DNA of 64,000 nucleotides. Source: Polyangiales bacterium (lineage in GTDB: Bacteria; Myxococcota_A; Polyangia; Polyangiales; Ga0077539). Shown piece by piece: positions 1 to 64,000 of the stretch. The notes beneath the pieces were generated by a model, which worked only from the letters and a program-made list of their open reading frames with translations, was not told where the DNA came from and did no database searches. The DNA is taken from NCBI GenBank assembly GCA_044229975.1, contig JBGARZ010000011.1, positions 64,001 to 128,000 on the forward strand, given 5' to 3'. Position 1 is the first letter of the stretch, and each line of letters starts with the position of its first letter. A program made the position numbers and the translations under genes.

Positions 1-48
1 GGAGGCGGCCCCCGCGAGCTTGATGAACGTCCGTCGCGTGAGCTTCAT
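1..48 (-). CDS. 5' end of a Tat-exported protein (partial, runs off window)
   Basis: Minus strand from ATG at 48 reads MKLTRRTFIKLAGAAS, matching the twin-arginine T-R-R-x-F-I-K consensus; not in the ORF track. Confidence 0.75.
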   Translation of the reverse strand, partial: MKLTRRTFIKLAGAAS

Positions 49-118
49 CGCGTCGTCGATATCACGGCGCGAACGGCGCTCGCGATGGTCACCGCGCCCC
101 CACCCGCGGCGGTCACTA

Positions 119-1075
119 CTACCGCTTCGGCGCCACCACCTCGACGTCGCAGCCCGCCGCGCGCAGCACCGTCGCCGCCTCCTCCGCGTAGCGCTCCGAC
201 ACGTCCACCAGGAACTCCTTCGGCAGCGCCTCCAGCGTCGCCTTCGCTTCGTCCAGCCCGCACGCCATCACCTTGCGCAGCGCCTGCATCGCCGCCACGC
301 GATCGCTCCCGATGCGCCAGAGGATGAGCCGAAACACCCCCGGCGCGATCACCGGCAGCCGCAGCAGCGCAAACGGGTCTTCCACCCCGCTGGGCGTCTC
401 GGTGAGGCGCAGCGTGAGGTTCATCCCGCACGCGTCGGCAATGGCGCGCACCGCCGCAACGCCCTCCACGAGGTCGCCAAACACCACCGACAGGTGCCGC
501 TGCCCCCAGAACCCGAGGTGCCACGCGGGCTTCACCACGGGGCGATCGTCGTACTCGGGGCGCGCGATGAGCGCGTCGAGTTCGGGGCGCACCAGCGCCT
601 CGAAGGCTTCGAGCGCAGGCTCGATGCGCGGGTCGCCGTAGTTCATCCCGGCCGGGTACCAGGCGAACTCCACCGCGATCGGCTCGTGCGAGTGGTCGAG
701 CTCCACCTCCACGCGCCCTCCCTTCGCATAGAACACCTCACCAAACACCGGCGGCATCGTGATCGTGTACGGCGAGTGCACCAACACCTGCCGCCCCAGC
801 GCGACCGCCCTGGGCGCCTCCTTCGCGTACGAGGGCCACTCGTCCCCTCGCCCGTGCTTCGCCTCGCGCAGCCCGTGCTCCTTCACGAAGTCGTCGAGCG
901 GCGCGGGGCTCTCCGTCTCCCACTCGTTGGCGCGGTGCCACGCGTCGTGCCCGTCGATCACCTGCTGCAACAGGCGCGCGACCTCCCCGGCGGTGGCCTC
1001 GTCGTCGAAGCGCCCGACGATGGTGTACGCGCCGCTGTTGTTGCTCGCGAAGGCCGTGAACCATCGAATCCGCAT
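119..1075 (-). CDS. Hypothetical protein with N-terminal FASNNS motif and C-terminal ribosomal L7/L12 CTD-like domain
   Basis: Starts MRIRWFTAFASNNSG; ATG overlaps the radical SAM stop (TGATG); last ~70 aa (FRLILWRIGSDRVAAMQALRKVMACGLDEAKATLEALP...LRAAGCDVEV) align by eye with L7/L12 CTD. Confidence 0.8.
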   Translation of the reverse strand: MRIRWFTAFASNNSGAYTIVGRFDDEATAGEVARLLQQVIDGHDAWHRANEWETESPAPLDDFVKEHGLREAKHGRGDEWPSYAKEAPRAVALGRQVLVHSPYTITMPPVFGEVFYAKGGRVEVELDHSHEPIAVEFAWYPAGMNYGDPRIEPALEAFEALVRPELDALIARPEYDDRPVVKPAWHLGFWGQRHLSVVFGDLVEGVAAVRAIADACGMNLTLRLTETPSGVEDPFALLRLPVIAPGVFRLILWRIGSDRVAAMQALRKVMACGLDEAKATLEALPKEFLVDVSERYAEEAATVLRAAGCDVEVVAPKR

Positions 1076-2094
1076 CAGATCACCGCCAGTGCGTGAGGGT
1101 GTCGCTCGCCGATTCCAAAGCCCGCCGTGCGTGCACAGCCGGGCTGCTCGGCCGGGGTCGCGAGGGCGTCTCGCTCGTCGCGCCAGACGCGCAGGAGGTC
1201 GTCGGCGTCGGCCACGGGAAACGAGCGGTGATGGAAGCTGCACGGGCTCACCCGACGCTCGCTCGTCACCACCACGAACTCCCTCCCCGCCTCGCACCGC
1301 CGCGCCCCGAAGAGCTGCGGAACCGCCTCCATCCGCTCGCCCCAGCACACGTCGAGCTTCAACGTCACGCGCCCGCCGAGCGCGCGAGAGAGCATGCGCA
1401 CCCGCCCCGCGAGCTCGTCGGACTGCGCCCGCGAGAGGTGCAGCGACGGGTCGTGCCCGTTGTACGAGAGCAGCAACACGTCACGACAACCGCGGGCGTG
1501 GAGGTCGAGCACGAAGCTCTCCACCATCGCCAATCGCGCAGGGGTGACCAGCCAGTTGACGCCGAAGCGCACCCGCGCCGCGACGAGGCGCGCGAGCACG
1601 GGGCAGTGGTCGACGTCGTCGTAGACCGAGACCCGCACCTGACCGACGTACGGCGCCAGCGCGGCGACGGCGGCGTCGGTGAGGAGCGTTCCGTTGGTGG
1701 TGAAGCTCACCGCGAGCGCGGTCTCTTCGTGGAGGCGACGCACCAGCGCGGCGAAGCCCTTGAAGGCCAGCGGTTCGCCGCCGCCGAAGGCGACTTCGAG
1801 GGTTCCGCGGGCGCTCAGGTCGCGCAGGAAGGTGAACGCGTCGTCGGCGCTCCAGCCGCTCGCCGCGGACACGTCGCGCGAGCAGAACGTGCACGCCAGG
1901 TTGCACGCGTTGGTGATGGCGAACTGCACCACCCGCGGCGCGCGCATCCGCAGCCCGACGGTCTCTGGGCCGTCGCAGATGGCGGTGAGACCGGTGCGCC
2001 GATCGAAGAGCAGCAGCGCGTCGTCGAGCGCGTACCGACGCATCCCCGCGAGCGCGGACGGGACCTCGACGTCGTCTTCATTCAACCGGTCCAT
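1075..2094 (-). CDS. Radical SAM protein with short SPASM/twitch-like C-terminus
   Basis: CNLACTFC (CxxxCxxC), FGGGEPL, TTNG, C-terminal CEAG...VSPCSF...GC. Confidence 0.92.
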   Translation of the reverse strand: MDRLNEDDVEVPSALAGMRRYALDDALLLFDRRTGLTAICDGPETVGLRMRAPRVVQFAITNACNLACTFCSRDVSAASGWSADDAFTFLRDLSARGTLEVAFGGGEPLAFKGFAALVRRLHEETALAVSFTTNGTLLTDAAVAALAPYVGQVRVSVYDDVDHCPVLARLVAARVRFGVNWLVTPARLAMVESFVLDLHARGCRDVLLLSYNGHDPSLHLSRAQSDELAGRVRMLSRALGGRVTLKLDVCWGERMEAVPQLFGARRCEAGREFVVVTSERRVSPCSFHHRSFPVADADDLLRVWRDERDALATPAEQPGCARTAGFGIGERHPHALAVI

Positions 2095-2106
2095 GAGTTC
2101 GTCTCG

Positions 2107-2379
2107 CGCCCGGGCTGTTGGGTGAAACCCTTGGTCCGCAGGTTGAAACCTGCGGCAACGATGTGTCCAGTGAGGGAGTCCGCTGCAAGTCCGCACGCGG
2201 ACTGTGCTCGGGGTCTTGAATCTTCGAAGGTGCGGCGTGATCCCATCCAGAGTCTTGTCAGAGAGACGACGACTCGGAATGAAGTCCGCGTGCGGACTTG
2301 CAGCGGCCTCTCTCACTGGACACATCGTTGCCGCAGGTTTCAACCTGCGGACCAAGGGTTTCAACCAACAGCCCGGGCG
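2107..2379. repeat. Long inverted-repeat (REPIN/MITE-like) element
   Basis: 97-bp arms 2107-2203 and 2283-2379, about 3 mismatches; each arm has internal hairpins CCGCAGGTTGAAACCTGCGG and AGTCCGCACGCGGACT. Confidence 0.9.
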
Positions 2380-2382
2380 TTC

Positions 2383-3465
2383 TCACCAGAGCGCGTTCGC
2401 GAGCAGCCGATGGAAGTGGTGCACGCCCGTCTCCTTCGTCGGCGAGTACCGACCGCGTCGCGCGAGCATCGCCCGCATGCCCTGCTGCGAAGCGACCACC
2501 ACGGACTCGTCCTCCATCTCCACCTGATCGAGACCGCCGCCTGCGCCTTGCGCGCGCAGTGACGGGTCCCACGTCCACGCGCGGAAGAGCACCCGCGTCC
2601 GCAGCGGTCCGACCGGCTGAACCGCGTTGAGCGACAGCCCCCACGGGTAGAAGTTGAGCATCAGGTTGGGAAACACCCACGCATAGAACGCCGCCACCCG
2701 CGTCCCCTCGTCGGGGTGCCCCAGCGGGAGCGTGAAGGCGACCTCGTCGGGGCGGCGGGCGAAGGCGAGCTGGAGGGTTCCCCAGGGGGCGAGCTCGGTG
2801 CGGTAGTCGTCGTAGCCGATGGCGTCGTCGAGCGCGGGATGCACGAAGGGGATGTGCAACCCCTCCAGGTAGTTGTCGCAATAGAGCATCCAGTTGGCGT
2901 CGAACTCGTAGTCGCGATCGGTGTCCGTCGAGCGCACCAGGCGGTCGAGCGCGAGCGACCCGACGCGCGCATCGATCTGCGCGAGCACGGCCGCGAGCGG
3001 CGCCATCGGGCGCAACGAGACGAAGTCCAACGGCCCCCAACGATCGAGCGAAACAGCCGCGAGGTCATCGTCGACAGAAGGGAAGTCCGCGGCACCGACG
3101 AACTCGGGCATGGAGCGGAAGCGCCCGTCGTGGCCGAAACGACGGCCGTGGTAGCGGCAGCGCAGCGACGACGTGTTGGCCGCGCAGGTGACCACCGGGT
3201 GCCCGCGGTGGGTGCACACGTTGGACAGCGCCCGCACGACGCCACCAGTGCGAGTCATCGCGAGCGGCTCATCGAGGCAGCCGGGGAGCAGCGTGAAGGG
3301 AGCGGCGTCGCCGTCGCGGGTCACGGTGGAGGCTTCGGGACACCACTGCCAGCTCGGCGCAAACACACGCTCGCGCTGCCGGGCGAATAGCTCGGCGTCG
3401 CCATAGGCCGCCGGGGGAAGCGAGCGCGCGCGTCGAATGTCGGGGTCGATGTCGAAGGGCTCCAT
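2383..3465 (-). CDS. Rieske oxygenase alpha subunit (choline monooxygenase-like)
   Basis: Rieske CTHRG...CRYHG; catalytic NW...DNYLEGLHIPFVH; EDE near C-terminus. Confidence 0.92.
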   Translation of the reverse strand: MEPFDIDPDIRRARSLPPAAYGDAELFARQRERVFAPSWQWCPEASTVTRDGDAAPFTLLPGCLDEPLAMTRTGGVVRALSNVCTHRGHPVVTCAANTSSLRCRYHGRRFGHDGRFRSMPEFVGAADFPSVDDDLAAVSLDRWGPLDFVSLRPMAPLAAVLAQIDARVGSLALDRLVRSTDTDRDYEFDANWMLYCDNYLEGLHIPFVHPALDDAIGYDDYRTELAPWGTLQLAFARRPDEVAFTLPLGHPDEGTRVAAFYAWVFPNLMLNFYPWGLSLNAVQPVGPLRTRVLFRAWTWDPSLRAQGAGGGLDQVEMEDESVVVASQQGMRAMLARRGRYSPTKETGVHHFHRLLANALW

Positions 3466-3559
3466 GGCGAGAGCGAGACGGTGCCACAGGTCGGGCGTAG
3501 CATCGCGACCCGTCTGGGAACTCGGCTCGCACCGGGAGGCCTCCTGTCGCTGGCGCTCG

Positions 3560-3877
3560 GATGCACGGAGGCCGCGACGACCACCGACGCCGCCGTCTCA
3601 TGGCCGACCTCACCGCGACCGAGCTGCGCGCCCGACCACAAGCAGCCGCCTGTGCGCCGCACACCCGATCGGCGACGTCGAAGAGCATCGCCGCGAGCCG
3701 ACCGAAGCCGCGGGCCGTGATGCGCTGCCCCGCGGTCTCGTCGAGCTCATGGGCGTCGAAGCCCGCCGACACGAGGATGACATCGGGCGCAAACGCTTCG
3801 AGCACCGGAACCGTCACGCGTTGATGCAGCCGTAGCAGGTCGTCGTCGGTCGCCTCGTGGGCGAGCGGGAGGTTGAC
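3560..3877 (-). pseudogene. C-terminal remnant of a histone deacetylase-family protein
   Basis: VNLPL...VPVLEAFAPDVILVSAGFDAHELD matches the HDAC SAGFDAH motif; no N-terminal part; LEGGY motif absent after DRVCG; left boundary approximate. Confidence 0.75.
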
Positions 3878-3981
3878 GGGAGTGACCCACGACAACCCTC
3901 GGCGCGGTCGATGACATGACCCGCGAGTGTAGCGTCGCGTTCGCGTGTACACAGCGGGTCCTTCTCGCGATGCATCCCCTC

Positions 3982-5556
3982 ATGCGCCCCACGGTTCTCC
4001 TCGCCGCGTCGATCGCCGCGTGCGCTGGTCGCGCGCCGCCTCCCTCGGCCGCTCCCGCTGTCCCCGTCGTCGCCATCGTCGATGCCTCGGTCGACGTCGC
4101 TCCTGCCATCGACGTCGCACCCGCCCTCGATGTCGCCACCGGCGATGCAGGCGTGATCGCCGACCGGCCCGCCTTCGTCGCGGCCGACGCGCCGCCGTCG
4201 CGCTTCGTCGGAGAGACCGTCACCGCGCTCGCGCCGATGGTCGCGGTCTACTTCGAGCCGCGCATCGCCGACGACTGGCGCGGCTACCTCCGCGCAGGCG
4301 GAACGGCCCGCATCATCGCCGGTCCGCTCGGAAACGAAGGCTGCCCCGAGCGCGCCGACCGCCGCGACACCGGCTGGTACCAGGTCGAGGGCGACGGCTA
4401 CGTCTGCGCGTCGCGCGGCCTCGTGCTGACCCGCCACCTCACACCCGCGATGCGCGCGGCGCTGCCCGGCGCGCCCAACCTCGACGCCGGTCTGCCCTAC
4501 CGCTACGCGACCTCCCCGCACGCGGCCGTGGTCTATCGCGCGTTGCCCACCGTCGCCGACGAGCAGCTCGCGGAGCCCACGCGCGCGGGTCTCCCCGCAC
4601 CACCGCCCGCCCCGGGCAGCGACCGCGCCCCGACGCTGGAGACGCTCGCGGGCGCCGAAGGAACCCCCGTCCTCCGACGCATGCTGCGCGGGATGTACGT
4701 CGCCGTGGAGCGGGCGACGCGCGCCGGTTCGGGCGCGAGCTACTGGCACGCGCGCGGCGGCGGGTACGTCCGCACCGACGCGCTCGCGGTGGTGGCGCCG
4801 ATGCCGTTGCACGGGGTTCGGCTGTCGGCGGAGGTGACGCTGCCCATCGCGCTGGTCTCCGTCGATCGCACCAACGTGCGCCGACTCGGAACCGACGGCG
4901 TCATGTACCAGCTCCCCCGCGTCGCCCGGCTCACGGCCTTCCCCGTCGCTTCGACCGACGTGATGCAATGGCGCACCGAGGACTTCCTCCCGACGCGCGA
5001 CGGTCGCTACCTGCGCCGCGCCGACGTCACCGTGGTGACCCTGCAAGCCCCGCCGAGCGACCTCCTGCCGGGCGAGCGCTGGATCGACGTCAACCTCGAT
5101 CGCCAGTCACTCGTCGCCTACGAGGGAGCGACTCCGGTGTTCGCGACGCTGGTCTCGACGGGCATCCCCTCGCCCGACCACCCGGCCAGCGACTACGAGA
5201 CCGTGCAGGGAGGTTTCCGTCTGTTGCACAAGCACATCACGACCACCATGGACGGCAACGCGTCGGCGGGGGCGTACTCGATCGAGGATGTTCCGTGGGC
5301 GATGTACTTCGAGCAGAGCTTCGCGCTGCACGGGGCGTACTGGCACGGCGGCTTCGGGGCGGTGCGCTCGCACGGCTGCGTCAACCTCGCGCCCGACGAC
5401 GCGCGCTACCTCTTCGGGTGGACGACGCCGAGCATCCCCGCCGGGTGGCACGCGGCCTTCGCCACCGCGAGCGACCCCGGGACGCGGGTGTACGTGCACT
5501 ATGACCGCCAGCACCTGGGCGAAGCAGGCGGGCCCTCCCTGGTGCCAGGGCACTGA
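3982..5556 (+). CDS. L,D-transpeptidase (YkuD family) lipoprotein
   Basis: Lipobox-like IAAC; WIDVNLDRQSLVAYEG; ALHGAYWH...SHGCVNL. Confidence 0.92.
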   Translation: MRPTVLLAASIAACAGRAPPPSAAPAVPVVAIVDASVDVAPAIDVAPALDVATGDAGVIADRPAFVAADAPPSRFVGETVTALAPMVAVYFEPRIADDWRGYLRAGGTARIIAGPLGNEGCPERADRRDTGWYQVEGDGYVCASRGLVLTRHLTPAMRAALPGAPNLDAGLPYRYATSPHAAVVYRALPTVADEQLAEPTRAGLPAPPPAPGSDRAPTLETLAGAEGTPVLRRMLRGMYVAVERATRAGSGASYWHARGGGYVRTDALAVVAPMPLHGVRLSAEVTLPIALVSVDRTNVRRLGTDGVMYQLPRVARLTAFPVASTDVMQWRTEDFLPTRDGRYLRRADVTVVTLQAPPSDLLPGERWIDVNLDRQSLVAYEGATPVFATLVSTGIPSPDHPASDYETVQGGFRLLHKHITTTMDGNASAGAYSIEDVPWAMYFEQSFALHGAYWHGGFGAVRSHGCVNLAPDDARYLFGWTTPSIPAGWHAAFATASDPGTRVYVHYDRQHLGEAGGPSLVPGH

Positions 5557-5575
5557 GCGCACGACCCGTTCGGCC

Positions 5576-7324
5576 CTACGCGACGCTCGGAACCTCCAAC
5601 CCCTGGAGCAACCCCCGCGCGGCCGGGTGTTGCTTCAACTGCGCCTTCGCGGTCTCGCCGTCCTGGTGCAGCGCCTTGAGCAGCTCGGAGATCTCCGCGC
5701 CCGTGGTGACCGCCCGCCGCTGGAGCTTCTGCGCCGTCACCTGCGTCTCGTTTTCCAGCGCGTCGAGGGTGGCCTGCACCGCCTGCCGCCGCTCCTCCAG
5801 CGAGGCCAGCGCCCGTGCCTGCGCCGCGCGCCCGGTGGTCACCGCGTCGAGCGCCGACCGCAGTCCCCGCCAGCGCGCCGACACGCGACCGAGCTCTTCC
5901 AACTGCGCCGCGCGCTCCAGCGTGATGAGCCGCGGGTTGCTCGGAACCGTCCCCGCCGAGTCCCACGCCAGCGCCAGCTCTTGCAGCACCTCGACCTCGT
6001 CGCGCCGCGCGTCGCGCTCGCGGGCCTCCAGCGCCGCGGCTTTCGCGGTCGCGGCCTCACGCTCCACCGCGAGCTGACGCAGCTCGATCATCTGCTCCTC
6101 GCGCTCGCGGTCGTGTCGACGCTGCCGCTCGGTGAGCTCGAACATCAACCCCCGGCGGTCGTCTTCGAGGGTGCGGAGACGGTCGACGTTGGTGTTGAAG
6201 CGCTCCAGCAATTCGCGCAGCGCATCGGGGGTGTCGCCCTTCGGAAACGCCGCCTGGGCCGCCGTCTCGAAGGTCACGCCCTGGTGCCGCAGCGTCGGGA
6301 TGGAGGCGGGCGGCGCCGAGCCGCGGCCCGAGTTGATCGTCGCGGTGCTGTTCGGGTCGAGGGGCCCCGGCCGCGAGGTGCGACCCTCGGGGGCGAGCTG
6401 GGTGTTCTCCTCGGCGAGGATCTTCGCCAGCACGTCGATGACGTCCGTCGCGCTGCCCGGACGGTCCTTCGGCAGCTTCTGCATGAGCGAGAGCACGAGC
6501 GAGTCGAGGGCCTCCGGGGCCGACGGCAGGCGCGAGCGCACGGTGGGCGGCGCCGAGTGCGCGTGCTGCGCGATGAGCTGGTTGACGCCGCCCTCGAAGG
6601 GGAGCGTCCCGGTGATCATCTCGAAGAGCAGGACACCGAGGGCGTAGAGGTCGCTCGACGGGCTGCACTCCTGGCCGCGCGCGAGCTCCGAGGCGAGGTA
6701 CTCCGGCGTGCCGAAGACCTCGCCCGGCATGGTGAGCCGCGCCTCGCCGCGAATATGAACGATCCCGAAATCGAGCACCTTCACGCGCACGTCGCCGGCG
6801 GCGTCGCGGGCGAGGAAGATGTTCTCGGGCTTCACGTCGCGGTGCACGACGCCGAGGGCGTGGGCGCGGGCGAGCGCGTGGCAGACCGGGATGGCGATGT
6901 CGATGGCGTGGCGCACGTCGAGCGGCCCCGTGCGCATCAGGTCGGCGAGGCTCTGCCCTTCGAGAAACTCCATCACCAGGAAGACGCGGTTGCCCTCCTC
7001 GGCGACGTCCCAGATGTCGACGATGTTGGGGTGGCGCAGGAGGTTGGTGGCCTGGGCCTCGCGCACGAAGCGCTCACGCATCACCGGGTCGCGGGTGAGC
7101 TCCGGCGAGAGCAGCTTCAGCGCCACGTCGTGCCGCAGGATGACGTGCCGCGCGCGGTACACCTGCCCCATGCCGCCCGCGCCCACGCGGCGGAGGATCT
7201 TGTACCGCGACGCGAGGGTGCGACCGAGCATCGGGTCGGGCCGTGCGTCCAGGGCCTGCCCGTCGTCGGCGCAGTGCGTGGCGGTGTCGTCGTAGGGCGC
7301 GTTGCAGACGGGGCAGTGCTTCAT
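5576..7324 (-). CDS. Ser/Thr protein kinase with N-terminal Cys motif and C-terminal coiled coil
   Basis: GAGGMGQVY, VALK, HRDVKPEN, DFG, GTPEY; N-terminal CPVC...HC. Confidence 0.93.
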   Translation of the reverse strand: MKHCPVCNAPYDDTATHCADDGQALDARPDPMLGRTLASRYKILRRVGAGGMGQVYRARHVILRHDVALKLLSPELTRDPVMRERFVREAQATNLLRHPNIVDIWDVAEEGNRVFLVMEFLEGQSLADLMRTGPLDVRHAIDIAIPVCHALARAHALGVVHRDVKPENIFLARDAAGDVRVKVLDFGIVHIRGEARLTMPGEVFGTPEYLASELARGQECSPSSDLYALGVLLFEMITGTLPFEGGVNQLIAQHAHSAPPTVRSRLPSAPEALDSLVLSLMQKLPKDRPGSATDVIDVLAKILAEENTQLAPEGRTSRPGPLDPNSTATINSGRGSAPPASIPTLRHQGVTFETAAQAAFPKGDTPDALRELLERFNTNVDRLRTLEDDRRGLMFELTERQRRHDREREEQMIELRQLAVEREAATAKAAALEARERDARRDEVEVLQELALAWDSAGTVPSNPRLITLERAAQLEELGRVSARWRGLRSALDAVTTGRAAQARALASLEERRQAVQATLDALENETQVTAQKLQRRAVTTGAEISELLKALHQDGETAKAQLKQHPAARGLLQGLEVPSVA

Positions 7325-7439
7325 CCCGAGAGCGATTGGCTCCCCTTCCACACGCGCCTGTCAAGTAGCTGACGGCGGTAGAAGTTGCGGCCGAGGAGGC
7401 GGGTGATCACCGAGGTGCGGCAGGACGCCACGAGCGACG

Positions 7440-7690
7440 TCATCGACGAAGGCTCGGAGATCCGCGAGGCGGCCGGTTGGTGCCAGGGTCCCGCGGGTGC
7501 ACCCGTCTCCGAGCGGGGCGCTCTACCTCGCTGACGTGTCCGCGACTCGACCAGCCGGGACGCCCCTCGAAGTCGACCACGCGGCGCTGGGTCTCGCGGA
7601 GGTCTCGATCAGCCCACAGGTCGCGTAGCCATGGGGACGCGCGCTCTGCCACGACACGATCGAGCAGACGTGCCGAGACCCCGCTGCGAG
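7440..7690 (-). pseudogene. Probable remnant of the partner gene downstream of the AAA ATPase
   Basis: Protein-like stretch RLLDRVVAERASPWLRDLWADRDLRETQRR without a clear start, directly after the broken ATPase. Confidence 0.35.
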
Positions 7691-8322
7691 CACGTCTTCG
7701 GCGCAGTGCAGTCCGCGAGGTAGGGCGAGTGCGCGGTCGCGATGACCTGCGTGCCGGGCAAGGCATCGAGCGCCGTTCGCAGCCGCGCGATGAACTCGCC
7801 TTGGGCGCGGGGATGGAGCGCGCGGTCGATGTCATCGAGCAGCAGCACCCGCGGCGCCGCGGGTTCGTAGAGGCGCGTGAGGACGCCGAGCGTGAGCAGC
7901 GTTCCCTCGCGCGCGGCGTGGGCGGGCAACCAGTCGGTGTCGGTGAACTTGAGGAGGAGCTCGTCGGAGATGACGTTCGACTGCTCAGGGACGGTGACCT
8001 TCTGACCATCGACGGTCATCACCCTCGTGGTGAGCACCGTCTTCTGCACGCGCCGAAAGTTCATTGCGATCAGCGAAGGCACAACGGCACGCGCAGCCTC
8101 TTCGACCGTCGTCGGTCGCCTTGAGGTGCTTGAGCACGGTCGCCAGTCCAGCGCCGTTCGGTGCGAGCGTCGGCACCAGGTCTTCTGCGCGACCAGGCTC
8201 ACTGACTCCAGCACCGACGTCTTGCCCACCGCGTTGTCGCCCACCAGCAGCGTGAAGCGCGCGAGCGGCACCTTCGTGTCGGTGTGCCCGCGGTAGTTCT
8301 TCAGTTCGACCTCGGTGAGCAT
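7609..8322 (-). pseudogene. Degenerate AAA_21/AbiEii-like ABC-type ATPase
   Basis: Walker A GDNAVGKT, degenerate signature AREGT, Walker B LLLDDIDRALHP, H-loop TAHSPY; conserved LAPNGAGLATVL segment (~8106-8179) is in another frame; shorter than the family norm. Confidence 0.8.
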
Positions 8323-8343
8323 CGCCGCGGACGACATCGCAGG

Positions 8344-8378
8344 CCCGCCTACCGGTCGCGCTCCACCACGTAGTCCAC
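8344..8378. repeat. 35-bp direct repeat, copy 1 (duplicate of polyprenyl synthetase 3' end)
   Basis: CCCGCCTACCGGTCGCGCTCCACCACGTAGTCCAC matches 11737-11771 at 34/35. Confidence 0.9.
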
Positions 8379-8429
8379 GTGGGTCGCACCCCGTTGGAAC
8401 GTCGGCTCGTCATGATAGGCTTTCGATCG

Positions 8430-9824
8430 ATGCGGTCGGTGGTGGCGGGGTTCCTGACGTTCGCGTTCGCTTCGAGCTGTGAGCGCCCGCGCACCGAGCT
8501 CATCGTGCGGGTCGATTCCGAGCTCGCCTGGGGTGTTGGCGCGACGGTGCAGTCGGTGGTCCTGAGCGTACGCAGAGGAGGCCCCATCGGCCCGATGCGG
8601 AGTACGCGCATCACGGAGCTCGGATCGGGCGCCGGTCGCCAACCGCTCCCGCTTTCCGTCGGTGTCCTCCCCGCGGACGACGACCTCTCCACGCCGGTGT
8701 GGATCGAGGCGCTCGGATGCAGCAACGCCGCCGGATGTGATCGCGACACGGCGGTCGTCGCGCAGCGCGCAGTGGTCCGCTTCGTTCGTGGGCAGACGCA
8801 GGAGGTGACGCTGCTACTCGCCTCGGCCTGCGAGGCTGTCCAATGCGGGAGTGACGAGCGCTGCGCCACGGTTGCGGGCCGGTGCGAACCCGCGACCAGG
8901 GCGCAGGACACCGTGCGGACCTACGCCGTCGACTACGACGCGGCGCAGCCCCGTGAGGCCGGAGCGACGACGGACAGCGTCGACGCCGGAGCCCCTGAAG
9001 CCGCGACCGACCTCGGCGCCGACACCCACGATGGCGAGACCTTCGTGGACGTTCCCGTGCTGCTCGATGTCACTCCGACGGACGTCATCGCGCGGGTCGA
9101 TGTGGTGAGTCGAGACGACGGAACGACGGACCTCGGCACCGATCGACCCGACGCGGTGGACCTCGGGACCGGCGCCGAGTGCGAGGCGGCTGCTACGCGC
9201 GCCTGCTACACGGGCAACCCCTCCACGCGGATGGTTGGGCTGTGCACCGATGGGTTCCAACGCTGCGTGGGCGGTCGCTGGGCGACGGCGTGCAACGGAG
9301 AGATCGTCCCCGCGGTCGAGACGTGCAACGGCATCGACGACGACTGCGACCGGGCGGTGGACAACATCGCCACGTCGCCCTGCTACACGGGCGCGCCGGG
9401 TACGCAGGGCGTGGGTCTGTGCCGCGCGGGCACCTACCGCTGCGTGGGGAGCACCCGCGCCTGCGCCGGGCAGGTGGTGCCCCATTCGAGCGAGGTGTGC
9501 GGCAACAGGGTGGACGACAACTGCAATGGCATGACCGACGAAGGCTGCGCCACCACGAGCTGCCCCGCGACCAGCCCCGTCCGCTGGAACATCCCGGTCG
9601 GCACGGTCGGAGGCCCGGCGTGTCTCACCAGCGGAGGCGGCTATTGCGAGGGCACGGCGTACTGCTCCGGGGGCACCTGCTCCACCACTCCCCCGGCCGG
9701 TTGCGGCGGGCCGTTCTGCGCCACCTTTCACTGCAACGACGAAACGTATGTGCGCACGCAATATTGTGGCGTCGTCACGGAGTGCAACGGCGGTGTGGTC
9801 TCGGCCACCGGGTACCGGTGGTAG
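8430..9824 (+). CDS. Cys-rich lipoprotein with MopE-like metal-binding repeats
   Basis: Lipobox-like FASSC; acidic linker; ETCNGIDDDCD and EVCGNRVDDNCNG repeats. Confidence 0.85.
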   Translation: MRSVVAGFLTFAFASSCERPRTELIVRVDSELAWGVGATVQSVVLSVRRGGPIGPMRSTRITELGSGAGRQPLPLSVGVLPADDDLSTPVWIEALGCSNAAGCDRDTAVVAQRAVVRFVRGQTQEVTLLLASACEAVQCGSDERCATVAGRCEPATRAQDTVRTYAVDYDAAQPREAGATTDSVDAGAPEAATDLGADTHDGETFVDVPVLLDVTPTDVIARVDVVSRDDGTTDLGTDRPDAVDLGTGAECEAAATRACYTGNPSTRMVGLCTDGFQRCVGGRWATACNGEIVPAVETCNGIDDDCDRAVDNIATSPCYTGAPGTQGVGLCRAGTYRCVGSTRACAGQVVPHSSEVCGNRVDDNCNGMTDEGCATTSCPATSPVRWNIPVGTVGGPACLTSGGGYCEGTAYCSGGTCSTTPPAGCGGPFCATFHCNDETYVRTQYCGVVTECNGGVVSATGYRW

Positions 9825-9863
9825 GACGACCAACGGACCTCACCGCAGGTGAGGCCAATGGGT

Positions 9864-10856
9864 CTACGGGCCGATCGGACGGAGCGTGGCCCCGACGTCG
9901 AAGGAGAGGCGACCGTCGCTCCCGTTGCAGATCACCACGACGGACGCGGCCTTCGGCGCGTCGCTCGCGTTGTCGTACCGGGCGAGCGCTGTAGAGCGCG
10001 TGACCTCGTCGACCGCACCAGCGAGGCAGCCCGTCTCGCCGCAAGGCGGCCGCACGAAGACCTTCGCGGGCGAACCGAGCGGGTCCGCGGGGCGCGTCGA
10101 CTCGGCGATCAGCGTCGTGCGCGGCGGCACCGTGATCGAGTAGTAGAGCGCGGGCTCCCTGTGCATCGCCGGGTTCTCGCTGCAGTACCCATTTCTCCCG
10201 GTCGTCAGCGCGAAGTCCTGGTCGCGCAGGACGACACCGGGGACGAGCGGCGTCGCGGTAGCGCAGGTGGCGTTGGCAGCGATCGGGCGGATGCGCACCC
10301 CAACGTCCACCGCCGTCGACGCACCAGCGAGGCCCTGGCTGGTGACCGCGATGAGCACGGTCCGTGACGCATCCTGGGTGTTCATGAAGAGGAGAGTGCC
10401 CAGCCCGGAGATGGTCTCCACGTCGTTCGGGAGGCAGGTGATGGCGTCGCAGTCCGACAGTGCGATGGCTGTGATTCCGCGGTTCCGGTTGTCGCTCAAG
10501 GTCACTTCGAGCGCGCCGCGGGCGGGCACCGTCGCCCGGTACCAGCGCGCGAAGACGTTCGGAGCAAACCTCCCGTCGCAGGTAGGAAGCGTCGAGAGCG
10601 TCCGCGGAAACGCCTGCGCTCGCAGGAGGTCGCCATCGTGTACCTCGCGCGCCTCTGCACAGCCCGCGTTGGGCGCGTCCACCGGGATCACCGCGGGGCG
10701 ATCCGACGACGGGGTGATGTCCGCGAGCGCTCCGAAGTCGATCGAGACGTTGGCGTCGAAGGTCGGCGGGCGGTCCGTCGCAGACTGCGAGCAGCCAACC
10801 ACAAGCGCAGACAAGCCGAGCATCGCCCCCAACAGACCGACGTGCGCTCGCCTCAT
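9864..10856 (-). CDS. Hypothetical lipoprotein with two similar beta-rich (PPC-like) domains
   Basis: MRRAHVGLLGAMLGLSALVVGC; duplicated C-x-x-A...WY/YY-x-x-TVP units. Confidence 0.75.
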   Translation of the reverse strand: MRRAHVGLLGAMLGLSALVVGCSQSATDRPPTFDANVSIDFGALADITPSSDRPAVIPVDAPNAGCAEAREVHDGDLLRAQAFPRTLSTLPTCDGRFAPNVFARWYRATVPARGALEVTLSDNRNRGITAIALSDCDAITCLPNDVETISGLGTLLFMNTQDASRTVLIAVTSQGLAGASTAVDVGVRIRPIAANATCATATPLVPGVVLRDQDFALTTGRNGYCSENPAMHREPALYYSITVPPRTTLIAESTRPADPLGSPAKVFVRPPCGETGCLAGAVDEVTRSTALARYDNASDAPKAASVVVICNGSDGRLSFDVGATLRPIGP

Positions 10857-10962
10857 GGTGGTTCCTCCGAGGGTTTCATCTACGCCCCGCTCGCAAAGAG
10901 ATGCAAAGCCGCGGACGACCCGATGCGTTGCGCGATCACGCGGTGCGGAGCATCCTCGCGCC

Positions 10963-11454
10963 GTGAGCTGGAGGGTGGTCGAGCGGCGCATCGGGCGCGC
11001 GGGTGGCGTGAAGATGCGCGAGGCCCGGCAACGGGAGTGGGACCGCAAGTACGGCGAAAACTGGGCCGTGGGCTACGTCATCGACGGCGAGTTCGTGCTC
11101 CAGGAGAAGGCGCTGGAGACCGTCTATCACGCCAGCTACGACCGCCACTTCGCCGAGCACCCCGACGATCTCGCGGAGCTCATCGCGACGGCCCGGAGGC
11201 TCCGCAACCCGCACGCCGAAGCGACGACCGGGGTCGACCTCCAGGTGCCCGCGATTCTCGATTACCTCCACCGCCACGAGCTCAAGCTCCAGGGCGATGC
11301 CCTGGTCGACATCGGATCATGGAAGGGCGAGGCGTCGCACGCGCTGTCGATCCGCCTGTCGCCGGTGCATGTGCGCTGCGTGGCGGACCCGCGCGTCACC
11401 CTGGAGAGCTACTGGCAAGACCGTAAGTGCCTCGCCGTCTGGGACGACGAGTAG
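10963..11454 (+). CDS. Hypothetical cytoplasmic protein
   Basis: Natural globular composition in the C-terminal part of ORF 10267..11454 (WDRKYGENWAVGY...NPHAEATTGVDLQVPAI); GTG start inferred. Confidence 0.75.
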   Translation: MSWRVVERRIGRAGGVKMREARQREWDRKYGENWAVGYVIDGEFVLQEKALETVYHASYDRHFAEHPDDLAELIATARRLRNPHAEATTGVDLQVPAILDYLHRHELKLQGDALVDIGSWKGEASHALSIRLSPVHVRCVADPRVTLESYWQDRKCLAVWDDE

Positions 11455-11736
11455 GAAGGCGCGCCCACTCCCGGCACTCTCACCAGCGCTCGGTAGACCG
11501 TGCCCCCATCATGGACGTGCACGCCAGCGTTGACCGTCAACCATCCCAACGTCGTGGACGTCCCGGTCGTCCGCCATGGACGACCGTCCCGAGCTCGTAG
11601 ACCACCATCACGCGGTCATGGTCGACCCTCCCACCCAGGAGGGTCGCGACCCCGGTGCCACTCTTGAATTCCCGTTGTTCTGGCGAAGGTCGAGGGACCG
11701 CGATGAGAGCACGAGCGCGACGCTGCGCCGGGTCTC

Positions 11737-11771
11737 CCCGCCTACCGATCGCGCTCCACCACGTAGTCCAC
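11737..11771. repeat. 35-bp direct repeat, copy 2 (native 3' end of polyprenyl synthetase)
   Basis: Encodes VDYVVERDR-stop plus a few downstream bases; see 8344-8378. Confidence 0.9.
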
Positions 11772-12920
11772 CAGCGCTTGCAGCACCGCCCGGTGCACGC
11801 TCGGCCGCATCCACGTCCACGACGCCAGCATCGCACCCGCCGCCGCCGCTCGCCGCTGCGCCACACCGCGCGCATACCCCAGGCTGTCGTAGCGGTGCAC
11901 CCGCTCCAGCAACCAGTCGATGTCGTCTCGCGTCTTCGTCCGCGCGACGTCCTCCAGCAGCGCCACCAGCGCCGCCTGCCCTGCCCCGTCGATGTGCCCC
12001 GCGCCCACCAGCTCCGGAACCACCCGCCGCAGCCTCCCGGCCAGGTCGTCGCGCGCCGGATCAACGGTGTCCGGCCGCGGCCGATCGAGGATCTCCAGCG
12101 CCCTCGCCCGCTCCGCTTCGTCCATCGACCGCAGCGCGTGCAGCAGGATGAGCGTGTGCTTGCCCTCCCACAGATCGCCCGCGATCTCCTTGCCGTAATC
12201 CGACTCGCGCGCGAGCAGATTCAATACGTCGTCCTGTATCTGAAACGCCGCCCCCAGCGCCCCCGCGAACTCCTCCAGCGCCTTGATCTGCTCGTTGGGC
12301 GCGCCCGCCACGATGGCCCCGATGCGCACCGGCGCGATGAAGCTGTACCAGCCGGTCTTCTGGTCGACCATGTGGAGGTAGTCGTCGTCGGTGAGGTCCC
12401 ACCGCGCGCGGCGCACCCAGTCGAGCTCGATGGCCTGCCCCTCGGCCGACTCGCGCGCCATCACCGACACCGTCTCGAGGATCCGCAGCGCCCGACCCAT
12501 GTCGAGCTTGTGCATGTTGTCGAGCAGCGGTTGCAGCGCCATCGCCAGCATCGCGTCGCCCACGTTGACCGCGATCGGAACGCCATGCAGCCGCTGCAAC
12601 GTGAGTGCGTCGCGGCGCTTCTCCGAGCGGTCTTCCACGTCGTCGTGGATGAGAAACGCGTTGTGATACAGCTCCAGCACCGCGGCGCTCGGGAGCGCGC
12701 CCTCCAACGGCCCGCCCAGCGCCCGACACGCGGCGACGCACAGCGCCGGCCGCAGCCCCTTGGCGTCGCGCAGCGGGTAGTCGAGCATCAGGTCGTAGAG
12801 CACCTTCGACGCGCGCGAGTCCGTCGGAACCATCGCGCGAATCTCGTCGATGACCATCGCCCGGCACTCGGCGAGGTACTTCCCGAGGTCGACCTCGTCG
12901 ACGCCGCGCGCGCCGCTCAC
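11742..12920 (-). CDS. Polyprenyl synthetase family protein
   Basis: KGLRP, HNAFLIHDDVEDRSEKRR, EGQ, KTG, FQIQDDVLN, GKHT; GTG overlaps the HAD stop. Confidence 0.93.
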   Translation of the reverse strand: MSGARGVDEVDLGKYLAECRAMVIDEIRAMVPTDSRASKVLYDLMLDYPLRDAKGLRPALCVAACRALGGPLEGALPSAAVLELYHNAFLIHDDVEDRSEKRRDALTLQRLHGVPIAVNVGDAMLAMALQPLLDNMHKLDMGRALRILETVSVMARESAEGQAIELDWVRRARWDLTDDDYLHMVDQKTGWYSFIAPVRIGAIVAGAPNEQIKALEEFAGALGAAFQIQDDVLNLLARESDYGKEIAGDLWEGKHTLILLHALRSMDEAERARALEILDRPRPDTVDPARDDLAGRLRRVVPELVGAGHIDGAGQAALVALLEDVARTKTRDDIDWLLERVHRYDSLGYARGVAQRRAAAAGAMLASWTWMRPSVHRAVLQALVDYVVERDR

Positions 12921-13585
12921 GGGTCGTTGAGCAGCGGCAGGAGGTCTTCGAGGTCTTCGAAGACGTGGTCGGGCGCGGCGCGCACCAGGTCTTCGCGGCG
13001 ACCGTGGCCCCACGTCGCGGCGGCCGTTCGCATGCCCGCGGCCTTGCCCGCGAACACATCCCGCAAGGTGTCGCCCACCAGCAGGCAGCGGTCGGCCGGT
13101 GATTCGGCGCGACGCAAGAGCAGGTGCAGCAGGTCGGGCGCGGGCTTCGGCGGAATGCTCGTGCCCGCGGTGCCCTCGATGGAGCGAAAGAACCCCTCGA
13201 TGCCCAGGTGTCGACACACCGCGCGGGCCGTCTCGCTGCGCTTGGCGGTGGCGACGGCGAGCCACGGCCGCGGGCGCAGCAGCGAGAGCGCTTCGAGGGT
13301 CTCGAACACCCCTGGATACAGCCGCGTGTTGCTGTGCTGGAGGTTGTCGTACTGCGCGCGGTAGCAGCGGGCGAAGCGGTCGAACTGGGCCTCGGTGTGG
13401 CCGGGCGAGGCGACGGCGAAGATGGCTTCGAGCGGCGACCCGTCGACCAGCAGGTGCACCGGGTGCTCGGTGCGAACGCCCACCTCTGCGAGCGCAAACT
13501 CCAGGGCGAGGGTGATGTCCTTCGCGGAGTCGGCGAGGGTGCCGTCGAGGTCGAAGAACACGGCGGCAAAGCGGGGGACGCGCAT
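12917..13585 (-). CDS. HAD-family phosphatase (phosphoglycolate phosphatase-like)
   Basis: FDLDGTLADS, ATAK, KPAP, VGDTLRD motifs. Confidence 0.92.
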   Translation of the reverse strand: MRVPRFAAVFFDLDGTLADSAKDITLALEFALAEVGVRTEHPVHLLVDGSPLEAIFAVASPGHTEAQFDRFARCYRAQYDNLQHSNTRLYPGVFETLEALSLLRPRPWLAVATAKRSETARAVCRHLGIEGFFRSIEGTAGTSIPPKPAPDLLHLLLRRAESPADRCLLVGDTLRDVFAGKAAGMRTAAATWGHGRREDLVRAAPDHVFEDLEDLLPLLNDP

Positions 13586-13711
13586 CGGTGGAGGACCCGC
13601 AGGATGCCGTGACATGGGTGACCGAGGCAACGGGCTCGCGCTGGGAAACTCGCGCCCGACACGACGCCACTGATAGTGTGGTCGCCGCACTTTGCTGGAG
13701 GTCGATCGTCG

Positions 13712-16285
13712 ATGAGCACTCGTAGGACACACCGCTCCGTCACCTTGATCGCGCTGCTGGGCGCCGCGCTGGCGGGCTGTTCGCAGGGCCTGAGCGTGGT
13801 GGGCGGCCCGGCCGACGCGGCGCCGACGACCAACGACCTCGGCCTCGCCGACGCCACCGCCGAAGCGGGCATGGACTCAGGCATCGACGCGAGCACGCCC
13901 ATGGACGTCACCGCGGACACCGCGGCCGACGTCGCGGCGGACGTCGGGATGGACACCCCGGCCGACATGGGCCCGCCCCGCTGCCTGGGCGCGATGGACT
14001 GCATGGGCATGACGGGCCGCGAGACCTGCGACACGAGCAGCGGGCGGTGCGTTCAGTGCGTGGCCTCGGCCGACACCTGCCCCGCGTCGGAGCACTGCAA
14101 CGGCGCCACCAACACCTGCGAGCCGGGCTGCCGCAGCGACGAGGGCTGCGCGTCGTCCGCCGGGCCGACGGACTCGGGCGTGTTGCCGAGCCTGCGCTGC
14201 GACACGGCCAACAACCGCTGCGTGCAGTGCGTCGTCAACGAGCACTGCCCGTCGGGCAACCTCTGCGTGGGCAACGTCTGCGTGATGGGCTGCACCGCCG
14301 GGAGCGCCTGCCCGTCGGGCCAGACCTGCTGCTCGGGCGCGTGCGTCGACGCGCAGACCAACCTCGCCAACTGCGGAACCTGCGGCACCCGCTGCTCGGT
14401 TCCCAACGCCGCGCAGCTCTGCCTCAACGGCACCTGCGCCGTCGCCTCGTGCTCGACGGGCTTCGGCGACTGCGACATGACCGGCGCCAACGGCTGCGAG
14501 ACCAACACCCAGACCGACCTCATGCACTGCGGCGCCTGCAACCGCGCGTGCCCGGTGCGCGCCAACGCGACGTCGTCGTGCGCCGCGGGCACGTGCAGCT
14601 TCACCTGCAACGCGGGCTTCGCCGACTGCGACATGGACCCGTCCAACGGCTGCGAGGTCGACACCAACGGCAGCACCGCCAACTGCGGCGCCTGCCGCGC
14701 GGCGTGCAACCCGGCCAACGCGACGGCCGCCTGCGTCGCCGGGGCGTGCACCATCACCGCCTGCGATGAGGGCTTCGGCAACTGCGATGGGAACGTTCCC
14801 AACGGGTGCGAGACCAACGTCCGCACGAGCGTGACCCACTGCGGCCGCTGCATGAACGAGTGCCCCGCGCGCCCCAACGGCTTCCCCGGCTGCGTCGGCG
14901 GAGCGTGCGTCATCTCCTGCCAGTCGGGCTTCGCCGACTGCAACGACATGGAGGCCGACGGCTGCGAGGCCAACACCCGCACCTCCACCACCAACTGCGG
15001 CTCGTGCGGCCGCGAGTGCATGGCTTCGGGCGGCACCGCGAGCTGCGTGTCTTCGGTGTGCCGCGTGGCGGGCTGCGACCCGGGCCGCGGCGACTGCGAC
15101 GGCATGACGGGCAACGGCTGCGAGGTCGACGTCACCAGCACCGTCGCCCACTGCGGGGGCTGCGGGATGGCGTGCCCGGCGCGGGCCAACTCCACGCCGA
15201 CCTGCGCGGCGGGCGCGTGCGGCCTCACCTGCACCACGGGCTTCGGCGACTGCGACCTCGCCATCGCCAACGGCTGCGAGGTCAACACCACCAACACCGT
15301 CGCCCACTGCGGGGCCTGCGGTCGGATGTGCGGCCTGGCCAACGCGACGGCCGGGTGCGCCGCGAGCGCGTGCACCGTGGCCGCGTGCGACACGGGCTTC
15401 GGCGACTGCAACAACGTGGCGGGCGACGGCTGCGAGGTCGACGTGCGCAGCAGCGCGGCCCACTGCGGCACCTGCGGCAACACGTGCAACTACCGCAACG
15501 CGACGGGCGTGTGCCGCGGCGGAACGTGCTCCATGGGCGCCTGCAACGCGGGCTTCTCGGACTGCAACTACAACCCTGCTGACGGCTGCGAGACCACCGG
15601 GGCGTGTGTGTACGCGAGCTGCAACGCGATTCCGCGGGCGGCGCCGACGGGGGTCTACACCCTCAACGCGGGCGGCTCGAACTGGAGCGCCTACTGCGAC
15701 ATGACCAACGACGGCGGCGGCTGGACGCTGGTGATGAAGGTCCCCGGCCGCGACCCGGGCTTCGTCTACACGAGCGCCATCTGGACGGACACCTCGGTGC
15801 TCAACGTGGGCTCGCTCGACCTGTCGACGACGCCGGCGAAGTTCGCCGGGTTCTCGACGCTGACCTTCACGCAGCTCCGTCTGGGGATGATCGACGGCTC
15901 GCCGCGGTACATCGTGGTCAACGCCGTGGCCTCGCCCGCGGGCTCTCTGCGCGAGGTGCTCGCTGGTCCGGCGCGGGCCTTCGCCACGCCCCCCGGGCGC
16001 GCCGCCTGGTACAGCCTGCTGAGCTCGCCTTCGTTGCAACCCTTCTGCAACGCCCAGGGCTTCAACCAGATCAGCGGCGGCAACTACCAGGCGGTTCGCA
16101 TCGGCATCCTGACCAACCAGGAGAACGACTGCTCCACCTCCGACTCCCGCATTGGGTTTGGCGGTCTGTACAACCAGTGCGAGGGCGGCCTGGGCGCCAA
16201 CATCTCCAGCGGCAACGTCGCGAGCTGCGGCGCGGAAAACGGCAGCCGCGCGACGGAGGTCTACGGCCTCATCTTCGTGCGCTGA
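13712..16285 (+). CDS. Cys-rich repeat lipoprotein with C-terminal fibrinogen-like domain
   Basis: LAGC lipobox; repeated GF(A/G)DCD...NGCE...HCG-x-C units; SCNAI...GVYTL...[14 protein letters not shown]. Confidence 0.88.
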
Positions 16286-16296
16286 CCAGCAGACCC

Positions 16297-17247
16297 ATGG
16301 CGACGGCGTCCGTCCGCTTCGAGGATCACCGCGCGGCCCTGACCGGCCACTGCTACCGCATGCTGGGTTCGGTGGCCGACGCGGACGACGCCGTGCAGGA
16401 GACCATGGTGCGCGCGTGGCGCTCCTACGAGCGCTTCGACGGGCGCTCGTCGCTGCGGACGTGGCTGCACCGCATCGCCACCAACACCTGCCTCGACGCG
16501 TTGTCCGATCGCTCGCACCGCGCCCGGCCCTTCGAAGAAGGCCCGTCCAACACCGTCGACGATGAGATCGTGGCGAAGGCCCGCACCCACTGGCTGGAGC
16601 CCATCGCCGAGGCGCACGCCATCCCCGCGGACATCGATCCGTCGGAGCGGGCGGTGCTGCGGCAGAGCATCCGGCTGGCCTTCGTGGCGGCGCTGCAACG
16701 GTTGCCTCCGAAGCAGCGGGCGGCGCTGCTGCTGACGGAGGTGCTCGACTGGTCGGCGGCGGAGGTGGCCGACGCGCTCGACACGTCGGTGGAGGCGATC
16801 AACAGCGCGCTGCAACGGGCGCGGGCGACCATGCGGCAGCACGACCGGGCGACGGAACCCGCGGAGCTCACCGAGGGGCAGCGGCGGATGCTCGACCGCT
16901 ACGTGGATGCGTTTCACCGCTACGACGTCGACGGGCTCACGGCGCTGCTGCGCGAGGACGCGACGCTGTCGATGCCGCCGTACTCGTTCTGGTTGCAGGG
17001 GCCCGAGACGATTCACGCATGGCTCAACGGCCGTGGCAGCGGGTGCCGCGGGTCGCGACTGGTGGAAGTGGCGGCGGGCGGGGCACCGGCCTTCGCGCAG
17101 TACCGGCCGAAGCCTGAGGGCGGTCACGCGGCGTGGGCGCTCATCGTGCTGGAGCTCGACGGCGAGAGCATCCGCGGGTGGAACTCCTTCCTCGACGTCG
17201 AGACCCACTTCCCGCGGCTCGGTCTGGTGATGGAACTCCCCGCGTAG
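16297..17247 (+). CDS. ECF sigma factor with C-terminal SnoaL-like domain (SigG-like)
   Basis: HCYRMLGS...DAVQET...[19 protein letters not shown]...[14 protein letters not shown]...SMPPY. Confidence 0.92.
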
Positions 17248-17263
17248 AAAATCGTCCGACGAC

Positions 17264-17294
17264 CGATGAGTCTGTCTTCGGGGCGGAGTCCAAG
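17264..17294 (+). promoter_or_regulatory. Putative SigG-type ECF promoter for the VOC gene
   Basis: CGATGA-N18-GTCCAAG resembles the recalled SigG consensus CGATGA-N18-GTCNNTA. Confidence 0.6.
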
Positions 17295-17359
17295 GGGCAT
17301 CAACCCGACGCTCTGCACGACGCGGAGCGCGGCAACGACCCGAGAAAGCGAGAACTCCG

Positions 17360-17761
17360 ATGCCCAGCCGAAAGCTCTTCGTCAACCTGCCGGTGCGCGA
17401 CCTGAAGAAGTCCGTGGCCTTCTTCACGAGCCTCGGGTTCGCCTTCAACCCGAAGTTCACCGACGACAAGGCGGCCTGCATGATCGTCAGCGAGGAGGCC
17501 TTCGTGATGCTCCTCGTGCATCCGTTCTTCAACACCTTCACGAAGCGCGAGATCTGCGACGAGAAGCACGTCGAGGCGCTGTTCTCGATCTCGTGTGAGA
17601 GCCGCGCGGAGGTTGACGAGCTGGTGAAGAAGGCCCTCGCCAACGGGGCCGCCCCCGACGTCGACCCGGAGGATCACGGCTTCATGTACTCGTGGAGCTT
17701 CTACGACCTCGACGGCCACGGCTGGGGCGTCCTCTGGATGGACCCGGCCGCCGCGGCGTAG
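17360..17761 (+). CDS. VOC/glyoxalase family protein
   Basis: LFVNLPVRDLKKSVAFF...FNPKFTD...HGFMYSWSFYDLDGH. Confidence 0.92.
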   Translation: MPSRKLFVNLPVRDLKKSVAFFTSLGFAFNPKFTDDKAACMIVSEEAFVMLLVHPFFNTFTKREICDEKHVEALFSISCESRAEVDELVKKALANGAAPDVDPEDHGFMYSWSFYDLDGHGWGVLWMDPAAAA

Positions 17762-17764
17762 GGA

Positions 17765-18199
17765 TCAGCGCGGCCCCACCACGTGGAGCTGGCGCAGGTA
17801 GGCCATCAACGCTGGCATCTCGCTCTCGGGAAGACGATCGACGCCGATCGCGGGCATCCCGTCGGGGGCGCGGCCCGACCCCTCGCGGATCTGCCGACGC
17901 ACGGCAGCCTCGGAGCGGTTGGCCGCCGACAGCGAGCCGCCCGAAGGCACCTGCCACATCGCCAGGTGACACGGCCCGCACACCCTCATGAACACTACGC
18001 TCCCCTGGAGGGCCTGCGCATCGGACGGGGGCCTGGACGGCACCACTGGCGCGGGTGCGCTCGGCGGCGTGTAGACGTCGACCACGACAGGGGCGCCTGC
18101 ATCGGTCGATGCCTCGACGGGCGAAGGCTGCTGCGGCGCTCGGCGAGCCGTCACACAACCGAGCACGAAGACCAGCGCGCAGAGCGGGCGCGCGGTCAC
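17765..18199 (-). CDS. Monoheme c-type cytochrome, probable lipoprotein
   Basis: VLGC lipobox-like; CGPCH; distal GMPA; GTG overlaps the P450 stop. Confidence 0.8.
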   Translation of the reverse strand: MTARPLCALVFVLGCVTARRAPQQPSPVEASTDAGAPVVVDVYTPPSAPAPVVPSRPPSDAQALQGSVVFMRVCGPCHLAMWQVPSGGSLSAANRSEAAVRRQIREGSGRAPDGMPAIGVDRLPESEMPALMAYLRQLHVVGPR

Positions 18200-19542
18200 G
18201 CCTCGATCGCCCGGCGGTGCGCCGTCATCGGCATGCCCCCTCTGGGGCGCAGCGTGACGAGGGGTTCCATCTCCGCGGGCGGCGCCGACGGGGGCAGCTC
18301 GAAGCGCACCCGCTGGGCGAGCGTCGCGAGGGCGAGGTGGCCCTCCATCAGCGCGAAGTGGTTGCCGATGCACACGCGCGGGCCAGCGCCGAAGGGGAGG
18401 AAGGCGTTTTTGGGAAGGGCCTTTTCGGCCTCCGGGGTGAAGCGCTCGGGGTCGAAGCGCTCGGGGTCGGGAAACAGCACCGGGTCGTGGTGCATCCCGA
18501 TGATGTTGATGACGACGAGGTTGCCCTTCGGGATGTGTCGCCCTTCGATGTCGACGTCCCGCAGCGCCCGCCGCGCGATGACGTACGCGGGCGGATAGAG
18601 ACGCATCGCCTCCTTGAAGACCATCATCGCGTAGGGGAGCTTCGCGAGGTCGGCCAGCGTCGGCGTGCGGCCACCGAGGTGGGCGTCGAGCTCGCGCTCC
18701 AGGCGATCGCGCACCGCGGGGTGCTTCGCCAGCAGGTAGAAGGTCCAGGTGAGGGCGTTGGCCGTGGTCTCGTGGCCCGCGAGGAAGATGGTCATGGCCT
18801 CGTCCCGCACCTGCTTGTCGGTCATCGCACCGCCCGCTTCGTCGCGCGCCGCGAGCAGCATGGAGAGGAAGTCGTGGCGCTCGCCCCCGGCCCGGCGGCG
18901 CTCCTCGATGAGCCCGTAGATGATGCGGTCGAGGCGGGCGACGGCGCGCAGCCCGCGGCGGTTGCCCGGCGTCGGCCACGTCGGCGGAATCGGGATCACC
19001 GAGCGCACCATGCGGCTCATCTGGGCCATGGCATCGGTGAGGGCGCCGTGCACCTCCTCGGCCTCCGCGCCGACCTCCGCGCCGAAGAGCGTCGCCCCGA
19101 CGATCTCCAGCGTGAGCCGCATCATCAGGGTGTTGACGTCCACCGACGCACCGTCGCGCAACGTTCGCTGCGCCGCCTCGGAGCGATCGGCGATGGTGGT
19201 CGCGTAGTCCGCGAGGCGCTTCGGCATGAACGACGGCGCCAGCATGCGCCGCTGCTTGCGGTGGAAGGCCCCCTCGCTCGACAGCAGCCCGTCGCCCAGC
19301 ATCGGCTTCATGAAGTAGCTCAGCGCGAGGCCCTTCATGAACGCGTCGCTCTGCTCGACCAGCACCGCGTGCGCGATGGCCGGGTCGGTCACGAGCTGCG
19401 ACTGCACCAGGCCGCCCCAGAGCGACATGCGCGCGATGGGCCCGTGCCGCCGCGGGACGGTCAACAGGAAGTCGACGCGCGTCTCCTGCCGCCGCAGGCG
19501 GAGCCGCTCGACGAAGGTCACGACGGGGATGGGTTGGTTCAT
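18196..19542 (-). CDS. Cytochrome P450
   Basis: AGHETT, EAMR, PERF, PFGAGPRVCIG; GGAGG RBS upstream. Confidence 0.96.
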   Translation of the reverse strand: MNQPIPVVTFVERLRLRRQETRVDFLLTVPRRHGPIARMSLWGGLVQSQLVTDPAIAHAVLVEQSDAFMKGLALSYFMKPMLGDGLLSSEGAFHRKQRRMLAPSFMPKRLADYATTIADRSEAAQRTLRDGASVDVNTLMMRLTLEIVGATLFGAEVGAEAEEVHGALTDAMAQMSRMVRSVIPIPPTWPTPGNRRGLRAVARLDRIIYGLIEERRRAGGERHDFLSMLLAARDEAGGAMTDKQVRDEAMTIFLAGHETTANALTWTFYLLAKHPAVRDRLERELDAHLGGRTPTLADLAKLPYAMMVFKEAMRLYPPAYVIARRALRDVDIEGRHIPKGNLVVINIIGMHHDPVLFPDPERFDPERFTPEAEKALPKNAFLPFGAGPRVCIGNHFALMEGHLALATLAQRVRFELPPSAPPAEMEPLVTLRPRGGMPMTAHRRAIEA

Positions 19543-19563
19543 CACGAAGCCTCCATGGGATCG

Positions 19564-19615
19564 CTATTGTCGTGATGACAATAGAAGCCCACGGGTTATT
19601 GTCAAGGCACCAATA
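19564..19615. promoter_or_regulatory. Putative TetR operators in the divergent P450/TetR promoter
   Basis: CTATTGTC-N5-GACAATAG at 19564-19584; related TATTG-N9-CAATA at 19597-19615. Confidence 0.75.
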
Positions 19616-20244
19616 TGAAGCCCACCCGACGACGACGTGACCCTGAGGAGGCGCGCGGAGAACTCCTCGACGCGGCCGATCGGCTGCTGGCCGAGCGCCC
19701 GCCCGACGCGGTGGGTCTGGCCGACATCGCGCGCGACGCGGGGGTGAGCCACGCGCTGGTGTCGCACTACTTCGGCACGTACGTCGGCGTGGTCGACGCG
19801 GTGCTGGAGCGTCGTCGCGCCGCGGTGCGCGCTCGCATGATGGAGCGCATCGCGAAGGCCGACCTCGTCGACCCCGACGAGCTGCTCGACGCGCTCTTCG
19901 AGGCGCTGTCCGACCGCACCTTCGTGCGCCTGTCGCTGTGGGCGCTGGCGGCCGAGCGGCCCTCGGCGAGCGAGACCTTCCCGCTGCACTCGCAGGGGAT
20001 GCGGCTCGTGGCGGAGGCCATCGTCGAGCGGCTGGGCGACCGTCGCGCGGAGACGCGGAAGCGCATCGAGCAGGCGCTGGTGGTCGCGGGGAGCGCGGCC
20101 CTCGGGTACGTCGTGGCGCGCGGCGGGTGGATGGCCGCGCTCGGTCGGGAGCCGTCGGCGGCGTTCGATCGCTCGGTGCGGAGGGCGCTCGGGGAGATGC
20201 TGCGCACGTTTACGGCGCCGCTCACTGCCGGGAGTGCGACGTAG
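19615..20244 (+). CDS. TetR/AcrR family regulator
   Basis: ELLDAA...LADIARDAGVSHALVSHYFG HTH; divergent from P450. Confidence 0.93.
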   Translation: MKPTRRRRDPEEARGELLDAADRLLAERPPDAVGLADIARDAGVSHALVSHYFGTYVGVVDAVLERRRAAVRARMMERIAKADLVDPDELLDALFEALSDRTFVRLSLWALAAERPSASETFPLHSQGMRLVAEAIVERLGDRRAETRKRIEQALVVAGSAALGYVVARGGWMAALGREPSAAFDRSVRRALGEMLRTFTAPLTAGSAT

Positions 20245-20351
20245 GGCCCAGCCCTTTCAACGTGGCTCAAGCGTCATCCATCTCAAGGTCACTGCACCCG
20301 CTTGCAGACCGGGGTTGGTCGCGTCCCGCGCCTGCACCAGCGGGTGGAGCG

Positions 20352-20687
20352 CTATGGCTGCTCTCGCGCGGCGAGGATGAAGTGCAGCACCTGCTGGGTC
20401 TGCTCGGGCGTCAGGTGCGACTTGTGGCCCATGTCCGTCATGATGCCGGGCCAACGGTTGGCGCTGATCGGATTGAGATCGGGATAGCCGTGACAGCCGT
20501 TGCACCGGTCGAGAAACAGGGTGCGCCCCGCGTCGAGCGACTCTGCCGTCGCGCCCGGCCAACGGCTCGCAGCCGTCGCCGCCGAGGCCGGTGACAGAGG
20601 GCCCGGAGCCGCGCCGCTGCGCGGATACGAGCACGCCGTCGTGGCCAGGAAGACACCCATCACCGCGCGCGCCGCGAGCTTTGTCAT
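20352..20687 (-). CDS. Small c-type cytochrome lipoprotein
   Basis: TTAC lipobox-like; GRTLFLDRCNGCH; W...MTDM. Confidence 0.8.
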   Translation of the reverse strand: MTKLAARAVMGVFLATTACSYPRSGAAPGPLSPASAATAASRWPGATAESLDAGRTLFLDRCNGCHGYPDLNPISANRWPGIMTDMGHKSHLTPEQTQQVLHFILAAREQP

Positions 20688-20754
20688 GACTCGGTAGTGC
20701 TACAGCTTGCGCGTCTTGTCGCTGACCGATCGCTGCCTCAAGCACATCACCACG

Positions 20755-21309
20755 ATGGCCACCGCCCTTCGACTCTTCGGCGTATCGGTGTTGTGGGGCG
20801 CGCTCACCCTCGCGGCGCCGTCGACTTCGTCCGCGCAGGCGCGTGCTGGGGCTGTCCCTTCGTCGAGCTGGTCGAGCGCCCTCTTCGTCGAGCTCGCCGC
20901 GAGCTTCGTCCCCTACGCCAACGACGTCCCGCTCGTGTTCGGTGTGGGCCTTCGCTTCGCCGACGTCCACGAGGTCTGGGCGCGCGCCGGCTACATGCCC
21001 ACTGGCGACGACCGCACCTACGGCTTCGGCGTCGTGGGGTACCGCGCCGTCCTGCGACCGCACCGGCTCGTGCGCCCGACCGTCGGCGGGTTGTTCGCGG
21101 CGCTGCCGGCGACCTGTGGCCACGACGCGGCGGGCAAACCGAGCTGCGCGCCCGACGCGCTCTTCATCGTCGCGGCGACGGGCGGCGTGCGCATCGAACC
21201 GGTGCCTTGGCTGGGTTTCGCGGCGACGCTGTCGTTGGGCGTCGACTCGTACCCGAACCCCTTCGGGATGATCGAGCTCGCCGTGAGCTTCGCGCTGCCG
21301 CTGTCGTAG
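20755..21309 (+). CDS. Exported hypothetical protein, possible small outer-membrane beta-barrel
   Basis: Signal peptide; alternating hydrophobic strands; ends ELAVSFALPLS. Confidence 0.65.
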   Translation: MATALRLFGVSVLWGALTLAAPSTSSAQARAGAVPSSSWSSALFVELAASFVPYANDVPLVFGVGLRFADVHEVWARAGYMPTGDDRTYGFGVVGYRAVLRPHRLVRPTVGGLFAALPATCGHDAAGKPSCAPDALFIVAATGGVRIEPVPWLGFAATLSLGVDSYPNPFGMIELAVSFALPLS

Positions 21310-21317
21310 GCGGTCGG

Positions 21318-21486
21318 TGCGGAGAGAAACAGCCGCAAGGGCGCAAGGGTCGCAAGGGAAAGACAAGTTCTCCCCGCGAATGATGAGGTTTCGCAAAACG
21401 GATCGCGGCGAGCGATCGGAGCGCCCGATCACCCATTCCTTCCTACCCTTGCGACCCTCGCGTCCTTGCGGCTGTGTCTCTCCGCA
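21318..21486. repeat. REP doublet-like inverted repeat
   Basis: 41-bp arms 21318-21358 and 21446-21486, 3 mismatches, built from CGCAAGGG units; between convergent genes. Confidence 0.85.
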
Positions 21487-21503
21487 ACGACTGCCGCCGG
21501 CCT

Positions 21504-23879
21504 CTACAGCCCCGGCACCACCCAAGGCAGCCCGTGGTTGACCGTCGCCCCGTCGCCCACCTGCCCGAAGCCGTTGCCGCCCCAGCAGCGCACCACACCA
21601 CCCGCCGCCCGCGAGCACGTGTGCGCCTCGCCCGCCGTCACCAGCAGCGCGTCACCCACGCTCGCCGCCACCACCGGCGCCGGTCGATCGATGGTAGTGC
21701 CGTCCGCGAGCTGCCCCGTCGCGTTGCTCCCCCAGCACCGCAGCGAGTGACCCACCATCCGCGCGCACGTGTGAAACGCCCCGACGCCCAGGTCGAGCGC
21801 GCCCGCGAGCCCCGGCACCACGACCGGCGTCGTCCGACTCACGCGCGACCCGTCGGCGAGCTGCCCGAGGTCGTTGCGACCCCAGCAGCGAACCGTCCCG
21901 TCGCTCAACCTCGCACAGCTCCGGTACGCGCCGAGCGCCAGTGCCGCCGCGTTGGAGAGGCCCGCCACCGCCGCGGGCCGGTAGTGTGTCTCGACGTAGC
22001 CGTCGCCCACCTGGCCGAAGCTGCTCGCGCCCCAGCAGCGAACCGTCCCATCACCGAGTCGCGCGCAGGTGTGCAGGTTGCCCGCCGCCACCTCCACCAC
22101 GCCCGCCAGCCCCGGAACCTGCGCTGGAAACGGTCGCGTCACCGTCGTCCCGTCGCCGAGCTGACCGTGGGCGTTGTCGCCCCAGCAGCGGACCGTTCCG
22201 TCGGCGAGGCGCGCGCAGGTGTGGGCGTCGCCGAGGGCGATCTGCACGACGCCCGTGAGGGCGACCACGGGCACCGAGACGCTGTTGTTGCTGCGCGTGT
22301 TGTTGCCGAGCTGACCCGACGTGTTGAGCCCCCAGCAGCGCATCGTTCCGTCGTCGCGGCGCGCGCAGGAGTGGCCGTTGCCCGCGCCGACCTCCACGGC
22401 GCGGTCGAGCCCCACCACGGAGACCGGCGTCGTGCGGTGCGTCAGGGTGCCGTCGCCGAGCTGACCGAATTGGTTCCAGCCCCAGCAGCGGACGTTGGCG
22501 TTGGCGAGGCGCGCGCAGGTGTGGGCGTAGCCCGCGGCGAGCGTCATCACCGGCGGGCTCAGCTCCGTCACGGGAGGGACGACCACCCGCGCGACGTCCA
22601 CCACGCTCGGCGCATCGAGGTGGGCCACGCCTCCGTCGGCCGGGTTCTCGTCGCGATACCGATTGAACGCGAACCACCCACCACCAAGGATGGCGGTCCC
22701 TACCAGCAGCCCGACCACGGTCGCGCCGAGCCACGAGCTGTTGCTCGGGGGCGACGGCGGCGTCGGGTACGGCGTCGGGTACGGCGGCGCGCCCTGCACC
22801 GAATACACGGGGTTGTATGAGATGGGCGGCGGAACCGACGGGTGCACCGCCGCGGGGACGCCCTGCACGGAGGCCGAGGCCCACGGCGCCGAGGTCGACA
22901 CGACCTGCATGGCCTGGGTGGGCGGGACGACGCTGCGCCGCGGGTCGTCGGTGGTGACGAAGGCCGCGGTGGCCTGCGGTCCGAGGAGCACCGGGGTGAG
23001 CGCGGCGAGGGCCTCGGCGGCGTCGCGGAAGCGGGCGTTGGGGTCGCGCACCACACACCGGGCGAACCACTCGTCGAAGCCCGCCGGGAGGCTGGTTCCG
23101 AGCTCCTGCGCGCGAACGCTCGGCGCTTCGATGGGGTCGCCGAAGAGCTCGCGCAGCACGCGCTCGACGGGCGCATCGGGGATGTTGCCGCTGCGCCAGT
23201 ACGACCGCCCCACGAGCAGCTTGAAGGCGAGGAGCCCCATGGACCAGACGTCCGCCGCGGGGGTGATCTCGCCGCGCTGCGCCTGCTCGGGGGCCATCCA
23301 GAGGGGCGTTCCGACGGCGGAGGTCATGCGGTGCTGCGGGCCCGAGTCGGTGCCGATGTCGTCGAGCGCCTTGGCGATGCCGAAGTCGAGGAGCTTCACC
23401 GTAAACGGCACGCCCTCCCGCCGCGGAACACACAAGAACACGTTGTCGGGCTTCAGGTCGCGGTGCACGAGCCCGGCGCGGTGGGCGGCCGCGAGCGCGT
23501 GCCCGAGCTGGCGAAAGACCTCCAGCGTCTCGGAGGGCGGGAGCTTGCCGCGGCGCTTGAGGACGTGGCCGAGGTCTTCGCCGCGGAGGAGTTCCATGAC
23601 GATCCACGGGACGCCCTGGTCGTCGAAGCCGGCGGCGAGCACCTGCACCACGTGGTCGCTCTCGATGCGCGCGCTCGCCCTGGCTTCTTGCAGGAAACGC
23701 TCGCGCCCGCGCGGGTCTCGCAGCAGGCGCGCGTGCATCACCTTGAGCACCCGCTCGGCCCCGGTGGAGAGCTGGGTGACGCGGTAGAGGGTGCCCATGC
23801 CGCCGCGGGCGAGCTCCTGCTCGACGCGGTAGTCCGTCGCGACGACGGTTCCGGCGACGAGCGGCTGGGCGAGACTCAT
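21504..23879 (-). CDS. Transmembrane Ser/Thr kinase with RCC1-like repeats
   Basis: [20 protein letters not shown]; one TM helix; about 7 HTCA...VRCWG-x-N-x-x-GQLG repeats. Confidence 0.93.
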
Positions 23880-23953
23880 GGGGCGCGGATGCTAGTCCGT
23901 CACTCGCAGGGACGCGAAGGATTGGAGGCGCGGTGAGAGGCGCTCGTTTGTGT

Positions 23954-24119
23954 TCGTGGGCCCCCATCCCCGCTGCCGCGCGCCCTTCCCCCACGCTGAC
24001 GCGTGAGGGCAGGGCTCCGGGGGCTGGCAGCCTCGCGCTCATGCTACAGACGTCGGAGCCCTGCCCTCACGCGTCAGCGTGGGGGAAGGGCGCGCGGCAG
24101 CGGGGATGGGGGCCCACGA
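23954..24119. repeat. Long inverted-repeat (REPIN-like) element
   Basis: Perfect 66-bp arms 23954-24019 and 24054-24119, 34-bp spacer. Confidence 0.9.
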
Positions 24120-24140
24120 CTCCAGTCGAGCCCACCCACA

Positions 24141-25958
24141 TCACCGCCCCACCATCACCTCGACCCGACCCGGCAGCGCGCCCGTCCCCGGCGGCACCCG
24201 CTCTCGCCCCGTGGCGTGCCCGTACACGCACAGCCCGTTGGCGCGCGGCCCTTCCATCACCTCCAGCCGCAGCGTGTGCTCGCCCGCCGTCGCCACCGCC
24301 GCCACCGCCGCCGCGTCGTCGCTCGCTCGCTCCACCCAGCGCCCGAGCCCGTCGTCGGCGATCACCTCCACCTCGCCCAGCGACACTCCGTCGAGCGACA
24401 CCCGCACCGTCGACCCATCCTCGGGCGCTCCCTCTTCGCCGCGCCCCGGCAGCTCCGAGCTCGCCCGAAAGCGCACCGTCACCCGCCGTGCGTCCGTCAT
24501 CGCCCGCGCCGCCGCAGCCGTCACCCGCAGCCGATACGTAAACGCCGTCGGACCGCCGCCGTACATGTGCATCACCGCGAAGCCGTCCCAGCGCCCCACC
24601 GCCTCGCCATCGATGCTCGCGAAGCGCTCCGGCCGCCACACCCAACGCGCCGTTCGCCCTCGCACCACTGGCACCGCGACCGCGCCGACGGGCCCATCCA
24701 CCCGCCGACGCGTCGACCACAACGGCACCACTCCGCGCGACGCCATCAATCGCGGGTTGCCCGTCGGGTCGTCCTCCGACCACCGCGCCGCGACGCGCGC
24801 CAGCACCTCGCGCACCTCGCGCGTCTCGCCCACCCACGGGCCGTCCACCACGATGCCGTGCTCCCTCGGTCGCTCGGCCGCGGCCGTGTAGATCCACGCC
24901 ATCGCGCCGTCGAGGTCATCCAACCGCGAGCGCGCCAGGAAGCGCTCGAACCACTCCGCCCGCGGCACCCCGTGATGCACCTGCTCGACGGTGCTGAACC
25001 CGTACTCGCCCCAGATGAACGGCTTCGCCAGAACGTGGTGCGCGAGCTGCGCGTGGTCGTCGACGAAGTCGTCGAGGTGTTCGAGCGTCCGCCCGGCGCG
25101 CACCGTCGTGGGGTAGGCGTGCGCGTCGGCGTAGTCGATCTCTGGGAGTCGTTGCAGCGCCAGCCAGGTCTCGCGCTGCTCGTTGCGCGTGTACCCGATG
25201 TGCCCGGCGCCCACGAGGTGCGCGCGGTCGAGCCCGTGGATGTACGCCGCCATGGTGCGGGTCCAGTCGACGAGCGTGTCGCGCGAGCGCCGCGGCGCAT
25301 CGGACTCGTTGATGAGCTCCCACGCCATGATGGTCGGGTCATCCCGATACGGAACGCCCGTCGTCGCGTTGATGCGACCCACCACCCGAGCGACGTGGGC
25401 GCGGTAGTCGTCGCGGGCGTGCGGGCTCCCGAAGAAGTACCCGAGCGCTGGCATCGGCGGGCCGACGACGGGGCCACGCAACGTCTCCCAGCGGTGGTAC
25501 TCGGGCGCTCCGCCGTAGTCGCTCCAGCGGTTGGAGAGCACCACCACGACGCGCAGTCCGCGCGCGCGAGCGGCCTCGATGACCCGGTCGAGGTGCACGA
25601 AGCTCGCCTCCAACCACCCTTCCGGGCCGAGGCGAAACGAGTAGTCGCGCGTCCACTCCTCGGCGCCTTCGGGGTGCTCACCGAGCGCCCACACCCGCAC
25701 CACCTTGAGTCCGTCGGCGGCGACGGCGTCGAGCACCGACTCCACCGCCGCGCGGTCGAAGCGCCCGTGCATGATCGACGCGTTGGCGCCCATGAACTTG
25801 AAGCGCCGACCGCCCAGCACGAAGCGCCGCCCGTCGACCTGCACGAAGCGCGATCGATCGACGGCGGGCGGTGGGGTGACGGGCTGGGCGAGGGCCGTCG
25901 CGACCAGCGCCGAGAGGGCGACGGCCGCGACGAGGAGGGGACGGGCGGTGGGTTTCAA
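24141..25958 (-). CDS. Secreted GH5 glycoside hydrolase (mannanase-like) with C-terminal extra domain
   Basis: Signal peptide; GLKVVRVWA, DDPTIMAWELINE, HAYP, KPFIWGEYG. Confidence 0.88.
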   Translation of the reverse strand: MKPTARPLLVAAVALSALVATALAQPVTPPPAVDRSRFVQVDGRRFVLGGRRFKFMGANASIMHGRFDRAAVESVLDAVAADGLKVVRVWALGEHPEGAEEWTRDYSFRLGPEGWLEASFVHLDRVIEAARARGLRVVVVLSNRWSDYGGAPEYHRWETLRGPVVGPPMPALGYFFGSPHARDDYRAHVARVVGRINATTGVPYRDDPTIMAWELINESDAPRRSRDTLVDWTRTMAAYIHGLDRAHLVGAGHIGYTRNEQRETWLALQRLPEIDYADAHAYPTTVRAGRTLEHLDDFVDDHAQLAHHVLAKPFIWGEYGFSTVEQVHHGVPRAEWFERFLARSRLDDLDGAMAWIYTAAAERPREHGIVVDGPWVGETREVREVLARVAARWSEDDPTGNPRLMASRGVVPLWSTRRRVDGPVGAVAVPVVRGRTARWVWRPERFASIDGEAVGRWDGFAVMHMYGGGPTAFTYRLRVTAAAARAMTDARRVTVRFRASSELPGRGEEGAPEDGSTVRVSLDGVSLGEVEVIADDGLGRWVERASDDAAAVAAVATAGEHTLRLEVMEGPRANGLCVYGHATGRERVPPGTGALPGRVEVMVGR

Positions 25959-25974
25959 CGCCCGGCGGAGAGCG

Positions 25975-27117
<1,143 letters not shown>

Positions 27118-27217
27118 GCTCTCCTCCATCTCAGACGTTTTCGTCGAAAATCCGCGTTGCCCTACCACGGGCGACGTTTCGGGAAAACAACGTCCGCCCG
27201 CGGTCGTTCGACCGTCC

Positions 27218-28060
27218 ATGCGACCCGCCGCCCTCGTCTCCCTCCTCGCCCTCAGCACCGCGTGCGCCGCGCCGCCCCGCTTCTGGAGCCGCCGCGAACC
27301 CACCGCCGCCATCCCCCTCCGCCCCCTCACGGCCGAGGCCGTCATCACCACACCCGCCGCCACCGACCCCGACGGAGCCTTCGCCAGCGCCGACGGAACC
27401 AGCCGCAGCCGACAGGGTCCGTGCCAGCGCGAGGCCCGCGAGGCCGACAGCGTCCCGGCCGACGAGCCCATGAAGGCGTGCACCTTCACCCCCGACCGCG
27501 GGTGGCGCGAGTGGACCTTCCCCGACCCGGGCGTCCTGCTCGACGTCTTCGACGGCGTCGCCCTCATCGCCCGCACCAACCGAGACGGCGACGTGGACGT
27601 CGTCCGCTACGACGTCGACCTGGGTCGGTCGCACCGCCTCATGCTCCCGGAGCCCACCGCGCGGTGGGCGCGCGCGGGCTTTACCCGATCGGGTATGCTG
27701 GTCGGCCTGGTGCGGACGGGCACCCTCGACCGCCCCGGGTCGGCCTGGGTGCGGGGCGCCACCGACGGGACGCTCACCATGACCGCGCTGCCCTTCGACG
27801 CCGACGACCTGGGCACCACGGACGACCTCACGGTGTGCGTCGGACCGAGCGGCGCCGCCGTGGTGTCGGCCCTCGGGTGGTCGCGCCGGGTCGACCTCCC
27901 CGCGGCTTCGAACGCGACGCAAAGACCGCGGACGGAGGTCGGGCGCGCGGGCGAGCGAGTGGTCTGCGCGATGGGACAGTGCGTCATCGACGGGGTGGCG
28001 CGGGTGGTGTTGGAGCCGCCGGGCGGAGGGCTCGATCCGGCCGAGTCGGTCATTCGTTGA
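27218..28060 (+). CDS. Hypothetical lipoprotein
   Basis: [16 protein letters not shown] lipobox-like start; fills the gap before the kinase gene. Confidence 0.65.
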
Positions 28061-28219
28061 GAAAGGCGTTGGGGTTCTGGTACCTATCGCGCGCGCCGCG
28101 GGCCTGACGTACCGAATGGGCCGACGCGACGAGTAGGACGATGTCCAGCGTTTTCCACTACGCGGCAGATCTCGTGGTTTCTGGTGACGACGCGGGACTT
28201 TCGGTAACGTGAGGTTCCT

Positions 28220-30115
28220 GTGCCTCCGGTGACTTGCCCGTTCTGTGGAAGCGACCATCCCGCGGGCACATTTGTCTGTCCCAACACCAACCGCCGTCTT
28301 CAGGGGTTGCTGCCGACGGGCACGAGCATCGAGGAGAAGTACCGCATCGAGGGCATCATCGGTGTCGGCGGGATGGGCGTCGTCTACCGGGCCGAGCAGA
28401 CGAAGATCAATCGACTGGTCGCGCTCAAGATGCTGCTGCCGGAGTACATCGTGTACCCCGACCTCGTGGCGCGCGTGGAGCGCGAGGCCCGCACCGCGGG
28501 GCAGATCGACCACCCCAACGTCGTGACCATCACCGACCTCGGGGTGACCACCGAGTTCGGCCCGTACATCGCGATGGAACTCCTCCGCGGCCAGGAGCTG
28601 GCCACGGTGGTGGAGAACGCGGGCGGGCGCATGGAGCCCGCCGACGCGGTCGACGTGATCCGGCAGGTGCTCGCGGGCTTGGAGGCCGCGCACAAGAAGG
28701 GCGTCATCCACCGCGACCTGAAGCCCGAGAACATCTTCCTGAGCACCGACGACGAGGGCAAGCGCCGCGTGAAGGTGCTCGACTTCGGCATCTCGAAGCT
28801 GCGCGACGACAAGGAGCTCAACTCCCTCACGCGCACCGGCACCGTGATGGGGACGCCGCAGTTCATGGCGCCGGAGCAGGCCGCGGGCGCGCGCGATCAG
28901 GACGCCCGCATCGACCTCTACGCGACGGGCGCGGTGCTCTACGCGGTGCTCTGCAACGGGCTCCCCTACGAGGCGGAGAACTACAACCTCCTCATCAGCG
29001 AGATCCTCAACAAGGCTCCGATCCAGATTCTCCAGCGCAACACGTCGCTCGACCCGCGGCTCGCGAGCATCGTGATGAAGTCCATCGCGAAGAAGCCCGA
29101 GGCCCGCTACCAGTCGGCGCGCGAGATGGCCGACGCGCTGTCGTACTGGTACGACAACCGCGACAAGCCCATCCCCAACAACACCGGGCGCCTCTCGTCG
29201 CCACGCTCCAACCTCATCTCGCAGGACACGCCGGTGTTCGACCTGCGTCGCGGTGTCCCGCGGCCGCCGGTGATGAACCGGGAGTTCTCGCCCGACGACC
29301 CCGAGTACGTCGAGCCGGGCGAGGCGACGGTGATGGTTCCGGTGCCGTACCGCGGGAGCGATGACACCTCCGACGTCGACGCGCCGCCCGCGGACGACTT
29401 CTTCGACGACGACGGCACGGGCAACCAGCGCACGATGCGCCCGTCGCGTCCGCCGCGCACGCCGCCGCCGCCCGCGCATCCGCGCCGCTCGCCGCCGCCG
29501 CCCGAAGAGCCGCGGGTGTCGATGCCCGAGCCGTCGGTGCTGCTGGAGTCTCCGCTCGACGCGCCGCCCATCGTGCTGTTGCAGGCGCCGAAGCCGCCGC
29601 CGTCGGACGAGACCTGGGCGCAGCTCCGCACCGACCTCACGCCCAAGCGCGACGTGTTGATGGAGGAGGTTCACGCCGAGCGCCGGCAGCGCGGGCGCAT
29701 GGTGTACGTGCTCATGGCGCTCGCGGTGCTGGGCCTCGGCGTGGTGGCGGTGCGCGGGCTGGCGCCGCAGGTCTGGTACCGCTGGGTGCCGGGCGCGCGA
29801 GAAGACCGGGTGGTTCCGCCGCCGCCGTCGACGGTGAGCATCAGCGACCCGGTGCTCTCGATGGAAGCAGGCGTGGTCGACGCGCAGGTCGCGGTGGATG
29901 GGCCGCGCGCGTTGGCGGACGTGCCGCGCGCTGCGAGCGACGTCCCGCGAGCGATGCACGACGCGAGCGCGATGGCGGCGAACCCGACGATGGACGCGGG
30001 TCCCGCGGTGGCGCTCGACGCGACGACGGCGGTCGATGCGCCGGCCGTGGCCGAGGACGACGGGCTCACCGCGCGCGAGCGACGCCACCGTCGGCGACAC
30101 CCGCCGGCGCCGTAG
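28220..30115 (+). CDS. Transmembrane Ser/Thr kinase with N-terminal Zn-ribbon-like motif
   Basis: CPFC...CP; GVGGMGVVY, HRDLKPEN, DFG, GTPQFMAPE; Pro-rich linker; TM helix. Confidence 0.93.
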   Translation: MPPVTCPFCGSDHPAGTFVCPNTNRRLQGLLPTGTSIEEKYRIEGIIGVGGMGVVYRAEQTKINRLVALKMLLPEYIVYPDLVARVEREARTAGQIDHPNVVTITDLGVTTEFGPYIAMELLRGQELATVVENAGGRMEPADAVDVIRQVLAGLEAAHKKGVIHRDLKPENIFLSTDDEGKRRVKVLDFGISKLRDDKELNSLTRTGTVMGTPQFMAPEQAAGARDQDARIDLYATGAVLYAVLCNGLPYEAENYNLLISEILNKAPIQILQRNTSLDPRLASIVMKSIAKKPEARYQSAREMADALSYWYDNRDKPIPNNTGRLSSPRSNLISQDTPVFDLRRGVPRPPVMNREFSPDDPEYVEPGEATVMVPVPYRGSDDTSDVDAPPADDFFDDDGTGNQRTMRPSRPPRTPPPPAHPRRSPPPPEEPRVSMPEPSVLLESPLDAPPIVLLQAPKPPPSDETWAQLRTDLTPKRDVLMEEVHAERRQRGRMVYVLMALAVLGLGVVAVRGLAPQVWYRWVPGAREDRVVPPPPSTVSISDPVLSMEAGVVDAQVAVDGPRALADVPRAASDVPRAMHDASAMAANPTMDAGPAVALDATTAVDAPAVAEDDGLTARERRHRRRHPPAP

Positions 30116-30124
30116 CGAAGGCCC

Positions 30125-30571
30125 CTACTTGTTGTAGGGCTCGCCGCGGATGATCGAAAACGCCCGGTACACCTGCTCGGCGAGGATGAGCCTCGCCAGT
30201 CGATGCGGCAGCGTCATCGCGCCCAGCGACAGCCGCCAGCGGGCCTTCGCGCGCACCGCCGACGGCAGACCCTCCGCGCCGCCGATGGCGAACACCGGCG
30301 TCACCGCGCGTCGCATGGCGTCGTCGACCTTCGCGGCGAAGGCCTCGGAGGTCATCGACTTCCCCTCCACCTCCAACGTCACCAGCTCGGCGCGCTCGCC
30401 CTGCGCCGCGAGGCAGCGCTCGAACTGCGCCACCACGCGGTCTTCGCGCTCGTCCTTCAGCTCGACCTCGGTGAGCTCGGCGTAGCGCCGAACCCGGCCG
30501 TAGTAGTCGTCGAGCAACACCCGCAGCTCGGCTTCCTTGACCCGACCGACCGCGGCGACGACCAGCTTCAC
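30125..30571 (-). CDS. rlmH: 23S rRNA pseudouridine-1915 N3-methyltransferase
   Basis: FAIGGAEG, LSLGAMTLPHRLARLILAEQVYRA...GEPY; coupled to rsfS. Confidence 0.93.
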   Translation of the reverse strand: MKLVVAAVGRVKEAELRVLLDDYYGRVRRYAELTEVELKDEREDRVVAQFERCLAAQGERAELVTLEVEGKSMTSEAFAAKVDDAMRRAVTPVFAIGGAEGLPSAVRAKARWRLSLGAMTLPHRLARLILAEQVYRAFSIIRGEPYNK

Positions 30572-31380
30572 GCCTCGGTCGGGGTGCCCTCGAAGGGAAC
30601 CCGCGTCGCGTCCATCCAGAGCCCTTCGAGGTCGTAGTAGCGCCGCGCCTCGTCCACGAACACGTGCACGATCACGTCGGTGTAGTCGACCAGCACCCAC
30701 TGGCCCTGCTGCATGCCCTCGACGCTGCCGGGCCGGTGGCCCTTCTCGCGCAACGCCTCGGTCACGCCGTCGGCCACCGCGCGCACCTGACGGTCCGAGC
30801 GACCGGACATCAGCACCAGGAAGTCGGCGTAGTCGACCTTCTCCCCGATATCGATGATCTCGATGCGCTCGGCCTTCTTGTCGATGCCCGCCGCGGCGAT
30901 GAGCTTCGCCAGCTCGCGCGCCCCGTCGCGCCGCTGCGCCGCTGCGTCCGGCGTCGAGGCCGACAGCTCCGGGCGCTTGCGCGGGGTCTTCGGCGCCGCG
31001 GGCTTCTTCGCGCCGGTGGTCGGCTTCTTCGCGCCGGTGGTCGGCTTCTTCGCCGCGGGCTTCGCCTCGACCACGGCCGCCTTCTTCGCGCCCGTGCGCG
31101 GCGGCAGCGCCTTCTTCGCGACGCGGAGCGCGGCGTTTTTCTTTCGCTCCTTGCGGGCGACGATCTCCTCGTGGGTGGGCTCCCGCGTGGGCTTCGCGGC
31201 GCGACCCGCGGGCTTCGCGGTGGCCGACCTCGCCGGGGCGGCCTTCGCGGGCGCGGCCTTCGCGGCGGCTGCCCTCGCCGGGGCAGCCTTGGCGGCCTTC
31301 GCGGCGGGCTTCTTCGTGGGCGACGCCGGGCTCGGCTTCGCGGCGACGGTCTTCTTGCGCGGGGACTTTGCTTCGGCCAT
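30568..31380 (-). CDS. rsfS: Ribosome silencing factor with long Lys/Ala/Pro-rich N-terminal extension
   Basis: DKKAERIEIID...ADFLVLMSGRSDRQV...WVLVDYTDVIVHVF...RRYYDLEGLW; ~150-aa basic extension in frame. Confidence 0.92.
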   Translation of the reverse strand: MAEAKSPRKKTVAAKPSPASPTKKPAAKAAKAAPARAAAAKAAPAKAAPARSATAKPAGRAAKPTREPTHEEIVARKERKKNAALRVAKKALPPRTGAKKAAVVEAKPAAKKPTTGAKKPTTGAKKPAAPKTPRKRPELSASTPDAAAQRRDGARELAKLIAAAGIDKKAERIEIIDIGEKVDYADFLVLMSGRSDRQVRAVADGVTEALREKGHRPGSVEGMQQGQWVLVDYTDVIVHVFVDEARRYYDLEGLWMDATRVPFEGTPTEA

Positions 31381-31516
31381 GACTCGCCTGCTTGTCGACG
31401 CCGCGGACACTCTGGCGCGCAACAGCGCACCCCGCGGACGGACGCGCAGCATCGCACCAGTCGCGACGCTCGCACCACAAGAAGCGTCCCTCCCCTCGCA
31501 ACCGATCGCAGGTCTG

Positions 31517-32608
31517 ATGTTCCCCCCGACCCGACCCCTTCCCCCGGACGATGCCCCGCTCACGGTGCTCGGCATCGAGAGTTCGTGCGACGAGACCGCC
31601 GCCGCCGTCGTGCGCCTCGACCACGACGGCGCGTGGGTGCTCTCCGACGTCATCGCCAGCCAGATCGCCGAGCACGCTCCCTTCGGCGGCGTCGTGCCCG
31701 AGATCGCCGCCCGCGCGCACCTCCGCGTCGTCGACCCCGTCGTGCGCGATGCCGTCACCACCGCAGGCGGTTGGAGCGCCATCGACGCCGTCGCCGTCAC
31801 CTCCGGCCCCGGGCTCATCGGCGCGCTCCTCGTCGGGATGCAGGCCGGCAAGGCCCTCGCCCTCGCCCGCGGTCTCCCGCTCGTCGGCGTCAACCACCTC
31901 GTCGCCCACCTGCTCGCGCCCTTCACCCGCGTCGCGGGCGAAGCGCACGCGCCGCCGACCTTTCCCTTCGTCGCGCTGCTCGCCTCCGGGGGGCACACCG
32001 CCCTGTACCGCTGCGACGACGCGTCCTCCATGCGCGAGCTCGGCGCCACCCGCGACGACGCCGCGGGCGAAGCCTTCGACAAAGTCGCCAAGATGCTCGG
32101 CCTCGGATACCCCGGCGGCCCCGTCATCGATCGCCTCGCCGCGAAGGGCGATCCCGCGGCCATCGACTTCCCGCAGGCGCTGCGCGGGCGATCGTTGGAG
32201 TTCAGCTTCAGCGGGCTCAAGACCGCCGTCTCGGTGCACCTCGCGAAGCACGGCCAGCCCGCGGACGACAAGGCCCTGTGCGACCTCGCGGCGGGCGTGC
32301 AGCGCGCCATCGTCGATACACTGGTTCGTAAACTGGTGCTCGCGGCGCAACAGCAGGGCGTGAAGTGTGTGGTGCTGGGTGGAGGGGTTGCCGCCAACCG
32401 GGGGTTGCGCGCCCGCGCGGCCGAGGCATGTGCGAAGGCGGGACTGTCGCTGGTGGTTCCGCCGATGCGCGCATGCACCGACAACGCGGCGATGATCGCG
32501 TACGCCGGGGCGGTGGCACTGCGTAGCGGACGTAGCGATGGTGCGTCGCTCGATGCACACGCCTCGTGGCCGGTGGAGGTCGCGCTCGCGCGGGTTGCCA
32601 ACCCTTGA
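31517..32608 (+). CDS. tsaD: tRNA threonylcarbamoyladenosine transferase subunit
   Basis: LGIESSCDET, GGVVPEIAARAH, GPGL, HLVAH, SGGHT, DDAAGEAFDK, CTDNAAMIA. Confidence 0.96.
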   Translation: MFPPTRPLPPDDAPLTVLGIESSCDETAAAVVRLDHDGAWVLSDVIASQIAEHAPFGGVVPEIAARAHLRVVDPVVRDAVTTAGGWSAIDAVAVTSGPGLIGALLVGMQAGKALALARGLPLVGVNHLVAHLLAPFTRVAGEAHAPPTFPFVALLASGGHTALYRCDDASSMRELGATRDDAAGEAFDKVAKMLGLGYPGGPVIDRLAAKGDPAAIDFPQALRGRSLEFSFSGLKTAVSVHLAKHGQPADDKALCDLAAGVQRAIVDTLVRKLVLAAQQQGVKCVVLGGGVAANRGLRARAAEACAKAGLSLVVPPMRACTDNAAMIAYAGAVALRSGRSDGASLDAHASWPVEVALARVANP

Positions 32609-32664
32609 CGACCGCCCGACGGTGGACGAAACCACGGCCGTCCACACCGCACACCAGGGAACGC

Positions 32665-33681
32665 ATGGACCTCGCGATCAACCCCGACCCTGACCCGACG
32701 CCCGACCGCGTCGTGCGCCCGCGACACCGCGGCGCCTTCGGCCTCCCGGCCCTGCTCCGCTACCGCGCCGACCGGCGCATGGTGGTGATGGTGCTCGCGT
32801 ACTTCGCCCTGCTCGCGTGGCAGTGGAACGTCCCGTCGCCGTCGCTCCTCCTCGCGATCCCGCTGTGGATGGCGACCTGCGTGCTGGCGTTCATGGGCGC
32901 CGTGGCGACGCACAACACCCTGCACTGCCCGGTCTTCCACAGCCGCGCGCTCAACTCGCTGTGGCAGGTGGCGCTCACGCTCACGTACGGGCACCCGGTG
33001 TGCTCGTACGTCCCGGGGCACAACCTCAGCCACCACCGCCACACCGAGACCCGCCGCGACATCATGCGCACCTCCAAGGCGCGCTTCCGCTGGAACCTCC
33101 TCAACCTCCTCTTCTTCACCTCCAGCATCTCGACCACCATCCTCGGCGCGGAGTTCAAGTACCTCTTCGCGACGTGGCGCCGCCGCCCGCGCTGGGGCCG
33201 TCAGCTCCTGCTGGAGAGCGCGGTGTTCATCTCGTGGATGGTCGCGGCCTTCGCCCTCGACTGGAAGAAGGCGCTGGTCTTCGTCTTCATCCCGCACATG
33301 TACGCGGCGTGGGGCATCGTCACGATGAACCTCCTCCAGCACGACGGCTGCGACCCCGACTCGAAGTACAACACCGCGCGCAACTTCGTCGGCGGTCCCC
33401 TCAACTGGTGGACCTACAACAACGGCTTCCACACGGTGCATCACATGCGCCCGGGCCTGCACTGGAGCCTCGCTCCCGCGGCCCACGCGAAGCTCGTCGC
33501 GCCGCACATCCACCCCAACCTCGATCAGCCCTCGATGATCGCGTACGTGCTGCGGGTGTTCGTGATGCCGGGCGGTCGCAAGCGCTACGACGGGACACCC
33601 CTCGTGCTCGACGAGGTCGGCGCCGACGAGCCGTGGTTCGACGTCCCCACCGCCGAAGTCCGACCAGCCTCCGCGGGCTGA
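32665..33681 (+). CDS. Fatty acid desaturase family protein
   Basis: His boxes HNTLH, HNLSHHRH, HTVHH; TM helices. Confidence 0.9.
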   Translation: MDLAINPDPDPTPDRVVRPRHRGAFGLPALLRYRADRRMVVMVLAYFALLAWQWNVPSPSLLLAIPLWMATCVLAFMGAVATHNTLHCPVFHSRALNSLWQVALTLTYGHPVCSYVPGHNLSHHRHTETRRDIMRTSKARFRWNLLNLLFFTSSISTTILGAEFKYLFATWRRRPRWGRQLLLESAVFISWMVAAFALDWKKALVFVFIPHMYAAWGIVTMNLLQHDGCDPDSKYNTARNFVGGPLNWWTYNNGFHTVHHMRPGLHWSLAPAAHAKLVAPHIHPNLDQPSMIAYVLRVFVMPGGRKRYDGTPLVLDEVGADEPWFDVPTAEVRPASAG

Positions 33682-33876
33682 GACACCCTTCGCCTCACAA
33701 CACAAGATCCGTGCGCTGTCGCGTCGAGATGACGTCGAAGGCATGCGGAGTGTTGACCCGAGGGGGCGGAGTTTGGTTCCATCGGGGGTCGAACGACGTG
33801 CAGATGGCGCTTTCCTCGCGGTGCTCGCGATGACGCGGTCGTCTGCCGACCACTCACCCGAGAAAGCACCCCTACG

Positions 33877-36800
33877 GTGAAATCAGAGAAATCATGGTTG
33901 TGGATCGCGCCAGCCCTGCTGGTCGCGGCCTGTAGCAGCACGCCCGGCGGCGGGGACATCCCCCTCGAAGACAGCGGGAAGACAGACCTCGGTACCGATC
34001 CCACGGACAGCGGGACCAACCCCACCGACACCGGGACCAACCCCACCGACCGGGGCTTCCCGACGAAGGACACGGGCTCTCCCACGGACGACACCGGCTC
34101 CCCCACGGACGACACCGGCTCCCCCACGGACGACACCGGCTCCCCCACGGACGACACCGGCTCCCCCACGGACGACACCGGCTCTCCGGTCGGCGACACG
34201 GGCTCTCCCACGGACGACACGGGCTCTCCGACGACGGACGGTTCGGTCTGCGCGGGCGGCCAGACCTTCTGCGGCACGAGCTGTGTCGACACCAACGTCG
34301 ACAACACCAACTGCGGCACCTGCGGCACCTCCTGCCCGACGGGCCAGAGCTGTCAGGTCGGCGTCTGCCGCGCGAGCTGCGCGGCCGGCCAGACCCTCTG
34401 CGGCACCACCTGCGTGACGCTCGACAGTGACCCCGCCAACTGCGGCACCTGCGGCACCGCGTGCCCGTCGGGCCAGATGTGCTCGGCCGGCCGCTGCGCG
34501 CTCACCTGCGCGTCGCCCCGCGTGGTCTGCACCGACTCGGCCGGCGCCATGGGCTGCGTCGATACGCTCACCGACGCCTCGAACTGCGGCGTGTGCGGGA
34601 GCGCGTGCACCGCGGGCCAGAGCTGCGTCGCCGGCACCTGCCGGCTCGTGTGCCCGTCGGGTCAGACCGCCTGCGGCGGCGCCTGCGTCGACACCAACAC
34701 CAGCAACGCCAACTGCGGCGGCTGCGGCACCGCGTGCCCGACGGGCCAGTCGTGCGCCGTCGGCATGTGCCGCCGTGACTGCGCGGCGGGCGAGACCCGC
34801 TGCGGCGACGCCTGCGTCAACACGCAGACCAGCAGCGCCAACTGCGGCGCCTGCGGCACCGCCTGCACCAGCGGGCGCACCTGCGTCGCCGGCGCCTGCG
34901 CGTGCCCGACGGGCCAGACCCTCTGCGGCACCGCGTGCCTCGACCTCCAGACGGACGTCGCCAACTGCGGCTCCTGCGCCAACGCCTGCCCCACCGGGCA
35001 GGTCTGCACCGCCGGCACCTGCCGCACCGGCGCGACGGCCAACGACCTGCCCGCGGGCGCGACGGTCATCAACATGACCTCGCCTGCGCAGACCCTGACG
35101 GGCACCACCGTCGGCGCGACCAACCAGTCGGGCTGCGGCACCGCGGGTGACGTGTACTACCGCTTCACGCTCACCGCGCGCGAGCTCGTGTACGTCGACA
35201 CCTTCGGGACGAGCTACGACACGCGCCTCGCGTTCGCTCCCTCGACCGGCACGGGCTTCATCGCCGACACCTGCATCGACGACGTGCTCGACTGCACCGC
35301 CGAGCGGATCCTCCAGACGCGGCTCGCCCGCGTGCTCACCCCGGGCACCTACTACGTGGTCGTGGGCGGCTTCGCCGACATCACCGGCCCCTTCACGCTG
35401 CACTTCCAGCACCTGCCCGTCGGCAACGGCCCCGTGGTCCAGATCACGTCGTTTGCCAACGGCACGCAGACCTTCCCGGGCACCACCAGTGGCACCGGGG
35501 TCATCACCCAGACCTGCCGCGCGGCCCCCGCGCCGGAGAACACCTACTGGTTCATGACCTGCCCGGCATTCCCGGCGACGCAGATCGGCGCCGCCACCTG
35601 CGGCGCGGCGACCTGGGACACCGTGGTCGAGCAGCGCAGCGCGGCCCGCACGGCCAACCTCTGCGACGACGACAGCTGCGGTGCGCAGTCGACGGTCACC
35701 GGCACCCTCAGCGCCGGCGCCGGTCTGCACACCATCTACGTCGACGGCTTCAGCACCACCTCGTCCGGGGCCTACACGCTGAGCGTCTCGTTCGCCAACT
35801 GCCCGGCGGGTCAGAACCTCTGCGGCTCCACCTGCGTCAACCTGCAGACCAGCGCCACCAACTGCGGCGCCTGCGGCACCGTGTGCACCGCCCCGACGGG
35901 CGGCTCCGTCGCCTGCACCGCGGGCGCCTGCGTGCGCTCGTGCCCGGCCGGCCAGAGCAACTGCTCCAACGTCTGCCGCGCCACCGCGACGGACGTGAAC
36001 AACTGCGGCGCCTGCGGCACCGTCTGCGCCCCGCAGACCGGCGGCACCGTCGCCTGCGCCGCGAGCACCTGCGTGCGCACCTGCCCGACGGGCCAGAACA
36101 ACTGCTCCAACACCTGCCGCAACTTCGCGACGGACAACAACAACTGCGGCGCCTGCGGCGTCGTCTGCGCGGCGGGCAACACCTGCCAGGCGAGCGTCTG
36201 CCGCCCGGCCAACAACGACCGCGCCAGCGCCACCGCCGTCACCCTGCTCGCGGGTGAGACCACGGTCACCGGCACCACGGCGGGCGCGACCTTCGACGGC
36301 CCGGCGGGCTGCGGCGACGGCGTGGCCAACGTCTGGTACCGCGTGACCCTCACCGGGTCCGAGGTGCTCTACGCCGACACCGCGGGCACCACCGCGTACG
36401 ACTCGCGGCTCTACCTGGTCAACAGCGCGGGCGCCCTCGTGGCCAACACCTGCAGCGACGACGCGGGCTGCACCACGGGCGGGTTCGCGTTCAACAACGC
36501 GCGCTTCGCCACGCTGCTCCCGGCGGGCACCTACTACATCGGCGTGTCGGGCTTCAACACCGGCACCGTGGGCGCCTTCACGCTGCACCTGCAGCACCTC
36601 CCGCGCACCATCGGGTCGTTCTTCTACGACACGGCCATCTCGGGCACCTCCACGGCCACCACCACGCTGGTGGGCACCAGCGCGCAGAGCAGCACCTGCG
36701 GCGGCACCGCCTCCGGCGAGGACGTCCGCTGGTTCATGACCTGCGGCGCCACGACGCAGTTCTTCAGCCTGTGCTCCAGCGACGGCGGCACCTTCTCGCG

Positions 36801-37056
36801 CCGCATCGGCACCACCAACTACGACCCGGCGCTGTACCTCCGCAGCGGCCAGAGCGGCGCGGAAGTGACCTGCAACGACGACGGCGGCACCATGGGCGGC
36901 ACCGCCTGCGCCGGCACCGGCACCGGCGCCGACACCAGCGCGTACGGCTCGCGGCTCAACAACGTCACCGTCCCGCGCGGCATCAACGCCGTGTTCGTCG
37001 ACGAGCGCGTCGGCGGCTCGGGCATGACGTACCGCCTCGCGTACACCGTCCGCTGA
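33877..37056 (+). CDS. Large Cys-rich repeat lipoprotein with PPC-like domains
   Basis: VAAC lipobox; many CVD...NCG-x-CG...C units in two blocks, each followed by DVYY...GTYYVVV-type domains. Confidence 0.88.
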   Translation: MKSEKSWLWIAPALLVAACSSTPGGGDIPLEDSGKTDLGTDPTDSGTNPTDTGTNPTDRGFPTKDTGSPTDDTGSPTDDTGSPTDDTGSPTDDTGSPTDDTGSPVGDTGSPTDDTGSPTTDGSVCAGGQTFCGTSCVDTNVDNTNCGTCGTSCPTGQSCQVGVCRASCAAGQTLCGTTCVTLDSDPANCGTCGTACPSGQMCSAGRCALTCASPRVVCTDSAGAMGCVDTLTDASNCGVCGSACTAGQSCVAGTCRLVCPSGQTACGGACVDTNTSNANCGGCGTACPTGQSCAVGMCRRDCAAGETRCGDACVNTQTSSANCGACGTACTSGRTCVAGACACPTGQTLCGTACLDLQTDVANCGSCANACPTGQVCTAGTCRTGATANDLPAGATVINMTSPAQTLTGTTVGATNQSGCGTAGDVYYRFTLTARELVYVDTFGTSYDTRLAFAPSTGTGFIADTCIDDVLDCTAERILQTRLARVLTPGTYYVVVGGFADITGPFTLHFQHLPVGNGPVVQITSFANGTQTFPGTTSGTGVITQTCRAAPAPENTYWFMTCPAFPATQIGAATCGAATWDTVVEQRSAARTANLCDDDSCGAQSTVTGTLSAGAGLHTIYVDGFSTTSSGAYTLSVSFANCPAGQNLCGSTCVNLQTSATNCGACGTVCTAPTGGSVACTAGACVRSCPAGQSNCSNVCRATATDVNNCGACGTVCAPQTGGTVACAASTCVRTCPTGQNNCSNTCRNFATDNNNCGACGVVCAAGNTCQASVCRPANNDRASATAVTLLAGETTVTGTTAGATFDGPAGCGDGVANVWYRVTLTGSEVLYADTAGTTAYDSRLYLVNSAGALVANTCSDDAGCTTGGFAFNNARFATLLPAGTYYIGVSGFNTGTVGAFTLHLQHLPRTIGSFFYDTAISGTSTATTTLVGTSAQSSTCGGTASGEDVRWFMTCGATTQFFSLCSSDGGTFSRRIGTTNYDPALYLRSGQSGAEVTCNDDGGTMGGTACAGTGTGADTSAYGSRLNNVTVPRGINAVFVDERVGGSGMTYRLAYTVR
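34060..34227 (+). repeat. 21-bp coding tandem repeat (PTDDTGS, about 8 units)
   Basis: CCCACGGACGACACCGGCTCC units, four perfect, flanked by variants. Confidence 0.95.
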
Positions 37057-37201
37057 GCGGATCCGCCTCCTGACGGCGCGGGGTCCCTCGCGCCGCTCCC
37101 TTCCTCTCCGCTCCCTTCAGCCCACGCCCTCTCCCCTCGTTGGGCGAAGGGCAACGCTTGTTCGCCATCGCGGGCGGAGTTGCGGATAGACTCCGCGCCC
37201 G

Positions 37202-38593
37202 ATGAACAGCGCTAGTACGACGGAGCCCACCGACACCGCGGTCGCGCCGAAGCAGGGGCACCCGAAGGGGCTGTACCTGCTCTTCACCACGGAGATGTGG
37301 GAGCGCATGTCGTACTACGGCATGCGGGCGCTGCTGGTGCTGTACATGACCGGCGCCGCCAACCACGGTGGCTTCGGATGGAGCCGCTCCGACGCCCTGC
37401 GCATCTACGGGACGTACACCGCGCTCGTGTACCTGACGCCGCTCGCGGGCGGTTACATCGCCGACCGCTACCTCGGGCAGCGGCGCGCCGTGGTGCTCGG
37501 CGGCTTCCTGATGATGATCGGGCACTTCCTGATGGCGGTGCCGGGCGTCGTGGCGTTCTTCGCGGCGCTCGCCTTCCTCATCGTGGGCAACGGCTTCTTC
37601 AAGCCCAACATCAGCACCATGGTGGGCGGCCTCTATCCGCCCGGCGACGCGCGACGTGACGGAGCGTTCACCATCTTCTACATGGGCATCAACCTCGGGG
37701 CGTTTCTGTCGCCGCTCGTGTGCGGCACGCTCGGAGAGAAGCTCGGCTGGCACTGGGGTTTTGGCTCGGCGGGCGTGGGCATGGGCCTCGGGCTCGCGAC
37801 CTTCCTCGCGCTCTCCAAGCGCCTGCTCGGCGACGTGGGTCTGGCGCCGGCGACGCGCGCGCCCACCCTCGGGCGCCCCGGCGAGTCCGACGACTACCGC
37901 GCGGCAGGGGGCGTCGAGACAGAGAAGCCAAAGCTCACCGCCGTGGAAAAAGACCGCCTCGGGGTCATCTTCACGCTCACCTTCTTCAACATCTTCTTCT
38001 GGGCGGCGTTCGAGCAGGCGGGCGGCCTGATGACGCTCTACACCGACACCAAGGTCGACCGAAACCTCTTCGGGCTCATGGTCCCGACGACGTGGTTCCA
38101 GTCCATCAACCCGCTCTTCATCGTGCTGTTCGGGCCGGTGTTCTCGGTGCTCTGGGTGAAGCTCGCCAAGGCCCGCAAGGAGCCCACGACCCCGGCCAAG
38201 CTGGGCATCGGGCTGCTGCTGCTCTCCCTCGGGTTTGTGCTGATGCTCGGCGCCTCCAAGCAGTCCGAGCACTCGGGCAAGGCCGCGATGTTCTGGGTCG
38301 TCGGCGCGTACTTCCTCCACACCATGGGCGAGCTGTGCCTCTCCCCGGTGGGCCTCTCCGCCGTCAACAAGCTCGCGCCCGCCCGCTTCGCCTCGCTGAT
38401 GATGGGCGTGTGGCTCCTGTCGAGCTTCGTCGCCAACTACCTTGCCGGGCTCATCGGGAGCTACTCCGAGCGCCTCGGCGAGTTCGCGCTGTTCTCGACC
38501 ATCGTCGGGTTCACCGCGGCGGCGGGCGCCACCCTCGTAGCCATCAGCCCCGTCGTCGCGAAGCGCATGCACCCGCCCCCCACTGTGGGGTGA
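37202..38593 (+). CDS. POT/PTR family peptide transporter
   Basis: GHPKGL...EMWERMSYYGM, GNGFFKPN, FYMGINLG, GELCLSPVG. Confidence 0.95.
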   Translation: MNSASTTEPTDTAVAPKQGHPKGLYLLFTTEMWERMSYYGMRALLVLYMTGAANHGGFGWSRSDALRIYGTYTALVYLTPLAGGYIADRYLGQRRAVVLGGFLMMIGHFLMAVPGVVAFFAALAFLIVGNGFFKPNISTMVGGLYPPGDARRDGAFTIFYMGINLGAFLSPLVCGTLGEKLGWHWGFGSAGVGMGLGLATFLALSKRLLGDVGLAPATRAPTLGRPGESDDYRAAGGVETEKPKLTAVEKDRLGVIFTLTFFNIFFWAAFEQAGGLMTLYTDTKVDRNLFGLMVPTTWFQSINPLFIVLFGPVFSVLWVKLAKARKEPTTPAKLGIGLLLLSLGFVLMLGASKQSEHSGKAAMFWVVGAYFLHTMGELCLSPVGLSAVNKLAPARFASLMMGVWLLSSFVANYLAGLIGSYSERLGEFALFSTIVGFTAAAGATLVAISPVVAKRMHPPPTVG

Positions 38594-38627
38594 CGGCGCC
38601 CAGCGCGGTCGTGCGATCATCGCGTCC

Positions 38628-41183
38628 ATGAACCGTCACATCCAGGGGTGTCTGGTGGGTCTCGTGGCTGCGCTCGCGGCGTGCTCCGACGGCCGCTCGG
38701 TGGTGGGAGGTCCGGCCGACTCCGGCTCCTCCACCGACCTCGGCGCGCTCGACGTGGGCTTCACCGTCGACGTGCCCGACGTGCCGGTCGCCGTCGACGC
38801 GAGCTTCGATGTGCCCGTCGACGTGGGCGTCGATGTGCCGGTGGATGTCCCGTTTCGCTGCGCCGACAACGCCGCGTGCATGGGCAACGCGGGCGGCGCC
38901 GTCTGCGACACCACCTCGGGCCGTTGTGTGCAGTGCGTCGCGACCGCCGACACCTGCCCGACGGGTCAGTACTGCGTCGGCTCCACCAACACCTGCGCCA
39001 CCGGGTGCCGCGACGACGCGGCCTGCCGCGTGGCCACCGACGGCGGCGTCGCCTCGCCCACCGCGCGCTGCGACACTTCGACCCACGCCTGCGTGGCGTG
39101 CCTCGCCAGCGACGACTGCCCCCTCGGCAACCTCTGCGTGGGCAGCGTCTGCGTGATGGGCTGCGACGCTACGCGCGCCTGCCCGTCGGGCCAGTCGTGC
39201 TGCTCGGGCGCCTGCATCGACCCGCAGTCCAACGTGGCCAACTGCGGCGCGTGCGACCGCCCGTGCTCGGTCACCAACGGGGCGCCCGCGTGCCGCAACG
39301 CCCTCTGCGCTGTCGGCTCGTGCGCCGCGCCCTTCGCCGACTGCGACACGCTGGCCAGCACCGGCTGCGAGGCCAACACGCAGACCGACGTGGCCCACTG
39401 CGGCGGCTGCAACATGGCCTGCGCCGCGCGCGCCAACGCCACCGCGCGCTGCGCCGCGGGAGCGTGCGCCTACCAGTGCGCGACGGGCTTCGAGGACTGC
39501 AACGGCGACCCGAGCGACGGCTGCGAGGTCGACACCCGCAGCTCGCTCTCCCACTGCGGGCGCTGCGGCGGCGCGTGCTCCCTCGCCAACGCCACGGCGG
39601 CGTGCACGGCGGGCGCGTGCACCATCGCGAGCTGCAACACGGGCTTCGGCGACTGCGACGGCAACGCGCTCAACGGCTGCGAGTCCAACACCCAGAGCGA
39701 CGTCACCCACTGCGGAACCTGCACCACCGCCTGCGCCTCGCGGCCCAACGGCGCGCCGGTGTGCGTGGCCGGGGCGTGCGGCATCACCTGCCTCGCGAGC
39801 TTCGCCGACTGCGACGGCGACGCGAACAACGGGTGCGAGTCCAACACGCCGACGGACGTGCGCAACTGCGGCACCTGCGGGCGCGCGTGCAACGGCACCA
39901 ACGGGGTCGCGGCGTGCCGGGCGGGGACGTGCGCGCTCGACTCGTGCAACGCGGGCTTCGGCAACTGCGACGCGGACATCAGCAACGGCTGCGAGGTGAC
40001 GCACGCGACGAGCAACGCGCACTGCGGGGTCTGCGGTCGGGTGTGCCTCGCGGGCGCGCCGTGCACCGCGGGCGTGTGCGTGCTCGGGCCGTACGGGGCG
40101 GGGACCGATGGGGCGTTTGTTCCGCCGACGGGGACGGTGACGATCAACACGGTGCGCTCGCCGGCCGCGGGGATGACCGGGACGACCGCGGTGGATCTCT
40201 CCAACCCGACGGGCTTCGCCGCGGGTCAGATGGTGTTTCTCCACCAGACGCAGGGGGCGGGCGCAGGCACCTGGGAGGTGCGGCAGATCACCCTGATGAC
40301 GGGCTCGCGCGCCACCGTCGAGTCGCCGCTCGTGGGCACGTACAACAGCACGGGCACCAACCGCGCGCAGGCGGTGGTGATCCCGCAGTACACGACGGTG
40401 TCGCTGACGGGCGCGACGGTGGTCGCCCCGGCGTGGGACGGCAACACGGGCGGCATCCTGGCGCTGGTGGCGCGGGACAGCGTTCGCATCCAGGGCGGCG
40501 GGCTCGTGATGAGCGAGCGAGGCTTCCGCGGTCACCCGCGGGTGAGCTCGCACTACCGCGCCGGCGACCAGGGCGAAGGCACCCTCGGCTACGGCGTGCA
40601 GGACATCGCACCCAACGGCAACGGCGGCGGCGGCGGCGGTCGGCTCACCTGCGAGTGCTGCTGGGCGGGCGCGGGCGGCGGCGGCGGCCACGCGACGGGC
40701 GGCGCCAACGGGAGCGGCGGCGGCGCGGTGTGCCAGCCGGGCGGCAACGCGGGCCTGGCCGTGGGCAGCGGCGCGCAGACGACGATCTTCTTCGGCGGCG
40801 CGGGGGCCAACGGCGGCGCCGAGGAGGACGGCTACGGGTCAGCGGGCGCGCACGGCGGCGGGATCATCTACGTGGCCTCGGCCGCGATCTCGGTGGAGTC
40901 GCCGGGCTTCATCCGCAACAACGGCCAGGTCGGGCAGAACGAGTTCAACGTCTCGGGCTGCGGCTCCGGCGGCGGCGGCGGCGGCGCGGGCGGCGCGGTG
41001 TACCTCCGCGCGAGCGCAGCGGCCCTGGGCGCCGGGCTCATCACGGTGAGCGGCGGGTTGGGCGGCGACGACCCGGGCAACTGCGGCACGCCCGGCGGCA
41101 TCGGCAGCGTCGGGCGCATCACGCTGCGTGGCTCCTCCACGACGACGGGGAGCACGACGCCCGCGTTCGTCGCGGTGCCCTGA
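38628..41183 (+). CDS. Cys-rich repeat lipoprotein with C-terminal Gly-rich domain
   Basis: LAAC lipobox; stalk paralogous to 13712..16285; tip with GAGTDG, PAWDGNTGGIL, GGGAGGAVYL. Confidence 0.88.
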   Translation: MNRHIQGCLVGLVAALAACSDGRSVVGGPADSGSSTDLGALDVGFTVDVPDVPVAVDASFDVPVDVGVDVPVDVPFRCADNAACMGNAGGAVCDTTSGRCVQCVATADTCPTGQYCVGSTNTCATGCRDDAACRVATDGGVASPTARCDTSTHACVACLASDDCPLGNLCVGSVCVMGCDATRACPSGQSCCSGACIDPQSNVANCGACDRPCSVTNGAPACRNALCAVGSCAAPFADCDTLASTGCEANTQTDVAHCGGCNMACAARANATARCAAGACAYQCATGFEDCNGDPSDGCEVDTRSSLSHCGRCGGACSLANATAACTAGACTIASCNTGFGDCDGNALNGCESNTQSDVTHCGTCTTACASRPNGAPVCVAGACGITCLASFADCDGDANNGCESNTPTDVRNCGTCGRACNGTNGVAACRAGTCALDSCNAGFGNCDADISNGCEVTHATSNAHCGVCGRVCLAGAPCTAGVCVLGPYGAGTDGAFVPPTGTVTINTVRSPAAGMTGTTAVDLSNPTGFAAGQMVFLHQTQGAGAGTWEVRQITLMTGSRATVESPLVGTYNSTGTNRAQAVVIPQYTTVSLTGATVVAPAWDGNTGGILALVARDSVRIQGGGLVMSERGFRGHPRVSSHYRAGDQGEGTLGYGVQDIAPNGNGGGGGGRLTCECCWAGAGGGGGHATGGANGSGGGAVCQPGGNAGLAVGSGAQTTIFFGGAGANGGAEEDGYGSAGAHGGGIIYVASAAISVESPGFIRNNGQVGQNEFNVSGCGSGGGGGGAGGAVYLRASAAALGAGLITVSGGLGGDDPGNCGTPGGIGSVGRITLRGSSTTTGSTTPAFVAVP

Positions 41184-41190
41184 AGGGACG

Positions 41191-41817
41191 TCAGCGGGGG
41201 GCGCCCGCGTCGGCGCCCCGTTGCCCACCCGAGCGTTGGATCACATCGAGCGCGTCGAGGACCCGCAGGCGTTCGGCGTCGTCGACGGTGAAGACGCTCG
41301 CGCGGAGAGCGTCGGGGCGCCCGCCGTCCGCCACCGCGTCGCGGTACGTCGCGAGGCGGGTCGCGAAGGGCTCGTCGGAGGCTCCCATCTCTTCGAGGAT
41401 GTGTGGTGTCTCGATGATCCGCAGCGCCGCTGCTGCCACTCGCCCGGTCGCGCCGCCGTCGCCTTCGAGCGCGTCGAGCCGGGCGCGGAGCGACTCGACC
41501 CGCTGCCACACCAGCGCCATCCGACGTGGGTCGGGCGGCCCGCTCGCGGCGTCTGGAGAGGTGACCGGCGCGCTCGTCGGCGCGCGAGAGGGAGGGACCG
41601 GTAGCGCGGGGTTGGCGCGCGCGGATGCGTCGTCGACCAACAGCGGCGCGGAGCGGGACGAGACACCGGGCGTGTCGGGTGTATCTGGCGCGGTTTGATG
41701 CCGCGCGACGTCGATGGGAGGGGGCTTTGGCAGGACCCGGCGGGCGAGCGCCACCATGAAGGTCACCGTGAGCGTCACGGCGAGCGCCCACGGCAGCGCG
41801 GCACGCGCGAAGGACAA
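41191..41817 (-). CDS. Hypothetical membrane-anchored protein
   Basis: TTG immediately after the upstream stop; N-terminal hydrophobic helix, Pro-rich linker. Confidence 0.5.
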   Translation of the reverse strand: MSFARAALPWALAVTLTVTFMVALARRVLPKPPPIDVARHQTAPDTPDTPGVSSRSAPLLVDDASARANPALPVPPSRAPTSAPVTSPDAASGPPDPRRMALVWQRVESLRARLDALEGDGGATGRVAAAALRIIETPHILEEMGASDEPFATRLATYRDAVADGGRPDALRASVFTVDDAERLRVLDALDVIQRSGGQRGADAGAPR

Positions 41818-41818
41818 C

Positions 41819-42172
41819 TCAGCCCGCGGTGTACGTGCCGCCGAGGGCGGTGCACACCTGACGAGCGTCCGCGTCAGTAGCCGGGGTGTAGAAGTTGAGG
41901 GTCGAGGTGGTCTGCACGCCGCCGACGACGCCCGGCGCCACGCAGCGACCCACGCGGTTGGTCGACGTGCAGGCGCTCGTCGAGTACGAGCCACTCGCTG
42001 ACGTGCAGGTCGAACGCGCGTTGGTGGCCGACACGTTGCTGTTGTAGTCGGCACAGAAGGTCGTCGAGCCCTGGGTCTGGGTGCAGCTTCCGACGCCGGC
42101 GGAGCTGGAAGAGTCAGAACAGGCGACGGCGGACCCGAGGAGCGCGACCAAGGCGAAGAAGCGGAGATTCAT
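41819..42172 (-). CDS. Small Cys/Thr-rich lipoprotein
   Basis: MNLRFFALVALLGSAVAC; six further Cys; ends CTALGGTY. Confidence 0.8.
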   Translation of the reverse strand: MNLRFFALVALLGSAVACSDSSSSAGVGSCTQTQGSTTFCADYNSNVSATNARSTCTSASGSYSTSACTSTNRVGRCVAPGVVGGVQTTSTLNFYTPATDADARQVCTALGGTYTAG

Positions 42173-42418
42173 GTTTCGGTGGTCCCAGTGGGTTGGAGAA
42201 GTCGCTGTGGCATTATTCCCGTAGTGCCAGCACCTTCTCGTTGAAACCGGATAAACACACACCACTTGCGCCGTGGTCAACAGACAAGAATGCCGCTCCC
42301 TCTTCGAGGCTCGCGGCTGCGATTGTGATGTCCTGATCCGAGACGGCACGGCGTGGGGTGCGGCTTGACGGCAGCACGCTATTCGTGCGAGCCGCAGCGC
42401 ACTTCATCGAGGTGAGAG

Positions 42419-44683
42419 ATGCGTTTCGATCGACGATGGCTGCCCGTGGTTTTGTCCGTGTTGCTCCCGGCGTGCGGTGGCGAGGAGACCCCCTTCACGA
42501 TGATCCCCGACGAGGACTCGGGGATCATCGACAAGAAGGATGCCGGGTCGGGACCCATGTTTCCCGACCGCGGGTTTCCTGCCGACGAGGGGGCGCCCGA
42601 GGTGGACGTCCCGCGCGTCGACGCCGGGCGTGACGCCGGGCGCGATGCGGGCAACACCATGGACTCGGGCGTACGCGACGCCGGCTCCCCCGACATCGGC
42701 GTGCGCGACGTCGGCGTCATCGACACCGGGCCGCCGTACGACCCCTGCGCCGCGGGCTCGGTCATCGACCTCACCACGGCCGGAACCATCACCGGCCAGA
42801 CCACCCGCTACACGGGCAGCAACACCGCGACGGGTGCCTCGGCGCCGCTGCGCATCGCGTGCGGCCTGAGCAGCACCGGCCACGAGGTCGCCCTGCGCTA
42901 CACCCCGCGAGCAAACGTCCGCCTGCGCGTCTCGACCAACAACGAAGGCACCACCGCGGACTTCGACACGGTGGTCTGGGCGCAGGCCGCGTGCGCCTCG
43001 CTCACCACCGCCTCCATGGCGCTCGGCTGCAACGACGACGTCGGCGAGGGCACCCGTCGCCTGACCTCGACCTTCACCACGACCGCGGCCGTCACGGCCG
43101 GGACGCCCGTCTACATCGTGGTCGCCGGCTACGGCACCAACTCGACCGGAACCTTCGCGCTCTCCATCACCGAGGTCGTCCCCGGGATGGCGGGCGGCGA
43201 GTGCGACCCGGCCGACATGATGGGGTGCGTGACGGGGCTGCGCTGCGTTCCGATCGGCACCTCCACGATGATGGGCACCTGCATCGCCGACGGCACCGCG
43301 GGCGGTCGCTGCCGCTCGGCGGGCCTCGCCTGCGACGCGGGCCTCACGTGCAGCGGCGTGGTCACGGCCACCACCGCGCGCTGCCGCGCCACCGTCGCGG
43401 TGGGCGGGGCGTGCGACCCCACGGGCGCCGCCAACATCTGCGCCGAGGGGGCCAACTGCATCACCGCGTCGGGCGCCAGCACCTGCGTCGCCGACGGCAC
43501 CGTGGGCGGTCGCTGCCGCGCCACGGGCATGGCCTGCGACGCCACGCTCGTGTGCAGCGGGAGCGCCTCCAACACCGCCTCGCGCTGCCGCGCCACCATC
43601 GCGGTGGGCGGGGCCTGCGACCTCGCCGGAACGGGCGACCCCTGCGTCACGGGCAGCACCTGCCTCACGGTGGCGGGCAACACCACCTGCGTCGCCGACG
43701 GCGCCGTCAACGGTCGCTGCCGCGGCACCGGCGTGGCGTGCGACACGGGCCTCGGCTGCAACGGCACCGCGAGCGCGACGGCCTCGCGCTGCGTGACGGC
43801 CGTCGCCGTCGGCGGGGCGTGCCCCACCGGGAGCATCTGCACCAGCGGCAGCACCTGCCTGTCGATGGTCTGCATGGCGGATGGCGCCCTCAACGGTCGT
43901 TGCCGCGCGACGGGCATGGCCTGCGACGCGGGCCTCGGCTGCAACGGCACCGCGAGCGCGACGGCCTCGCGCTGCGTGACGGCCGTCGCCGTGGGCGGGG
44001 CGTGCACGTCGATGAGCGTCTGCGCCAGTGGGAGCCGGTGCCTCTCCTCGGGCGGATCGATGATCTGCGTGGCCGACGGCGGGGCGGGCACCCTGTGCCG
44101 CGCCGACGCGCCGCGCTGCAACACGTCGCTGACGTGCTCGTCGGCGTTCGTCATGCCGCTCGAGGGCTGGTGCCTGAGCACGGTGGCGACGGGCGCGACC
44201 TGCGACTGGACCGGGCGCAGCACCATGTGCCCGACGGGCGAAGGCTGCGTCGCGACGAGCGCCACCGCGGGCACCTGCACGGCGGCGCAGGCGGAGATGG
44301 AGAACAACAACTCGTTCAACCCGCCGACGACGGTCTCGTCCACGGGCGCGAGCGTCACCGGGAGCATCGCGGCGGGCGACCGCGACTGCTTCGGGCTCAT
44401 GGTCCCGGCGGGCGGCTCGATCTACGCGCAGGTGCAGCTCCCCGGCGAGCCGGGCTGCCCGCGCGGTGGCTCCGACCCGATGCTCTTCCTCTACCGCCCG
44501 GATGGTAGCCAGCTCACCTCGCAGGACGACACCGACGGCTTCGGGCTCTGCCCGATGATCAACCCGACGGTGATCAGCAACGCGCGCAACGTCTCGGGCG
44601 GGCGCTACACCGTCTGCGTCACCGGCCTCCTGAGCAGCAGCGTCGTCCCCAACTACCTGCTCTCCTTCGGCTACTACCGCTGA
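42419..44683 (+). CDS. Cys-rich repeat lipoprotein with PPC-like terminal domains
   Basis: LPAC lipobox; about five CVADG...GRCR...C...VAVGGAC repeats; C-terminal EMENNN...DRDCF...DPML. Confidence 0.85.
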   Translation: MRFDRRWLPVVLSVLLPACGGEETPFTMIPDEDSGIIDKKDAGSGPMFPDRGFPADEGAPEVDVPRVDAGRDAGRDAGNTMDSGVRDAGSPDIGVRDVGVIDTGPPYDPCAAGSVIDLTTAGTITGQTTRYTGSNTATGASAPLRIACGLSSTGHEVALRYTPRANVRLRVSTNNEGTTADFDTVVWAQAACASLTTASMALGCNDDVGEGTRRLTSTFTTTAAVTAGTPVYIVVAGYGTNSTGTFALSITEVVPGMAGGECDPADMMGCVTGLRCVPIGTSTMMGTCIADGTAGGRCRSAGLACDAGLTCSGVVTATTARCRATVAVGGACDPTGAANICAEGANCITASGASTCVADGTVGGRCRATGMACDATLVCSGSASNTASRCRATIAVGGACDLAGTGDPCVTGSTCLTVAGNTTCVADGAVNGRCRGTGVACDTGLGCNGTASATASRCVTAVAVGGACPTGSICTSGSTCLSMVCMADGALNGRCRATGMACDAGLGCNGTASATASRCVTAVAVGGACTSMSVCASGSRCLSSGGSMICVADGGAGTLCRADAPRCNTSLTCSSAFVMPLEGWCLSTVATGATCDWTGRSTMCPTGEGCVATSATAGTCTAAQAEMENNNSFNPPTTVSSTGASVTGSIAAGDRDCFGLMVPAGGSIYAQVQLPGEPGCPRGGSDPMLFLYRPDGSQLTSQDDTDGFGLCPMINPTVISNARNVSGGRYTVCVTGLLSSSVVPNYLLSFGYYR
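43746..43992 (+). repeat. Recent intragenic duplication (183-bp period)
   Basis: 43746-43809 identical to 43929-43992. Confidence 0.85.
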
Positions 44684-44689
44684 CCGCGC

Positions 44690-45553
44690 TCACCGCCAGG
44701 GCAGGACGTTGCGCGGGTCACACGGCACGCTGACCTCCTGCTCGGTGACCCGCGCGATCTCCTCCCGCATCACGTCGACGCCAGCGCGCACCCGCCGCAC
44801 CTCGTAGTGCAGGTGCACCACGCCTTCGGCGCCGGTGTCCCCCACGAAGCCGATGACGGTCCCCGGTCGCACGAACATCCCGCGCGCGAGCCCCTGCGCC
44901 GCCGCGTCGAGGTGACCGTAGAGCGTCAGGAACGTCCACAGGGTCTCTCCCTCGCGCACGACCTGACGCAGCAGCACCGTCGTCCCGAAGAGGTGCCCGA
45001 CGTAGACGACCTCCGGGTCGCCCTGCTCGCCGCGCAGGCTCACCACGCGCACCGGGGTCCCGCGCGGCTGCGGGAGATCGACGCCGCCGTGCCCCGTGGC
45101 GGTGAGCCCGGCGCCGCGGCGTTGTTGGGAGTCGGGGCGATCGAGGTCGTAGCCCGACGTCACCGCGCGCATCCCCTCGGTCGGAACCGGGTACACGAAG
45201 CGGTCGTAGTCCTCGGGGACGTCACGGCCGCGTGGGATGTGCTCGTACGTGACGCGCCGCCCGGTGCGCTCGGTGTGCACGTTGGTCACCACCGTCGCGC
45301 CCTCGTGGGCCACCGCGCCCGCCGTCGGCAGGCAGAACCCATCGAGGTCGAGCTCGCCCACCGCGCACCGCGGGTGCAGGCACTCGTCGCCCAGCATCAC
45401 CCCGTCGCAGCGCGCTCCCTCGGGCGCGACCGCCGCCGTCTCGGGCGCCCGCGCGTTCATCGCCAGCGCCGCGACCTCCCGCTGCCGCGCCGGCAGCCAC
45501 GCGCACGGAACCACCAGCAGCGCCATCCACGGTGACCAGCTTCGCGCGCTCAT
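44690..45553 (-). CDS. M23 family metallopeptidase
   Basis: HGGVD, LYGHL, IGFVGDTG...VHLHYEV. Confidence 0.9.
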   Translation of the reverse strand: MSARSWSPWMALLVVPCAWLPARQREVAALAMNARAPETAAVAPEGARCDGVMLGDECLHPRCAVGELDLDGFCLPTAGAVAHEGATVVTNVHTERTGRRVTYEHIPRGRDVPEDYDRFVYPVPTEGMRAVTSGYDLDRPDSQQRRGAGLTATGHGGVDLPQPRGTPVRVVSLRGEQGDPEVVYVGHLFGTTVLLRQVVREGETLWTFLTLYGHLDAAAQGLARGMFVRPGTVIGFVGDTGAEGVVHLHYEVRRVRAGVDVMREEIARVTEQEVSVPCDPRNVLPWR

Positions 45554-45602
45554 GGCTCCAGTCCGCCCCCAACGACCGCGACCACCGATCGCATTCCCGC
45601 GC

Positions 45603-46586
45603 TCACGACGACACCATCGCGACGACGCGCGCCGTGAGCCACCACCCGCCCGCGACGCCCGCGAGCGAGACCACCGCGCGCTCGCCCCACGCACGGGCGG
45701 CGAGCGGGAGACGGGAGACCACCGCGCGCTCCCACAGCACCACCGCGAGCACCGCGAGGAGCTGCGCCAGCTCGACGCCGACGTTGAAGGCGCCGAGCGC
45801 GAGGGCGCGCTCACCGGAAGGGAGGCCCGCGGCGCGGAGGCCCTCGGCGAAGCCCAGGCCGTGGACGAGCCCGAAGGCGAAGGGCAGCGCGGGAGACCTG
45901 CTCTCGTCGGGAGCTCGTTGCCAGACGTCGGCCGCCAGCAGCCACACGCTCCCGGCGATGAGCGCCTCGACCCACGCGACCGGCACCGGAACCGTCGTCA
46001 GCGTCGCCGCCGCGAGCGTCGCCGCGTGCCCCAGCGTAAACGCCGACACCGCCATCGCGCGGCGCCGCCAGCCTCGCACCCGCACCATGAGCAGCGCGAG
46101 GAAGAGCAGGTGGTCGACGCCCGTCGCGAGGTGCGCCACCCCGAGCGCCACGAAGGAGCGCGCGGTCGCCCAGCGCGACGGCCTCACCGTCGTCGCCGCA
46201 ATCACCAGCGACGGAACCGCCGGCCGCAGCGTTCGTGCCCACGACGAGCCGTCGCGGCGGTACACGGCGACCAGGGTCTCGTGCGCCGCGCCGAGGTTGT
46301 CCACCGCGACGCCGTCGAGTCCGCCGGGGCCGCAGTCCACCCGCCATTGCCAACGCTCTCCGCGCGCCTCGGGCACCCGCGCGGGAACATCGAGCACCCG
46401 ACACCGCGACGACAGCGCAAACGACCACGCGGCGCCCACCCGCGACGGGTCGTCGTCCACCCGAACGCCCACCGTGACGACGCGGTCGGCGGACTCCGTC
46501 AGCGTCACCACCTCGGGGTCGCGGCCGTGCGCCTGCGCGGCGCTCGCCGTCAGCACCAGCGCGCTCGCGAGCAGCCATCGCGTCAC
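45603..46586 (-). CDS. HupE/UreJ family membrane protein
   Basis: AQAH signal end; LGVAHLATGVDHLLF, AFTLGH, FGLVHGLGFA, FNVGVELAQL. Confidence 0.9.
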   Translation of the reverse strand: MTRWLLASALVLTASAAQAHGRDPEVVTLTESADRVVTVGVRVDDDPSRVGAAWSFALSSRCRVLDVPARVPEARGERWQWRVDCGPGGLDGVAVDNLGAAHETLVAVYRRDGSSWARTLRPAVPSLVIAATTVRPSRWATARSFVALGVAHLATGVDHLLFLALLMVRVRGWRRRAMAVSAFTLGHAATLAAATLTTVPVPVAWVEALIAGSVWLLAADVWQRAPDESRSPALPFAFGLVHGLGFAEGLRAAGLPSGERALALGAFNVGVELAQLLAVLAVVLWERAVVSRLPLAARAWGERAVVSLAGVAGGWWLTARVVAMVSS

Positions 46587-47404
46587 GGCGCGGCACCCGG
46601 CTCGTAGCGCAGCGGTCGCTCGCGTCGGAGGCGCTGGCGGGCGGCCTCTTCGGCCTCGGCACGCTGGTCGTCGCGCCAGTCGGCGACGAGGCGAGCGCCC
46701 GCTTGAACGACGGTGAGCGTCGCGGCGGGCAGGCGTCTGGTGAGACGCACGCGGTGCCACCCGAAGCGCGTCTCGATGGGCGGCGACCATGCGCCGACGG
46801 GGAGCGATCGAAGCGCCTCGACGAAGCCATCGCCGTACTCCGCGGCGAGGCTGGTGTCGTTGCGATCGGTGACCTCGCGGCCGAAGGGCGGCGCGTCACC
46901 GAGCGCGTCGGGGTGGTCGCCGAGCGCGAGGGATGCCATCACGGCGGGACCATCGGCGGGGTGCACCGCGCGTGAGACGAAGACCTGCGTGAAGCTCACC
47001 GTCGACGGGATGGCGTAGCGCTCGGGGTGGCGCGCGAGGGTGCGGGCGAGGTCGGCGGGCGTCGGCGGGGTGGTGGGTGCTTCGCCGCGGAGGGTCCACG
47101 CGGCGCGCTCGACGAGGCGTTGGCGGAGCACGGGGTCGCCCTCCCAGACGCGGCGTTCGATGGCCTCGCGGTAGAGGCGCTCGTCGTCGAGGGAGAGGTC
47201 GACGGCGGCGGCGAGCTCGGCGCGGGTGGGCGGGCGATGGAGGCGGGCGGTGAGCTCCGTGCGCAGCGCAGCGACGGTGGCGCGGGAGACCACCACGGCG
47301 CGATCGGGGGTGCGGTGGGAGCGGGATTCGAGGGCGTAGAGCGCGGCGCCGAGCGCGAGAAACCGCAGCGCGGGAGAGCGCCACAGCCGCCGCGCGTCGA
47401 TCAC
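46583..47404 (-). CDS. Parvulin-like peptidyl-prolyl isomerase (rotamase_2 type)
   Basis: PALRFLALGAALY, LYREA...DPVLRQRL, FTQVF, WSPPIETRFGWH. Confidence 0.85.
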   Translation of the reverse strand: MIDARRLWRSPALRFLALGAALYALESRSHRTPDRAVVVSRATVAALRTELTARLHRPPTRAELAAAVDLSLDDERLYREAIERRVWEGDPVLRQRLVERAAWTLRGEAPTTPPTPADLARTLARHPERYAIPSTVSFTQVFVSRAVHPADGPAVMASLALGDHPDALGDAPPFGREVTDRNDTSLAAEYGDGFVEALRSLPVGAWSPPIETRFGWHRVRLTRRLPAATLTVVQAGARLVADWRDDQRAEAEEAARQRLRRERPLRYEPGAAP

Positions 47405-47613
47405 CCGACGGTGACGAGGGGGGCGTCTTCGTTGACGGCCTGGCCCTCGGCGACGTGGATCGCGGTGACCGTCCCGCCGTCCTCGGACTCGACGGGCATC
47501 TCCATCTTCATCGACTCCAGGATCACCACGGTGGTGCCCGGCTCGATGACGTCGCCGACCTTCACTTCGATCTTCCAGACGGTCCCGGTGATGTGCGCGT
47601 TGATGACGGCCAT
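47401..47613 (-). CDS. Stand-alone biotin/lipoyl carrier protein
   Basis: ILESMKMEMPV; 70 aa. Confidence 0.93.
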   Translation of the reverse strand: MAVINAHITGTVWKIEVKVGDVIEPGTTVVILESMKMEMPVESEDGGTVTAIHVAEGQAVNEDAPLVTVG

Positions 47614-47868
47614 GGTCGTGCTCTCCCTCCAGAATGGAGGCGCGCACCGTACTTTCCCGCCCGCCGTCGAATCAAGCGTCGTGATGGGGCGGTTTTGCGG
47701 GCGTGGTCAGGGAAGTTCCCACCGACCCGGGTGGGCTGGTCAGCGGTGTCCCACCCCATGGACGCGCTGCGTTACAGGCATTTCACGACGATTCATGGGG
47801 CGGTCGTGCGAGCATGGCGTGGCCCGGGTACTGCACTGTCATCGTCCCGAACCTCCATGGAGACCGCG

Positions 47869-48963
47869 ATGCGAACCCCGACCTCGACCGACCGTTCCCC
47901 CCGCTGGCTGTTGAGCCTGAGCATGGTGATGGTCGCGTGCGCCACCAACACCGACGACACGACGCCGACGGTGACCATGGCGGGCTTCGTTCCGGACACG
48001 GAGATCACCGAGGCCGAGCAGGCGGCGGGCGTTCGCACCGACGGCACCACCGAGCCCGAAAACGACTTCACCGCCCCGACGGCGGAGACCGACGGCGACG
48101 TGGCCTCGCTCGCGCCGGCCTTCGACGAGACGGGCGTCACGACGGCGGGCGCGGACGGCACGGGCGTGGCGGTCGACGCGGTGACGGGCTGTCGCGCGGC
48201 GGCCGGGTACAGCCACGGCAACCGCACCAACATCTGCGTGGTGTCGGTCGACGGCAAGCTGGTCGAGGTTCGCACCGCGCAGGCCTTCTCGGCGATGCGC
48301 GCGGCGGCGCGCTCGGCGGGCGTCAACATCACGATCGTCAGCGGCTTCCGCACGATGGATCAGCAGCGCTACCTCTACAACCTGTACCTCGCGGGCCGCG
48401 GCAACCTCGCGGCGCGGCCGGGCTACTCCAACCACCAGAGCGGCCTCGCGCTCGACCTCAACACCAGCAGCGGCGGCGTCTACAACTGGCTCTCGCGCAA
48501 CGCGTCGCGCTTCGGGTTCCGCCGCACGGTGCCGAGCGAGGCGTGGCACTGGGAGCGCCCGGCCGGGTCGCAGGGGTCGTTCTCGGGCGGCAGCTCGACC
48601 AACCGTTGCTACTCCTCGACGCTGGGCCGCGAGGTGGCCGAGAAGACCTGCGTCGAGTCGCGGCTCGATAGTGCCTGGTACCAGTGCGACAACGGGAGCT
48701 GGATCGCCGGTCGCGCCAGCCGCGGCGCGTGCTCGGCGTCGTACCCGCTCAGCGGCGGCAACACCGGCGGCGGCACGAGCGGCGGCAGCGGCACCTGCTA
48801 CAGCGGCACGCTCGGCCGTGACCTGCGCGTGGGCTCGTGCCTCCAGAGCCGCTTCGACAGCGCGTGGTACCAGTGCGCCAGCATCGGGTGGGTGCTCAAC
48901 AGCAGCATCCCCTCCACGCGCCGCGGCTACGCCGGGGCGTGCAGCAGCTACACGCCGCTCTGA
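47869..48963 (+). CDS. M15B (VanY-like) carboxypeptidase lipoprotein with two Cys-rich C-terminal repeats
   Basis: SGFRT...Q, AARPGYSNHQSGLALD, EAWHW; duplicated CYS-x-TLGR...SR-x-DSAWYQC. Confidence 0.9.
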   Translation: MRTPTSTDRSPRWLLSLSMVMVACATNTDDTTPTVTMAGFVPDTEITEAEQAAGVRTDGTTEPENDFTAPTAETDGDVASLAPAFDETGVTTAGADGTGVAVDAVTGCRAAAGYSHGNRTNICVVSVDGKLVEVRTAQAFSAMRAAARSAGVNITIVSGFRTMDQQRYLYNLYLAGRGNLAARPGYSNHQSGLALDLNTSSGGVYNWLSRNASRFGFRRTVPSEAWHWERPAGSQGSFSGGSSTNRCYSSTLGREVAEKTCVESRLDSAWYQCDNGSWIAGRASRGACSASYPLSGGNTGGGTSGGSGTCYSGTLGRDLRVGSCLQSRFDSAWYQCASIGWVLNSSIPSTRRGYAGACSSYTPL

Positions 48964-49054
48964 TCTTCTCCCCGCCTACGATCACAGAAATACGCGCTTC
49001 GCGCGGAAGTTCATAGACAGATTTTCTCGCGCGGCCGTGGCACTCCGTCCCACG

Positions 49055-50433
49055 ATGGCCAAACCTCCGACCGTGCGGGATGAACGGGATTTCAAGGCGT
49101 TTGTCGCCGAGCAGCCGCTCGCGTGGACGATGCCCTCGCAGCCCGCACTCATGGGCCTGCACCTCGGGACGCACGCCGAACCCGCTGCTTCGACGAGGAC
49201 GCTGCGCGACGACGAGCGGCTGTGGGAGGCGTGGTGGCGCGACGAGCTGTCGCTCGACGACACCGTGCGTGCGGGACGGCGGACGGCGACCGTGGGTCGA
49301 CTGCTGGCGTCATCTTTCTGCACGCGCACGACCGGCGGTCTCATGAGGTGGCCGAGCGCGAGCGCCTCGACGAGCTGAGCGAGTTCTCGGCGGAGCTGCG
49401 CCGCGCCCTCGGAGCGGTGCGCGTGGTGTCGCATGACTGCGGAAGCACCCGCGGCGTGATCCTGCGCGACCCGGCCGACCCCGAGGTGCTCGCGCCACCG
49501 CTCCACGAACGCGCGCTGGGTCGCGTCCTCGCGGACGACGTCGTCACTCACGCGGGCGAGGTGCTGGCGCGCGCGGGTGAGGTCATCGGTCCCCGTCACC
49601 ACGCGGTGTGGGACCGCGTCGACGAGGTCTCCATCCGCTCTCTCGCCACATGCGGTGAGAGCGACGGGGTGTGCGCGCGCTGCTACGGGCTCGACCCCGA
49701 TGAAGGAACCATCATGCAGCCCGTCGAGCCGGACGACGGGCGGGAGTGGACGATCCCGATCGACGCCGGGCACTGGTTGCAGACGCCGCTCGGATCGGTG
49801 GTCGAGCGGGGCGACGAGATCGCCGTGGGCGGCTGGGTACACGCGCGCTTCGGTGACGCTGACTGCACACTGCACGAAGTGCGCGATCACCTCGACCTCG
49901 CGCGCGGCGACGTCTCGACCCCTTCACCCTGCGACGGCGTGGTGCTGCGACTCGACACGGGGCGGGTCGTGGTGCGCTCCTTCGCGGGTCGCGAGTATTC
50001 GTTGAGGGGTCGTCGGCCCACGTTCGCCGTCCGCGCAGGCGACCTGGTCGTACGCGGCGAGCCGCTCACCTACGGAGCGACGAGCCAGCGGCGCCTCCTG
50101 CGCATCGTCGGCGAGGAGGCCGTGGCCGCGCTCATCACCGAGACCATCGAGCACCATGCGGTCTGGGGGAAGGTGCCCTTTGCGCGCGTGCACGCCGAGC
50201 TCCTCGCCCGCGCGATGCTCTCGTGGCGGAGGGTGCGTCGACCCGGCGACACCGGGCTCACGCGCAACGCCGTCGTGTCCCGTGCCAAGTGCGATCGTGT
50301 GCAGCGGGAGACCATCGCCCGAGGGGGACAGCCCGCCGAGGTGGTGCCGATCATCAAGGGGCTCGGTCGCCTCGCTGGGCGCCGCTGGATGCTCACCCAC
50401 CGCGAGCGCATGGCGCGCCGCGACGATGAGTGA
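49055..50433 (+). pseudogene. Divergent stand-alone RNA polymerase beta' (RpoC)-like gene, frameshifted and internally deleted
   Basis: First frame (49055-~49305): MPSQPALMGL...TATVGRLL. Second frame (~49305-50433): VVSHDCGS, LHERALGRVLADDV, IRSLATC...GVCARCYGLD, GDLVVRGEPLTYG, HAELLARAML, PGDT, IIKGLGRLA, colinear with RpoC; no NADFDGD. Confidence 0.82.
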
Positions 50434-50498
50434 GCGGGGGGCGGGAGATGCTCTGCCCCCTTTGCCTCACGGTCGTCGCCTGTGGAAGAGTCGTTCCC

Positions 50499-50858
50499 AT
50501 GAGGCCCCTGACGATCGAGCTCCCCGACGATCTCGTGGAGCGGTTGAAGCCCGTCTCCGACCGCATGGTCGCCGTGCTCGAACGTGGCCTCCGTGAAGTG
50601 GACGCCACGGAGCCTGGGTTCGGCGGGGTCGTAGAGGTGATGGAGTTTCTCGCGGGCCTTCCGGCGCCCGATGAGGTGCTCGCGTTGCGCCCTTCCGCGC
50701 GCTTCGAGCATCGGGTCCGTGAGCTGCTCGATCGCAGCGGCACAGCAGGTCTGTCGCCGGACGAGGAGCGCGAGTGGGCTCAGTATGAGTTCGTCGAGCA
50801 CCTCGTTCGCAAGGCGAAGGCGCGCGCCGCAGCGCTCACGCGACGCGTCCCGGCGTGA
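50499..50858 (+). CDS. Small putative antitoxin-like protein
   Basis: N-terminal LTIELPDDL; C-terminal LSPDEEREW...EHLVRKAK; GTGA overlap with the HNH gene. Confidence 0.7.
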   Translation: MRPLTIELPDDLVERLKPVSDRMVAVLERGLREVDATEPGFGGVVEVMEFLAGLPAPDEVLALRPSARFEHRVRELLDRSGTAGLSPDEEREWAQYEFVEHLVRKAKARAAALTRRVPA

Positions 50859-51280
50859 CTCGGATCTATGTGGCAGCCAGCCTGCGGCGACTCGTCCGCG
50901 AGCGTGCCCAAGGCCGCTGCGAGTACTGCTTGACGCCCGAGAGCGTCTCCTTCGTACCGCACGAGCCCGATCACATCATCGCGCAGAAGCACGACGGCGC
51001 CACGGACGAAGGAAACCTCGCCCTCTGCTGTTCGCTCTGCAACAAACACAAAGGAACCGACCTCGCGTCCGTCGACCCGGCGTCTGGAGAGGTGGTGTTG
51101 CTGTATCACCCGCGACGCGACCGATGGGCGGAGCACTTCCAGCTCGGCGAGCTTCGCATTGAGGGAGTGTCACCATCTGGCCGAGCGACCGTCAGGCTAT
51201 TGAGGTTGAACCGCGCGGAGTGCCTCGACGAGCGTGCGCTGCTCGTCGTGGCCGAGCTCTGGCCGTACACGCCGCGGTGA
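50855..51280 (+). CDS. HNH endonuclease
   Basis: RAQGRCEYC, DHIIAQKHDG...NLALCCSLCNKHKG, LYHPR...W-x-EHF. Confidence 0.92.
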   Translation: MTRIYVAASLRRLVRERAQGRCEYCLTPESVSFVPHEPDHIIAQKHDGATDEGNLALCCSLCNKHKGTDLASVDPASGEVVLLYHPRRDRWAEHFQLGELRIEGVSPSGRATVRLLRLNRAECLDERALLVVAELWPYTPR

Positions 51281-51296
51281 ACAGCGCGCTCGACGA

Positions 51297-51560
51297 TCAA
51301 TCCTCGTCGCTGACCGACGTGGTGCGGTCGATGGTCCCGTCGCCGTTGTCGTCGAAGGTCACGGTCATGGGCATGCCGTTGCCGGCCCAGCTCCCGAAGT
51401 TGACGAACTACAGCTCGAAGGTGGGCGCCGTAGCGCTCCCGTCGAAGCTCCCCCCGCGCGCGGGCGCCACCATCGGGTCGACGGTCGACTGGGTGATGGC
51501 CCAGAACATCAGCTCGCGCTCGACGGTGGTGTCGAGCGGCTGCGCGTAGGCGTTGGCCCC
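51297..51560 (-). pseudogene. Gene remnant with in-frame TAG and C-terminal DxxxDG loop
   Basis: ...SFDGSATAPTFEL*FVNFGSWAGNGMPMTVTFDDNGDGTIDRTTSVSDED*; same frame continues past the stop at 51408-51410. Confidence 0.5.
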
Positions 51561-51700
51561 GCCGTCCCCGTCGGGGTCGTGCCGGAGTCGGCGGGCGTGG
51601 TGCCGCGATCGACGGGGTTGGTGCCCGCATCGGTTGGCCCGGGTCCCCCTCCCCCGTGAACCTCGAACTATTCCGAAGGTGCCTGGAGTAGCCTCCGCGC

Positions 51701-52384
51701 ATGGGCGACGAGACGCGGGCGCACCCCGCACATTTCGATTGGACGCGACCGGCGCGAGCCACCGCCAACGACCCGCTGCGGGTGTTGTTCAGCGCGTGCC
51801 TGCTGGGTCACGCGACGGGCTGGGAGGGCGACGCGTACACCGCGCCGCTGGCCGTGCGCCTCGCGGGTCTGCCCACGGTGCGAGCGATCCACTTCTGCCC
51901 AGAAAACGCCACGCTCGGAACGCCCCGCCCCCTCACCACCCTCTACGACGGCCACGGTCGCGACGTGCTCGCGGGGCGCGGTCGCGTGCTGGAGACGACG
52001 GGCCGCGACGTCACGCGCGAGCTCGTTCGCGGGGCCGAGCTGATGCTGGAGGTGGCGCGGCGCGCGGGCGCCGAGCTCGCGGTGATGCTCGACGTGAGCG
52101 ACTCGTGCGGCAGCCACGTCGTGTACCTCGGCGCCCCCGACGAGCGGCGCTATCAGCGGGGCCCCGGGGTCGCGGCCGCGCTGTTGATGGACGCCGGGGT
52201 GCCGGTGCTCGCGCAGCGCGACGGGGCGACGATGCAGCGGCTCCTCGCGGCGCTCGACCCGAGCATCGTGCCGGACGCAGCGGCCGAAGACGTCGCGGAC
52301 AACGCGTGGTTTCGCGACTACTTCGCCGATGGTCCGGTGGGGGTTCCGCTCGCCGAGTACGAGCGCGCGAAGCGGGAGCGCTAG
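51701..52384 (+). CDS. DUF523 (2-thiouracil desulfurase-like) protein
   Basis: SACLLG, FCPE...LGTPR, GRDVT, SDSCG, GPGVAAALL. Confidence 0.85.
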   Translation: MGDETRAHPAHFDWTRPARATANDPLRVLFSACLLGHATGWEGDAYTAPLAVRLAGLPTVRAIHFCPENATLGTPRPLTTLYDGHGRDVLAGRGRVLETTGRDVTRELVRGAELMLEVARRAGAELAVMLDVSDSCGSHVVYLGAPDERRYQRGPGVAAALLMDAGVPVLAQRDGATMQRLLAALDPSIVPDAAAEDVADNAWFRDYFADGPVGVPLAEYERAKRER

Positions 52385-52394
52385 GGGGGCACCG

Positions 52395-53387
52395 ATGGAG
52401 TACACGCTGCTTGGCAACACGGGCGTGCGGGTCTCGCGACTCGCGCTGGGCACCATGACCTTCGGGGGGCAGGCCGACGCCGCGGCGTCGCGCGCGCTCT
52501 TCGACCGGGCCCGCGCGGCGGGTGTCAACCACTTCGACACGGCCGACGTCTACAACGCGGGCACGAGCGAGACGCTGCTCGGGGCGATGGTGCGCGAGTG
52601 CCGCGACGAGGTCGTGCTCGCGAGCAAGAGCTACTTCCCCACCGGCGGCGATCGCAACGCGCGCGGCACGTCGCGCTATCACCTCGTACGCGCTTGCGAG
52701 GCGAGCCTGCGGCGGCTCGGCACCGACCGCATCGACCTCTACTACCTGCATCGCTTCGACGACGAGGCCGACCTCGAAGACACGCTCCGTGGTGTCGAGC
52801 TGCTGGTGCAGTCGGGGAAGATCCTCTATCCCGCGGTGAGCAACTTCGCGGCGTGGCAGACCATGAAGGCGCTCGGGGTGCAGCGGCAGCGGGGCTGGGC
52901 GCCCGTCGCGGCGATGCAGCCGATGTACAACCTCGCCAAGCGGCAGGCGGAGGTGGAGCTGCTACCGCTCGCACGGAGCGAAGGGCTCGCGGTGTTTCCG
53001 TACAGCCCCCTCGGCGGCGGATTGCTGAGCGGCAAGTACGGCGCGCACGACCGCCCCGCCGACGGGCGCATCGCGACGTGGGCGATGTACCAGGCGCGCT
53101 ACGGCGCGGAGGATCACTTCACCCTGGCCGAGCGCTTCCGCGCGCTGGCGGTGGAGCACGGGTGGCACCCGGCGGCGCTCGCGGTGGCGTGGGTGATGAG
53201 CCACCCGGGTGTGACGGCGCCCATCCTCGGCGCGACGCGGGTCGAACAGTTGGAGCCCGTGCTCGCGGCGGGCGAACGAGCGCTGCCCGAAGCGCTGCGC
53301 GCGGCGGTGGGCGCGCTGTGGCCGGAGCCTCCGCCCGCGACAGATCGCAACGAAGAGGGGAAGGTCCCGGGGCCGGGAGCGAGGTAG
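52395..53387 (+). CDS. Aldo/keto reductase
   Basis: LGNTGVRVSRLALGTMTFG, FDTADVY, SLRRLGTDRIDLYYLH, YSPLGGGLLSGKY. Confidence 0.96.
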   Translation: MEYTLLGNTGVRVSRLALGTMTFGGQADAAASRALFDRARAAGVNHFDTADVYNAGTSETLLGAMVRECRDEVVLASKSYFPTGGDRNARGTSRYHLVRACEASLRRLGTDRIDLYYLHRFDDEADLEDTLRGVELLVQSGKILYPAVSNFAAWQTMKALGVQRQRGWAPVAAMQPMYNLAKRQAEVELLPLARSEGLAVFPYSPLGGGLLSGKYGAHDRPADGRIATWAMYQARYGAEDHFTLAERFRALAVEHGWHPAALAVAWVMSHPGVTAPILGATRVEQLEPVLAAGERALPEALRAAVGALWPEPPPATDRNEEGKVPGPGAR

Positions 53388-53459
53388 CGACGTGCGGGCG
53401 ACGTCGGCGACGTCTCGGTGCTCGCCGCACTCCACGAGCTGACACCGTTGCGGCTCCCT

Positions 53460-55274
53460 CTACAGCGGCGAGGGCAGCGCGTGGCGGCCCCGCCACTGGT
53501 TGGCGAAGTTGACCACGCGACCGGTCGCGTCGAGATCGTAGACCGCGTCGGTGTCGGGGCCGCCGATGACGGGGGTCACCCCCAGCGCGCGACCGGCGTC
53601 GAGGCCGGCGGGCAGGTCGATGAGCTCCGACCACGACCGACCCGGCAGGCCCCACAGGGCGCTCCATCGCGCGGTCTCCTCGGGCAGGTCGATGAACCCG
53701 AGGACCCTCACCGGGTCGCCCGCCGAGGGGCGGAGCGCGAGGTAGAGGAGTTCCTTCCAGAGCGGGTACTGGAGGGCGCAGCTTCGTTCGAGGAGCAGCA
53801 GCTGCATCGACGCGAAGCGCGTCGGCGCGAAGGGCCACGGGTCGCCCACGCGCGGGGGCGTGGCGGCCGCGCGGCTCACCAGGTTGACGCTGGCTTCGCC
53901 GAGCGGGACGCCGAAGCCGTCGTTCATGGACGCGCTGAGCGGGAAGCGCGCGACCGCCCCCGCGGCGATGGTCGTGCCCGATCCGATGTACGGCGAGCGC
54001 CCCACGTTGCGGGCCGGGACCATCACGGGCGCGTCGGAGCTCACGAGGTACCCGCGCGCCGTGTCGAGCGTCGTCGCCCCACCGTCCGGGTCGATCTCGA
54101 ACTCCGTGAGGGTTCGCCAATCGAGCACGAGGGCCCGCCCGCCGCGCAGCGCCACGTCGAGGACGCCGTACTCGGCCGGGACGAAGCCGAAGGGGCGACC
54201 CTCGCCCGCCGCCAGGGCGTACGCGAACGCGCCCGTGGTCGAACCGACCAGCAGGGTCGCGTCGTCGAGGTCGACGCTCGTCGCCACCGCGGGCGGGTGC
54301 ACGCGCCACATGATGGCGTCCGAGGCGGGATCGAGCCGCGCCACGCCCGCCGAGCCGAGGGCCGCGTAGAACACCCCACCCCGCCAGCGGCCGCCGATCA
54401 GCGGGCCGTCGACCGCGACGCGACGCAGGAGGGTGGCGCCCTCGAAGAGCGACACCTCGCCGGTCGCGGCGTCCCAGGCGGCCACGCGCGTCGCCCCGTC
54501 GCCGACCGCCGTGCGAAACGAGCCGCGCGCGACGACCCGCCGGCGCGACGCGTCGGGCGCACCGTCCGCCCCGAAGGGGACGACTTCCAGCACGTTGTCG
54601 GCGGTGGCGATCCAGAGCCCGTCGGACTGCCGGGCGATGTCGAAGAGACCCCGGAGGGCGTCGGCCGTCGCCCGGAAGCGGGAGACCATCGCGCGGCGGG
54701 CGAGGTCGACGGACTCGACGACGGTGTCGCCGTGCGCGCCGCAGACGACCTGCGCGCCGTTGAGCGCGCCGACGGTGCAGCGCGGCGAGGCGAAGGTGAA
54801 GAGAACCTCGGCGCTGAAGCCTCGCCCGCTGTCGGTCACGAGCTGCACGTCGTTGCTGTCGAGCACCACGACGTCCGAATCGCGCACGAACAGCCGTGTC
54901 GCGTGGGGCGTACCCACGGCGGTGCTCGCCAGGGCCACGCCGCGGACGCGCCGCAGGCCGCGCCGCCCGCCGGGCATCGAGGGAGGTACGTCCGTCGGCG
55001 GGGTCGGACCGGGCGCGTCGAGGGCGGGCGCGTCGAGGGCGGGCGCGTCGAGGGCGGGCGCGTCGAGGGCGGGCGCGTCGGCGAGGCCTGCATCGATCGC
55101 GGGCGCGTCGACCGGGGCCGCATCTCGCGCGGCGTCGGACGAAGGCTCACGCATCGGCACATCGATCGAGGGGATCAGGACGCCGGGCCGATCACTTCCA
55201 GCAGAGTTGCAGGCCGCGAGGAGGGCCCACGCCGCCAGGGAGGGCGCGCGGTTCAGCGGTAGCGTACGTGGCAT
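53460..55274 (-). CDS. Hypothetical lipoprotein, probable beta-propeller
   Basis: LAAC lipobox; DAPA linker; propeller-like strands (YAALGSAGVARLD). Confidence 0.65.
   Translation of the reverse strand: MPRTLPLNRAPSLAAWALLAACNSAGSDRPGVLIPSIDVPMREPSSDAARDAAPVDAPAIDAGLADAPALDAPALDAPALDAPALDAPGPTPPTDVPPSMPGGRRGLRRVRGVALASTAVGTPHATRLFVRDSDVVVLDSNDVQLVTDSGRGFSAEVLFTFASPRCTVGALNGAQVVCGAHGDTVVESVDLARRAMVSRFRATADALRGLFDIARQSDGLWIATADNVLEVVPFGADGAPDASRRRVVARGSFRTAVGDGATRVAAWDAATGEVSLFEGATLLRRVAVDGPLIGGRWRGGVFYAALGSAGVARLDPASDAIMWRVHPPAVATSVDLDDATLLVGSTTGAFAYALAAGEGRPFGFVPAEYGVLDVALRGGRALVLDWRTLTEFEIDPDGGATTLDTARGYLVSSDAPVMVPARNVGRSPYIGSGTTIAAGAVARFPLSASMNDGFGVPLGEASVNLVSRAAATPPRVGDPWPFAPTRFASMQLLLLERSCALQYPLWKELLYLALRPSAGDPVRVLGFIDLPEETARWSALWGLPGRSWSELIDLPAGLDAGRALGVTPVIGGPDTDAVYDLDATGRVVNFANQWRGRHALPSPL
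55011..55080 (-). repeat. 15-bp coding tandem repeat (LDAPA, about 4.7 units)
   Basis: Perfect GGGCGCGTCGAGGGC copies on the plus strand. Confidence 0.95.
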
Positions 55275-55626
55275 TGGGGGGCCTTCACGCATTGACGGAG
55301 GGCCTCGGCGTTGTCCAGACGGCGTCGACTCCGCACGACCCCTGGATCAACCGTCGAGCGCACGGACGTCGCTCGCCTCGCGCGGGAATTGGGTGCGGGA
55401 CGACCTCGATCGCGGGAGACCGCTTCGCCAGGGGAAGACGGCGCTGTGCTTGTCGACTGCGACCATTGGTGTCCTCCGTGGCGAGGTCGAGCCCTTCAAG
55501 GGCGCGTCCGACATCACCGCGATGGTACCTCCGCGATGACCCGAGAAGCGCCATCGACGAAGCCGCCATTGCGCTTCATGGTGGGCGCGCGACCGTCCCC
55601 CTGTACCCGCCGGAGTGAAAGACCCA

Positions 55627-56238
55627 ATGACGACCATCGACCTCTACACCTGGGGAACCCCCAATGGCCTCAAGCCCCTCATCCTGCTGGAAGAGCTCGG
55701 CATCCCGTACACGCTGAAGCCCATCAACCTCGGGAAGGGCGACCAGCACGAGCCGGCGTTCAGGGCGATCAACCCCAACGGGAAGATCCCCGCGATGGTC
55801 GACGGCGAGGCGGGGGTGACCATCTTCGAGTCGGGCGCCGTGCTGCAATACCTCGCCGAGAAGTACGGGCGCTTCCTGCCCGTTACGACGGCCGATCGGC
55901 TCCAGGTGATGAGCTGGCTGTTCTTCCAGGTGGGCGGCGTGGGGCCGATGTTCGGGCAGGCCAACCACTTCATCACGCGCGACGATTCGCCCTACGCGAA
56001 GAAGCGCTACCTCGACGAGGTCGAGCGCCTGTACGCGGTGCTCGACAAGCGGCTGGGGGAGGCTCCGTACCTGGCGGGGAGCGAGTACAGCATCGCCGAC
56101 ATCGCGACGTGGCCGTGGGTGCGAGACCCGAAGCGCCTCGGGCTGTCGCTCGACCAGTGGCCCCACGTAGCGGCGTGGGCCGCGCGCATCGCCGAGCGCC
56201 CGGCGGTGCAGCGAACGCTCGCGATCAAGTTCGGGTGA
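55627..56238 (+). CDS. Glutathione S-transferase (YfcG/Ure2-like)
   Basis: TPNG, INPNGKIP, IFESGAVL, GPMFGQ, YSIADIATWPW. Confidence 0.94.
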   Translation: MTTIDLYTWGTPNGLKPLILLEELGIPYTLKPINLGKGDQHEPAFRAINPNGKIPAMVDGEAGVTIFESGAVLQYLAEKYGRFLPVTTADRLQVMSWLFFQVGGVGPMFGQANHFITRDDSPYAKKRYLDEVERLYAVLDKRLGEAPYLAGSEYSIADIATWPWVRDPKRLGLSLDQWPHVAAWAARIAERPAVQRTLAIKFG

Positions 56239-56312
56239 CGGGCCCTCCGCAGGAGACGCTCACGCCGCGTGCGGGTCGCCCGACGAAGCGACGGTTCACG
56301 GGGTCGTTGGTC

Positions 56313-56699
56313 CTACCAGACGATGTCGACGCCGAACGCGCGCAGCGCCGGGTCGACGCTGACGATGGGCATCGGTTCGAGCCGGGCCTGCGCGGCGAGC
56401 ATGCGGTCGAAGGGGTCGCGGTGATCGCTCGCGAAGGAGCCCGCGAGCTCGGCGTGGGCAGCGCTGATGGAGAGCAGCTCGAACCCGCTGCGCTGGAGAT
56501 GACCCGGGAGGTCATCCATCAGGGCCGCCACGCCCGGGAGCTTTCCGAGCCGGTATTTCGTCGCGATCTCCCAGACCGATGCGGCGCTCACGAAGAGGGC
56601 GTTGGCGCGGCTCTGCATGGCCCTCTTCGCGGGTCGCGAGAGCTGCTTGTCGTCCGCCAGCCACCACAACACCGCGTGGGTGTCGACCAGCAGCCTCAT
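56313..56699 (-). CDS. vapC: VapC-family PIN-domain toxin
   Basis: LLVDTH...SAASVWEI...HRDPFDRMLAAQA...SVD. Confidence 0.93.
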   Translation of the reverse strand: MRLLVDTHAVLWWLADDKQLSRPAKRAMQSRANALFVSAASVWEIATKYRLGKLPGVAALMDDLPGHLQRSGFELLSISAAHAELAGSFASDHRDPFDRMLAAQARLEPMPIVSVDPALRAFGVDIVW

Positions 56700-56923
56700 C
56701 GCTCCCACGCGTCGAGCTCGTCGTCAGGCAGCGGCTCGAAAAACGCCGCGTCGACCGTGACCTTCCCTGCATAGGCCCCGGGCCTGCGCGGCCCCTCGTA
56801 GATCGGAACCAGGCGCACGGCCGGCTTGCCCGCGCGTGCGATGACCACCTCCTCGCCCGCCAGCGCCGCCTCGATGAGACGCGAGAGCTGGGTCTTGGCG
56901 GCACCGACGTTGACGATGCTCAT
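56696..56923 (-). CDS. Phd/YefM-family antitoxin
   Basis: VNVGAAKTQLSRLIE...GEEVVIARAGKPAVRL; ATGA overlap with the toxin. Confidence 0.92.
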   Translation of the reverse strand: MSIVNVGAAKTQLSRLIEAALAGEEVVIARAGKPAVRLVPIYEGPRRPGAYAGKVTVDAAFFEPLPDDELDAWER

Positions 56924-57046
56924 CAGCCTCTCCCGCGCGAGAAAACCACTGCCCGAAGCTGCCCTGGCCAACCTCCTTGGTCAAGGCTCCGATTTGCCTC
57001 CTCGTCGCGCTCGCCGCGTCGAGCTCGCGGTCGTACGGTCATCGCC

Positions 57047-58108
57047 GTGGACCCGACCAACTCCGCTCCGCGCTTCGTCCGCTTCGTCGACCCCGTCGAG
57101 GGGTCGTTCTCCATCGTGCACCCCGAAGGGTGGCGCGCCTCCGGGGGCATCGTCCGCGACGGGTCGGTTCCGCGCCCGTGGTACCGCGTGCAGAGCCCCG
57201 CGGGCAGCGCCGAGCTCCGCGGATCAGACCCGCGCATCCCCTCCTTCGTCGACCCCTCGACGAGCATGATGGGGATGATGGGAATGCCCATGCCGGGCGT
57301 CGCGCTGCGCCCGTACACGCCGCCAGCGTTCTTCGCGGCGGAGTACGCCCGCCACCTTGCGCGCGAGCTCGGCGCGACCAGCTTCCAGCCAACCGGGCAC
57401 CGCGACGTCGAGACCATGCTGCGCGGAGACCCGCGCCCCGAGTCGCGGCCCAGGGTGTACACGATGCTCCAGCAGGGTGCCGAGTTCGCGGGCGTCACCT
57501 TCGACCTCCCCGACGTCGATCGGCGCGGCCTCGTCGACGTGCTCACGCTGCGTATGCCGGGGCCGATGGGGCTGACGTGGGTTCCGTTTGTGACGGCGCT
57601 CGTCGGGCCCGCGCGCGAGTGGGGGCACGTGGAGGCGACGCTGCTCGCCATCTGCCGCTCGTATGTGACCAACCCGGCGTGGCAGCAGATGCAAAACGCC
57701 CAGCACCAGATGGTCATGGACAGCATCGAGACGGGCAATCGCATCCTGCAGATGCAGGCGCAGAGCGGCATGGAGGCCATCGCGGCGCACGCCCAGCGCG
57801 CCAGCATCAGCGCGCAGACCAACCAGCAGGTCGGCGACATGAACATGGACGCGTGGCGCGCGCAGCAGGCGTCGGGCGACGAGGTGCACCGGCGGGCCGT
57901 CAACGGCGTGCGCGAGACGGTGGACGTCTACGACCCGGCGTCGGGCAACGTGTACCGCGGCGCCCCGGCGGGCTTCGCGACGTGGTGGACCGACGGGGCC
58001 GACCGGGTCGTCGGGTCGACGGGCAACGACAACCCCGACCCGACGCGCTTCACGCAGGCGGTCGACCTCGACGACGTACCGCGCGAGGGACGTCCGCGGC
58101 GGGGGTGA
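57047..58108 (+). CDS. Hypothetical protein
   Basis: Natural protein composition (DPVEGSFSIVHPEGW...NPAWQQ...VYDPASG); GTG start inferred. Confidence 0.7.
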   Translation: MDPTNSAPRFVRFVDPVEGSFSIVHPEGWRASGGIVRDGSVPRPWYRVQSPAGSAELRGSDPRIPSFVDPSTSMMGMMGMPMPGVALRPYTPPAFFAAEYARHLARELGATSFQPTGHRDVETMLRGDPRPESRPRVYTMLQQGAEFAGVTFDLPDVDRRGLVDVLTLRMPGPMGLTWVPFVTALVGPAREWGHVEATLLAICRSYVTNPAWQQMQNAQHQMVMDSIETGNRILQMQAQSGMEAIAAHAQRASISAQTNQQVGDMNMDAWRAQQASGDEVHRRAVNGVRETVDVYDPASGNVYRGAPAGFATWWTDGADRVVGSTGNDNPDPTRFTQAVDLDDVPREGRPRRG

Positions 58109-58161
58109 ACGGGGAACCAGCCCTCCGCCATCCGAGCGATGCAAGCGTTGGCGAGCTGGGA

Positions 58162-58522
58162 TTCGGAGTAGGGGTTGGCGTGGGACGGAGCGCCCACTGC
58201 GCGGTTGCGGACGGCCCGCACGCGGGCCTGCAACCGCTGAAGTGGGAGCCTGGAGATGGGCGTCCCGCCTGCGCGGGACTTCCTGTCGGAGCGCCGAGCG
58301 CTCTGCGCTCGACGAGTGGATATAGGAACTCACCGAACGGCTCGGGAGCAGACTCCTTCACCCTCTCGACGGTCGCGCGAGCGACCGGCGCGCATGCAGG
58401 AAGTCCCGCGGCGGCGGGACGCCCAGCTCCAGGCTCCCACTTCAGCGGTTGCAGGCCCGCGTGCGGGCCGTCCGCAACCGCGCAGTGGGCGCTCTCCGTC
58501 CCACGACAACGCCTACTCCGAA
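58162..58522. repeat. Long inverted-repeat (REPIN-like) element
   Basis: Arms of about 125 bp, 58162-58285 and 58397-58522; nested hairpin GCGGTTGC-GGAC-GGCCCGCACGCGGGCC-T-GCAACCGC. Confidence 0.88.
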
Positions 58523-58581
58523 CCTCAGTTGGCGAGTCGCTCGCTTGACACCCACGGTGCGCCCCGACTCGTATCCGACGC

Positions 58582-60483
58582 ATGTCCGATCCTCCGCCTC
58601 GCGTTCCCCTCGCGCTCGTGTGGTCCACCGATCCGCTCCCGGAGGCGCTCGATCGCGAGGCTCTCCTCGACGGGATGCGCAGCGCGCTCGCGCAGACGGA
58701 GCGCTTCGACCTGCTCCCCGATCCGCTGGCCGACGGCGCGACGATGCTCATCGAGCTCTCCCCGGCGCCCTATCCGCCGGACGCGTGGCGCCTCCAGTTG
58801 TCGCTCCGGGACGCGACCGGAACCACCCTGGAGCACTACTCGATGGCCGCCGACGTCGACCTCCTGCCCGGCGTCGCAAGCGACGTCGCCCTCCAGTTCG
58901 CCGAACCGGCGCGCTACACCGAGCTGCGGCGCGCCCGCGGTGACGTCGGCAACCTCGACCACCCTTCGGTACGCGCGTTCGACCCCATCGACGCTTCCAC
59001 CCTCGCGCTCGCGGCCGTGCTCAACGACCCGCCCGCCGGGCTGCGCGCCCGCGCCGAGCAGTTCTTGTCGATCGGCGAGCGAACGGGCGACGCCAACCAC
59101 TTCCTCCACGCCGCCGACCTCCACGAGCTCGACGGGGACTTCGCGGCAGCCCGCGCGGCCCTCGGCCGCCTCGAACAACGCGCCACGCCCGACGCCGTGC
59201 AGGCTGCCACCTGGCGCGCCAACGGACTCGCCGCGCATGAACACCTCGGCCGCGAACTGGTCGCCATGCTGCTCTGGGTGGGTCGAGCGCTCGGCGGGGC
59301 TGCGCGTGGCGGCGGGTTCGCGGCGCCGCTCCCGCCCGACGACATCATCGATGCGGTGTCGGTCGCGCTCAACACGCACGACTGCGATTTCGTGATGCAA
59401 CGCGTCGGCACGAAGGTACATCCGCACGATCTCTTCGGCCGCTACCTGGGCGCGGTCTGTGTGACTGCGGTGGAGCGTGGCCCGGAACAACGTTCCGAGG
59501 CCGAAGAAGACGCCCTCTTCGCGACCCCGTGGATGCGGACCCTCGCGCCGTCTGGCGGCTCGCCCGCCATGGTGACGCCCTTCGCGACGGTGCTGGAGCC
59601 CGCATGGTCCCTGGTGCGCTGGGACCTGTGGCAGCGCCTCGCGTCGACCCGGGTGGAGGACCTCGACGCCCTGGTCGCAGCCCACCCCGACTTTCAGGAG
59701 GCTCAGGCGCGGCGAGCCGTTCTCACCATCGCGCGCGGCGTCGAGGCGGTCGTCGCGGTCGTCGACCCGGCGCTCCCCCGCGTCACGGAACCTCTCCTTC
59801 GCGCGACGCTGCTCTGCGCCCGCGGGGCTGCCCGCACGGACGCGGGTCAACCCGGCGATGGGCTCGTCGACCTCGACGCAGCGCTCGCGCTCGCGCCCCG
59901 ATCGCTCATGGTGCTCCGCTGCCGCGCACTCACCCTGAACGCCCTGCTGCGCATCGACGAGGCGCTGGCGATGATCGAGCGCACCGCGGTGATCAACCCC
60001 GCGAAGCCCGACACGCACGGACTCCGCGGGGGGTTCCTCGTGACGGCGAAACGCCACGCCGAGGCGCTCCCCCACCTCGAATTGGCGCTCCAGCACACGC
60101 CCTCCGACGCCAACGTGTGGGGCAACCACGGGATCTCTCTGCGGGGCCTGAACCGCCTGGACGAAGCCGAAAAATCCCTCCGCCGCGCCATCACGATGGC
60201 CCCCGGGCTGGTGCCGGCGCGCTTCCATCTCGGCATGCTGCTCGCGGACGTCGGCCGCCCCTCGGAGGCCCGCGCCGAGCTCGGTTGGATCGTCGCGAAC
60301 TGCCCGCCCGGATCGAGCATCGCGCGCGACGCGAAGGCGCGGCTCGATGGACTCGGCGCGGGGTCGACAGCGCTCGCCCCGTCGAAGTCGCTGACGTCTG
60401 GTCTCAGTCCGGGGCTCCTCCTCTTCGGGTTGATGGCGCTGCTGGCGGTGATCCGATTCGCGTGCGCCGCGCCCCATGGTTGA
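58582..60483 (+). CDS. TPR-repeat protein with C-terminal membrane anchor
   Basis: Several TPR-like helix pairs (VWGNHGISL...EAEKSLRRAI); hydrophobic C-terminus. Confidence 0.8.
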   Translation: MSDPPPRVPLALVWSTDPLPEALDREALLDGMRSALAQTERFDLLPDPLADGATMLIELSPAPYPPDAWRLQLSLRDATGTTLEHYSMAADVDLLPGVASDVALQFAEPARYTELRRARGDVGNLDHPSVRAFDPIDASTLALAAVLNDPPAGLRARAEQFLSIGERTGDANHFLHAADLHELDGDFAAARAALGRLEQRATPDAVQAATWRANGLAAHEHLGRELVAMLLWVGRALGGAARGGGFAAPLPPDDIIDAVSVALNTHDCDFVMQRVGTKVHPHDLFGRYLGAVCVTAVERGPEQRSEAEEDALFATPWMRTLAPSGGSPAMVTPFATVLEPAWSLVRWDLWQRLASTRVEDLDALVAAHPDFQEAQARRAVLTIARGVEAVVAVVDPALPRVTEPLLRATLLCARGAARTDAGQPGDGLVDLDAALALAPRSLMVLRCRALTLNALLRIDEALAMIERTAVINPAKPDTHGLRGGFLVTAKRHAEALPHLELALQHTPSDANVWGNHGISLRGLNRLDEAEKSLRRAITMAPGLVPARFHLGMLLADVGRPSEARAELGWIVANCPPGSSIARDAKARLDGLGAGSTALAPSKSLTSGLSPGLLLFGLMALLAVIRFACAAPHG

Positions 60484-60524
60484 CCCGTCTCGCTCCCGCC
60501 GCTGACACTCCCGCCTACCCCACC

Positions 60525-62066
60525 GTGAGCCCCATCGGCGAGTACACCCCGACCGACCGCGCGCTCGAACGCGCCCTGCTCTTCAACTTCGTCATCCACG
60601 CCCTCGCCATGCTCTCCATGGCGGCCCTCCTCCTCCCGGTGCTCCCCGGCGGAACCGCCACCTCCGACCTCGCCCGCATCGCCACCATCGCCGAGCACCC
60701 CTGGCGCTTCCGCCTCGGCTGGCTCCCGTGGCAGCTCTGCGCCGTCGCCGACCTCGCGCTCGCCGTCGCCCTCGTCCGCGCCCGCTGGGTGCCGCGCGCC
60801 GCGGCCGTCGCCACGCTCGCGCTCACCGTCGTCGCGGTCATCCCCGACCAGCTCTCGCAGTGCCTGTGGGTCACCCGCGGCGTCGCGCTCGCCCGCGCCG
60901 ACGTCGCGCAGTACCTCGCCTTCGAGCGCTGGGCCTTTCCCCTCACCGCCGGTTGGGGCGCCCTCTTCTACACCCTCGCCGCCCTCGGCTGGACCTGGTG
61001 CTTCGCCCGCGGCGGCGCCTGGTCGCGCGCCCTCACATGGCTGTCGGTTCTGCTGTGGTCGACCATGGCCGTGGCCGTCTCCGCGGCGCTGCTCCCGCCG
61101 TCACTGCGACCGCCGCCCGCCTTCGTCTCCGCGGCCAACGCCGTCGGCTTCACGCTGCTCCAGGTGTGGCTCGGCCTCGTCACCGAGCGTGTGCTCCGTC
61201 GCCACCGACCGACCGAGACCCACGGCCGCCTCGCGCCGTGGCGCCACCCGTCGCGCAACCCCATCGCGCGCGCCGCGGACGCCCTCGCCAACAGCCGCCT
61301 CTTCGGCGCCCTCCTCGAACCTCTCCCCGAAGTCGAGATGCGCAGCGACATCACCGACGTCGTCTACGTGAACTACCTCCTCCCGGTCGATCGCGTGGCG
61401 CACCTCGTTCCGCCCGGTCTCGAGCTCCAGCGCCTCGGCCCCAACGGCGCGTACGCGCTCTTCACCTTCCTCACGTACCAGCACGGTCACTTCGGCTTCG
61501 GCGCGCTCGGGCCGCTGCGTCGACTGCTCCCCTCACCCGTCCAGACCAACTGGCGCATCCACGTCGTCGACCCGCGAACCCAACGCCGCGGCATCTACTT
61601 CGTCACCAACGCCGTCACCAGCACGCCCATCGCGCTCGGCGCGCGGATGCTCACCGAGGCGATGCCCATGCACGTCCTCGCACACGCTGGCGTCACCCGC
61701 GACGCCGACGGCGCCATGCGGGTCTCGCTCGTCCCCGGCGAAGGCAGCGGCCCCGACTGCGAGGCCACGCTGCGCCCCTCGACGACGCCCTCCCTCGAAG
61801 GCGCGTGGCGCGAGTGCTGGGACGACTACCGGGCGTTTCTGGCGTACTGCGTCCCGCAAGATCGGGCCATGTCGAGCCAGCCGCTGCGGCGCCGGGTGTC
61901 GCGGCAGGAGATCGACCTCGGCATTCCCCTCGACGCGTGCGAGCCGATGGTCGGCGCGGTGGTCTCCCGCGCCGCGCGCGCCATCGCGGGTGAGGCCGAG
62001 CCGCTGTGCTTCCGGGTGCCATCGGTGCGCTTCAGCTTCGCGGTCGAGGCCCACGACCCGCGGTAG
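60525..62066 (+). CDS. Membrane protein fused to a DUF2071/acetoacetate decarboxylase-like domain
   Basis: About six TM helices, then VVYVNYLLP...LVPPGLEL...QTNWRIHV...GIYF. Confidence 0.7.
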   Translation: MSPIGEYTPTDRALERALLFNFVIHALAMLSMAALLLPVLPGGTATSDLARIATIAEHPWRFRLGWLPWQLCAVADLALAVALVRARWVPRAAAVATLALTVVAVIPDQLSQCLWVTRGVALARADVAQYLAFERWAFPLTAGWGALFYTLAALGWTWCFARGGAWSRALTWLSVLLWSTMAVAVSAALLPPSLRPPPAFVSAANAVGFTLLQVWLGLVTERVLRRHRPTETHGRLAPWRHPSRNPIARAADALANSRLFGALLEPLPEVEMRSDITDVVYVNYLLPVDRVAHLVPPGLELQRLGPNGAYALFTFLTYQHGHFGFGALGPLRRLLPSPVQTNWRIHVVDPRTQRRGIYFVTNAVTSTPIALGARMLTEAMPMHVLAHAGVTRDADGAMRVSLVPGEGSGPDCEATLRPSTTPSLEGAWRECWDDYRAFLAYCVPQDRAMSSQPLRRRVSRQEIDLGIPLDACEPMVGAVVSRAARAIAGEAEPLCFRVPSVRFSFAVEAHDPR

Positions 62067-62166
62067 CGGACGCTCGCGCAGGCTCGCAGGTGACCACTGC
62101 CGACGCGGGTGGCAGGGTGCCAGATTGGTCACGCACCGCAGTCATCCACAGCGAAGGAGAGTCACC

Positions 62167-62463
62167 ATGATGAGCCTCATCGTCTGGGTCGTTCTCGGCG
62201 TCACCGTGGGCGGGATTGCCAGCCTGCTCTTGAAGACCGACGGGGCCGATCAGAGCCCCGCCGCCAACGTCGGCGCGAGCCTCATCGGCGCCGTCATCGG
62301 CGGCGCCCTCGCCTCCATCGTCGGCTACAACACCGGAGTACGCATCGAGCAGGAGCTGTCGTTCCAGACCGTGCTCTTCTCGGGGGTCGGGGCGATGCTC
62401 GGGCTGTTCGCGGCGAACTTCCTCTGGTACCGCGGCCACCACCCGCACCACGAGGTGCCGTGA
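62167..62463 (+). CDS. GlsB/YeaQ/YmgE-like small membrane protein
   Basis: LIVWVVLGVTVGGIAS...IGAVIGG...SGVGAML; GGAG RBS. Confidence 0.8.
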   Translation: MMSLIVWVVLGVTVGGIASLLLKTDGADQSPAANVGASLIGAVIGGALASIVGYNTGVRIEQELSFQTVLFSGVGAMLGLFAANFLWYRGHHPHHEVP

Positions 62464-62464
62464 C

Positions 62465-62746
62465 CTACCAGGGCTGATCGGGGAAGTGCGCCGCGGCGTT
62501 GCAACGCGGGCAGCGGCGTAGCCCCTTCGCGCGGAAGGCGATGACGGCCCCGACGCCCGCGCCCGACACGAGCCCGATGCCCGTCCCCAGGTGGAGAATG
62601 CTGCCGCCCACTCCGGCGGCGAGGTTTACGCCGAAGGCCAGCGCCCAGACCCTCCAGTCGGTGATGAGGGCCTTGCCCTTCTCTCCAGGGGACAACTGGC
62701 CGAGCTCACTCGATTCGACCGCCTGATGGCACTTCGGACATTCCAT
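62465..62746 (-). CDS. Small membrane protein flanked by two CxxC motifs
   Basis: MECPKC, two hydrophobic helices, RCPRC. Confidence 0.65.
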   Translation of the reverse strand: MECPKCHQAVESSELGQLSPGEKGKALITDWRVWALAFGVNLAAGVGGSILHLGTGIGLVSGAGVGAVIAFRAKGLRRCPRCNAAAHFPDQPW

Positions 62747-62869
62747 TGGATCGTTACTCCCTGATCGGTCCGGAGTCTGCCAGAGGCTCGGTGACGACGG
62801 CTACATCCCGAGGTGCGTGGCAGTGTCCGAGTCGGGACACTCCCATCCCGGTGATCCTTGAGATAGGAC

Positions 62870-63127
62870 AACCCACGTCGCTCACGCCGGAGTTCACCGT
62901 GCCGCCCCCTCCGCTCACCGCGCTCGGTTCACTCCGGGCTATTTCAGGCGGATCGCCCCGCCTGAAGCGGGGCTCCAGTGACCACTTCATGGCCATGCTG
63001 TTTTATCCAAGCAGGTAAACAGAGCCCCGCCCCAGGCGGGGCGATCCGCCTGAAATAGCCCGGAGTGAACCGAGCGCGGTGAGCGGAGGGGACGGCACGG
63101 TGAACTCCGGCGTGAGCGACGTGGGTT
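62870..63127. repeat. Long inverted-repeat (REPIN-like) element
   Basis: 106-bp arms 62870-62975 and 63022-63127, about 3 mismatches, 46-bp AT-richer spacer; inner hairpin GCCCCGC-N5-GCGGGGC. Confidence 0.9.
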
Positions 63128-63242
63128 CTCAACCTGGGACACTGGGCCTCCGCTCAGGGCACCACCGGGTGCGCGGTTGACACCCCGGCCCCCGCTCCTC
63201 GTACCCTCGCGGCCTCGCCACCCCTGACCGGAGCGGAGCCGC

Positions 63243-64000
63243 TTGTACCCCACCACCCTCAGCCGCATCGCGCTCGCCCTTCTCGGCGCGCTCGCCCTCG
63301 ACGCGTGCAACCTCCGTCGGCTCACCGCCGACTCCACGGCCGACCTGCTGCACGCCGGTTCGCCGCAGATCAACACCCTCGAAGACATCGACTTCGCCGA
63401 GGCCGGCGCGCCCGCGAGCCTCGTCGCCGTCGAGAGCGTCTGGCGCGTCGCCCGCGACAACGAAGACCTCCTCGTCGAGCTCGTGCAGGGCTACGCGTCG
63501 TACGGGTACGCCTTTCTCGAAGACCACATGGAGCGCGCCCGCGCCGCCGACAACGAGGAGCGCGAGGAGTACTGGCGCTTCCGAGCGCGCGCAGCGTACC
63601 GGCGCGGGAAGATGTTCGGGCTGATCTTCCTCGACGTGCGGCACCACGCCGACGGCGGCGCCGAGGCCGTCACCCGACGCGGCATCGACCCGTGGCGCGC
63701 GTACCTCCAGCGCTTCGACAGCCCCGAGGATGTCCCCGCCCTCTACTGGACCGCCAACGCCTGGGCCTCGCTCATCTCGCTGAGCGTCGACGACTCCTCG
63801 GCGCTGCTCGACCTGCCCTTCGCCGTCGCCCTCGCCGAGCGCGCCCGCCAGCTCGACCCGCACTACTACCGCGGCGCCATCGACGCGCTCTTCGCCGTCT
63901 ACCACGCGAGCACGCCGACCAGCCTCGGCGGACAGCCCGACCTCGCGCGCCGGGAGTTCGAGGCCGCGCTCGCCACCTCCCATCGCGCGATGCTCACGTA
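63243..64000 (+). CDS. TRAP transporter TatT-like lipoprotein (partial, runs off window)
   Basis: TTG start; LALLGALALDAC; EDIDFAEAGAPASL...QGYASYGYAFLE...DVPALYWTANAW...LGGQPDLARREFEAAL; absent from the ORF track because no stop is in the window. Confidence 0.8.
   Translation, partial: MYPTTLSRIALALLGALALDACNLRRLTADSTADLLHAGSPQINTLEDIDFAEAGAPASLVAVESVWRVARDNEDLLVELVQGYASYGYAFLEDHMERARAADNEEREEYWRFRARAAYRRGKMFGLIFLDVRHHADGGAEAVTRRGIDPWRAYLQRFDSPEDVPALYWTANAWASLISLSVDDSSALLDLPFAVALAERARQLDPHYYRGAIDALFAVYHASTPTSLGGQPDLARREFEAALATSHRAMLT

Follow-up and report, generated by a model that had tools for sequence, protein, structure and literature searches.

What a radical SAM enzyme might do for a protein that the databases name 'ribosomal protein L7/L12' is the question raised by two genes near one end of the window, a 64,000-nucleotide stretch of DNA from a Polyangiales bacterium (contig JBGARZ010000011.1). 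Both genes lie on the minus strand. The first (2094..1075) encodes a radical SAM enzyme of 339 amino acids, and the second (1075..119) a partner of 318 amino acids that begins MRIRWFTAFASNNSG; both were assigned from open reading frames and Pfam matches, and relatives of the enzyme align from its residue 1. A TGATG stop/start overlap (1077..1073, minus strand) couples them, as the initial annotation had it, and the sequence and reading frames of the minus strand bear this out; in relatives the two genes likewise overlap or are closely spaced. The DNA common to close relatives is exactly these two genes (window 106-2079), and the source genome has one copy of each. An NCBIfam scan of enzyme and partner brought neither to the cut-off of any family. 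The neighbours here, by Pfam, are a PhoD-like phosphatase and a Rieske ring-hydroxylating oxygenase alpha subunit (2383-3465, minus strand), the latter not kept beside the pair elsewhere.

Downstream of the Rieske gene, and ending 13 bases before the enzyme start, is a 97 nt inverted repeat (2107-2379) whose arms are 97% complementary around a 79 nt spacer. At C2:10056-10285 the same genome has an 89.6% copy, contigs C4 and C39 have shorter matches, and the repeat is absent at the relatives' loci; it looks like a dispersed MITE/REP-type element outside the system, which may affect expression of the pair. A longer enzyme start that would run through this repeat (429 amino acids) was discarded because relatives start at the ATG at 2094. 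Sigma-54-like sites were found upstream at none of 54 loci and nowhere in the window.

A search of genome contigs with the enzyme gave 48 loci, comprising 32 near-full-length relatives and 16 distant ones, and a partner gene lies within about 300 bases downstream in 31 of the 32 close loci versus none of the 16 distant radical SAM loci. The partner profile in turn found 60 loci, a set that overlaps the 32, and 59 of these have a same-strand enzyme upstream, five of them as in-frame fusions. The two exceptions, an enzyme alone (L005) and a partner alone (L072), are in one genome. Among 301 evenly sampled genomes of the phylum the enzyme is present in ten; in nine of these a partner or a fusion bears the motif, and in the tenth the gene is broken. 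The 25 metagenome loci of the clade include 16 with a partner, seven on contigs too short to be scored, and two truncated enzymes that lack one; only a loose pattern match was seen in 4 of 55 distant metagenome loci. The idea that a radical SAM gene merely happens to lie beside a mis-called ribosomal-protein-like gene draws on the partner's database label, but it is refuted by the 31/32 and 59/60 counts and by the 116 motif-bearing proteins among the best 120 of 324 longer relatives described below, and its probability is negligible. Enzyme and partner are a self-contained unit, and the neighbourhood survey of homologs upholds the earlier claim of a conserved two-gene system.

No third conserved gene was found in 62 loci or among 84 flanking ORFs (ORFs of at least 90 amino acids); a 12-locus neighbour cluster that had seemed a candidate is a protein kinase family. 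The unit is patchily spread, being present in 5 of 8 genomes of the genus and in 9 of 24 family genomes. At L139, L184 and L186 the enzyme gene is truncated or broken and no partner lies in its vicinity, and two tandem partner genes follow one enzyme at L090 (5040, 6025) and L173 (about 5010, 5850).

The enzyme scores 49.8 bits against Pfam Radical_SAM (cut-off 29.5). It has the CX3CX2C cluster motif (C64, C68 and C71; 1882..1905, minus strand), invariant in 49/49 aligned relatives, and a GGGEP form of the GGE motif at residues 104-108, which places it in the radical SAM superfamily. Four C-terminal cysteines, C250, C267, C285 and C320 (1135..1347, minus strand), are invariant in the same 49 relatives and in 110/110 fusions, and from the alignment they probably bind a single twitch-type auxiliary Fe-S cluster. 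SPASM domains have seven or eight C-terminal cysteines, and there is no SPASM Pfam match at E 0.1, so of the original 'twitch/SPASM' description the SPASM half falls away while the twitch half stands on the four-cysteine set and the likeness to SkfB; the enzyme is thus predicted to be a twitch type with one auxiliary cluster, not a two-cluster SPASM enzyme. Residues ~19-41 (1972..2040, minus strand; LLLFDRRTG) form, according to the alignment and the model of a fusion, an RRE-like N-terminal sheet of three strands that has no RRE helices and that aligns with the N-terminal regions of SuiB and SkfB. The nearest solved folds to the enzyme half of the fusion model are SuiB (Z 21.7, rmsd 3.2, 290 residues aligned) and SkfB (Z 21.2), whose alignments start at the model's first residue, followed by PqqE (20.2), MoaA (18.8), anSME (17.9) and viperins (17.7). 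The enzyme is no viperin by NCBIfam NF038283 (41.6 bits versus 180 required), and PADLOC gave only viperin-level matches for it and no match for the partner.

The partner model has a mean pLDDT of 91. Its residues 1-11 are disordered (pLDDT <50) and are followed by two beta-alpha-beta-beta-alpha-beta domains, predicted to be ferredoxin-like (residues 16-129, 689..1030, and residues 131-237, 365..685, both minus strand), and then by a C-terminal domain (residues 245-314, 134..343, minus strand). The second of the two was defined from the model and a fold search, and the middle region of the protein resembles generic ferredoxin/ACT-like folds (Z <=8.4) and no specific family. The C-terminal domain matches Pfam Ribosomal_L12 (residues 248-313, E 1.2e-9) and superimposes on the L7/L12 structure 8yeq_A with Z 12.8 (rmsd 1.9, 70 residues aligned), compared with Z 10.3 for ClpS. 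Tested as a whole-length bL12, the partner scores 31.4 bits against TIGR00855, where 84.4 are required, and only its C-terminal half matches. An ESM Atlas search with the partner gave no usable match, the best E of its profile against PDB sequences was only 0.68, and none of 57 pattern matches in viral contigs is a relative by the partner profile.

At the junction between the disordered residues and the first domain is the motif F9-A-S-N-N-S14-G15 (1031..1051, minus strand), in which, from conservation, Ser14 (codon 1034-1036) is the likely target residue. N12, N13, S14 and G15 are present in 104/104 free partners. The motif served as the search pattern for the 60-locus set, which is therefore uninformative on its variation; when the motif was omitted from the query, 19 proteins were recovered, of which 18 carry it and the other is an N-terminally cut fragment. 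In 110 aligned fusions the equivalent of Ser14 is the sole invariant partner residue, with position 11 being G in 64, S in 35 and A in 11, position 12 N in 109 and S in one, position 13 N in 102 and H in eight, and position 15 G in 94. The SNNS conservation first proposed thus holds for the free partners, but only its last serine is invariant in the wider family. Gly15 was dropped as a glycyl-radical site since Ser, Thr, Val or Ala occupies this position in 16/110 fusions. Triceptide maturases use a conserved aromatic-x-x motif with a cross-linkable third residue, and an F9-x-S11 cyclophane was likewise dropped, as position 11 is Gly in 64 of the fusions and the aromatic at position 9 is replaced by Arg in L178 and L183.

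The second conserved element of the partner is His128-x-His130 (686..694, minus strand), a possible metal site, with His128 kept in 101/104 and His130 in 102/104 free partners, and His-x-His in 85/110 fusions. In a ferredoxin-like topology the start of the first strand lies beside the end of the fourth, which would put Ser14 next to this pair of histidines. A change of the enzyme's GGGEP to GQGEP accompanies NNS-to-NHS in 8/8 cases versus 0/102 others, probably within one lineage; mutual information across the whole alignment of the 110 fusions gave noise-level values and invariant-column artefacts.

The natural fusions came from a search for longer enzyme relatives that gave 324 proteins, the best 120 of which were examined. 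The strict motif pattern is present in 116 and the remaining four match the partner profile in that segment; the 110-fusion alignment holds 95 of the 116, which were new, and 15 found earlier, the 21 left out being mostly near-copies. Counted from the last cluster cysteine, the serine comes 24 to 94 residues later (median 26). The motif, N-terminal in free partners as had been annotated, is thus internal in fusions, so a free N-terminus is not needed. A model of fusion P0171 (pTM 0.66) has three N-terminal strands and then the barrel; the partner's first strand is ordered in it (block pLDDT 86) and the N-N-S residues are below 50, and at these values the strand that is ordered may be pairing with the sheet of the partner itself. 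The lone-partner and fusion models also differ in protein and in alignment depth. One tree suggests that the two-gene form derived from a fusion by fission and another does not.

The closest published counterparts of the pair are Avap1 (radical SAM) and Avap2 (DUF6375, PF19902), accessory proteins of KpAvs2 whose roles are left open in the available part of the report (PMC11564622). According to that text Avap1 is required against phage T2 and not against SECphi18, and Avap2 supports SECphi18 defence and binds KpAvs2 without Avap1 (PMC11564622), from which it follows that an unmodified partner can work. The present enzyme is homologous to Avap1 by profile comparison with Avap1-like enzymes (272 columns, 28% identity, probability 99.85), which includes the N-terminal FDRxTG sheet; Avap1-like enzymes have this sheet too. 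The partner's relation to Avap2 is weaker: its first domain is collinear with DUF6375 over 121 columns (probability 41, E 2.7e-4), the serine of the DUF6375 heads (GSEHS) is in register, and there, as in the partner, a His follows the last strand. PF19902 matches 13 of 33 partner relatives below the cut-off (best E 0.0029) and does not match the window protein. All 17 DUF6375 loci fetched have a radical SAM gene upstream, and the gene downstream of DUF6375 is Avs2 in both loci tested. The source of one locus, L066, is Syntrophobacterales Delta_02, which is named in Fig. 1B of the same report (PMC11564622).

The two systems are thus alike in their coupled enzyme and partner genes and homologous enzymes, and they differ in the head of the partner (SNNSG here, SEHS in Avap2), in the second domain and often an L12-like domain of the present partner, and in the four C-terminal cysteines that the present enzyme keeps, Avap1-like enzymes having no equivalents of C285 and C320. 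Avs2 adjoins no ASNNSG locus that was examined, and the Avs2 model PDLC02164 is unmatched in the source genome (93% complete). In trees with few outgroups the motif-linked enzymes form one branch in two runs (support 95 and 84) and are unresolved in a third; a single motif-linked clade is not rejected by the AU test (p 0.58). The pair appears, on these comparisons, to be a distant stand-alone relative of Avap1/Avap2 that belongs to no curated family, and in this sense it is an undescribed system as the initial annotation supposed, with the reservation that the related Avap1/Avap2 are published (PMC11564622). We note that an Avap2-like gene with a GSGHS or GSAHS head lies upstream of its radical SAM gene at L128 (4606-5870), L188, L190, L192 and L193, and that the next gene at L128 is a large helicase/restriction-like ORF instead of Avs2.

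The reading that we favour, with a probability of about 0.55, is that the enzyme binds the first strand of the partner and modifies Ser14 beside the His-x-His, the partner being its substrate. The RRE-like sheet of the enzyme would grip that strand, hydrogen would be abstracted at Ser14 of the N-N-S loop, and the modified serine would arm the partner, at a site predicted to lie next to His128-x-His130. The C-terminal domain, whether L7/L12-like, BRCT, beta-propeller, some other repeat or absent, would be a swappable docking part. The partner is taken as substrate, and Ser14 as the site, because the enzyme has the build of a peptide maturase and the serine is kept amid variation, and also because the tether in fusions is about 26 residues long and two partners can share one enzyme. 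Against it, an enzyme that is fused to its partner would act on itself just a single time, and about one in four fusions lacks His-x-His.

Frequent fusion is in fact typical of subunits, and a possible but clearly less probable arrangement is that the partner is a second subunit whose first strand completes the RRE sheet and whose N-N-S loop caps the active site, the target being a third molecule (a metabolite, a nucleotide, RNA, or a protein that the C-terminal domain brings in). Ligand binding is common among tandem ferredoxin/ACT-like folds, and the ACT domains of SerB2 (1u8s) are among the partner's fold matches; viperins and MoaA, which act on nucleotides, are close folds of the enzyme (Z 17-19), and an invariant serine suits a catalytic or binding role equally well. 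This arrangement is made less probable by the partner bodies, which vary (one, two or more domains, and an unrelated body in phages) while the head is kept, by the tandem partners, by the lack of any conserved third gene or pathway, and by the available text of PMC11564622, in which no viperin-type nucleotides were found for Avap1.

Rather improbable, in our judgement, is a third arrangement in which the radical step is a switch: cleavage or epimerisation of the backbone in the N-N-S loop would release or reshape the partner, or in fusions cut it off the enzyme. Both models show a flexible loop, fusions have it where enzyme and partner meet, redox-neutral chemistry would explain the members without the full auxiliary cluster, and Avap1 matters for T2 and not for SECphi18 (PMC11564622, available part) as a tuning step might. 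Yet the four cysteines are invariant in the present branch, the conserved His-x-His near the loop suggests a site being built, and in the phage fusions the head comes first in the protein, so that cutting there would take off no more than about 15 residues.

The phage proteins just mentioned (L129, L130) were recovered with the enzyme profile and have a FATNSSS head, FATNSSS[ST]HSIV being in register with FASNNSGSYTIV; kinship with the 'TNSS' heads that the initial annotation had brought up is thereby supported. Their enzymes are related to the present one, but the head is fused N-terminal to the enzyme, the body is without similarity to the partner, and the C-terminal cysteines are variable, with none in some. 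In a distant gut radical SAM family (L205, L206, L208 and L218, near 5010) the enzyme gene is followed by a gene with an LLTNSSVV segment.

Among peptide maturases SuiB, SkfB (twitch) and PqqE are the best folds for the enzyme half, N-terminal region included, and the cysteine set is like the single twitch set of SkfB. The present enzyme differs in having three RRE strands only and then the barrel, where a full RRE adds three helices, and in its presumed substrate, a folded protein of 240-320 amino acids that is often fused; no short precursor, protease or transporter is conserved at the 62 loci or among the 84 flanking ORFs (ORFs of at least 90 amino acids). The modification motif of sulfatases is (C/S)xPxR, which SNNSG does not contain, and the partner is ferredoxin-like, not a sulfatase. 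AtsB oxidises a Ser to formylglycine by radical SAM chemistry (PMC10114670), and AtsB/anSME resemble the present enzyme in fold (Z 17.9) and in that their target, like the presumed one here, is a Ser early in a folded protein whose gene is nearby (PMC10114670), with the difference that anSME has two auxiliary clusters and the present enzyme a predicted one. By this analogy the single likeliest product in the four-cysteine branch would be C-alpha-formylglycine at Ser14 (-2 Da), a choice that we regard as tentative, and the next likeliest would be dehydroalanine or a cross-link (-18 or -2 Da). The Avap1-like and phage enzymes without the full cysteine set argue against one cluster-dependent oxidation across the family and for redox-neutral options there. 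The only paper found on Avap/DUF6375 is PMC11564622, and none was found on the SNNSG or TNSSS motifs or the mechanism, in a search that left subscription papers largely outside.

The L7/L12-like end of the partner is real, as annotated, but it is optional: 37/62 partners have the domain and 25/62 do not. A BRCT variant, with an SCNNSS or SSNNSS head followed by BRCT, is found at L135 (2496-3950) and in P0210 and P0214, the last two with a beta-propeller as well. Since the domain is optional and elsewhere replaced by others, it cannot be the core function, and we give very little weight to the proposal that the core job of the pair is to act on translation through binding of EF-G/EF-Tu-type GTPases by this domain. 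In its favour the domain is nearer L7/L12 than ClpS, and basic residues are kept (R259 in 32/40, K/R264 in 36/40, R267 in 36/40 and K/R278 in 33/40) at positions that we take to match the L7/L12 factor-binding face. In 4/60 loci and at L171 the pair also follows immediately after an RNA-repair gene, rtcB or rtcA. Two of the five rtc-linked partners are nevertheless among those without the domain, BRCT or beta-propeller domains substitute elsewhere, the rtc-linked loci represent at most two lineages, and the source genome encodes, in addition to an ordinary L7/L12-type ORF (on C27), three more L12-like domains. These are in short non-ribosomal ORFs on C32 (near 715187), C36 (near 78198) and C34 (near 70511). 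A translation role may still hold for domain-bearing members without being the core of the system.

The rtcB genes upstream of the enzyme are at L094 (615-2892, with rtcA), L110 (3758-4996), L115 (1114-2484), L119 (3789-5036) and L171 (371-1570), and beside L094 and L119 is a divergent gene that is presumably rtcR. The rtc neighbours and the basic face are hints of translation or RNA damage in some members only; the window locus has neither Avs2 nor rtcB beside it. The patchy distribution, the variability of sites, the exchangeable ends and the link to Avs2 together point to stress or conflict, such as phage defence or RNA damage, as the likely setting. A radical SAM effector, which may or may not belong to the present family, and L12/ClpS domains are mentioned for conflict systems (PMC7159879).

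If Ser14 is indeed modified, a wider and more speculative view, which we put forward with some diffidence, is that the pair is one form of a widespread arming module, found in myxobacteria, NLR-type immune operons and large phages, in which one loop serine would become a protein-derived reactive group next to a metal site of histidines, carried by a ferredoxin-like scaffold, and the variable ends would aim the armed protein, the L7/L12 mimic at translation factors. Avap1 and Avap2, whose roles the available part of the KpAvs2 paper leaves open (PMC11564622), would thereby gain a concrete and testable job, and they are linked with an undescribed family in which enzyme and partner occur as pairs or fusions. 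The stand-alone pair, or a natural fusion of 530 amino acids, offers a minimal system for the chemistry, with two genes and one candidate residue, and conversion of the serine to a reactive group, if true, would mean a new protein modification made by radical chemistry, beyond those of sulfatases and short peptides.

Follow-up and report, generated by a model that had tools for sequence, protein, structure and literature searches.

As marker genes, rpoB and rpoC of bacterial RNA polymerase are taken to exist in one copy and to evolve slowly; dead paralogs of them under selection are unexpected. The separate β″ subunit (RpoC2) of cyanobacteria and plastids has retained its catalytic helices (bridge and trigger) and partners with RpoC1, and functional duplicates such as the rifamycin-resistant rpoB2 of actinomycetes keep catalysis as well. 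Inactive enzyme copies have been proposed as decoys (Kaur et al. 2020, PMC7159879), and RNA polymerase is absent from the main text of that paper. The terms 'paralog', 'duplicat' and 'inactive' are absent from the main text of a 2024 survey of β/β′ architectures (PMC11515920). Searches of the open-access literature turned up no account of rpoC or rpoB paralogs that are non-catalytic; subscription papers or supplements could mention them. The non-catalytic RNA polymerase mimics analyzed here form an apparently undescribed family.

The window, a stretch of 64,000 nucleotides from a Polyangiales bacterium, contains at 49055..50433 a gene that an earlier note, made from the letters alone, had read as a stand-alone β′-like gene outside any rpoBC operon. 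This reading holds. The gene is a real RpoC (β′) homolog, with a similarity far beyond chance in both phmmer and TIGR02386 searches. Its frame B matches the β′ chains of the PDB with an E-value of 9.4e-25 (phmmer) and TIGR02386 with an E-value of 1.4e-23 and 82.7 bits, where the equivalog cut-off is 963.5; an intact relative, P0004, reaches 171.5 bits and also stays below that cut-off. The note had made its reading depend on a significant RpoC-domain match, and had proposed Pfam models for both frames. The Pfam scan gives no match for frame A, frame B or P0004, so this check alone would have failed, and it is TIGR02386 that recognizes frame B. The one canonical rpoBC of the assembly (10.0 Mb, 39 contigs, 93% complete) lies apart from the window gene on contig C27, and in a six-frame search of the whole assembly NADFDGD and GEPGTQLT occur once each, in the canonical rpoC of C27. 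No rpoB-like frame lies beside the pseudo-β′ loci in 18 flanking loci.

The RpoC-like blocks named in the note are all present in the sequence, spread over two frames that switch near 49310. Frame A holds MPSQPALMGL at 49130 and TATVGRLL at 49283. Frame B holds IFLHAHDRRSHE at 49312, LHERALGRVLADDV at 49501 and, towards the C terminus, HAELLARAML at 50191 and IIKGLGRLA at 50350, before the stop at 50431-50433. The features of the locus are:

48964..49054, no strand: left edge of an accessory stretch of ~49 kb, of which the pseudo-β′ gene is the first gene
49055..49311, plus strand: 5′ piece of the pseudo-β′ gene (frame A), with the start codon, the PSQD-like block and the TTVGR-like block; E. 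coli β′ ~495-581
49306..49314, plus strand: junction of deletion 1, with ~173 codons gone and a frame change; E. coli ~582-771
49312..49378, plus strand: out-of-frame run-on of frame A, with its stop at 49376-49378
49312..50433, plus strand: 3′ piece (frame B), with rewritten bridge helix, zinc site, SI3 remnant, jaw/hybrid region, trigger helix 2 region and C-terminal helix
49312..49431, plus strand: rewritten bridge helix; the Arg equivalent to E. coli R780 is present, HGARKG/DTALKT is absent
49432..49692, plus strand: β′ C-terminal zinc site; Cys codons at 49438, 49651, 49672 and 49681 equal E. coli C814, C888, C895 and C898
49714..49725, plus strand: junction of deletion 2, in frame, with ~160 codons gone (trigger helix 1 and most of SI3)
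50191..50376, plus strand: C-terminal blocks HAELLARAML...GDTGL...IIKGLGRLA; E. coli HIEVIVRQML to LLGITKASL region

The closest intact relative of the gene is P0004, a protein of 608 aa from genome G027. The 5′ piece (GC3 0.82) is 47% identical to residues 1-93 of P0004 (pairwise E 7e-25), and the 3′ piece is 48% identical to residues 261-607. Alignment to P0004 places deletion 1 over its residues 88-260 and thereby over the funnel, the rim helices and the F-loop; the large internal gap with which, according to the note, the frameshift coincides is this deletion of ~173 codons. The codon-position GC pattern of the frame A run-on is shifted (0.35/0.85/0.95). Deletion 2, placed by alignment and by BLAST to P0006 (263-393 and 537-780), falls after GTIMQ and is specific to the window copy in comparison with the relatives of 790-808 aa. 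Also missing are switch 5 and the β′ C-terminal end. With the rim helices, deletion 1 has removed the rim-helix tip, the best-conserved element of the paralog family. The catalytic parts are absent, as claimed: there is no NADFDGD loop region, no HGARKG/DTALKT, and the trigger helix and loop are deleted. The lost trigger loop is nevertheless a property of this copy and not of the family, since the intact relatives keep a rewritten trigger helix. The 3′ piece could be translated separately from a GTG at 49348 (361 aa, P0003), and the promoter scan gave no sigma-70-like site. Programmed frameshifting was considered and rejected, as visual inspection of the junction shows no standard slippery heptamer and a frameshifted product would be without the rim helices anyway. 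The window copy is likely a pseudogene.

A profile built from 13 paralogs was searched against 31 genomes of the host's Polyangiales family, and non-catalytic β′ paralogs were found at 16 loci in 13 of them. Eight other genomes of the host's genus (64-94% complete) have no non-canonical β′ locus. Intact homologs do exist in Myxococcota, as relatives of 608–808 residues. The short type begins at the PSQD block and is either fused, like the window gene, or split as two adjacent genes, the first of which ends FHI(G)C-stop at E. coli ~937. The long type has an additional barrel with a degenerate catalytic loop; the catalytic NADFDGD region is absent in the short type and degenerate in the long and full-length types. 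The host carries a second pseudo-β′ locus on contig C32, an intact long-type split pair (L021:7218-8888 and 8912-9619, G000) with a degenerate catalytic barrel, an intact rim tip and a FHIC-stop end. Split paralogs (P0007-P0044; loci L021, L028-L035, L046, L189) end FHI(G)C-stop or similarly at the trigger-loop tip, and an end of this kind, whose terminal Cys is new, is present in 21 of 61 database paralogs.

The database paralogs come from a search of 1.84 billion cluster representatives. Among the best 149 new matches, 61 lack all three catalytic-region motifs and 71 have both the bridge and the trigger motif; 17 intermediate rows were excluded from the conservation comparison. One of the database paralogs is from Polyangiaceae and one, full-length, from a Chloroflexota record. 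Full-length non-catalytic β′ proteins of 1150-1400 aa (P0031, P0048, P0084, P0092, P0104, P0110, P0140, P0148) likely have several origins. Some non-catalytic paralogs carry the database label 'RNA polymerase subunit beta-prime', which is a trap for marker phylogeny. Outside the host's family, β′ paralogs are rare among the genomes searched: an extra match was found in 1 of 127 other genomes of the order (G138; 21 candidates scored per genome, the unpublished genome G137 counted as negative), and, with 9 candidates scored per genome, a putative second match in 5 of 199 further genomes sampled from the order, class and phylum. In G009, a further rpoBC-like operon lies at C515:1-5629; it is more distant (RpoB 66%; RpoC 82% in the N-terminal third, with a frame of 1432 aa) and represents either contamination or a second polymerase.

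In a 29-row IQ-TREE phylogeny, the window gene falls into a 100/99 clade with a total of seven fused short-type paralogs, and a clade of the window gene with the host rpoC is rejected (AU p 9.8e-9). The note had named branching with the host rpoC, together with a lack of intact homologs, as the mark of simple debris; the gene branches elsewhere, and its homologs are intact and selected. In a 131-row FastTree, limited by long branches and composition bias, the starred branches require at least 4 label changes, and a repeated origin of dead β′ copies is therefore likely. For the two close short-type pairs, dN/dS is estimated at 0.19 (95% bootstrap 0.13-0.27; 93 synonymous and 52 non-synonymous changes) and 0.34 (0.23-0.51), and the upper bound is below 1 in all nine paralog pairs tested; by these estimates the intact paralogs are under purifying selection. 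Evolution is also fast: the paralogs of G019 and G030 are 54-58% identical, and seven neighboring genes are 81-95% identical. The note had inferred that the gene was a non-catalytic paralog for a long time before the frameshift arose; the AU rejection and the intact homologs under purifying selection support this.

The pattern of conservation was compared between 62 paralogs and 59 canonical RpoC as identity to the host RpoC in E. coli numbering. Over positions 515-935, mean identity is 0.26 in paralogs versus 0.45 in canonical RpoC. The bridge-helix core (781-795) stands at 0.09 versus 0.84 with only R780 retained (55/62), and trigger helix 1 (921-931; GEPGTQLTMRTFH in functional β′) at 0.17 versus 0.99. 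H936 is found in 30 of the 62, and the F-loop is at 0.35 versus 0.72. In the zinc segment identity is 0.50 versus 0.60; C814, C888, C895 and C898 are present in 62, 61, 61 and 62 of the 62 paralogs, and all four remain in the window copy, as had been noted. Kept in 90-98% of paralogs are G636, S638 and D643, which presumably have a role at the β interface, and the retained positions are for the most part occupied by Gly, by Cys or by Arg/Asp that are likely structural.

The best 15-residue window of the paralogs is 670-684. Identity at the rim-helix tip (670-686) is 0.61 in the paralogs, gathered with a profile that includes the tip, versus 0.59 in canonical RpoC; after removal of the 13 rows most similar to the profile seeds it is still 0.60 (49 rows), and it is 0.55 in 14 full-length paralogs. 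T674, D675, G676 and D684, on the variable tip surface, are conserved in paralogs at least as well as in canonical RpoC. E677 is present in 61/62 and D684 in 51/62, and position 673 is hydrophobic in 58/62. Position 672, where GreB/DksA binding requires a hydrophobic residue, has one in only 38/62 (Glu in 10, Gln in 7); of the six rows of the window gene's subfamily, four have it. E677, R678 and W686 are near-invariant in canonical RpoC too, and may be kept for folding alone. Gre and DksA binding has been placed at β′ V673-E685 (PMC7527559), substitutions of L672/V673 lower or abolish GreB and DksA action (PMC3333854), E677G is DksA-blind (PMC6488371), Y679, N680, I683 and D684 lie at ppGpp site 2 (bioRxiv 10.1101/188680), and secondary-channel inhibitors are treated (PMC11724273). 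GreA-like matches number five per genome in G027, G025 and G029, which are three of the five genomes with a fused pseudo-β′, and two and one in the others (G019 and G030, respectively).

An AlphaFold2 model of P0004, made from an alignment of 106 sequences of which 45 are motif-bearing RpoC, has a pLDDT of 91 and a pTM of 0.89. Its superposition on β′, a check suggested in the note, gives a TM-score of 0.80. A paralog-only model from 7 sequences has a pLDDT of 56 and a poor global fit. For the intact relatives, the predicted fold resembles the secondary-channel half of the polymerase.

A parallel is found in RpoB. With the host RpoB as query, non-catalytic RpoB paralogs appear as extra matches of 29-54% identity in 21 of the 31 family genomes. 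They are of at least two types (L077-L091, L104-L115), with dN/dS of 0.28-0.55. Neither lysine of GDKxAGRHGNKG, which we take to be the catalytic, active-site lysines of RpoB, is kept in the 22 loci having the region, of 23 aligned. The best window of these paralogs, RDIKQQEVYFGEIPL, stands at 0.62 against a mean of 0.17 (23 loci), and Glu occupies the third position of the β1 IKE-type motif in 23/23, the matches having been found partly through this motif. We assume that the host RpoB strand is correctly mapped to the E. coli numbering of the Mfd/CarD-type site. The β1 IKE-type strand binds Mfd and CarD-type domains, according to PMC3001067.

Clamp-region β′ paralogs occur in 5 of the 31 genomes, and several are fused to βC-like and αCTD domains. 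Single proteins with a βC-like part, the β′ clamp zinc region/barrel and a C-terminal αCTD are encoded at L094:1132-3657, L095:5360-8158 and L096:5588-8284 (genus g9), and clamp-only β′ versions at L092, L093, L097-L100 and L103. Some polymerase-like piece, be it β, β′ or fusion, is present in 24/31 family genomes. In the host (G000), C11:236729-237160 on the minus strand encodes a remnant of ~86 residues, 51% identical to the short-type pseudo-β of relatives, which suggests that the host lost a pseudo-β. GyrA and SecA have no divergent paralogs, with nothing below 57% identity in the 31 genomes, and general paralog decay was rejected accordingly. RpoA has extra matches of αCTD size only, and PNPase has one extra match of 25-34% in 16/31 genomes, in a frame of 250-340 aa that is presumably RNase PH. 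In the host, GyrA, SecA, RpoA, NusA, PolA, PurL, PyrG and UvrB each match themselves only. A second gyrA in G026 (C5:74320) is frameshifted.

The accessory stretch headed by the window gene is delimited by comparison with the congeners G003 and G004, in which a VanY-like gene adjoins the ABC permease found 49 kb further in the host contig. This VanY-type peptidase gene (window 47857-48963), with Cys-rich C-terminal repeats, is syntenic in five congeners and marks the left edge. The stretch contains two Septu pairs, a PIN-Phd pair (window 56313-56923), two Uma2 genes, an HNH gene and ordinary metabolic genes. Directly downstream of the pseudo-β′ gene, at window 50499-51280, a small gene overlaps the HNH gene in a toxin-antitoxin-like arrangement. 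The Septu (PtuA/PtuB) pairs lie beyond the window (L200:13751-16089 and 17425-19370, G000 C2), ~28-33 kb from the pseudo-β′ gene. This setting lends weak support to a defense role of the pseudo-β′. No conserved operon or defense neighborhood is found among 40 loci clustered, there is no PADLOC match, and no effector fusion occurs across the β′ loci. Neighbors are common only to loci of close relatives, and some loci are syntenic across species of one genus, as for vertically kept genes. A phage origin was rejected: no viral-contig relative of the pseudo-β′ was found, the ten best phage-record matches are 24-32% identical and annotated rpoC or unannotated, and the loci are chromosomal without nearby phage genes.

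We propose, with a probability of roughly 45%, that the intact paralogs act as decoys for RNA polymerase-docking proteins. An intact member would be made as protein and would fold, without β, as the secondary-channel half of β′. The folded paralog would display the rim-helix tip (E. coli 670-686), which is the Gre/DksA/ppGpp-site-2 surface, and proteins aimed at this site would bind the paralog instead of the polymerase. A foreign binder, such as an inhibitor from a phage or a competitor, is somewhat favored over titration of the cell's own GreA/DksA because of the patchy occurrence, fast change and frequent loss of the family. The note had thought of a decoy or modulator of RNAP-binding factors; we infer the same from the preferential conservation of the rim tip, which could not be seen in the window since its copy has deleted the tip.

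Several observations argue for decoys. The rim tip stands at 0.61 against a mean of 0.26 with the bridge and trigger helices collapsed, and the dN/dS bounds lie below 1. The 23 RpoB paralogs likewise keep a factor-docking strand best and lose the lysines, GyrA and SecA have no divergent paralogs, and the window copy shares its stretch with two Septu systems. The model of P0004 is confident, with canonical RpoC rows in its alignment, and inactive-enzyme decoys were proposed before in multicellular prokaryotes (PMC7159879). A catalytically dead paralog beside an active copy and under purifying selection is found at the level of the family, the window copy being broken. Against decoys speak the frequent loss of a hydrophobic residue at 672, the tip-containing profile, the lack of shared neighbors, effector fusions and PADLOC matches, the distance of the Septu genes, the genus-level synteny of some loci and the low pLDDT of the paralog-only model.

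Alternatively, the pseudo-β′ pieces may assemble on real or pseudo subunits into an inactive complex that stores or titrates subunits, which we consider rather unlikely. The paralog types roughly tile the polymerase, as pseudo-β (~30-1150), βC-β′N-αCTD fusion, β′ middle (~500-937) and β′ C-part; full-length non-catalytic β′ proteins exist, G636, S638 and D643 are kept, and pseudo-β is also present in 10 of the 13 genomes with a β′-middle paralog. However, the pieces are unlinked, 11 of the 21 pseudo-β genomes gave no β′-middle match, and besides two pseudo-β′ loci the host (93% complete) has of pseudo-β only the ~86-residue remnant. Moreover, barrel and clamp, which make up most of the β-β′ interface, are absent from the short type, and the inward-facing residues of the bridge helix are lost.

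A little less probable again is that the fold has been reused as a scaffold for a function unrelated to polymerase partners, with the rim tip conserved for structure only. The predominance of Gly, Cys and likely structural Arg/Asp among the retained positions would fit, as would the new C-terminal motif FHI(G)C-stop or similar, but structure alone sits poorly with the conservation of T674, D675, G676 and D684, at least equal to that in canonical RpoC, and with RpoB paralogs that independently keep the factor-docking strand best.

For the window locus only, the break could be an artefact of assembly, the gene of the organism being intact; this we hold to be improbable. The genome is a draft, and the canonical rpoC and gyrA of the relative G025 carry frameshifts (C28:85065 and C60:26282) that are likely assembly indels. 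By a simple counting method, GC-biased, dN/dS of the window lineage versus G027 is 0.46-0.58, like the 0.48 between intact members, so that any break, real or not, would be recent, and the break of the window copy probably is. Nevertheless, two separate deletions of ~500 bp each take out a family-conserved core, and of the alternatives 'decayed or misassembled' left by the note, real decay is therefore favored over misassembly. Moreover, the missing segments are nowhere else in the assembly save in the canonical rpoC and the C32 paralog, and damage recurs in the family, with 3 of the 16 loci frameshifted and in-frame deletions in the paralogs of G027 and G030. Neutral debris, that is, old rpoC duplicates slowly decaying in large GC-rich genomes, would explain the high turnover, the fragments and frameshifts and a divergence much faster than that of neighbors, but for the family it is contradicted, and most improbable, by reading frames of 400-1400 codons that have stayed open with ~26% identity to RpoC, the retention of each of the four cysteines in 61/62 or more of the paralogs, the dN/dS values of the close pairs, the absence of such debris for GyrA and SecA and the rejected clade with host rpoC. 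The window copy itself is probably in such a state today.

The decoy reading can be widened, in a form that is possible though doubtful: myxobacteria and some other large-genome bacteria may keep renewable RNA polymerase mimics that soak up proteins of phages and competitors. Such mimics would have arisen from rpoBC over and over as dead β, β′ and αCTD pieces, and every piece would present a single docking surface (rim-helix tip, β1 strand, clamp zinc domain or αCTD). Together they would form a so far undescribed decoy shield of the polymerase. If the paralogs are decoys, they mark polymerase surfaces that are attacked in nature and could serve as baits for new polymerase inhibitors; if they titrate Gre/DksA or bind β, they represent an additional level of transcription control. 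As natural deletion experiments, the paralogs can also show which parts of β′ fold alone. Their value rests with the family, as the window copy is likely dead.

Among known systems, RpoC itself (TIGR02386) shares with the paralogs the collinear homology from the PSQD to the LLGIT block, the zinc site and the predicted fold (TM-score 0.80). The paralogs differ in having no clamp or NADFDGD loop and rewritten bridge and trigger helices, in standing alone outside an rpoBC operon with the canonical rpoBC also present, and in scoring 83-174 bits against the cut-off of 963.5. RpoC2 of cyanobacteria and plastids (TIGR02388) is likewise a polypeptide in its own right, corresponding to about the C-terminal two-thirds of β′, whereas the paralogs score 50-127 bits against its cut-off of 467, and have rewritten catalytic helices, no adjacent partner gene and a recurrent split at E. 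coli ~937. The split β′ of large phages comes to mind through the nearest ESM Atlas feature clusters, which are viral Rpb1_5 proteins of 470-620 aa (score 0.93, a lead only), but the paralog loci are chromosomal, without viral context or other subunits. With the rifamycin-resistant rpoB2 of actinomycetes the paralogs have in common that a large polymerase subunit exists in a second copy, yet the β′ and β paralogs are without every catalytic motif tested. Although the β′ paralogs are not embedded in a ternary conflict operon, they share with the conflict-system decoys, as PMC7159879 presents them, an inactive enzyme copy, the active form in the same cell and a host of multicellular type.
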